37,535 nt of DNA from the IMG/VR virus record IMGVR_UViG_3300026885_000046, positions 1 through 37,535 of that record. One strand, written 5' to 3'. A program made the translations under genes and the position numbers. Positions 1-37,535 of this stretch are shown here, one piece after another. Position 1 is the first letter of the stretch. Each line of letters opens with the position of its first letter. The notes beneath the pieces were generated by a model. It was not told where the DNA came from, searched no databases, and was given only the letters and a program-made list of their open reading frames with translations.

Positions 1-63
1 ATTTGTGACGATGAGGAAGAGGAATTGGAAGAAGACATGGAGGATCTCTATGAGGAGGAATAA
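1..63 (+). CDS. Partial CDS, acidic C-terminus (ICDDEEEELEEDMEDLYEEE*)
   Basis: Frame 1 is open from the window edge to TAA at 61-63. Confidence 0.55.
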   Translation: MCDDEEEELEEDMEDLYEEE

Positions 64-79
64 AAGAGATGATAAGAAA

Positions 80-703
80 ATGAACGAATTTAAGGAAATT
101 GATAAAATACGCCCTAAAACAATTCCTAAGAACATTATTTACGCTATTGATAGTTACGCCGAGAAACAGTCAGTTAGAATGTCGATAAAATATGCAAGAG
201 TAGACGAAGACCTAGGTTGGAAAGTGCCATTGGTTTGGGATTACGACGATTTGGTCAAAATTAAGGGATTTGATAAACTTATAGAGGCCGTCAAGAGCAA
301 GAAAGTGATTGAAATAGGAGGTGGAAATGGATATTTAGCTTACATACTGTCGCATTACGCTAAGCATGTAGATACTTTCGAGGGTTGGTCTCCTTATGCA
401 GTAATTTATAGTAATTATATATTTCCAGAGGTGGTAAAAAAGGGGCTTAGTCTCAACTACATTATAAGATACGTAACAGAAGACGACTTACGGTATTTAG
501 GTAGGTATGACGTTGGAATTTACTCTGGCCTAGACAAGCACAGTGAAATCCTAAGCATGCTCAGTAAGGTCTCAGAGAACGTTATATGGACAACGTTTTG
601 TAACGTAAAGAAGAAAGACAAAATTAATACTAACATTGACGTTTGTGTATTCAATTTAGAAAGTGATAACGTGACCGACAAGTATAGTTCTAAAGGGATG
701 TGA
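80..703 (+). CDS. Class I SAM-dependent methyltransferase
   Basis: Motif I VIEIGGGNGY and acidic residue after strand 2 (VDTFE); ATG 80 preferred over 5 because it follows the upstream stop. Confidence 0.75.
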   Translation: MNEFKEIDKIRPKTIPKNIIYAIDSYAEKQSVRMSIKYARVDEDLGWKVPLVWDYDDLVKIKGFDKLIEAVKSKKVIEIGGGNGYLAYILSHYAKHVDTFEGWSPYAVIYSNYIFPEVVKKGLSLNYIIRYVTEDDLRYLGRYDVGIYSGLDKHSEILSMLSKVSENVIWTTFCNVKKKDKINTNIDVCVFNLESDNVTDKYSSKGM

Positions 704-709
704 GAAAAA

Positions 710-1438
710 ATGGACAGAGATGAACTTAAGCAAATAATACAAAACCTTCCCGATAACTCTCCTAAACTTCTGGAGTATTTGAAAGAGGCAAGGGAAAAAG
801 GATGGACTGATGTTATTGATATGATTGCCGTGAAGTTAGGACTAAAAGAGGAGAAGAAGAAAGGAAAGAGAGAGGAAAGCGAGGTGCTTAAGAGGATCTT
901 AAAGCCATTGGGCAAGAAGAAGATAGAACACACCTGGGACTACTCGGTGGATTTCCTCGAAGCTAAGAAAGTACTCATTAACGCCTATAAACAGCTATTT
1001 GATCTCAACTTGATGCCCTATGAGGCTTATGTTGCAATTCTTCTGATACAGCTGGTTAACGGTGCTAGAATTAAAGAAGCGATCAGAGCGTTTAAGACGT
1101 TCGTGGAATCAGGACAAAAAGAATTCCAGTTAAAGGCAGAAAAGCATGGCAACACAAGGTTCTTCATTATTCCTGAGGTCATCAGGAACAGACTAGCCTA
1201 TAAATCGATACTTATAATTGACGATGATAAACTAGAAGCGAGGATAAGGATGTTTGCACGGAAGTATCTGAAATGTAACACACATTCGTTGCGATATGCA
1301 CTGATCTCCTTCCTTGCAAAAAACGCCACAGACCCTGCAATCATTGCGAAGATAACTGGGCATAAGAAGTTGGACAGGATTATACAGTATACACAAACGA
1401 AAGATGCGATCGAAATCTTACGTAAACTGGGGAGTTAA
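710..1438 (+). CDS. int: Tyrosine recombinase/integrase
   Basis: Catalytic motifs GARIKE (R), K, HSLR (HxxR), TGH and IIQY (Y). Confidence 0.92.
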   Translation: MDRDELKQIIQNLPDNSPKLLEYLKEAREKGWTDVIDMIAVKLGLKEEKKKGKREESEVLKRILKPLGKKKIEHTWDYSVDFLEAKKVLINAYKQLFDLNLMPYEAYVAILLIQLVNGARIKEAIRAFKTFVESGQKEFQLKAEKHGNTRFFIIPEVIRNRLAYKSILIIDDDKLEARIRMFARKYLKCNTHSLRYALISFLAKNATDPAIIAKITGHKKLDRIIQYTQTKDAIEILRKLGS

Positions 1439-1662
1439 CCTAGGTTCAGTTCGAATTATCGTTATCCTTTTTTCCTCAATTCGTACTTTTGCTATATATA
1501 CCTCCTCGAACTTTTCCCTAGTTTTTATCTCCCTCTGTTGGTTTCACCATTACGAAATTAAAACATGTTAAGGCTTTCCGTTCCCTTAACCCCTTTCTTT
1601 GTAAAATTGCATATATTCCTTATTATATATAATATAAGGGAAAGATCTGACCTCTCTTGCTT

Positions 1663-1674
1663 TTTATTTTTTAA
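1663..1674 (+). promoter_or_regulatory. T-rich TATA-like promoter TTTATTTTTTAA (putative late class)
   Basis: About 22 nt before ATG 1697; the motif recurs at the same spacing before several other genes. Confidence 0.7.
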
Positions 1675-1696
1675 CTTACCCTTCTACTTCTTATTA

Positions 1697-1930
1697 ATGA
1701 CATTTCGTAAAATAGATAACGGGGTAGAAATAAAATACGATAATGGTTATACAATCAAGATTAAGGTTGAAGGAGATAAGCTTAAGCTGAGGGAAGAATA
1801 TGAAGGTAGACCGTACACTGACACGATGTTTTACCTCTCGCCAAGCCAAGCGATCGAAATAAAAAAGGCATTGAAAGAAGCTAAAAGCGCAGATGACGTA
1901 TTGAAGCTGTTGCAGGGCGTTATGAGATGA
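1697..1930 (+). CDS. Hypothetical protein (77 aa)
   Basis: Track ORF 1565..1930; ATG 1697 fits the leaderless promoter spacing; ATGA overlap with the next gene. Confidence 0.75.
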   Translation: MTFRKIDNGVEIKYDNGYTIKIKVEGDKLKLREEYEGRPYTDTMFYLSPSQAIEIKKALKEAKSADDVLKLLQGVMR

Positions 1931-4900
1931 TTTATAGACCACATTTTACATATATTGTAGCAGACACTCCAAAACAAACGCAGGCTAGAGAGGCTGCTGC
2001 AAGCGAAGAATGGAGGAAAAGGCTCCTCCTAAGACCTTATGAGATTAGAACGCAACATGAGTCAGTAACGTCTATACCTAGAGAAGTAATAGTAAAGCTT
2101 ACACACCTTTCAACACATGAGCAAGAACCAATCGTTAACCCGCCAGCACATATAACCCTATTACGTATCATAAGGCCTCGTGAGAGTGAACAAGAACCAA
2201 ACCCGCCAGCACATGAACAAAGGCGTATCTATTTCTTTGGAGGATCTTCCCCTAATTTGCCTACCGACCTCCAGAAGCCTAGGCCGTTTATAACATATGT
2301 GCCTAATAGTTTTTGGGAGCAGATTACCCATAAGCAGGAAACAAACTCATCTGTTATACACCACACCGAAGGCCTTAGCCCGTGGGCACGTAGTCATATA
2401 GCAATGGCGCCTGGTGAAAGAACTCCAACACCTAAACTAACGCCGTTCGATCAGCTCCACATTGCAGCATCTGGTATCGAAGGGTCCCCAACACTGAATT
2501 CTGGTCCTGTAATACCACAACAAACCGTGCCAGTAACGATAGGAAGGACATTAAGTTATATACACCAAACTGAAGGTGTTAGTTCCTCACCACCACCTAG
2601 CCCCCCACCACAATCTTCACCACCAGCTAGCCACACATCTTCACAATCCAGTAACCCATTCGGCTTCTTCGGTTCCTTAGTCGGTTCATTTGTTAATGCT
2701 GTGACCAGCGCAGTAAGTAGAGGTAATAATTCGGGAGGAGGTCAATCAAATAACCCGCTCACGTCGTTCCTCAGCTCTGCTGCAAATGCCGTGTCTAGCG
2801 TAACAAATGCTATCGGAAACACAATAAGTCATGGCCAAATCGTTGCTAATGCTGCAACTTCTGGAGGCCAACCCAGTAACCCATTCGGTGCGATAGGTTC
2901 GTTCTTCGGTTCAATCGGCAGCGGCATAACTAATGCTGCGTCAACATTTGTTAGTGATGTAACTAATGCAGCGAAGAGTGTTGGCAATGCGGTACATAAC
3001 GTTGAGAACGCAGAAATTAATGCAGCAAAAGGTATCGGGAGCGCAGTAACTGGCGCATTATCAACTGCTGGGAAAGCAGTAACTGGCGCACTGACAGATG
3101 TCGGGAACACAGTAATTGGAGCACTTTCAGCTGCGAATAACGCGATACAGAACGCGTATAACTCTGCTTTCGGTAACCAAACCCAACAAGAGAAACAGCA
3201 ATTACAAAATCAGCTTAACCAGTTGAAACAGCAGGGACAACAAGAGTTGAACCAAATTAGCCAAGAGAAACAGCAGATACAGTCTCAGTTGCAACAAGTG
3301 CAGCAACAAGCTCAACAGGAATTAAACCAGGTTAATCAGGAAAAGCAACAAGTACAGTCTCAGTTGCAACAAGTCCAACAACAAGCCCAACAGGAGTTGA
3401 CTCAAATCAGTCAGAACGAACAACAATTACAGAACGCGTTACAACAAATACAACAATACCAAGCTCAAGCGATGCAGATGTTACAACAGAACCCTAACAA
3501 CCCGCAATTACAGAACTACTTACAACAACTGCAACAAGCTCAACAACAAGTAGAACAAGGACTGACCCAGTTACAACAAGAACAACAACAAATACAATCT
3601 CAGTTACAGCAAGCACAGTTACAAGGTCAACAAGAATTGGAACAACTTAACCAAGCTCAGCAACAAATACAGTCTCAGTTACAACAAGCTGAACAACAAG
3701 GTCAACAGGAGTTAACCCAACTTAACCAAGCTCAGCAACAAATACAGTCTCAGTTACAACAAGCTCAACAGCAAATACAGCAGGAGATGTCACAACTTAA
3801 CAAACAAGGACAAGGAGGTAACCCAATACAACAGTTCTTCAATGACGTTGCTGACGTTTCTGCGTTAGTAGGTTATTACGCTACCGAGGGGTTAGGAGGT
3901 GTAGGGGAGGAGTTAGCTCACGTTGTTCAAGGTAAAGGTCTTGAGAACTTCAGTCAAGCAGTTTCACAGTTCAACAAGGCTGGAGGGCAAAACATCGCTA
4001 GAGCTGTAGGTGACGTGACAGAAGTAGCGTTACCTGCAGTGGTTACTGCTGTCGTTGCACCGGAGTTGTTGCCGGCTGAGCTTATAGGCGAAACGTCATC
4101 GGTAGGTATCGGTGAAGTCGCCTCAAAGCTGACCACGGGTAAGTGGCAATCACTACCTGAGGTGCTTCAGGAGGCAAACGAGGGGGGCGTGTTAGGTGCT
4201 ATCGGTGAAGCAGGAGGTCTGGCGTTAGAGTCAGGTCTGGCGAAGGGGGCAGGAGCGTTAACGAAGCTATTAACAGGCAGTGAAGAAACCGCATCGAAGA
4301 TAGCAGGATTAACACCGGTATGGAGAGCAGCAGGTGGTGCTGAAGCAGGCGGTCTGGCGCTAGAGTCCAGCCTGGCGAAGGGGGCAGGAGCGTTAACGAA
4401 GCTATTAACAGGCAGTGAAGAAACCGCATCGAAGATAGCAGGATTAACACCGGTATGGAGAGCAGCAGGTGGTGCATTAACTAATACAGCATTACAGTTA
4501 CCTTTTACACAAAATCCCGAACAGTTAGCAATTGCCGGAATTGTAGGTGGTTTAGCAGGAGGACTGGGCCCTGGTGTAGCTGGTAAGCTGATGAGTAAAA
4601 TAGACGAAATTAGAGGAACTGGCGGTGTAGCGGAACTAGAGACGCTCAGATCTCCCCTCACTGGTGAGACCACAAAGGCGTGGAAGATAACGCTCCCTAA
4701 CGGAGACGTGTTACATTTAGTACCAAGAACTACGTTCGGTGAAGGAGATTTAGAGAGTTTCATAGACAGATACGTGAACGAAGTAGGCAAAAACAATCTG
4801 TTGGCTCACGTTACGCCGTCACGTAATTTCATTAAGGATGTAAAAGAAGGAGAAGTAGAAATAAAACCGAGCCAAAGTGCATCGGGAGACTGGGCATGGA

Positions 4901-6159
4901 GGATCCCTTCTAAAAATAACGAGTTCTACTTATCACCAGGAGAAGGTGAGCATGAGGCTGTAGCGTTAACAGGTTATACAGAGCTGAAGAGCACTGAACC
5001 AAGAGTGCCAGACTTTAGGTTGGGACAGTCAAGCGTAAGAAGGGTAATGGACAGGTTCTTACACCCATTCGACCAAGGTGGGATAATCCTGACACGTGGC
5101 GATATTGAAGTTGGTCCTACACCTCCGAGAGATCTGGTGGAGTATATCGCCCAGCTGAAAGCTAAATACGGAGGAGATAATAACGCAGTAATCAAAGAGT
5201 TATTGAGTAACCCCGAATACGGGCCGAAGTATATGGAATTTAGAAACGCGGTTAAAGAATTCAGTGCAGGAGAAGGGAAACCGGTAATAGGTTCTGAAGA
5301 CTTATTGGGCTTAAGTCACGAAAGACAAGCAATATTGTCAACTGGAGCGAAATTAAGGGGGACTGGTGAAGAGTACAACGTCTGGATAAGGCAAACACCA
5401 GAACTTCTAAAGAATTTGCCTGGGCCTTTACGTGACGTGTTATCTGACTGGTCGAGGCTGAAAGTCGTTGGTGCGGACATAATACCTGGTGAGCCCACAG
5501 ATTTGTTTAACGTAAACAAAGAGAACGAGAAAGGGTTGAGAGGTGAAAGGGAGTTCAAGGAGGAAGAGGAAATACCTGAGTTGAAAGAAGAGGAAGAGAG
5601 AGTACCTGAATCGGGAGAAGAGGAAGGGGAGTTGAAAGAACCAATATTACGAGAACCACTTTGGCCGGAACGTGAGCCACAACTAAGTGAGCCTCAGCTA
5701 GAGGACACGGGGTTACAGACATATACTTCACCTCCACGGGTCAATTATCCATCTCGTTCACCGATTGACAATCCGCAAATATTACCTCCACCTGCACCTT
5801 CACCTCCGCCTATCCGCTCACCTCCTATCAGTTCGCCACCTATCCGTTCACCACCACCTATCCGTTCGCCACAGATTAACTCACCACCGCCTATCAGTTC
5901 ACCTCCAATCAACTCACCAAAGATCTATTCACAGCCAATTTATTTACCTCCAACCTCAGTACCAGAGTACATAGAGATAGATTCACAATCATCGTCACCA
6001 CCCCCCGTGTTCTCTTCATCATCGATAACCGAAGGGGGATCATCAATACCAATGGGACCACCGCCAATGGTACCTTCGGTAATGCCAGGCGGATTTGGTG
6101 GGGGCGGTAACAACGTACAAGAAATTAGCGGAATGTCAGGTGAGGTAATATATCTATAA
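1927..6159 (+). CDS. 1410-aa multidomain protein: G/A/S-rich amphipathic region, Q-rich coiled coil, hydrophobic segments, globular domain, acidic and P-rich tail; probably virion-associated
   Basis: Long ORF with clear compositional domains; function inferred only. Confidence 0.8.
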   Translation: MIYRPHFTYIVADTPKQTQAREAAASEEWRKRLLLRPYEIRTQHESVTSIPREVIVKLTHLSTHEQEPIVNPPAHITLLRIIRPRESEQEPNPPAHEQRRIYFFGGSSPNLPTDLQKPRPFITYVPNSFWEQITHKQETNSSVIHHTEGLSPWARSHIAMAPGERTPTPKLTPFDQLHIAASGIEGSPTLNSGPVIPQQTVPVTIGRTLSYIHQTEGVSSSPPPSPPPQSSPPASHTSSQSSNPFGFFGSLVGSFVNAVTSAVSRGNNSGGGQSNNPLTSFLSSAANAVSSVTNAIGNTISHGQIVANAATSGGQPSNPFGAIGSFFGSIGSGITNAASTFVSDVTNAAKSVGNAVHNVENAEINAAKGIGSAVTGALSTAGKAVTGALTDVGNTVIGALSAANNAIQNAYNSAFGNQTQQEKQQLQNQLNQLKQQGQQELNQISQEKQQIQSQLQQVQQQAQQELNQVNQEKQQVQSQLQQVQQQAQQELTQISQNEQQLQNALQQIQQYQAQAMQMLQQNPNNPQLQNYLQQLQQAQQQVEQGLTQLQQEQQQIQSQLQQAQLQGQQELEQLNQAQQQIQSQLQQAEQQGQQELTQLNQAQQQIQSQLQQAQQQIQQEMSQLNKQGQGGNPIQQFFNDVADVSALVGYYATEGLGGVGEELAHVVQGKGLENFSQAVSQFNKAGGQNIARAVGDVTEVALPAVVTAVVAPELLPAELIGETSSVGIGEVASKLTTGKWQSLPEVLQEANEGGVLGAIGEAGGLALESGLAKGAGALTKLLTGSEETASKIAGLTPVWRAAGGAEAGGLALESSLAKGAGALTKLLTGSEETASKIAGLTPVWRAAGGALTNTALQLPFTQNPEQLAIAGIVGGLAGGLGPGVAGKLMSKIDEIRGTGGVAELETLRSPLTGETTKAWKITLPNGDVLHLVPRTTFGEGDLESFIDRYVNEVGKNNLLAHVTPSRNFIKDVKEGEVEIKPSQSASGDWAWRIPSKNNEFYLSPGEGEHEAVALTGYTELKSTEPRVPDFRLGQSSVRRVMDRFLHPFDQGGIILTRGDIEVGPTPPRDLVEYIAQLKAKYGGDNNAVIKELLSNPEYGPKYMEFRNAVKEFSAGEGKPVIGSEDLLGLSHERQAILSTGAKLRGTGEEYNVWIRQTPELLKNLPGPLRDVLSDWSRLKVVGADIIPGEPTDLFNVNKENEKGLRGEREFKEEEEIPELKEEEERVPESGEEEGELKEPILREPLWPEREPQLSEPQLEDTGLQTYTSPPRVNYPSRSPIDNPQILPPPAPSPPPIRSPPISSPPIRSPPPIRSPQINSPPPISSPPINSPKIYSQPIYLPPTSVPEYIEIDSQSSSPPPVFSSSSITEGGSSIPMGPPPMVPSVMPGGFGGGGNNVQEISGMSGEVIYL
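3175..3810 (+). repeat. Gln-rich imperfect 75-bp (25-aa) coding repeats
   Basis: QQIQSQLQQxQQQxQQELxQxxQ units repeated several times. Confidence 0.85.
4207..4476 (+). repeat. Near-perfect 135-bp (45-aa) tandem duplication
   Basis: 4207-4341 vs 4342-4476, EAGGLALES...VWRAAGGA twice. Confidence 0.95.
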
Positions 6160-6172
6160 ATGGTGAGAAAAG

Positions 6173-6343
6173 ATGAGAGGCGTAGGATGGATACACGTTC
6201 AAAGACCGACGTTTACTCCGGTGGTTTTTTATGACCCTGTAGGGAAGATGCTATATGTACCAGTGAATGTATATCATCCCGTTATACCTAAGTCGCCGCC
6301 GATTTATCATGTGGTATTAGACAACAACTTACTTACTCTTTAA
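6173..6343 (+). CDS. Small hypothetical protein (56 aa, MRGVGWIHVQ...), below the track cutoff
   Basis: GGTGA RBS upstream; open to TAA 6341-6343; directly follows the 1410-aa gene. Confidence 0.55.
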   Translation: MRGVGWIHVQRPTFTPVVFYDPVGKMLYVPVNVYHPVIPKSPPIYHVVLDNNLLTL

Positions 6344-6698
6344 CATAAACAATTTTTGAAGGGTCTTTTACTGTGAGCCGATAATGAATGTCAAGAACCG
6401 GAACGCCGTAATGGATATCGTTACTGAACCAAACGTCAGCAACACCTTCTTCTTTTTTTACCTTCTTTACTTCAACATATTTCTTTTCAATTACAAACCG
6501 CTTTTTCCCCATGAAGACATAATATTTGCCTTTTTTTAACATGAAGCTGCAGCGTTGCCACGTTCCGTTAACGAAACACTCTGTGATTATGTTAACACTC
6601 CGCTTTAGCTTTCTTTCATAACCAACGTCCTTGTTTGTGTATAACACACCCTCCCTCGGTTCCCACTTACCTATCAAACGCTTTAAAGTTCTTAGCAT
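6333..6698 (-). CDS. Basic hypothetical protein
   Basis: 121-aa ORF with a TTTAAATA TATA box about 22-29 nt upstream on the minus strand. Confidence 0.7.
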   Translation of the reverse strand: MLRTLKRLIGKWEPREGVLYTNKDVGYERKLKRSVNIITECFVNGTWQRCSFMLKKGKYYVFMGKKRFVIEKKYVEVKKVKKEEGVADVWFSNDIHYGVPVLDIHYRLTVKDPSKIVYVKE

Positions 6699-6805
6699 AT
6701 CCTACTTTTTAGAAACAGAATATTTAAATCCCGAGGGTCTGTTTCAGGAAGGTCACTCTCACGTCCTTATGTTTTATTTTTAAGCGTAATTTCCCAATTC
6801 TTCAT

Positions 6806-7282
6806 ATGCAGTATCTAATCCTACTCTTACTCATATTTGCCGCAGTAGCCATTATCGTGACGTTGCTACCTTACGTAAGCCTCATAATAACGAGTATTAA
6901 CAACGTCAACGCACGTGTGTACACACTATACAATTCAAGCGTTTACATGAGCGGTACGTGGCTGGTTAACGGTAGCAAAATTCAGCAAGTCTCTACATCA
7001 CCGTCGAACAAGCTCGTTATTGAGGTAGCACAAGGTTCTTACGTTTATGTTTCTAACCAAACGTGGAGTGAGATGTTATCTGATAACGGTGATAACGGGC
7101 CTATATTCTCACCTTATGCGACGTTCAACCTCTCAGTTGGTTACTACAAGTTTAACATTCCTACGGAAGCTTTTGACTTCGAACGACCTGTTTACAGTGT
7201 GCTGTCGAGTCTGGCGTTCTTCTTAGCTGCTGCAGTGGTGTTTATCCTCTTTATGGTGTTGTCGTATAGCCGTAGAAGGTAG
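6806..7282 (+). CDS. Membrane protein (N- and C-terminal TM), putative virion protein
   Basis: Hydrophobic termini, N-x-S/T sequons, T-rich promoter at 6773-6783. Confidence 0.8.
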   Translation: MQYLILLLLIFAAVAIIVTLLPYVSLIITSINNVNARVYTLYNSSVYMSGTWLVNGSKIQQVSTSPSNKLVIEVAQGSYVYVSNQTWSEMLSDNGDNGPIFSPYATFNLSVGYYKFNIPTEAFDFERPVYSVLSSLAFFLAAAVVFILFMVLSYSRRR

Positions 7283-7369
7283 ACGGGGTTTGTCCCACCA
7301 CTTTACCGTCTCAGTTCACGTCTTTGTAACGTAATATATTTTTTAATGCCTTCGTATACGTACATCTTG

Positions 7370-7525
7370 ATGAAGTACAAAGAACACTCCGGGAGACTAA
7401 CCGAGTGGAGAAGGGAATTTGCAGAAGCTGCACATATGTGTGCTGCGAAGGTCAAAGGTCTACCTAAGGGAGAGAAAGTAAGGGCATATAGGGCTTGTAT
7501 GAGAGAAACACTAAAGAAGAAATAA
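7370..7525 (+). CDS. Small basic protein (51 aa, MKYKEHSGRL...RACMRETLKKK) with two Cys
   Basis: Not in the track; TTTTTTAA promoter about 23 nt upstream. Confidence 0.65.
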   Translation: MKYKEHSGRLTEWRREFAEAAHMCAAKVKGLPKGEKVRAYRACMRETLKKK

Positions 7526-7526
7526 C

Positions 7527-7697
7527 ATGTTCGGACGAAAAGAGCAACCCATCGACGTTATCGAAAGTGACGAAAACACCATAAAACTGCAGACAACAAA
7601 CGGTACGGTAAACGCGAAAAGGATACTCAGCGTAAACGGTAAACACGTAGTATTCGTAGACCAATACGGGAACGTGAAAGAGGCACTCCTAAAGTGA
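7527..7697 (+). CDS. Small hypothetical protein (56 aa, MFGRKEQPID...)
   Basis: Starts 1 nt after the previous stop; followed by a T-tract. Confidence 0.65.
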   Translation: MFGRKEQPIDVIESDENTIKLQTTNGTVNAKRILSVNGKHVVFVDQYGNVKEALLK

Positions 7698-7738
7698 TCT
7701 TTCTTTTTATTTTTTAGTTCTCTCTCCTATTTCTTCTT

Positions 7739-8128
7739 ATGCTAACATCACTGGGTAAATTCGCCTTAGCCTTCATCATAGGCTTCACCATCATAAATAC
7801 AATGATCCAAGTAGACCTAGCTTCAGTAGGTTATCCACAAATACCGTACTTCACGCTAATTGTAAACCCTGAAGCGTTTACAGCCATTATTCACAGCACT
7901 GCGGTTACGAACATGCCTTTTGCCTTCATCCTTTACGCAGTAGGGCTCCTCATCTTCAACGCTTTAATCAATTTCGTTGCAGGCATACCGATAGTGTTTT
8001 ACGAAATGGCTGCAATCAGTGGTAACCCCGGTCTTATCGTAGGTGCGTTGTTAGTGGGTGCGATGTTACAGGCGATGGCGTGGCTGTACTTACTGGAAGT
8101 GCTGGCACAGTTCTTCTTCCCGGTCTAG
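7739..8128 (+). CDS. Multi-TM membrane protein
   Basis: About three hydrophobic helices; T-rich promoter at about 7706-7716. Confidence 0.8.
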   Translation: MLTSLGKFALAFIIGFTIINTMIQVDLASVGYPQIPYFTLIVNPEAFTAIIHSTAVTNMPFAFILYAVGLLIFNALINFVAGIPIVFYEMAAISGNPGLIVGALLVGAMLQAMAWLYLLEVLAQFFFPV

Positions 8129-8205
8129 TTAGGGGGATACCCCCTAGTGGGGGAACACCCCCACACCCCCATTAGGGGGGTACCCCCTAAGACCCCCAAT
8201 CCTAA
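8129..8205. repeat. GC-rich palindromic (REP-like) element, copy 1
   Basis: TAGGGGGATACCCCCTA, GTGGGGGAACACCCCCAC and TAGGGGGGTACCCCCTAAGACCCCCAAT modules. Confidence 0.9.
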
Positions 8206-8244
8206 AGTAATTTATTTTTTAACTCCTTCTCCTATTTTTTCAAT

Positions 8245-8829
8245 ATGAAAGTCCTAGTTGTAGACCTGGACAATACACTCTTCGATACAAAGGCTAGGTA
8301 TAACGCGTGCTTGGCGGAACAAGGTGTAGCTTCGTTGGATTCTCTTCACGGGGAGGCTAGGAGGAAGTTCTGGGAGTGTTACCAGTCACCACGGTACATG
8401 GATTTCGATATCCCTAACAAGGACGTGTTAAGCACTGTCAAGAGAGCGAAAGAAAAGGGTTGGGTCGTAGTGTTGCTGACCGGGAGGAACGGTGAAACGC
8501 AAAGGGAGAAAACGGTTGAACAGTTGCAGAAGTTTAACGTACCATATGACTACCTGATAATGAGGAACCCCGGCGATTACAGGAAAGAGGTGGAGTATAA
8601 GAGGGAAATACTCAACGGTCTGAAGGGGTTGGGTGACGTTATACTCATAGACGACAACCCGGAGGTAAGAAAGTTGGTACCGAAAGCGTTCCCTCCAGAC
8701 GAGAGCCCGACAATTGATGAGGCAAAGGATCAAGGCGAACTGAACGTTATGTTTTACACTAAATACCCACCCGTCATAACTAAGGGGGTGAACAAAGTTG
8801 AAGATGAAGAAGTTTTTGATCTTGAGTAG
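8245..8829 (+). CDS. HAD-superfamily phosphatase (PNKP 3'-phosphatase-like)
   Basis: Motifs VVDLDNTL, LLTGR, K and LIDDN. Confidence 0.88.
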   Translation: MKVLVVDLDNTLFDTKARYNACLAEQGVASLDSLHGEARRKFWECYQSPRYMDFDIPNKDVLSTVKRAKEKGWVVVLLTGRNGETQREKTVEQLQKFNVPYDYLIMRNPGDYRKEVEYKREILNGLKGLGDVILIDDNPEVRKLVPKAFPPDESPTIDEAKDQGELNVMFYTKYPPVITKGVNKVEDEEVFDLE

Positions 8830-11800
8830 CCTATTTCTGCTCCTCATTCCCTTAGGAGTGCAAGCAGTGCAGTCTTTTCTGACATTTTACGTAAACGTTA
8901 TGGACTACGGTACAGTGCTTATGTTGCAGAATCAGAGTAACGTGTTAACGATTTACGAAATTCCGTCTTCCTTCTCCTCAGTGCCGTCGTTCCAAGGAGT
9001 ACAGACTACGGGAAAGGCGTTGGAGGCTGTTGAAAACGTTACATTGAAGAGCGGTGAGGTGGCACTCGTACATGAGTACGGAGTATCGGGCTTTTCGACA
9101 CAGAACTTCATTTACCAATACGTGAACGTACCAGGAATAGTTACATACTCTAACTCCACCACGTCCTATTATTCGTCTTCCACTATCTATGTAACACCAG
9201 ACTACGGCTACCAGTTACAGTTTACCCCGTTGTTCGGCATTCAAAACCAGCCCATAGATAGTGTGGAGTCAACGTCTTGGAGTGTGCTACCTTATTGGCA
9301 AAACGGTCAGTTAGTGATAAACAATCCTTATTCCATATCCGTGACAGTGACCAACTCGCAATCAATCGCTACTCCAGCCCCATTCGACCAGTTCTTAAAC
9401 ATAACAGAGTCACAGATAGCCTCAGCTTTAGGTTCCACTCCCGCATCCCAGTTATGGCAACAAGCAATGTCAGACCATTTCCTCAATTTACTGTTTCAGC
9501 AAAACGGACAAACGCTTTACGCTTGGGTACAAAATTACACTTCTTCATGGGTAGCGGTGTGGGTAAAACTACCTAACGGTATACCTGCGTCATCTTCAGT
9601 GACAATAACCATCGACTTCACGAACTCCATCCAATACCCTTACACTGGGATCTATTCAGCTGTCTACCCAGGTTACGATAACGGTGCAGATGTATTCATT
9701 CAGTACGGCTACTTCGGGAACCAGATACCTAGCGGGTGGACGACAGGCGTATATCAAGGATCTTTCAAACCAACGCCTACAGCGAATGGGCTAGAGATGA
9801 CAAATAATATTGCTAACGAAATGACTTACGTTTATGCATCGTTACCGAATACTAACGATTATACAGTTATCGTTTCGTGGTGGTATAGTGGCACATGTTA
9901 TGCGTTGAACCAGGAGTTATATGGAAACGTCCAATCTGTGACAACGTATTTTACATCATTTGCATCGGGGGGAATTACATTGGCAAGCGTTTTTGGTTTA
10001 AGTCAAATGTATGTTGCTAACGGATCTTATTATGAATCTGTAGGTGCGTTTGACGGTTCTGGTACACATTATGTTACAACATATTTCGCGATCCAGAGTA
10101 ATACCCTATATTATGGATACAGTAATCATAATTCACCGTTCCAGATAACATTACCATCTAGTTTTGGGTCTACTAGTCTAAAAACGAGTAGGAGTGCGCC
10201 GACAGTATTCATAGGTGCGGGATCACCATTCTCTAGTTATTCTGCCTACATATATCTAGATGTGGTGATCGTGATACCGACACCGCCCAATAACGTAATG
10301 CCGTCTATAACAAGTATTTCAACAAGCCTAGTAAGTGCTGGAGGCCAGTATATAGCCTGGGGGTATTCGCCAGTAAGCAACTCTATCAACGTCACCATCC
10401 ACGTTACATCGTTTCCATCAGCAAAGAGTAACGCTAGCATTGCCGTTTACTCGCCTAACGTAGGATACCAATCGACTGACGGTAATACTGGTTTTTACGC
10501 GTTATTTGTTGACTTCTACGGAGGTTCAATATACTTCCACTCCCCGACATCTAATAATTGGGTACAGCTCTACTCTTCTTTACCCCAACCTTCCACAGCA
10601 TACCCGTTCACCTTCACCGTCATCCTGACGGAGAACAGTGCCGGTAACGTCACCGTGTCCACCGTATACATCAACTCAACGGCTTACTCTGTCAATGTAA
10701 ACACTCCGTTCCCCTGGAGCCAGATAGGTTATGTTGGGATAAGGAGCGATGCCAACAACTTATTCTACGTCTCGTACTTCGCCGTATCCCCAGCACCCTA
10801 CGGCGGTGCAGAACAATTCGTGAACGACGCGGAGTCCGCGTCCTGGAAGGTGTTACCTTACTGGCAGAACGGCGAACTAGTAATAAACAGCATTGGGGCA
10901 AGTGCTGGAGGCCAGTATATAGCCTGGAGGTATTCGTCGATAAGGAACGTCATCAACGTTACCATTCACGTGGGAAGCTATCCTTCTAAAAGCACGTACG
11001 CAGGTATAGCGTTTTACAGCACGAGCCTGCAGAACTCCCCCTACTTTATGGTAGCATTTTACACCGGTGCTGTATACTATTTTACTGGCAGTAGTTCCAC
11101 TAGTCTCGCGACGTTCACGACGCCGAACCCTCCGTTCACAATGAGCATAATACTAGTTGAGAACTCTGCCGGTAACGTCACCGTACAAAGCGTCATAATA
11201 AACGGCACAACGACTTACAGCCTCAACACGAACGTGCCGTTCCCGTGGAGCCAGATCGCTTATATAGGGATAAGAAGCGACCCTGGCAACGTCTTCTATG
11301 TCTCATATTTCGGCGTCTCTCCTTTCCAGTACGGTATAGTCAAATACACCATTAATTCGGTCTCGTTACCTTCAATGCCCGATACTTCTTCAGCTACCGT
11401 CTTGATTTCTCAGCTCTCCAACGGCTCTTACGTCCTCCTCGGTATGTATAACGGGACGTGGCACGAGCTTAACCTACCGTTTACCAACCCCAGCGGAAAG
11501 TTCACAATCACGTTCAACCCAGTAGGTCCAGTGAACATAACGTTAAAGTCATCAAACGTCTTATCTTACGGTGCTTTGTTCTCTCCAGGTAACGGTGTGT
11601 TGTTGGAGGCTCAAAACGCTATACCCCCGTCAAACCCGACGAACTGGGAACCGTTAAGCTATGTGGGTACCAACGGAGAAGTAGGAGGAGGTGCTGATCC
11701 CACTTCACCTCAGTTCACTCCAGCTACACTTAACAGCATAAACTATTACCAGGGTGGTGCAATAGCAACAACGGATTGGGGTACCACGAACTTCACATAT

Positions 11801-12796
11801 TATGCCGTATCATTAGGACAAAGACCCCCAACGACGTCTGAGAATTACGTTACTGTCGGTACAGGTTTCACATCAGGTTGGGCTAATGCACCTTCTGGCT
11901 ATTACTCCTTCCAAAACGGGTTCATTGACATGGTATACATAGAGAACAACAGTATTGCGATATCACAGACCCCACCGTCTGTCTCTTCGATGTTGTTCTT
12001 CTTCGACCCCACATACATCACACAACAAGGTCAGTACATAAACCCCTTCACGAACCAGACCTACCAACTGACCGGCTCCCTAACTAGGGAAGTTAACGAC
12101 ATCGGTGTCATGACGTTCCTCAAACCAGGCATCACAAACCCCGTGGTTTATGTCCCGCCTTTCACGGAAGTAATCGTGAGGAACTCCACTAGCTCACAGA
12201 TATTCATAAATTACGAGACGTTCCCCTACCAGACTGCGACGTTAGCACCCGGCAATTACCAGATCACGGTCATCCTACTTTACACAGCTTATTCATTCGT
12301 TTTGATAAACTGGCAGGGCTGGAACGTGACTATTTATGAGAACGGGCAACCGATGATAATAAACGACCCGGTGACGCAACAAATACAGCCATTCGACACA
12401 CAAGGACTCCTATCTGCACAAGTTGTAGTAAACCCCAACACGAAAGTGTTGACCATTTACCTTCAGCCCCTCTCCTCTGGCGTAGGTTCTTATTCACCTA
12501 AGGAGATAGGGTTCCCGAAACCAGAACCGCAATTGATACTCCCGTTATCACAACAAACACCGTTTAGTCTGTCAACGCTTACAGTAAGCGGTATAGTTAC
12601 AGTGGCAATGGTCTTAGGAGTAGTGATCGCGTTAGCAAGGGCTAACCAAGACCTGTTAGGAAGTATAGCCGCAGGAGGTGCTGTAGTCGCTGTAGTAGGG
12701 ATCATAATACACCTCATACCGGTGGTCTTTATAGGGTCGGTCCTAGTTATAATATCAACGACATATAGGTTTGCAAGGAGGAGCAGTCAGTCATGA
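8804..12796 (+). CDS. Large secreted, C-terminally anchored beta-rich glycoprotein (adhesin/receptor-binding candidate; lectin-like repeats and DUF2341-like insert)
   Basis: Signal peptide MKKFLIL..., S/T/Y/N-rich, many sequons, C-terminal TM helices; LYAWVQNY..VAVWVKLP resembles DUF2341. Confidence 0.8.
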   Translation: MKKFLILSSLFLLLIPLGVQAVQSFLTFYVNVMDYGTVLMLQNQSNVLTIYEIPSSFSSVPSFQGVQTTGKALEAVENVTLKSGEVALVHEYGVSGFSTQNFIYQYVNVPGIVTYSNSTTSYYSSSTIYVTPDYGYQLQFTPLFGIQNQPIDSVESTSWSVLPYWQNGQLVINNPYSISVTVTNSQSIATPAPFDQFLNITESQIASALGSTPASQLWQQAMSDHFLNLLFQQNGQTLYAWVQNYTSSWVAVWVKLPNGIPASSSVTITIDFTNSIQYPYTGIYSAVYPGYDNGADVFIQYGYFGNQIPSGWTTGVYQGSFKPTPTANGLEMTNNIANEMTYVYASLPNTNDYTVIVSWWYSGTCYALNQELYGNVQSVTTYFTSFASGGITLASVFGLSQMYVANGSYYESVGAFDGSGTHYVTTYFAIQSNTLYYGYSNHNSPFQITLPSSFGSTSLKTSRSAPTVFIGAGSPFSSYSAYIYLDVVIVIPTPPNNVMPSITSISTSLVSAGGQYIAWGYSPVSNSINVTIHVTSFPSAKSNASIAVYSPNVGYQSTDGNTGFYALFVDFYGGSIYFHSPTSNNWVQLYSSLPQPSTAYPFTFTVILTENSAGNVTVSTVYINSTAYSVNVNTPFPWSQIGYVGIRSDANNLFYVSYFAVSPAPYGGAEQFVNDAESASWKVLPYWQNGELVINSIGASAGGQYIAWRYSSIRNVINVTIHVGSYPSKSTYAGIAFYSTSLQNSPYFMVAFYTGAVYYFTGSSSTSLATFTTPNPPFTMSIILVENSAGNVTVQSVIINGTTTYSLNTNVPFPWSQIAYIGIRSDPGNVFYVSYFGVSPFQYGIVKYTINSVSLPSMPDTSSATVLISQLSNGSYVLLGMYNGTWHELNLPFTNPSGKFTITFNPVGPVNITLKSSNVLSYGALFSPGNGVLLEAQNAIPPSNPTNWEPLSYVGTNGEVGGGADPTSPQFTPATLNSINYYQGGAIATTDWGTTNFTYYAVSLGQRPPTTSENYVTVGTGFTSGWANAPSGYYSFQNGFIDMVYIENNSIAISQTPPSVSSMLFFFDPTYITQQGQYINPFTNQTYQLTGSLTREVNDIGVMTFLKPGITNPVVYVPPFTEVIVRNSTSSQIFINYETFPYQTATLAPGNYQITVILLYTAYSFVLINWQGWNVTIYENGQPMIINDPVTQQIQPFDTQGLLSAQVVVNPNTKVLTIYLQPLSSGVGSYSPKEIGFPKPEPQLILPLSQQTPFSLSTLTVSGIVTVAMVLGVVIALARANQDLLGSIAAGGAVVAVVGIIIHLIPVVFIGSVLVIISTTYRFARRSSQS

Positions 12797-13062
12797 GGTT
12801 CATCACTTACGTCCTCTTAATATTTATAATAGGTATTATAGCGGCAGTTCTCAACCTCATCGAAGGTATATATTACGGTCTTGCGGTGCCGACACTGAGT
12901 AGCGTCAAGATAGATAACATAAGCGTGAAAATGCCCAGTAACCCTATACCGTTCGCCAATAATATCGTTGACGTCCTAGTACTGCTGATAGGCATGCTCG
13001 TCCTCATGATACTGATATACGTTGTAAAGATATTGAGGGAGAGTAGCCCTTACGGACCGTGA
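12793..13062 (+). CDS. Small two-TM protein, minor capsid/pilin-like candidate
   Basis: 89 aa, helical-hairpin hydrophobicity pattern, ATGA overlap. Confidence 0.7.
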   Translation: MRFITYVLLIFIIGIIAAVLNLIEGIYYGLAVPTLSSVKIDNISVKMPSNPIPFANNIVDVLVLLIGMLVLMILIYVVKILRESSPYGP

Positions 13063-13125
13063 TTAGGGGGATACCCCCTAAGACCCCCAATGCTAGTGGG
13101 GGACACCCCACACCCCCAATTCTAA
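13063..13125. repeat. REP-like element, copy 2
   Basis: TTAGGGGGATACCCCCTAAGACCCCCAATGCTAGTGGGGGACACCCCACACCCCCAAT. Confidence 0.9.
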
Positions 13126-13158
13126 TTTATTTTTTAACTTTACCTCCTACTTCTTCTT

Positions 13159-13791
13159 ATGAAAAGGCTGTTATTACTGCTTTTAGTCCCTCTCATGGCG
13201 TCTCTGTTAGTAGTAGCAACGACAGGCGGTGCTGTTTTAGACTGGTCGGACGGTAGTGCCGTTGTAACAATACAGCCACTTTCAGAGACCGTCATAGACG
13301 GTTATGTTGTCAACGCTTTTTATAACGGCTCTAATCAAGTAGTCCTCTTAGCTGAACCCTACTACCAAGGTCAGAACTTACAACAAGTTACGTTCTCTCT
13401 TTACGATTATTACACGCATCAATTGATCGGTAACTACACATTACAAGACAACTACACCGTTGTAAGAGTACCATCTAATATAACCGTTATCTTCATTTAC
13501 TTCGATAGTCAGCAATTCGGACCGTTCTACATAACGACAAACGGTGGGAATTATGCACCTCCACTCCTTGAACAAATGCTGATGTACGTAATTCCGTTAT
13601 CTTCAGTAGCTTTGTTCGGACTTAGGGCAGGTCTGAGAAACGTAGGACTAGGGTTAATAGTGTCGTCAGTGTTTACGACAGCGGAAATGGTAGCACTTGG
13701 TGTCTCAAACCCGTGGCTATATGCTATACCTACATTGGAGGTGATGTTTGCCATCATACTGTTATGGCATAGCGTTCAAACGTCAGGTTAG
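13159..13791 (+). CDS. Membrane protein with signal peptide and C-terminal TMs
   Basis: Hydrophobicity pattern; T-rich promoter at 13126-13137. Confidence 0.8.
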   Translation: MKRLLLLLLVPLMASLLVVATTGGAVLDWSDGSAVVTIQPLSETVIDGYVVNAFYNGSNQVVLLAEPYYQGQNLQQVTFSLYDYYTHQLIGNYTLQDNYTVVRVPSNITVIFIYFDSQQFGPFYITTNGGNYAPPLLEQMLMYVIPLSSVALFGLRAGLRNVGLGLIVSSVFTTAEMVALGVSNPWLYAIPTLEVMFAIILLWHSVQTSG

Positions 13792-13819
13792 TCAAGGGAA
13801 AGTTAACAAAACGTCTCTT

Positions 13820-13886
13820 TGGGGGAATATACCTATATGGGGCAAACTTAAAGACCCTTCGGACACCCCCACACCCTCAATGCTAA
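13820..13886. repeat. REP-like element, copy 3 (degenerate)
   Basis: Shares AAACTTAAAGACCCTTCGGACACCCCCACACC with copy 6. Confidence 0.8.
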
Positions 13887-13917
13887 GATTTTTCTTATTT
13901 AACACTCTTTTTCTTTC

Positions 13918-14661
13918 ATGACAACTACAACACTCCCTCCACCGGTAACAGTTCCTGCCCTATCGTCACCATCAACAGTCGTATCGTCTTTTTCACCTGA
14001 CATCCTCGAATACGTTATGATTGCAGTCTTCGCAGGAGTGATAATTTACATTGCGTATAAACTCTTCCGTAAACCAAGTTACCGCTACTGGTTAAGGCTT
14101 ATTGACGGTAACGAAGAAAGGGAGATACCCTTAACAAGGGTTGATGAGGTCAACTTCGTCAGTGTGAGGGGGAATATACGCGTATACAAAGACCCCACAG
14201 TGAAGATGATTAAGAGCGGGAGGAGGTACATCCTTTACGGTTGGGGTATACAGCCCTACTACATAGCAAAGGACCCGCAAACGCTCGTCAACGTCGGGAT
14301 CCGCGACTTGATCCTAAGGATTGGAAACAGGGAGATAAAGTTCGACGGTACGTGGAAGTCGATTATTGACTACTATACTTACCTGATAAAAAGTAGGATT
14401 GACACCATGAGAGAGCTTACCCTTGATACTAACACACAGCTCGTTATAGCAGTTGATTATCCCAATATATTCAAGAACTCCGTTGAGGACTTACTCCACA
14501 CTAACGTAAAGCACTCACTGAGACAATTAGAGGAAATAGTAAACATAGAGAAGAACGTAACGGCTACAAAGTCTACGGACTTCTCATGGATGAGGTGGCT
14601 CATAATAGCGTTCATGATAATGGGTGTATTCCTGTTAGCCTTATCGGTGATACATAAATGA
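13918..14661 (+). CDS. Membrane protein, two TMs flanking a soluble domain
   Basis: 247-aa ORF coupled by ATGA overlap to the AAA ATPase. Confidence 0.8.
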   Translation: MTTTTLPPPVTVPALSSPSTVVSSFSPDILEYVMIAVFAGVIIYIAYKLFRKPSYRYWLRLIDGNEEREIPLTRVDEVNFVSVRGNIRVYKDPTVKMIKSGRRYILYGWGIQPYYIAKDPQTLVNVGIRDLILRIGNREIKFDGTWKSIIDYYTYLIKSRIDTMRELTLDTNTQLVIAVDYPNIFKNSVEDLLHTNVKHSLRQLEEIVNIEKNVTATKSTDFSWMRWLIIAFMIMGVFLLALSVIHK

Positions 14662-15965
14662 TCTGCAGAAAAGTCGTGAGGAACTCCTCAACGGAAGTAC
14701 TCAGGAGACCTATCAATTGTAACGAAATCGCCCCTTACACCGACGTTAAAACAGTGGGAGAAGTCAAAGTGGAGGAGAGTAAAGACTACATAGTCGTTAC
14801 CGCAGATGACGTATACGTTTACCCAAAAAGTGTGTGGGAACGAATACAGTTTTACGTTGACTATTTCAGAAAAAGCAGTGTCTTCCCAAATCCCGGTTTA
14901 CTCTTTACGGGACCTCCCGGGACCGGGAAAACAACACTGTCAAGAATAATCACCGAAATGTTGGGGTTGGACAGAGTTTTCTTCAATTTCGCTGAAGTCT
15001 TAGGACCCTACGTCGGACAAAGTGAAAAGGGTTTTCAAGCGAAAATCGACGAAGCTATGAGATCACGCCCTTCTGCCCTCATAATCGATGAGGCGGACAC
15101 TTTACTCATGCAAAGAGAAATCATGATACAAAGGATAGGTGTCTCGTCTGCAGACATTAACATTAAGTCGATGCTACTCGATACGATGTCTAGAATGAGG
15201 GAAAGTGACGTGTTATTTATTGCAATAACTAACATTTCACCTTCCCTTATTGACAGTGCGTTGAAGAGAGAGGGCCGTTTCGGTGAACCAGTCTACGTTC
15301 CAGTGCCTACTAAAGACGCGATAGAAATACTCATAGAGAGGAAGTTCCCGCAATTCCTCGATAGACGGGAAGAATTAGCCTCAAAATTAGCGTCATCAAT
15401 GCAGAACTTTGCCAATATAGTGTCCTACTTGAAAAGGTTACAATACGGCATAGACAGACTGCCTGAGGAATCACTTCGCGGTTACAGGATAATTTACGTT
15501 AAGAAACCGTACAGTGACAGGAGGCTTGAGAGGTTCTTTTCCTCACTTGACTACCCTGAGCTTTACTTTGTGAAGGCAAACCCGGACCTAGCAATACCCG
15601 TACTTGCAGCTTATTTCGTTTCTGTCGGCAAAGGGAACGTAGTAGTTTATAACGCAAAGGGGCTAGAAGAGGCGATAAAGGTGGCTGAAACATATAACGC
15701 CGTACTCATCGTAGATGAGAGGAGCGGGATACCGATAAAAGAACTGTTTCGCGTTGCAAACGTCCCGATTGTCGTTGTCGGAGACAACGTTACGGCAAAG
15801 GAAACCTTCCATGTGGACGAGTACAACGAAGACATGATAAACATCATCTTTAGTGCGTATAACATCAGGGTGACACCGAGGAGGTATACCTTGTCCGACC
15901 TGGAAAGGATCGTTTACCATTGTAAGGGGGGCGACGAGCAATGCGTAAAGAAGTTGAGAGAGTAG
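14658..15965 (+). CDS. Classical AAA ATPase (CDC48/Vps4-like) with a degenerate second module
   Basis: Walker A GPPGTGKT, pore loop YVGQSE, Walker B LIIDEAD, SRH TN...IDSALKREGRF. Confidence 0.9.
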   Translation: MICRKVVRNSSTEVLRRPINCNEIAPYTDVKTVGEVKVEESKDYIVVTADDVYVYPKSVWERIQFYVDYFRKSSVFPNPGLLFTGPPGTGKTTLSRIITEMLGLDRVFFNFAEVLGPYVGQSEKGFQAKIDEAMRSRPSALIIDEADTLLMQREIMIQRIGVSSADINIKSMLLDTMSRMRESDVLFIAITNISPSLIDSALKREGRFGEPVYVPVPTKDAIEILIERKFPQFLDRREELASKLASSMQNFANIVSYLKRLQYGIDRLPEESLRGYRIIYVKKPYSDRRLERFFSSLDYPELYFVKANPDLAIPVLAAYFVSVGKGNVVVYNAKGLEEAIKVAETYNAVLIVDERSGIPIKELFRVANVPIVVVGDNVTAKETFHVDEYNEDMINIIFSAYNIRVTPRRYTLSDLERIVYHCKGGDEQCVKKLRE

Positions 15966-17017
15966 TCGTATTTTTAGGGGCTTTGGCATTTACCAACGGT
16001 ATATTATCCTTAGAAGTGGGCTCCCTCGTAATATACCTATTTTATATACTAGGCCTAGTTTTTACTTTTCTCTACTTAGTAAAAGATGACAGGAGGTTTG
16101 CCGACTTACTGGTGCTCTTTACTTTTGTTGCCACATTTACTGCCGTCTCTGTATACAGAGTCCCATCACAAACCGATGAGGAAAGTCTGGTGTTATATGC
16201 AGCATATCTTTTCAGACACGGGGTTAACCCCTATACGGCTAACCTCATCAACGCTTACAAGATGTTTCCCGTAGCCGAACCCGTCGTTACTGCTACACTT
16301 ACTCCCAGTTATTACGTTAACGTGTTCGGTTACCCTGCGTTGTATTTCGAGATAGCTTCCGTTATTTACCCTCAGGTCGCTACACTTGTTACGGCGTTTC
16401 TGCTTTACCTCTTTCTGAGGTGGAAGGGCAAGGAGAAGTTGTTCTTTATTGTTATGTTGATAGAAGGGAGTTACTCAGCTTTCACCGGTGGTACGTTTGA
16501 CATAATATCACTAGCTATAGCGATTGTAGCAGTTACGACGAAAGGTTGGGTCAGGACAGCACTTATGGCGTTAAGCGGTGACATTAAGCAGTACACATTG
16601 CTTTACTTACCGTTTATATGGAAGGACGTAGTTAGGGGGGTACCCCCTAAAACCCCCAATGCTAAAGAATTAACAAAGAACGTAATCATACCGCTAACCG
16701 TTTTTCTTATCCCAAACTTACCCTTCATCTCGTTAAGGTGGGTTTTTGATGTGTTAGGACCTATCACGCAACCCATAGCAAACCAAGGTACTTCACTCAG
16801 TTTGTTAACTATGATAGGCGTACCCATTCCGCATATTGCGTATACTGTCGCTTTCCTGACGCTCTATGTTGCATTGTTAGTACTGTACAAACCTAACACT
16901 AAGTGGAAGTGGACCCTCCCGGCTTTTATCTGGCTCGTGAGCTGGAGGGACTTAAACTATTTCTTATTCTACATCACAATATGGGTGAGCAGTTATGAAC
17001 TGGAAAGTGACATTTAG
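15941..17017 (+). CDS. Polytopic membrane protein, GT-C (GT87/PIG-M-like) glycosyltransferase candidate
   Basis: QTDE acidic loop, GVNPY, YPAL and IKQY motifs with many TMs. Confidence 0.65.
   Translation: MRKEVERVVVFLGALAFTNGILSLEVGSLVIYLFYILGLVFTFLYLVKDDRRFADLLVLFTFVATFTAVSVYRVPSQTDEESLVLYAAYLFRHGVNPYTANLINAYKMFPVAEPVVTATLTPSYYVNVFGYPALYFEIASVIYPQVATLVTAFLLYLFLRWKGKEKLFFIVMLIEGSYSAFTGGTFDIISLAIAIVAVTTKGWVRTALMALSGDIKQYTLLYLPFIWKDVVRGVPPKTPNAKELTKNVIIPLTVFLIPNLPFISLRWVFDVLGPITQPIANQGTSLSLLTMIGVPIPHIAYTVAFLTLYVALLVLYKPNTKWKWTLPAFIWLVSWRDLNYFLFYITIWVSSYELESDI
16632..16665. repeat. REP-like element, copy 4, in-frame inside a CDS
   Basis: TTAGGGGGGTACCCCCTAAAACCCCCAATGCTAA, read as RGVPPKTPNAK. 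Confidence 0.9.
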
Positions 17018-17747
17018 AGGGGTACTCCCTAGTGGGGGACATCACCGCACTCCCATTGCTATTATATTTTTAATCAGTCTCATTGTACTCGAAATTCTCG
17101 CAATCTCTTTATTGTGGAAACCGACGTTACCACTGACGGTCTACATCGTGAAAGTCTACGACGTCGGTGATGTAGGGTACTGGGACGTAGTGTGTTTGAA
17201 CGTCACCAACCACGGAAACTCTGCAATTCACCCTATTTTCCTACTTAACGAATTCGGTAGTGAAAAGAGGTGGGTCGTTTTGAGCCAAATCATTCCATAT
17301 GTGCCGTATAATTGCACGTTACCCGTTATTCCGCCTCACTCATCTCGTTTAATCAACATCTCTGCACCGTCGCCCCTTTACTTCATACCGCCTTTTACAC
17401 CGATTTATGTTCAAGTCTACTCAGGGTTCAACTTCGTAAACTCCCCAGTTTACATAACACCTAATATAACTAGACCTCCTATTACCAACCCGAACTTTAC
17501 CGTTCTATATTATAGCGGGAAGTATAACGAGGAGTTGCCGTGGGGTTGGTACGTCGAACTCACTCCGGGGACTAAACTTTCCTATCACGACGGTGTTATT
17601 GTAAACGGTACAGCGATATTTTATCAACCGGTTCTTGACGCGAATGTGACCGTAATCGGCTATAACGTATATTACACGGTCTCCGGCAATACATTGTTCA
17701 TTTACGTCCATGACGGTTATGTAAGAGGTGTCGTAGTTGGGTCGTGA
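16995..17747 (+). CDS. Membrane-anchored extracellular beta-rich protein
   Basis: N-terminal TM, sequons, Y/P/V-rich. Confidence 0.75.
   Translation: MNWKVTFRGVLPSGGHHRTPIAIIFLISLIVLEILAISLLWKPTLPLTVYIVKVYDVGDVGYWDVVCLNVTNHGNSAIHPIFLLNEFGSEKRWVVLSQIIPYVPYNCTLPVIPPHSSRLINISAPSPLYFIPPFTPIYVQVYSGFNFVNSPVYITPNITRPPITNPNFTVLYYSGKYNEELPWGWYVELTPGTKLSYHDGVIVNGTAIFYQPVLDANVTVIGYNVYYTVSGNTLFIYVHDGYVRGVVVGS
17014..17061. repeat. REP-like element, copy 5 (degenerate, at a gene junction)
   Basis: TTAGAGGGGTACTCCCTAGTGGGGGACATCACCGCACTCCCATTGCTA. Confidence 0.65.
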
Positions 17748-18069
17748 AATATGTGAGAAATTTGTGGATGACATCATCAAGAAAGCAAAGAGCAAAATAT
17801 ACTATTTTAGTGACAGAAAGAACGGGTTTTACAGTTACTATGGTATACAAGCTAAAAAGTTAAAGTACTTCATTGAAGATGATGAAGAGATAGTGAGACT
17901 GTGCGAAAAGAAATACGACACGCTGGAAATGTGCGTATCAAAACTCCTAAATTATTGTGCGGAGAGAGAAAACTACCAACCGGCGATTTACATTTACGGT
18001 AGGATATTCTTTAATAAACCGATAAACATAGATGAACTTAAGAGGTTGGTACAAAATGTTAGGAGATGA
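17737..18069 (+). CDS. Hypothetical protein
   Basis: 110-aa ORF overlapping both neighbours. Confidence 0.65.
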   Translation: MGREICEKFVDDIIKKAKSKIYYFSDRKNGFYSYYGIQAKKLKYFIEDDEEIVRLCEKKYDTLEMCVSKLLNYCAERENYQPAIYIYGRIFFNKPINIDELKRLVQNVRR

Positions 18070-18397
18070 GTTGATCGTTACATTATCGATAGATTTTATT
18101 GCGTTGTCGATCCAGTTGTACCTCATCAACAAGGATACACCGATTTACCTTGACGCTCTAATTACGATCTTTCTGGCGATTTTCAACTTCACTTCATACT
18201 TAAACGGCGTAATCTACGTTGCAGGTGAGAACGAGACGAAGTTAAACAATTCGACAGTTATAATAACACCAGTTTATAAGCCCGACCCCTTTGCCCCCCT
18301 CTTCATGATAGGGTTCGTCATAACGATAGTGTCGGCTTTCCTGTTGATAATAAAAATATTTACGAAAAAAGAGAGTTCGTTTGAATTATTCTCTTAA
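18056..18397 (+). CDS. Three-TM membrane protein
   Basis: Track ORF 18032..18397; internal ATG (MLGDEL) likely. Confidence 0.7.
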   Translation: MLGDELIVTLSIDFIALSIQLYLINKDTPIYLDALITIFLAIFNFTSYLNGVIYVAGENETKLNNSTVIITPVYKPDPFAPLFMIGFVITIVSAFLLIIKIFTKKESSFELFS

Positions 18398-18601
18398 CAC
18401 TTTTTCTAATTGAGAACCACAGTACGTGGTATCTAAATGCCTCTGTAGAAAGAACACGTTTTTAAACTGTTGACCACATATGGGACATTTTTTCTCCTTT
18501 ACCGACCCTAACAAGTCAACATTCTTCTTTTCAGCAGTTAGGATCAGCCATCTCATTCCCAGTAATTTCTTATACCTGGAAACCACGTAAAACTCTTTCA
18601 T
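18386..18601 (-). CDS. C2H2/C2HC zinc-finger protein
   Basis: CPICGQQFKNVFFLQRHLDTTYC; TTTTAAA box upstream. Confidence 0.8.
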   Translation of the reverse strand: MKEFYVVSRYKKLLGMRWLILTAEKKNVDLLGSVKEKKCPICGQQFKNVFFLQRHLDTTYCGSQLEKVLRE

Positions 18602-18640
18602 TATATAATGAATTCACAACTCGGTTTAAAACTTTTATTA

Positions 18641-18734
18641 TTAGGGGGATACCCCCTAGTGGGGGAAACTTAAAGACCCTTCGGACACCCCCACACCTCC
18701 ATCAGGGGACGCCCCCTAAGACCCCCAATGCTAA
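18641..18734. repeat. REP-like element, copy 6
   Basis: TTAGGGGGATACCCCCTAGTGGGGG...CCCCCACACC...AGGGGACGCCCCCTAAGACCCCCAATGCTAA. Confidence 0.9.
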
Positions 18735-18765
18735 TATTTTTATTATTAAACAGAGACGTATATCT

Positions 18766-18966
18766 ATGGACGTTATTGGCATAATTGTCGCATACAACCC
18801 CCTGTTTTCTCCGGAAAAGGAGAACATCATCATGGTACCGTTAGACTACGTAGAAGAAGTCAAACAGTTAGCGAAGTTACATAACGCAAAGATCCAAATT
18901 TTCCAGAAACGAAGGAGTAAATACGCTTATATAAGGTGGTACTACCCGGGTGAGAAGGACGAGTGA
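18766..18966 (+). CDS. Hypothetical protein
   Basis: 66-aa ORF behind a TATA-like box. Confidence 0.65.
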   Translation: MDVIGIIVAYNPLFSPEKENIIMVPLDYVEEVKQLAKLHNAKIQIFQKRRSKYAYIRWYYPGEKDE

Positions 18967-19534
18967 CGATAAACAGCAGCAACAACAGACCGGGATTAGA
19001 GGGACAAGTGCAAAGACCGTAGTAGTGAAAGTAAACCCCTTAACGTTTGACGACAACCACGGGCTTGTAAAACTCGTAAAACAACCGTTGTCAAAAATAA
19101 ACCTCCTTGAAGAGTTGAAAGATGATGACGTTATCAACAACATCAATAAGCTTAAACAGTTTGAGAGTGCGGTTATTGCTGCACTGCTTGAGGATCTGCA
19201 ACAGGAAGTGCGTTATATTACAGTCCCTTCACTTATACTGCCCTTGTTTAAGAACTCCGTAAGGAACATAATCAGGAACATGATAGTTATTTCAGACGCA
19301 GTTTACACCCACGTCCTAAGTAAGATAAGCAAAGACGTAGAAGACAGTGAGAAATTAATGGAAGACCTAAAGCTTATCCAGCACTACCTCGACATCATAA
19401 ACAGCTTCTACCTCGCAGTTGACAACATAAGCATCGTAATAGTGAACCTCCTGAATACTAACTTACCTGCCGATAAGGCACCGCGTCTGATTAACGAGAT
19501 ATTAACGGGGTACGACATATGGAAACAGCACTGA
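18950..19534 (+). CDS. Helical hypothetical protein
   Basis: 194-aa ORF in an overlapping operon. Confidence 0.75.
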   Translation: MRRTSDDKQQQQQTGIRGTSAKTVVVKVNPLTFDDNHGLVKLVKQPLSKINLLEELKDDDVINNINKLKQFESAVIAALLEDLQQEVRYITVPSLILPLFKNSVRNIIRNMIVISDAVYTHVLSKISKDVEDSEKLMEDLKLIQHYLDIINSFYLAVDNISIVIVNLLNTNLPADKAPRLINEILTGYDIWKQH

Positions 19535-20118
19535 TACTGGGAACGGCAGGAGTTGTAACAGCTACAGTGACTACTACAGTCCTACTTTTGAGGAGAAAGA
19601 AAAAGAAACCGGTTTATACCCAAAAAAACGTAGTGTGGTGGATTGATAAACACCTAACTCCCAAGATACTCACTGCAGCGAAACCCAGAGTCGTTGATAA
19701 GGTATACGGACAATATGCATACCTTACTTCTCCCGTCCACGATATTAACCTGAAGATAGATAAGTTAATGAAGAGGACCAAAACTTCAAAACTTGACGAC
19801 GACTTTCTGTCAAGGCTTTCTTACGCATTTATCGCTAAGCAGTTCATAGGCAGACCGTTCCTTTTCTTCGGTATCATAAGGAACAAGTATTTACCGTTAA
19901 AAAGAGTCGAAAGGAGGACGATTCTGCAGGAGTACGACCTCACGTTTTTAGAGTCAAGTTACATCGACCTTGACGTAAACATATCAAAACCCCTCTTCAT
20001 CCCACCGTTATACTTCTTCGTAAAAGTAACGGATACCTTAAGTTATTTCATCCTCCTCATCAACAGGAATGCGGTGAGACTGTTTGAGCCTGCAACAGTA
20101 CCAACAGCACAGACGTAG
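19519..20118 (+). CDS. N-terminally anchored hypothetical protein
   Basis: Hydrophobic N-terminus followed by RRKKKK. Confidence 0.75.
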   Translation: METALILGTAGVVTATVTTTVLLLRRKKKKPVYTQKNVVWWIDKHLTPKILTAAKPRVVDKVYGQYAYLTSPVHDINLKIDKLMKRTKTSKLDDDFLSRLSYAFIAKQFIGRPFLFFGIIRNKYLPLKRVERRTILQEYDLTFLESSYIDLDVNISKPLFIPPLYFFVKVTDTLSYFILLINRNAVRLFEPATVPTAQT

Positions 20119-20521
20119 CTACGTAGAAGAAATTCTAATACAGTTACTCACTGCAAAACTCGGCGGTGAACGAAACGACGACCAAATATGGGAGTTCTTA
20201 AAGGGAGAGTTACTTGACCTCCACCTAAGGTACGGGCAGGACGTCGATGATAAATTTGTAAAATACGTTACTAAGGCACTAACAATACTGCTTTCCGACA
20301 TTAACGACTACACAGTTCCGCTCTTTAACGTCTGGAATGCAAAGGAGAAGTTGATAAGTGCACTCAAGGAGAGTAAAACGTTAATGAACAAGATAAAGAG
20401 TAAATACATAAGGACGGATGAACAAGAAAGAGAAGTGTTGAACATTGTAAACAATGTACTGATAAGTTCAGCGAAAAGTGTGTTGAAGGACTACAAGGTG
20501 ATATGGGATGAATCGGTATGA
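20084..20521 (+). CDS. Hypothetical protein
   Basis: 145-aa ORF with a GGTGA RBS before a TTG start. Confidence 0.7.
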   Translation: MSLQQYQQHRRSYVEEILIQLLTAKLGGERNDDQIWEFLKGELLDLHLRYGQDVDDKFVKYVTKALTILLSDINDYTVPLFNVWNAKEKLISALKESKTLMNKIKSKYIRTDEQEREVLNIVNNVLISSAKSVLKDYKVIWDESV

Positions 20522-21449
20522 CCCACGGATAGCCCAACTGCGATTTTTCGCATCTTTTTCCGTCGCTTTATACCATCTATGGACTCTCCAGTTAGTCCCT
20601 CTGATACTTTTTCGCCCTGGTTGGTTAGGGGTTCCCCTATTTTTCGAGTTATCGATTTTTCTGCTCCTTAACAGACTAGATGAAAACCCCTCACTAGCTC
20701 GTTACTTCAAGAGGAGGGTGAGGAGGATATGGCCACTTTATTTCCTCGCCGTCGTAGTAGTGTTCTTAGTCGACAAATACGTGTTTCACATGGACGTGAC
20801 ATATTACGACTTGATACTCCATTTTGCGTTCGTTTCCTATGTTCTCACACCGTTTTCCTTCCAGTACCTCTTCTGGTCTCTCCAGCTGGAGGAATGGATG
20901 TACTTAGTTATCCCCTTCATCCATCGAATGAGTGATAAAGCAAAGTTTTACGTCGCAACATCGCTAATTGTCATTACGTTGATATATAGTGCGTTTATAG
21001 TCCTCCTCCCCTACAACGAGTTCCACTTACTTTATTTTATGCCTCCCTTTTGGTTAGGAGCATATGGGTGGGGAATAATTGTTTACATTTTGCAGAAGAA
21101 GGGCTATAGACCGGGAAATATACACTACATTATATTAGGATTACTATTCGTGCAATATATTTATGTAACAATAAACGTAAAGGAGGAGATAATTTATGAG
21201 TTTTTCACGCGGTTTCTGATTTACAACTTGGCGTTACCCGCTTTCGCCTTCCTTATCTTAAACCCGCCTAAAGTCCTTAGTCGCGTAACGGTCTTCCTTG
21301 GTGAAGTGAGTTACGGGATCTATCTGTGGACTTTACTCTTTCAAGAACTCTTCGGATTAGCGGGAGTACTTTACGGCATACTGACCGCTGTCGTGACGGA
21401 GTTCCCATTGAGGAGAAGAGAAATAACAAAAAGGATGATGGAAGTATAG
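20508..21449 (+). CDS. Acyltransferase family 3 (OafA/YrhL-like) membrane O-acyltransferase
   Basis: LRFFA..VALYH, GVPLFFELS, FKRRVRRIWPLY, WSLQLEEWMY, LGEVSYGIYLW. Confidence 0.92.
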   Translation: MNRYDPRIAQLRFFASFSVALYHLWTLQLVPLILFRPGWLGVPLFFELSIFLLLNRLDENPSLARYFKRRVRRIWPLYFLAVVVVFLVDKYVFHMDVTYYDLILHFAFVSYVLTPFSFQYLFWSLQLEEWMYLVIPFIHRMSDKAKFYVATSLIVITLIYSAFIVLLPYNEFHLLYFMPPFWLGAYGWGIIVYILQKKGYRPGNIHYIILGLLFVQYIYVTINVKEEIIYEFFTRFLIYNLALPAFAFLILNPPKVLSRVTVFLGEVSYGIYLWTLLFQELFGLAGVLYGILTAVVTEFPLRRREITKRMMEV

Positions 21450-21480
21450 CTTAGTGAAATATACACTTCCGATGATGTTG

Positions 21481-21759
21481 TGTATCATATGCATTTACAA
21501 AATTATTTAACCCTCTAATTGCTTATGTGCAACAATAGTCTTATTGAATCGTCTTCTTGCTTTTGTGCATGTATAACTTTGTTAAGAGTATTATTTGCTT
21601 ATGTGCATAATAATAATTATTTAAAGTTTCCTTTGCTTATGTGCAAGACCGAGATTATTGATTTTTACTCTTGCTTTTGTGCAGAGGTCGACTTATTGGT
21701 GTTTTACATTGTTTATATGCATACACAGGTTTATTGATCTTTGTTTTTGCTTGTGTGCA
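21481..21759 (-). ncRNA. TIGR-like dual-repeat guide-RNA array 2 (orphan), 7 units, 38-nt period
   Basis: Plus-strand TTGCTTnTGTGCA (one variant) at 21519, 21557, 21595, 21633, 21671, 21709, 21747 (degenerate 21481), with a TTATTGA-like loop between two 9-nt variable segments. Confidence 0.88.
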
Positions 21760-21832
21760 ATAGAGGTACCCTAATACTAGATAATAATCTTCAGCTTTTT
21801 TATTTTTAACCCCCCTTCCCGTATTATCTCTT

Positions 21833-22204
21833 ATGGGTATAATTGAAGCTTACAAGGCGTTAAAGGACATAAAATACAGAGCCTCGACTAAAGATAAGCC
21901 ACTTCAGATAGTAGACGTAAACGAAAATCACGTCTTGATGTGCAAAGGAGATACGTGTTTTGAGCTGTTTAAGCCGGAAATACGCAATAATCGTTACATA
22001 ATGCCCATTATAAAGTGGCGTGGTAACGGTACTAAGTTCAAAAGCCTTGAAAGGAAGTACATTTCAATGACAGACTTCAATTACTACACCAACACGGTTT
22101 CCTTTGAGGACTTTGTTAAAAGAATGAAAAAAATTAAAGAAGTCGAAAACGACTTATTGACGTTATCGAAGTTTTTCGATTACCTGAACTTGATGTTTAC
22201 ATGA
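21833..22204 (+). CDS. Hypothetical protein
   Basis: 123-aa ORF; T-rich promoter at 21799-21809. Confidence 0.75.
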   Translation: MGIIEAYKALKDIKYRASTKDKPLQIVDVNENHVLMCKGDTCFELFKPEIRNNRYIMPIIKWRGNGTKFKSLERKYISMTDFNYYTNTVSFEDFVKRMKKIKEVENDLLTLSKFFDYLNLMFT

Positions 22205-22822
22205 CTACAAGACAGTCCGCATAAACAAATAATATCCCCAAGAGTCCTTCGACGGTACAAGTGTCCTATCGGCAACTAGTGCGTGTAACAATACTACGCT
22301 TAGTTCAGATATGTGATTGAATACTTCTTTTTTCTTTATATATAGTAGTATAGGCATCCCGAAAAATCCTACTAGAAAAATAGCGATGTTGAATATATCT
22401 TTAATCCTAGAATCTTTTGTTGTTTTTGTGATAGACTGTAGTTTTAAATATACTTTTGTTACGAAGCGTAAATACAGCGAATAATAAGTGGTTATTGGGA
22501 AATTAGGGTTATCAGAATTTAATGCCTCTATGTAGAACTCATCTTCATTTTTCTTCAGTTCGTCAATAAGCTTTTGTAACTTGTTCATTGTCATATTAAC
22601 ATATTCTTCTATAGTCCCGTCATCAAACATAAATCCAAAATCTCTCTTTATTTTTTCAACTTCCTTTGACAGCATTTTTGGTTCTTTATCTTCATTTAGG
22701 ACTAACATACCCTCATATATCTCAAATAAATTCTCCTCATACCGTTTGGTTAAATAATTCTGAATCTCCTCTAAGCTGACAGGGGAATACTCTTCTAAAA
22801 GGTTAGCTAACATAGTTACCAA
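22205..22822 (-). CDS. AT-rich hypothetical protein
   Basis: 205-aa ORF, TTAAATA box upstream, more AT-rich than its neighbours. Confidence 0.7.
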   Translation of the reverse strand: MVTMLANLLEEYSPVSLEEIQNYLTKRYEENLFEIYEGMLVLNEDKEPKMLSKEVEKIKRDFGFMFDDGTIEEYVNMTMNKLQKLIDELKKNEDEFYIEALNSDNPNFPITTYYSLYLRFVTKVYLKLQSITKTTKDSRIKDIFNIAIFLVGFFGMPILLYIKKKEVFNHISELSVVLLHALVADRTLVPSKDSWGYYLFMRTVL

Positions 22823-22893
22823 TTTAATATAATAAAAATTGTATATTTAACTTTACAGTCAGTTTAAAAGACAGTTTGTAGTCTATTTGTGCA

Positions 22894-23205
22894 TTAAACT
22901 CCATATGTCTGTTGTCTCCAGTACCAGTAATACGTTAATGAAAGTACAACAATACCGAAAGCAATGAGAACTGCGTCAGCGTATTGGTTTGAGAGTACTG
23001 CAAGTATATAACTGTAAACGACGTAAAGGTCTTGATAAATAGCCAACGTCCATGCGACTTGCGGAGAAGGTGTAGAAGAGACCATGTCCTTTGTAGGGTT
23101 AAGTATGAATGACACACCCTGAAGTATCGAAGAGAAGATGAAGATAGCAAACAACGCCATCACGATTATTGAAACTATGGAAACTTGTTGTTCTTGTTGG
23201 GGCAT
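22894..23205 (-). CDS. Membrane protein
   Basis: Two to three hydrophobic helices. Confidence 0.75.
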   Translation of the reverse strand: MPQQEQQVSIVSIIVMALFAIFIFSSILQGVSFILNPTKDMVSSTPSPQVAWTLAIYQDLYVVYSYILAVLSNQYADAVLIAFGIVVLSLTYYWYWRQQTYGV

Positions 23206-23226
23206 AAGAAATAATTCGTGTGTAAA

Positions 23227-23496
23227 TTAATAAATAAAAACGCGTCGTTCCTCTTTCAGTTCGTGCAAATATTTCCTAGCCTTTTCCCTAGCTAATTCGT
23301 CTGTTGTTATCCTCACAAGGAAGGCTAGTCTGGCTTTTGCTAAGTCTTCATCCATCTTGATGACGTTACACTCGTGGTCGTACGTGTAACCCCTCCTCAA
23401 GTCCCTCATTATCATTTCAGGGATTTCCCAATCGTGAGTGACCAGTATACCCTCTCTTCGGTAATAACAGCTGTTCCTCCCTTTGTAAATGTTCAT
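23227..23496 (-). CDS. Hypothetical protein
   Basis: 89-aa ORF with a T-rich promoter at about 23518-23530 (minus strand). Confidence 0.75.
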   Translation of the reverse strand: MNIYKGRNSCYYRREGILVTHDWEIPEMIMRDLRRGYTYDHECNVIKMDEDLAKARLAFLVRITTDELAREKARKYLHELKEERRVFIY

Positions 23497-23556
23497 GAGA
23501 AGAAGTAGGAGGAAAAACTAAAAAATAAAATAATTTGACTTGGCGTGTTATCACGT

Positions 23557-23883
23557 TTAGAACGTGTCGGTGGACTTCATTAAGTACCTGATGACGTATA
23601 TCAATGCTACTATTATCAACACTACTACAAGGATCTGGAATATTGAGCCTAATGTTGGAGCTATCGGTGAAACGTAGTTGTAGCTACTGGGGATTTTGAC
23701 GGCAGTAGAGTTGAAGATGTTGAGGATGTAGGTGCCTAAACCGCTTACGATTGAAACCGTTACTGCACCGACAATCAATACTACGATAGCAATTACTATG
23801 TACTTAAACTTGTCCTTGAAGTTATCCTCGTCGTCAGCCATCATTATTGGTAGTTTGCCTGCGAAATTAAGTCTGGGTATCAT
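23557..23883 (-). CDS. Two-TM protein, major capsid protein candidate (spindle-virus VP1-like topology)
   Basis: Polar leader, two long hydrophobic helices, loop with an NST sequon, own promoter. Confidence 0.55.
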   Translation of the reverse strand: MIPRLNFAGKLPIMMADDEDNFKDKFKYIVIAIVVLIVGAVTVSIVSGLGTYILNIFNSTAVKIPSSYNYVSPIAPTLGSIFQILVVVLIIVALIYVIRYLMKSTDTF

Positions 23884-23996
23884 TTGTAATAGGAGTTAAC
23901 GTCAAGATTAAAAAATATAATAAAAGGAATATATCCAACAAAATCTTCTTACTTATCATTTTTTACTCACTTTGTAATACATAAAGTGTTTCTCAT

Positions 23997-24008
23997 AAGC
24001 TTTTTATA
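23997..24008 (+). promoter_or_regulatory. BRE/TATA promoter AAGCTTTTTATA for the replication operon
   Basis: Upstream of ATG 24040; similar AAGCTTTATAT near 29030 and AAACTTTTTAAG near 33268. Confidence 0.65.
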
Positions 24009-24039
24009 CTATACCAGACATATGATATACTGAGACTGT

Positions 24040-24225
24040 ATGGCTAGAGTAAGCCTCAACGTTGATGAGTCCATCCTTCAGCTATTTGATTCGTTATGGA
24101 AAGTTGAAGGATGGGAGTCAAGACAAGAAGCCATCATTTTTTTAATGAAACAAGCCATTGCAAACGGTTTCATATCAAAAGAGAAGTTCGAATTGTCCAA
24201 AGCTGTTAGAGGTGGTAAACAATGA
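24040..24225 (+). CDS. Ribbon-helix-helix (CopG-like) regulator
   Basis: RVSLNVDESILQLFD...SRQEAI pattern. Confidence 0.8.
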   Translation: MARVSLNVDESILQLFDSLWKVEGWESRQEAIIFLMKQAIANGFISKEKFELSKAVRGGKQ

Positions 24226-24752
24226 AAGTGAAAAAAGCAAGTTTCAAAGTATTAAAAGACAAACCTCTCGCACAACAGGAACAACTACAGATATTCAGCC
24301 TAGCACCAACGTCTGAAGACGGGAAGTCGGGAGAAGTGATAATGAAGATAAAGAGGCTGTTAGACCCTAAGGAGAAAGAAGTAACAATACAAAACGACGA
24401 AAAAAGAAAAGGGCAGAAAGTAAAAGTGACGGATTACAAGGCTATCGTAGAAGTGTTGGAAGGTAAACTAGCATCGGTGAAAGAAAAAGAGAAGGTAAAA
24501 GTACCGGGTATAGGTGTTGTGGAAGTTCCGAAAGTCCTAGATGCGATAAATGAAGAGATAATATTGGACCTGCAAAGGCAGTCAAACTATGACTTCCTGA
24601 AGGAGAAACTTGATCAAGGAATTATACAACTTGACACGCCGTACGCATTCGAGTATTCAGTAAAACTGTCAAATTCAAAGTACAGTTACTACATTAGAGC
24701 AATATACAGCGTGGAGACCGAGGGTGAAGAAGAGAGTAACGGTAATTCATAA
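24222..24752 (+). CDS. Hypothetical protein (possible ssDNA-binding protein)
   Basis: Beta-rich, acidic tail, precedes the helicases; function inferred. Confidence 0.65.
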   Translation: MKVKKASFKVLKDKPLAQQEQLQIFSLAPTSEDGKSGEVIMKIKRLLDPKEKEVTIQNDEKRKGQKVKVTDYKAIVEVLEGKLASVKEKEKVKVPGIGVVEVPKVLDAINEEIILDLQRQSNYDFLKEKLDQGIIQLDTPYAFEYSVKLSNSKYSYYIRAIYSVETEGEEESNGNS

Positions 24753-24781
24753 CCAATAATTTTTTTCTTCCGGTGTTCTCT

Positions 24782-26476
24782 ATGCAGAGAATACGACTAA
24801 GGCAATATCAAGAGAGTGTTGTGCAAAGGGCATTAAACGCACTAGAGAATGGCGAAGGAGTTGTGATTAACTCACCAACGGGGACGGGGAAGACGTTAAT
24901 GGGGTTGGAAATAGGGAGAAGGTACAGTGAAGAACACGGCTTCAGTTATTTTGACGTATTCGTCAGGACACGGTCGCAGTATACCCCATGGGAAGATAAT
25001 GCCAGAAAGGTGGATTTAAAGTTTACGGGATTGATGGCTAAATCACTATTTTGTAAACACACATCAAGAGAGTATTACGAGATATGTGAAATCTGCGGAC
25101 TGTCAAAAAGTGAGGCGGAAAAAGAAAGCGACCATCAACACCGTTGGACGAGGAAATATTCAACGATAAGTTGCAGTAGATGCACGATTCCTAGAATTGA
25201 GGAATGTCACGAGCTTAACGATTTCGGTGAATGCATAAGCTACGGTATTCCTGAGAAGTACGTCGAACAATTGCAAAAAGTAGGAATCCTGAAGTTCGCA
25301 GTTGAAACGAAAAAGAAGGGCGTTTGTGCATATCGGGACATGTTGTCAATACCTGCAGACTTCTGCATATTTTCCTACATTTACTACTTTCTGAGGATCA
25401 TAGTACCGAAAGGAGAACTGTTAATCTTTGATGAAGCCCATAACCTGGAACTGCAAGAGTTAATGAGACAAACGGTAAGCGTTTATGACTTCGTAAGCCT
25501 TACTCACTCGAAGAAAGAGAAAGAAATATTGGAATTAGCGTTTAAACGCTTTATCGAGACGGAGAGCCTTGACGCAAAAGTTAAGGACATTCAAGGAAAC
25601 GAAATAACAATCGAAGAACTACTTCTCCAGTTCGAAGGTGAAGGGGAGAAAGTAGCCAAGAAGTGCAAATTTGTGCTAAGTGCCGACGACTCCTTCTACA
25701 AAGAGAAGACGGACAAGTACTACCGTGTAATTGCAAGAGACCCTTCCGTCTTGCTGAGCAGACTAAACACTGAACGATATGTGCTGATGTCCGGTACAAT
25801 GCCGAGTGAGAAGTATCTTAAGGAAGTCTGGGGACTTGAAAAGTTTGAATATATCGACGTTTGGAAGGACTACTACAACGAGGTCAAGGACTTTTATCAC
25901 ATGAACATTTCAGTCGTTGACGCCGACTTAACGTATAAGAACAGAGACGGAGAGACTTACAAAGAAGTAACGGAGTTCATCAAGGAGAACTTAAGGAAGG
26001 ACGGGATAAACCTAGTGGCGACAACTTCGAAGCAGATGATGGCCGACCTATCTCTTTTCTTACACGCCGACTTTCTGGAGAGGGAAGGGAAAATAGACTT
26101 TGAGGAGTTACAGAAGTTGCCGGACGGTGCCGTTATCCTTGCGTACGAGGGGGGGAGACTAACGGAAGGTATAGAACTGACGAAGGACGGAAAGTCAAGG
26201 ATTAAAGCCGTATTTATCGTTGGGTTCCCTTACCCGGAGTACAAGGACAAGTACTTGAACAGTGTCATTGACTACCTTGCTGAGAAGAAAGGACTTAATG
26301 ACAAGGCTAAAGAAGCCTTCAGGTGGTTCGTTTTGAAGGAGAAGGCTATCATAAAGGTTAGACAGACAATGGGCAGAGCGACTAGGGGACCGCAAGACGA
26401 AGCTGACATATGGCTTATCGACAAAAGGTTTACGTATCGTGACATTGCCGAAAAACTAGGAATAGAGGTGAGCTAA
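24782..26476 (+). CDS. SF2 helicase, XPD/Rad3/DinG family
   Basis: Q motif LRQYQ, SPTGTGKT, DEAH, MSGT, EGIE, QTMGRATR; Cys-rich Fe-S region. Confidence 0.92.
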   Translation: MQRIRLRQYQESVVQRALNALENGEGVVINSPTGTGKTLMGLEIGRRYSEEHGFSYFDVFVRTRSQYTPWEDNARKVDLKFTGLMAKSLFCKHTSREYYEICEICGLSKSEAEKESDHQHRWTRKYSTISCSRCTIPRIEECHELNDFGECISYGIPEKYVEQLQKVGILKFAVETKKKGVCAYRDMLSIPADFCIFSYIYYFLRIIVPKGELLIFDEAHNLELQELMRQTVSVYDFVSLTHSKKEKEILELAFKRFIETESLDAKVKDIQGNEITIEELLLQFEGEGEKVAKKCKFVLSADDSFYKEKTDKYYRVIARDPSVLLSRLNTERYVLMSGTMPSEKYLKEVWGLEKFEYIDVWKDYYNEVKDFYHMNISVVDADLTYKNRDGETYKEVTEFIKENLRKDGINLVATTSKQMMADLSLFLHADFLEREGKIDFEELQKLPDGAVILAYEGGRLTEGIELTKDGKSRIKAVFIVGFPYPEYKDKYLNSVIDYLAEKKGLNDKAKEAFRWFVLKEKAIIKVRQTMGRATRGPQDEADIWLIDKRFTYRDIAEKLGIEVS

Positions 26477-26488
26477 ACGACTGACATC

Positions 26489-34505: not shown

Positions 34506-35258
34506 AACAAAGGAATTTCTCAATAATTTCACCTTTGCACACCAGCAAGGGAGTACCTTTAGATTTAGATAATGTATAATATGCACGGTAGCAAAGTCCT
34601 TACTTAATAATGGACAGCATGCACATCAGCAAATAAGGATGTCAATAAATACAAATCTGCACAACAGCAAGATCATTACTCAATAAGGGGCAACATGCAC
34701 ATAAATATAGAAGGACTCAACAAACTCACTGTTGCACAGAAGCAAGCCTTTTACTCACTAATAATCGAAATGCACATAAGCAAGAAACTAACTCAATAAA
34801 GTAACTCTTGCATATAAGCAACAAATATCGTCAATAAAAAGTTGGATGCACACAAGCAAACAAGGCATTTAATAATTGAAATCTTGCACATAAGCAAGAA
34901 AACCTCTTAATAATATGTAGACTGCACATAAGCAACAAAAATGATCAATAATGTATATTCTGCACACTAGCAAGAAAAATATTCAATAAACTCCGCACTG
35001 CACACAAGCAAGAGCAAGAATCAATAAGTCTAATCTTGCACACTAGCAAGATCTGCACAGTAGCAAAAGTGGTGATCTAATAATCGCTCTATTGCACATA
35101 AGCAAGAAAAAAGTTCAATAAAATTTAAAATGCACACTAGCAATAAAGCGATTCCATAATTTAGCTATTACACATCAGCAAAATTGTTAATTTGATAAAA
35201 GTAATATTGCACACCAGCAAGGGGTTATTTCAATAAGGCGTCCCGTGCACATCAGCAA
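34506..35258 (+). ncRNA. TIGR-like dual-repeat guide-RNA array 1 (20 edge repeats, 38-nt period)
   Basis: TGCACAnnAGCAA at 34536, 34582, 34620, 34658, 34696, 34733, 34771, 34809, 34847, 34885, 34923, 34961, 34999, 35037, 35054, 35093, 35131, 35169, 35208, 35246; loop TCAATAA; paired 9-nt spacers. Confidence 0.92.
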
Positions 35259-35268
35259 AGGATATTAA

Positions 35269-35817
35269 TCAAAGGGAGAACGTAGCGGACTCAAGGATAC
35301 AGTTAATTTTTGTAAAGTATAACCTCTCGTTCTTGAAAACAACGTTTAGTGTCTTATACAAATCTGCAAGGGAGAAACGGTAATGCGGATATATTAACTC
35401 AGCTTTATAATATACAGCACATTCTCCGAAATCATCTTTAAAGAAAGAGGGTAAAACGGGGACATTCCCGAACGTTATCCCGGCGTATATATAACCGACG
35501 TTTATCCCCTCCTCAAGGTAAATATACCAGTTACCCAAATACAGTGCGTTGATATTCTTCACCACATACGGTTTTTCGATTGGTGCCATTACGTTATTTG
35601 TCCACCTCTTCAACGGTTCCGTTTTCGCGTCTTCCGAAACGATAAAGGCGTTAATAAACGACTTCGGCAGGACATCAACAACCGGTGGGACGTACTCTTT
35701 TCCCTCCCTTTCCGCAATTAATCGTGAGATCGTAACCTTCTGAGGCTGACCGTTTTTATAAGCAAACTCCCCTTTCAACACTTTTTCAACTACGTCCTTA
35801 AACATCATCCTGATCAC
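35269..35817 (-). CDS. Hypothetical protein
   Basis: 182-aa ORF in an operon with the ATPase. Confidence 0.7.
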   Translation of the reverse strand: MIRMMFKDVVEKVLKGEFAYKNGQPQKVTISRLIAEREGKEYVPPVVDVLPKSFINAFIVSEDAKTEPLKRWTNNVMAPIEKPYVVKNINALYLGNWYIYLEEGINVGYIYAGITFGNVPVLPSFFKDDFGECAVYYKAELIYPHYRFSLADLYKTLNVVFKNERLYFTKINCILESATFSL

Positions 35818-36574
35818 CTTCTAAGCTAAACCTCTGTATCCTTTCTTCGATAACTTTCCTCCTCTTCTCCATCATTTCCTTCCATATTTCGTCGGGCATC
35901 CTCAGGTTCTTGATAAAGTAAAACATCACCGGAGTGTCGATCTCCTTCAATGTTCCGGAACGGGTTGACGCTACTTCCCTCCTCGTGAAGATCACTTTTC
36001 CTTCCTTTTTCACTTGCACTCTCCAGGTCGCAATGTCACGGAAGAACTTTGCGACACCTATGAGTCTTGGGACGGTGAAAATGATTAACGATATGAAGTC
36101 CTTAACATACACGAAGGCGTCAAAGAGTTCAAGCATCTTCCTCTTCTCCTTAGCACTCCTCATGTTCCAAGTCGATGATAGTCCCACTGCAGAAGGGTCG
36201 TCGAAGAGTACAACGTCATACCGTTGCCCGTCCCTAATGTTCTCCAGTAGCTGTTTTAGGTCATCAACGTCAAACACCACTCTTCTCCTGACTTCCTTCA
36301 CGTCCTCATATACGTAAAGCATCGATTGAATCACGTAACTAGTCTTACCGCTCCCCGGCTCCCCGTAGACAATCACCTCGTCGTGCGTGTAGTAGTCCTT
36401 CTGTTTGACAGCGTTACTTATGAACCAGACGAGGGGGTTGTAATGGAAATCGTTAGCCAACTGTGATAGGACGTTCCACCCCTCCCCCCTGGTTTGCGGT
36501 ACCATAATTTTCTGGTAAATAGGTAGTAAAACGTTATAATAGCTGTGATAGTCTTCTAACCTCATCGTAACCAC
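35798..36574 (-). CDS. P-loop ATPase (possible packaging/assembly ATPase)
   Basis: Walker A GEPGSGKT, Walker B VVLFDD. Confidence 0.82.
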   Translation of the reverse strand: MVTMRLEDYHSYYNVLLPIYQKIMVPQTRGEGWNVLSQLANDFHYNPLVWFISNAVKQKDYYTHDEVIVYGEPGSGKTSYVIQSMLYVYEDVKEVRRRVVFDVDDLKQLLENIRDGQRYDVVLFDDPSAVGLSSTWNMRSAKEKRKMLELFDAFVYVKDFISLIIFTVPRLIGVAKFFRDIATWRVQVKKEGKVIFTRREVASTRSGTLKEIDTPVMFYFIKNLRMPDEIWKEMMEKRRKVIEERIQRFSLEGDQDDV

Positions 36575-36728
36575 CCAGACATTCTACGAGTTTACTTCTC
36601 CTTCTTTCGCCCGTCTCAAGAAACATTACAATGTTGTTTACCTCTTCTTCGTTAACATAGTCTATGCATTCTTCCTTCATTTCATCAACAAGTAGGCGTT
36701 CAAGTATTCTGTTTATCTTCTCCTGCAT
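36534..36728 (-). CDS. Hypothetical protein
   Basis: GGTGA RBS, 64 aa. Confidence 0.65.
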   Translation of the reverse strand: MQEKINRILERLLVDEMKEECIDYVNEEEVNNIVMFLETGERRRSKLVECLGGYDEVRRLSQLL

Positions 36729-36742
36729 TCTTAATCACCGTC

Positions 36743-36991
36743 CTAACTACCTTTATTCTCAGGACGCGGTTTAACTAGTTTCGTTACTCTTACTATCCTT
36801 ATCAACGCAAGAAGAGAGACTATGCTACTTACCGCAAGAGACGCTATAGAGTCGTAAAGGTAGGAAAGCACTGCTAGAGCTATACCTAATAACGCGAAAA
36901 GTATTTCGAAGTACACGATAGGCAGGTATCGTTTCTCTGTTATAACGTATACTATCAGCAACATTGCGGAGATAAACTCGAGTATCACCAT
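36743..36991 (-). CDS. Small three-TM membrane protein
   Basis: Hydrophobic, 82 aa. Confidence 0.7.
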   Translation of the reverse strand: MVILEFISAMLLIVYVITEKRYLPIVYFEILFALLGIALAVLSYLYDSIASLAVSSIVSLLALIRIVRVTKLVKPRPENKGS

Positions 36992-37353
36992 ATGTTCACC
37001 CCTACATTGGGATAGATAACACTTTCGCTAACTGCGATCTCGCTTAATATTTCAACCAACAGTTTTAACGTCCTCTCCATATAATCGTCGATACCTTCTC
37101 CTTCCTTCCTTTCAAGTTCTCTCATTATTTCGTTTATACCCTTCCCCGTCTTCTTTGTAATGTAGTCGGTCTTGTCCATGTGCATTAAGAGTGACTTGGT
37201 TGCACTCACAACGACAAGGAATGAGGCTTTACGTTGAGGGAAGGCTATGCTGTAGTTGTTTATTTCGTGAACAATTTTGTTGAGAAGATGAGTCGCAAAC
37301 TCTCTGTAAGTCCTTAACGGAGTTAACTCAATACCGTTTACTCCGGCTGACAT
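36985..37353 (-). CDS. Hypothetical protein
   Basis: GGTGA RBS, 122 aa. Confidence 0.7.
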   Translation of the reverse strand: MSAGVNGIELTPLRTYREFATHLLNKIVHEINNYSIAFPQRKASFLVVVSATKSLLMHMDKTDYITKKTGKGINEIMRELERKEGEGIDDYMERTLKLLVEILSEIAVSESVIYPNVGVNIW

Positions 37354-37535
37354 TCCTCATCACCGTTTACCGTGAGTAGGTATATGTTACTGTTCTTTCC
37401 CTTCATCATCTTAATGCACTTTAGCCTGCTCAGTATGCTCTTCACACGTTGTTTCACTTCCGGTGGTAACGCGTCGTTCATTTTCGTGTAAAGTACTATG
37501 TCGTCTTCATCGTAGTAAACGTCGAAAGGGTATGA
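37338..37535 (-). CDS. Partial CDS (…FDVYYDEDDIVLYTKMNDALPPEVK…CQPE*)
   Basis: Open from the window edge to TAA at 37340-37338. Confidence 0.6.
   Translation of the reverse strand, partial: SYPFDVYYDEDDIVLYTKMNDALPPEVKQRVKSILSRLKCIKMMKGKNSNIYLLTVNGDEECQPE

Follow-up and report, generated by a model that had tools for sequence, protein, structure and literature searches.

A large tailed spindle virus of Sulfolobales carries two guide arrays of the TIGR type, one directly behind its tas gene (array 1) and another at a remote site on the opposite strand (array 2). The window analysed here is the whole IMG/VR contig IMGVR_UViG_3300026885_000046, a single stretch of 37,535 nt (Table 1). Array 2 is a genuine dual-repeat TIGR array, with repeats equal to those of the tas-linked array. 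Sequence comparison together with published work on TIGR-Tas suggests, with a probability of about 0.65, that it is an independently transcribed satellite array, the RNA of which would be cut and used in trans by a TasA-like protein for DNA binding.

Table 1. Positions of array 2, its flanking elements and the tas locus within the window
Feature	Position	Strand	Remarks
Array 2 (TIGR)	21494–21759	minus	Seven complete 38-nt units, exact period
Degenerate terminal edge of array 2, TGCATATGATACA	21481–21493	minus	8 of 13 edge positions retained (our count)
Leader and candidate promoter region of array 2	21760–21832	minus	Back-to-back with the gene at 21833; conserved in relatives
T5 run, candidate archaeal oligo-T terminator	21428–21432	minus	About 50 nt past the terminal edge; direct reading
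Acyltransferase gene	20508–21449	plus	Convergent with array 2; Pfam Acyl_transf_3, E 3.9e-23
123-aa gene	21833–22204	plus	Divergent from array 2; no family match
tas gene, TasA-like	33470–34501	plus	Opens with GTG at 33458, likely start ATG at 33470; 343/347 aa
Array 1	34502–35283	plus	About 20 units; 5'-truncated first unit directly after the tas stop codon

Each unit of array 2 is composed of a 13-nt edge repeat, a 9-nt spacer A, a 7-nt loop resembling TCAATAA and a 9-nt spacer B. The edge repeats match TGCACAnAAGCAA (TGCACAyAAGCAA) and begin at 21759, 21721, 21683, 21645, 21607, 21569 and 21531. These start positions agree with the seven units at an exact 38-nt period described in an earlier, sequence-only reading of the window, and direct reading of the minus strand reproduces the letters quoted there. 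In the second unit, beginning at 21721, the repeats are weakened (TGCATATAAACAA, with CCAATAA as its loop), and rare loop variants occur in four of the seven units. The element at 21493–21481 is a degenerate or truncated terminal edge without a loop after it, as the distal decay noted in that reading would have it; the seventh guide takes its 3' edge half (TGCATAT) from this element.

A composite pattern of edge, nine arbitrary nucleotides and loop, with up to three mismatches allowed, has 7 matches in array 2 and 13 in array 1, with no others in the window, against a mean of 0.00 in 100 dinucleotide-preserving shuffles. The earlier claim that the repeats of the two arrays match is upheld. Across 250 family units, the information content of the position profile is high at 1–13 and 23–29 and close to zero in either spacer. 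Both repeats begin with U and end with AA, the edge reading UG...CAA and the loop UC...UAA. Within the edge, UGC (positions 1–3) could pair with GCA (positions 10–12); all six positions are almost invariant. The two arrays have no spacer in common, the nearest single pair of 9-mers differing at two positions, and no Nop-domain or Tas gene adjoins array 2, its neighbours being the acyltransferase gene and the 123-aa gene; on both points the sequence-only reading was accurate.

Judged by profile comparison and predicted structure, the protein encoded at 33470 is a nuclease-less Tas of the TasA-like kind, with a predicted coiled coil, a Nop domain and two zinc-ribbon insertions. A profile of 27 homologues matches chain A of 9MTY, the published TasR–tigRNA–DNA structure, at E 1e-4, and the NCBIfam family TIGR_Tas_endo matches residues 12–264 at E 3e-10 with 40 bits, below its curated cutoff of 100 bits. 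The AF2 model built from the homologue alignment reaches a pLDDT of 89 and a pTM of 0.83, and its best 20 Foldseek matches in the PDB are TasR, TasH (9W04) and the IS110-family recombinases IS621 and ISCro4. Profile, fold and family matches thus sustain the earlier description of the protein as Tas-like. Pfam gives no Nop match for it, and a single-sequence phmmer search of the PDB returned nothing. Neither HNH nor RuvC was found, a permissive Pfam search (E up to 10) giving zinc-ribbon families only, and the first coiled-coil helix of the model begins at residue 7, too near the N-terminus for a RuvC or HNH domain to precede it. The two beta-rich insertions, at about residues 36–81 and 158–198, each contain an invariant Cys/His cluster. 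The protein contains an invariant Y292 and H298 within YEVLRKH, resembling YVQEKLGH of SpTasH; hhalign of the C-terminus against SpTasH aligned only the GIGP motif (E 0.2), which leaves the Y292/H298 dyad as a pattern-level lead. This is the sole Tas protein encoded in the genome, and among deposited genomes its homologues occur in YNP1 and ATSV only. Adjacency to tas, a feature of TIGR arrays, is seen in array 1, which contains one collapsed unit (35037–35053); array 2, at 11.7 kb and on the opposite strand, does not share it.

Over most of its length, the window is 70–83% identical in DNA sequence to the Sulfolobales viruses YNP1 and YNP2, relatives of large tailed spindle viruses, of which YNP2 is without tas. 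A pattern scan of IMG/VR found 15 loci with such TIGR units. Contigs L007, L014 and L019 carry an array of four to five units in the same slot and orientation as array 2. In the window and in these three contigs, the slot is bounded by the 3' end of the acyltransferase gene on one side and by the divergent 123-aa gene on the other. In four other contigs (L021, L011, L020 and L009) tas, array and convergent acyltransferase gene follow one another without interruption. The term orphan, given to array 2 in the sequence-only reading, holds in the window, where the array is not adjacent to tas, and fails for its homologue in L014, where a stretch of no more than about 2.5 kb separates the mini-array from tas and a main array of 24 units, all on one strand. 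Gene order around tas varies among the window, YNP1, L014 and L017, and the 12-kb distance and opposite strand of array 2 are the product of genome rearrangement. Compared with YNP1 and YNP2, the acyltransferase gene and array 2 together form an insertion of about 1.25 kb into an intergenic region of about 90 bp. YNP1 and YNP2 have nothing in the slot, and in L017 and L015 it is occupied by a 52-aa ORF (L017 3863–4021, minus strand; L015 1–100). This ORF has a TATA-like box of its own and weak, non-significant Pfam similarity to DUF6290 and RepB-RCR_reg (E 0.03–0.05).

Elsewhere in the window, a 1410-aa ORF (1927–6159) contains glutamine-rich 75-nt tandem repeats and a 96%-identical 135-nt duplication (3238–3801, 4206–4475). 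Its product has no Pfam match. The YNP1 homologue is annotated as 'putative Exonuclease SbcC', an annotation that may simply reflect a coiled coil.

The region between the first repeat of array 2 and the start codon of the 123-aa gene was described earlier as a back-to-back promoter arrangement, and this description agrees with a 5' leader of the array's own, conserved in the window, L007 and L014. The conserved stretch measures about 70 nt and includes the TATA-like element ATTATTATCTAG (at about 21777–21788 in the window) and GGGTACCyCTAT; GGGTACCTCTAT directly precedes the first repeat. Further upstream lies an A/T tract (21795–21812), TATA-like and probably common to both directions. Relatives that lack the array have kept this tract too, since it serves the 123-aa gene, and its conservation is thus uninformative on transcription of the array. 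Arrays on the tas side begin 2–3 nt past the stop codon of that gene and must share its transcript; a mini-array needs its own promoter. From the A/T-rich motifs and what is known of the archaeal consensus, array 2 appears to have one. On the downstream side, the T5 run at 21432–21428 falls within the last codons of the convergent acyltransferase gene, and a matching T5 run follows array 1 at 35307–35311, likewise within the end of a convergent gene. A scan for sigma-70 promoters and hairpin terminators, of a bacterial type not applicable to an archaeal virus, found no hairpin terminator, and Rfam recognised no known RNA family in the window.

The window also encodes a homologue of transcription factor TFB (30460–31473, plus strand) with two TFIIB repeats (E 3e-27) and a TFIIB zinc ribbon, and the same gene is annotated in YNP1 and YNP2. 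A viral TFB could redirect the host RNA polymerase, and might affect which promoters, that of array 2 included, fire at which time.

The repeats of array 2 are as well preserved as those of tas-linked arrays. Scored with a position weight matrix built from 230 units of other viruses, they average 30.6 bits against 32.6 for the family (SD 5.3; p = 0.30), and as a test for decay these scores do not separate array 2 from tas-linked arrays. The guides tell of turnover. All seven differ from each of 244 other units at no fewer than 6 of 18 positions, and 8 of 14 guides of array 1 have near-identical counterparts elsewhere. The flanks of array 2 are about 80% identical to those in L007, L014 and L019, and the spacers are wholly different; unrelated spacers between preserved repeats and such similar flanks mean that the guides were replaced and did not drift. 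The window, L014 and L017 all have the guide AGGAATTTC / TTTyACCTT in a tas-side array, and L014 has it in its array on the acyltransferase side as well, so the two kinds of array draw on one common pool of guides. The earlier argument for function over neutral tandem duplication gains from this combination, since intact repeats with private spacers argue against both duplication and decay.

Several further regularities were observed in the guides and arrays of the family. Some guides are identical or near-identical across viruses with Tas proteins only about 70% identical to that of the window, which suggests selection on the guide sequence. Examples are TCAGCTATT / TTAATGTAC, GAGAAACAC / AGGATCAAC and TGAGGTAAG / CAATCTACC, with sites in ATSV (L005; 9345, 9726), L008 (13028) and L017 (7030, 6137), among others. 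Among the 250 family units, window arrays included, spacer A is A-rich (40–60% A at positions 2–8) and spacer B is not, and G is very rare (3%) as the final base of spacer B. Such base bias could come from a bias in the targets, from avoidance of T runs or from a structural constraint. A collapsed unit, in which an edge and 4 nt are followed by another edge, occurs both in the window (35037–35066) and in the 53-unit array of L015 (3341–3324). Array 1 and the L015 array also have a run of identical guides in common, which together with the collapsed unit shows that array segments are inherited vertically, alongside turnover elsewhere.

An aberrant unit in which the loop is shifted, GGGTTGGTT-TTCAACA-AGAATCCTA or AGGATGTTA-TTCAACA-AGAATnCAA, recurs at the ends of many arrays or close to them. 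Its sites are 35246–35283 in the window, 10107 in L005, 13295 and 12609 in L008, 1516 in L021, 1885 in L015 and 3833 in L014, and a diverged copy closes array 1 of the window. Between tas and array, L021 has a GC-rich insert of about 330 nt (1075–1401) with hairpin-like GGGGATGCCCCG...GGGCGGGG elements, in contrast to most relatives, where the array begins 2–3 nt past the stop codon. The array of L020 ends in a similar GC-rich hairpin. Contig L016 (IMGVR_UViG_3300005860_000274; 7192 nt) carries tas and array twice, as a perfect inverted duplication at both ends, which is probably an assembly artefact.

The proposed working of array 2 follows the published behaviour of TIGR systems. The minus strand would be transcribed from a promoter within 21760–21812, back-to-back with the gene at 21833, and transcription would end at the T5 run at 21432–21428. 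A Tas dimer acting in trans would then cut the pre-tigRNA inside each edge repeat, giving 38-nt tigRNAs with an AAGCAA-like half-edge, spacer A, a UCAAUAA loop, spacer B and a UGCACA-like half-edge. Each ribonucleoprotein would bind an 18-bp DNA site made up of spacer A and the reverse complement of spacer B. Since the Tas protein has no nuclease domain, the expected outcome is binding, by transcription block or occlusion, and not cleavage. In published work, Tas is required for the cutting of dual-repeat arrays, which takes place at the middle of the edge repeat; SpTasH makes this cut itself by means of Y289/H296; each of the two spacers pairs with a different strand of one uninterrupted 18-bp site; and TasA ribonucleoproteins bind DNA and repress transcription. 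Processing needs only Tas and intact edges, so the use of a remote array in trans is straightforward. Array 2 would have arrived, or stayed, with the acyltransferase gene as a cassette. The suggestion made in the sequence-only reading that it is expressed at a different stage of infection is pure conjecture.

Target searches were based on a geometry derived from the published tigRNA1 and its target oligonucleotide, in which spacer A and then the reverse complement of spacer B are read along the target strand. For the 21 well-formed guides of both arrays, the window contains no site with two or fewer mismatches in any of four geometries, and none with three or fewer in the correct geometry. Self-targeting as a means of autoregulation was rejected, as no guide of either array matches the window. 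When 202 distinct family guides were compared with 284 kb of related viral DNA, YNP2 included, no site in the correct geometry had one mismatch or fewer, and the counts at two to three mismatches were similar to those of control geometries. Targeting of related viruses, the tas-less YNP2 among them, was rejected for want of any excess over the controls. As exact 18-mers, the seven guides of array 2 have 0, 4, 6, 0, 5, 16 and 3 matches in IMG/VR; one conserved guide has 6 matches in GTDB genomes, all in gut bacteria, and a different one has 11 in JGI metagenomes. None of the 18-mer matches comes from the hot-spring samples of the related contigs or has tblastx similarity to the virus group, and we read them as chance-level matches to unrelated contigs. 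The same difficulty with natural targets has been noted for TIGR systems generally (Faure et al. 2025, PMC12045711).

Some of these observations would also suit a stranded relic, that is, the distal piece of a once tas-linked array, split off by rearrangement or brought along with the acyltransferase gene, and neither expressed nor used. With tas, array and convergent acyltransferase gene contiguous in four contigs, an array on the acyltransferase side could be the tail of such a module. The differing gene orders around tas, the degenerate unit 2 and several degenerate loops, and target searches without a match are all compatible with a relic. So is the dispensability of the array, evident from the small ORF that L017 and L015 have in its slot and from the empty slot of YNP1 and YNP2. 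Decay by point mutation would, however, hit repeats and spacers alike, and the repeats of array 2 are statistically equal to those of tas-linked arrays, with spacers wholly unlike those of L007, L014 and L019 despite the similarity of the flanks. Also against a relic are a leader conserved in three viruses and the retention in L014 of a mini-array beside a full main array. On balance, we consider a relic unlikely.

It is very improbable that the repeats are protein-binding iterons, marking a replication origin or a partition site, and not guide RNA genes. Short, regularly spaced intergenic repeats beside a divergent promoter can be iterons, but the unit of array 2 has the same design and sequence as the arrays that begin 2–3 nt past the tas stop codon in many relatives, and fits the published TIGR order of edge, 9-nt spacer, loop and 9-nt spacer. 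Iterons would give the variable 9-mers no role, and a transcription unit is in keeping with the strand polarity, with the truncation of the terminal edge and with the T5 run downstream. Hardly any likelihood attaches to a virus-borne mini-CRISPR or a cluster of box C/D sRNAs, used by host Cas proteins or by Nop5–fibrillarin, even though Sulfolobales viruses can carry mini-CRISPRs, ATSV has a separate CRISPR-like repeat region (11703–11992), and Tas and tigRNAs are related to box C/D ribonucleoproteins. The alternation of 13- and 7-nt repeats with 9-nt spacers is unlike a single repeat of 24–37 nt, and no cas family was found among the window ORFs scanned with Pfam and NCBIfam. By direct reading, C box (RUGAUGA) and D box (CUGA) are both absent from edge and loop, in addition to the lack of an Rfam match. 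Array 2 displays the features neither of a CRISPR array nor of archaeal box C/D sRNAs.

Array 2 adds to what is known of a system described only in 2025, as it shows that the place of a TIGR array may be remote from tas and that such an array may be equipped with a leader of its own. The remote array has been kept in several related archaeal viruses while its guides were wholly exchanged, which would imply that Tas is able to take guides in trans. A separately led mini-array more than 10 kb from tas, forming a cassette with an acyltransferase gene and recurring with private guides, is not described in the literature searched. The existence of such an array also means that catalogues compiled from 10-kb flanks of tas miss arrays of this kind. 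With one effector and two arrays under what appear to be different promoters, the locus is a natural test case for the regulation of guide expression. Array 2 adds seven guides for searches of natural targets and reveals no new mechanism. More speculatively, and with considerable doubt, TIGR mini-arrays of this satellite kind may have promoters of their own and travel as guide cassettes together with a cargo gene (in this case the acyltransferase gene), exchanging their guides more quickly than the array linked to tas does. A virus might then control RNA-guided DNA binding at a second level, regulatory or temporal, through a private guide set with expression uncoupled from tas, and the arrays might also serve as recombination substrates that reshuffle viral genomes.

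The closest known system is TIGR-Tas of the dual-repeat type with a TasA effector (Faure et al. 2025, PMC12045711; Xu et al. 2026, preprint 10.64898/2026.09.09.750476). Array 2 resembles it in the alternation of edge and loop, the two 9-nt spacers and the truncated terminal edge, and the window as a whole in its effector with Nop domain and coiled coil but no nuclease, in being virus-borne, and in having the main array directly downstream of tas. The unit measures 38 nt (13 + 9 + 7 + 9) in the window and 36 nt in TIGR-Tas (TasA). Where TIGR-Tas has a CCA box C, and TasR arrays have UG/CCA, the edge ends in CAA and the loop in UAA. The two zinc-ribbon insertions distinguish the window protein from the TasA effectors described. 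Known arrays are located 'upstream, downstream or flanking' tas, unlike array 2 with its distance, opposite strand and own leader, and array 2 falls outside the 10-kb flanks of tas used by TIGRFinder. TIGR loci have been reported in archaeal viruses, and the ATSV array is cited as a TIGR-like array seen before (Faure et al. 2025, PMC12045711), so the system itself is already known. The array of ATSV was seen in 2016 (Hochstein et al., as cited by Faure et al. 2025), and TIGR was named in 2025.

ATSV (KU645528) belongs to the same virus group, and its Tas homologue is 72% identical to that of the window. Its repeat region (9232–10146) directly follows ATSV_B343 and agrees with the window arrays in edge repeat, loop repeat and 38-nt period. 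A single array, of 24 units, adjoins tas in ATSV, and a search with the edge motif showed no acyltransferase-linked mini-array. The region annotated as a 'possible viral CRISPR locus' (L005, 11703–11992) was considered as a second TIGR array and rejected because its repeat is of a different, CRISPR-like kind; about four copies of a 24-nt repeat (GTTGAAATAAGGAAGAACTGAAAG type) are separated there by longer spacers, 1.5 kb downstream of the TIGR array. Among CRISPR systems, orphan or remote arrays are used in trans by cas loci elsewhere in the genome. Array 2 is like them in standing apart from the effector gene, in having a repeat in common with the effector-linked array and in possessing its own leader. 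It is unlike them in its dual short spacers, which would pair with both DNA strands, in having no adaptation genes, and in an effector that would act as a Nop-domain dimer.

Follow-up and report, generated by a model that had tools for sequence, protein, structure and literature searches.

Two neighbouring guides of a Sulfolobales virus TIGR-Tas array match a cas6 operon, a candidate target for viral counter-defence

Two adjacent units of a TIGR array in a Sulfolobales virus, u11 and u12, were found to match a single cas6-containing operon in contigs of uncultured Sulfolobales, with spacer A and the reverse complement of spacer B separated by 2 and 1 nt, respectively. We lean towards the hypothesis that this viral TIGR-Tas system acts on its host through tigRNA-guided Tas, which would bind the DNA of the host cas6 operon and silence it, depriving the host of Cas6. 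A more specific form of this proposal, which we put forward tentatively, is that the TIGR-TasA of Sulfolobales viruses is an RNA-guided anti-CRISPR: the u11 and u12 tigRNAs would occupy the promoter/start and the 5' coding region of the Cas6 operon, and crRNA maturation would be shut down. The window (the whole 37,535-nt stretch of DNA analysed here) is IMG/VR contig IMGVR_UViG_3300026885_000046. Over most of its length it is collinear with Sulfolobales virus YNP1 (SYV1, 40.9 kb), at approximately 70-82% nucleotide identity, and the virus is related to Acidianus tailed spindle virus (ATSV). Its relevant features are:

33470..34501, plus strand: tas gene, 343 aa from ATG (the ORF as listed begins at GTG 33458)
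34511..35258, plus strand: TIGR array 1, dual-repeat; partial first unit, 38-nt units, terminal edge repeat at 35246-35258
34809..35168, plus strand: block u8-u17 of array 1, nearly identical to 11324-11762 of the related contig L014, including the truncated unit TGCACACTAGCAAGATC
34923..34960, plus strand: unit u11, spacer A CAAAAATGA (34936-34944), spacer B TGTATATTC (34952-34960)
34961..34998, plus strand: unit u12, spacer A GAAAAATAT (34974-34982), spacer B ACTCCGCAC (34990-34998)
21487..21759 (reads 21759-21487), minus strand: TIGR array 2 (orphan); 7 edge repeats, 6 regular units

Units of array 1 are made of a 13-nt edge repeat (TGCACAnnAGCAA), a 9-nt spacer A, the 7-nt loop TCAATAA and a 9-nt spacer B. 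Twenty copies of the edge were found between 34536 and 35258 (+), mostly spaced by 38 nt, and the loop was either TCAATAA or a one-letter variant. TRF analysis of the window returned a period of 38/76, and the repeat structure of array 1 is far beyond chance. A partial unit (AGGAATTTC / TCAATAA / TTTCACCTT) opens the array at 34511, with the tas stop codon 10 nt upstream. Some units are irregular, namely u1 and u5 (degenerate), u14 (truncated) and u15 and u18 (39 nt); 22 units over both arrays are usable. [quoted passage not shown] In the window, both spacers are preceded by AA (..GCAA and ..ATAA) and followed by T (TCAA.. and TGCA..), with a bias towards T at position 9 of spacer A and of spacer B; the CCA/UG motifs described for TasR are absent as such. 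Homologous arrays were found 3' of a homologous gene in more than 20 other contigs, and in most relatives examined the array starts 1-40 nt past the tas stop codon.

The locus belongs to the dual-repeat TIGR-Tas systems, a known type, since its Tas is 72-73% identical to ATSV gp16 and SYV1 gp71 and arrays with the same repeats lie 3' of both of these genes. The ATSV array (Hochstein 2016) was cited as an earlier example in the TIGR discovery paper (Faure 2025, Science, PMC12045711), whose supplementary text makes no mention of ATSV, SYV1 or the window contig. Alternating edge and loop repeats, two 9-nt spacers, an adjacent Nop-domain tas gene and a viral element are shared with the published systems and with the ATSV array, as is the guide geometry (A, 0-2 nt, reverse complement of B). 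The window differs from characterised TIGR-Tas in having units of 38 nt rather than the reported 36 nt, and two zinc-ribbon inserts in Tas. A CRISPR array was rejected: such arrays have one repeat of 23-50 nt, spacers of similar length and cas genes or a leader, whereas the window has two alternating repeats of 13 and 7 nt and 9-nt spacers, and Pfam detected no Cas family in the six ORFs next to the arrays. In the ATSV record, the second array of that virus carries the label 'possible viral CRISPR locus'. Archaeal box C/D sRNAs, which function with Nop5 and are marked by C (RUGAUGA) and D (CUGA) boxes, likewise combine a Nop-domain protein with RNAs carrying two short guides. In contrast to these, the window units have no k-turn boxes and their matches lie in double-stranded DNA, split between opposite strands, rather than in rRNA or tRNA; Rfam found no C/D family in 34300-35400, where the sole match was a sub-threshold Gut-1 (E 0.33), and this candidate was also discarded.

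In TIGR targeting, the two spacers pair with opposite DNA strands, cuts fall 5' of the nucleotide that pairs with guide base 5 and leave 8-nt 3' overhangs, and gaps of 1-2 bp between the half-sites are tolerated (Faure 2025, PMC12045711). Working through this geometry indicated that 8-nt 3' overhangs arise only when spacer A and the reverse complement of spacer B lie on one strand; the targeting rule used in the original prediction was therefore correct. The 18-mers derived from it, 11 for array 1 and 3 for array 2, are all correct, each joining spacer A of a regular unit to the reverse complement of its spacer B. Eight usable units were absent from that list: five in array 1 (u6, u11, u15, u16 and u18) and three in array 2. 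Its statement that the window contains no perfect match also held: once the arrays were masked, no gap-0 site was found in the window at ≤3 mismatches, and the other arrangement (reverse complement of B followed by A) gave a single chance match with 3 mismatches. The gap-0 18-mers would miss the u11 and u12 sites, where the gaps are 2 and 1 nt.

A metagenome scan was carried out for one unit, u12, written as GAAAAATAT N{0,2} GTGCGGAGT and run without a positive control. It returned 67 contigs, and all but the cas6-operon matches look like chance; eight u12 matches with a gap of 2 correspond to one conserved coding motif (EKYWCGVMH) in unrelated contigs and were set aside as chance. When the 67 contigs were compared with ORFs from Sulfolobales elements, one stood out: L145, a 10-kb section of Ga0326758_100012 (237 kb; GC 0.40). 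The listed u12 site GAAAAATATGTGCGGAGT, which reads GAAAAATAT|GTGCGGAGT, is present there exactly, with a 1-nt gap, at L145 5307-5289(-). It is also exact, again with a 1-nt gap, at 2233-2251(-) of L124, a second contig of the same scan that is 97% identical to L145 over the target region. The site lies in frame at codons 80-86 of ORF214, the gene directly upstream of cas6.

Scanning L145 with a family set of 229 unique 9+9 units from 22 related contigs, which is independent of how L145 was found, yielded a sole further match at ≤1 mismatch. This match was to u11, the array unit directly before u12, at a distance of 440 bp from the u12 site and with a 2-nt gap (P = 0.03 for the one-mismatch matches in L145); a second u11 copy with 2 mismatches lies inverted 100 bp beyond the first. 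In L124, u11 is exact on both arms of this inverted repeat (2671-2690(-) and 2789-2808(+), 2-nt gap), approximately 450 bp from the u12 site. One arm is exact and the other carries 1 mismatch in L284, whose ORF214 is 68% identical, while the arms in L145 and L283 have 1-2 mismatches. The comparison of true with shuffled pairings, proposed along with the original prediction, separated the two clearly at this operon: with L145 left aside, the other five strain contigs gave 4 exact matches for true pairings against 0.027 for permuted pairings, and 6 one-mismatch matches against 0.15, each count being reached in 0 of 5000 permutations. Only the A-gap-reverse-complement-of-B arrangement matched at the target; the reverse order did not.

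These matches could in principle be coincidental, the spacers drifting without external targets or the array serving as a decoy or structural RNA. Twenty units without a match, a chance-level outcome in every other collection searched and the lack of any difference between true and permuted pairings over 525 kb of mobile-element DNA from Sulfolobales would all fit this explanation. We nevertheless regard it as very unlikely, given that two adjacent array units account for three exact 18/18 sites within 575 bp of the 3.5-kb L124; no such site appeared in 200 dinucleotide shuffles, and by our own estimate the chance expectation for 229 units over 3.5 kb is <1e-4. Shared ancestry of the array and the host sequence was not credible either, because the two halves are separated by a repeat in the array and one of them is the reverse complement of its host counterpart. 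Neither L124 nor L145 contains edge or loop repeats that would point to viral array DNA in a chimeric assembly. At the u11/u12 sites, the co-occurring strains L283, L284, L286 and L145 carry 1-3 mismatches to the guides; in L286, obtained from the sample that also yielded the closest viral relative, the target site has the variant AAAAAATATgGTGCGAAAT. These mismatches could represent escape variants.

Outside this operon, the collections searched gave no site beyond chance for the 13 other listed sites and the 7 unlisted units, and a target search with the units of array 2 gave no site. The expectation that the TIGR rule applies to these arrays thus received support for u11 and u12, in the form of exact gapped sites, and the other 20 of the 22 units had no match beyond chance. 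Likewise, the suggestion of targets beyond the virus itself, such as host defence genes, stood for u11 and u12 at the Sulfolobales cas6 operon and found no such backing for the other 13 listed sites. Self-targeting or self-regulation was rejected: besides the negative result in the window, 253 kb of related genomes showed no excess of sites, true and permuted pairings being equal at 0-3 mismatches, with gaps of 0-2 and in both arrangements. Targets in competing viruses or plasmids, which had also been suggested, gained no support. True pairings equalled permuted ones in 525 kb of Sulfolobales elements, made up of these 253 kb and of 272 kb of other elements (SMV-type viruses, the rest of ATSV, STIV, SSV1, SIRV2 and a plasmid-like contig); the latter set had 4 scattered one-mismatch matches, where 1.4 were expected (P = 0.08). 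With 19 window targets, as ungapped sites only, BLAST against 50,697 GenBank phage and archaeal-virus records gave no archaeal-virus match, and an 18-nt positive control was recovered in this search. IMG/VR scans of u12, u8, u9 and u17, four window units that are identical in the relative L014, returned 2, 4, 17 and 5 matches, none of them related to Sulfolobales viruses. A unit found with spacers A and B exchanged in two relatives gave 74 matches in IMG/VR, again none related to Sulfolobales viruses. Against 185,579 GTDB species genomes, u8 had 51 matches, 50 of them bacterial and 1 in a Methanosarcinales bin, with 0 in Sulfolobales. Two further ideas were abandoned. Predicted targets did not tile into a longer source sequence in excess of shuffled pairings, and single 9-mers acting alone were not convincing (z = 0.8 for spacer A and 2.5 for spacer B against letter-shuffled spacers in family DNA).

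The matched operon consists of a small ORF (47-64 aa), ORF214, cas6 and a 90-aa ORF, in an order conserved in 5 contigs. ORF214 encodes 214 aa and ends 2 nt ahead of cas6 on the same strand. It contains a PDC...FEIK motif reminiscent of PD-(D/E)xK nucleases; PDB and Pfam profile searches gave no family or structure match, and its single-sequence structure model has a pLDDT of 33. It is cas6, as read from the sequence, that would give the operon a role in immunity. L145 carries two Cas6 genes (PADLOC E 1e-78 and 8e-81) as well as a VapC toxin gene, and the 237-kb contig has a housekeeping-type dehydrogenase. The named Cas6 homologues above 40% identity all come from Sulfolobus, Sulfurisphaera, Stygiolobus and Saccharolobus, at 45-53%. 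L286, with the target operon, and L021, with the Tas closest to that of the window (89% identical), were both obtained from JGI sample 3300045872, which indicates that the virus lineage and the target organism co-occur. From the Cas6 homology and this co-occurrence we infer that the target contig is an uncultured Sulfolobales genome and that its organism is a host of the window virus.

The two u11 arms, each approximately 22 nt long, are separated by about 100 bp of AT-rich DNA. The operon-facing arm contains the ATG of the small ORF and is preceded, at a distance of 26-33 nt, by a conserved TTTAAATA. Sulfolobales promoters have a TATA box about 26 nt upstream of the start, and many mRNAs are leaderless. 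Given this spacing, the u11 site would cover the transcription start. The arms are still conserved in L284 despite the divergence of the DNA between them, which suggests that the inverted repeat is an operator. A solitary TTTGGGCCATCAAGGAATTGAAAG was observed just outside the inverted repeat (L145:5907-5884, (-)), and it is also present in L124 and L283. Its end resembles the 3' end of Sulfolobales CRISPR repeats, and no second copy was found in the loci compared.

Comparison of relatives indicated that array units are inherited as modules, together with odd edge and loop variants, and are duplicated and reordered. The first two units (window 34536-34619) occur in opposite order at L023:3493-3570. 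The unusual edge TGCACAGAAGCAA and loop TCACTAA of u6 recur in L023 and L024, where the unit is found in two copies. These reordered and copied units led us to conclude that the arrays evolve by whole-unit duplication, reshuffling and point changes, and because units are inherited, duplicated and shuffled among relatives, some spacers may be drifting relics. Block u8-u17 differs from its counterpart in L014 at 4 of 162 spacer positions (counted from the alignment), u12 being unchanged and u11 carrying one change, in genomes whose tas genes are only approximately 76% identical; either a recent block exchange or selection on these guides would account for this likeness. The L014 array has extra units inserted within the block. 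A one-nucleotide shift of spacer B with the unit length kept was observed between homologous units L008:1380-1417 and L014:11286-11323 (ATGAGCAGT vs AATGAGCAG). In another contig, L007, the same eight units are found inverted at both ends of its 7.2 kb (1-328 and 6865-7192); this could have arisen either in assembly or by a genuine inverted duplication.

The unit with exchanged spacers, mentioned above for its IMG/VR scan, was found without any mismatch at L004:11269-11306 (A=AAAAATATT, B=AGTTACATC) and L022:8498-8535 (A=AGTTACATC, B=AAAAATATT). Shuffled pairings gave 0.08 such swapped pairs, even at ≤3 mismatches. Under the TIGR rule both units would specify the same double-stranded site, which fits strand-symmetric targeting of double-stranded DNA and hints that one site was captured or selected in both orientations.

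An explanation in terms of mobile elements was also considered, according to which the matches reflect spacer origin or competition between elements: the cas6-ORF214 module would sit on an integrated or mobile element, and the guides would be directed against this element, rather than against host immunity as such, or would themselves be relics. Several observations are in keeping with it. L145 carries MITE-like repeats in common with a contig of an ATSV-like virus in addition to its VapC toxin gene, spacer units are inherited, duplicated and reshuffled in the manner of neutral modules, and TIGR-Tas is also found on the conjugative-plasmid-like contig L220. We consider this explanation unlikely. 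ORF214 had 0 homologues in 50,697 phage and 72,556 plasmid records, and the contig is 237 kb long and includes the housekeeping-type dehydrogenase. Moreover, the sites fall exactly at the promoter/start codon and in the first large gene, a placement that fits regulation, and u11 and u12 have been kept in L014 at the tas divergence given above. The repeat element occurs as two copies in L145 (3613-3801 and 8530-8676) and again in the viral contig L251, with 61-62% identity when compared as a spurious translation; the element is probably a shared MITE. L220 (GCA_046533835.1, JAWDOM010000022.1) encodes a Tas homologue and a short array beside a TraG/HerA-like conjugation ATPase and an Eco57I-type methyltransferase, gene content which indicates that the TIGR-Tas family of the window also rides on plasmid-like elements. 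In the window itself, 77 bp at 32146-32222 share 97% identity with an element of Sulfolobus monocaudavirus SMV1 that is annotated as MITE-SMN2. A 1410-aa ORF (1927-6159), which aligns to an SYV1 gene annotated as a putative SbcC-like exonuclease, contains at 3238-3801 long, imperfect tandem repeats of 75 nt that are rich in CAA/CAG.

As a rule, SSV-type integrases recombine a site within the integrase gene with one in a host tRNA gene, and the SSV1 record annotates its integration site inside int. An integrase of this type, 86% identical to that of SYV1, is encoded at 710-1438 of the window, which raises the question of whether the guides help it to choose or bend an integration site near cas6. 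The idea has a precedent in the speculation that TasA aids integrases by bending DNA (Faure 2025, PMC12045711). We give it hardly any weight: the three sites are spread over approximately 575 bp, two of them form an inverted repeat round a promoter, unlike an attachment site, and no provirus junction was found in L145, L124, L283 or L284.

The outcome of guide binding at the cas6 operon would depend on Tas. An AlphaFold2 model built with 32 homologues (pLDDT 88) contains a coiled coil, two zinc-ribbon inserts, a helical Nop-like domain and a C-terminal loop. Its best Foldseek matches were TIGR-TasR (9mty), TasH (9w04/9w02) and the IS621 bridge-RNA recombinase, and a profile of 33 Tas homologues matched TaTasR (9mty_A, E 1.5e-4) over the IKGIGP helix-hairpin region. 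As modelled, the protein has a Nop-domain Tas fold. Pfam returned weak zinc-ribbon matches and nothing else, with no match to the Nop domain and no RuvC or HNH family. The zinc-binding residues of the inserts are invariant (C52/H56/C69/C72 and C161/C164/C188/D191), and the second insert lacks a conserved His or Asn of HNH type. Y292 and H298, which are also invariant among the homologues and fall in a C-terminal stretch of the model with lower confidence, are compatible with the Tyr/His dyad described on the C-terminal Tas loop for tigRNA processing. With no RuvC or HNH recognisable by Pfam or in the model, Tas was filed as TasA-like, that is of the nuclease-less type, with the reservation that the zinc-ribbon inserts may provide nuclease or other effector activity. 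Structurally studied TasA proteins use stem-loop arrays, whereas this TasA-like protein uses a dual-repeat array.

The same targets could be linked to a different outcome, in which Tas cleaves the cas6 operon or recruits a nuclease to it and the locus is damaged or deleted. TasR and TasH are nucleases that follow the same guide rule (PMC12045711), and the window Tas carries the two conserved zinc-binding inserts. The domain content of the model and the second insert both speak against cleavage, which we judge to be improbable. RNA-guided binding to the operon, probably with silencing, is the most likely role. Silencing is proposed because Tas has no recognisable nuclease domain and repressor activity has been reported for related proteins: nuclease-less TasA and dead TasR are RNA-guided repressors (Xu 2026 preprint, 10.64898/2026.09.09.750476).

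We propose the following course of events. The tas gene and array 1 are contiguous and would probably form one transcript, which would be cut into 38-nt tigRNAs with two 9-nt guides each. Spacer A would then guide a Tas dimer to one DNA strand and spacer B to the opposite one, on sites made of A, 0-2 nt and the reverse complement of B. The u11 tigRNA would direct the dimer to both inverted-repeat arms around the TTTAAATA promoter element, including the ATG of the small ORF, and the u12 tigRNA would direct it inside ORF214, the next gene, which is directly followed by cas6. A nuclease-less Tas complex bound to the promoter and the transcribed region would block transcription, and with the operon silenced the host would lose a Cas6 crRNA-processing enzyme, an effect that would amount to counter-defence. 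The other 20 units are presumably aimed at further sites in the host or in mobile elements.

The proposed system resembles the TasA and dead TasR repressors (Xu 2026) in lacking a recognisable nuclease and in having sites on a promoter/start and a transcribed region. Repression by those proteins was demonstrated with engineered targets in E. coli, whereas the case described here is a natural target proposed from sequence. It differs from TasR and TasH in that no fused RuvC or HNH domain is recognisable in the window Tas. Anti-CRISPR proteins of Sulfolobales viruses (the AcrID1 family, annotated in SIRV2) are also viral functions aimed at host CRISPR-Cas; they are protein inhibitors of a Cas effector, whereas the viral Tas would act on the DNA of the cas6 operon. 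Like the CRISPR arrays that viruses and plasmids carry against competitors or host defence, the guides are held in a viral array, but here no cas genes were recognised in the ORFs flanking the arrays, two repeats alternate and the guides are split.

The natural targets and roles of TIGR-Tas were stated to be unknown by Faure 2025 (PMC12045711) and in a preprint from the same laboratory (Xu 2026, 10.64898/2026.09.09.750476), and short spacers and the metagenomic origin of most loci were given as reasons for the missing targets (PMC12045711; 10.64898/2026.09.09.750476). Beyond the published systems, candidate natural sites with 1- and 2-nt gaps are now available for two guides; if they are true sites, natural TIGR targets carry gaps of 1-2 nt between their half-sites. 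The search recipe that worked was to allow a gap and to validate a match through the neighbouring array units. Its product is a concrete guide-target pair, two neighbouring viral guides and one operon with cas6, in strains from the same springs. This pair makes it possible to test viral TIGR-Tas as a counter-defence system, the silencing of natural promoters by TasA and the 1-2 nt spacing of half-sites. If the proposal is true, it would provide, as far as the literature searched shows, the first natural target and biological role for any TIGR-Tas system.
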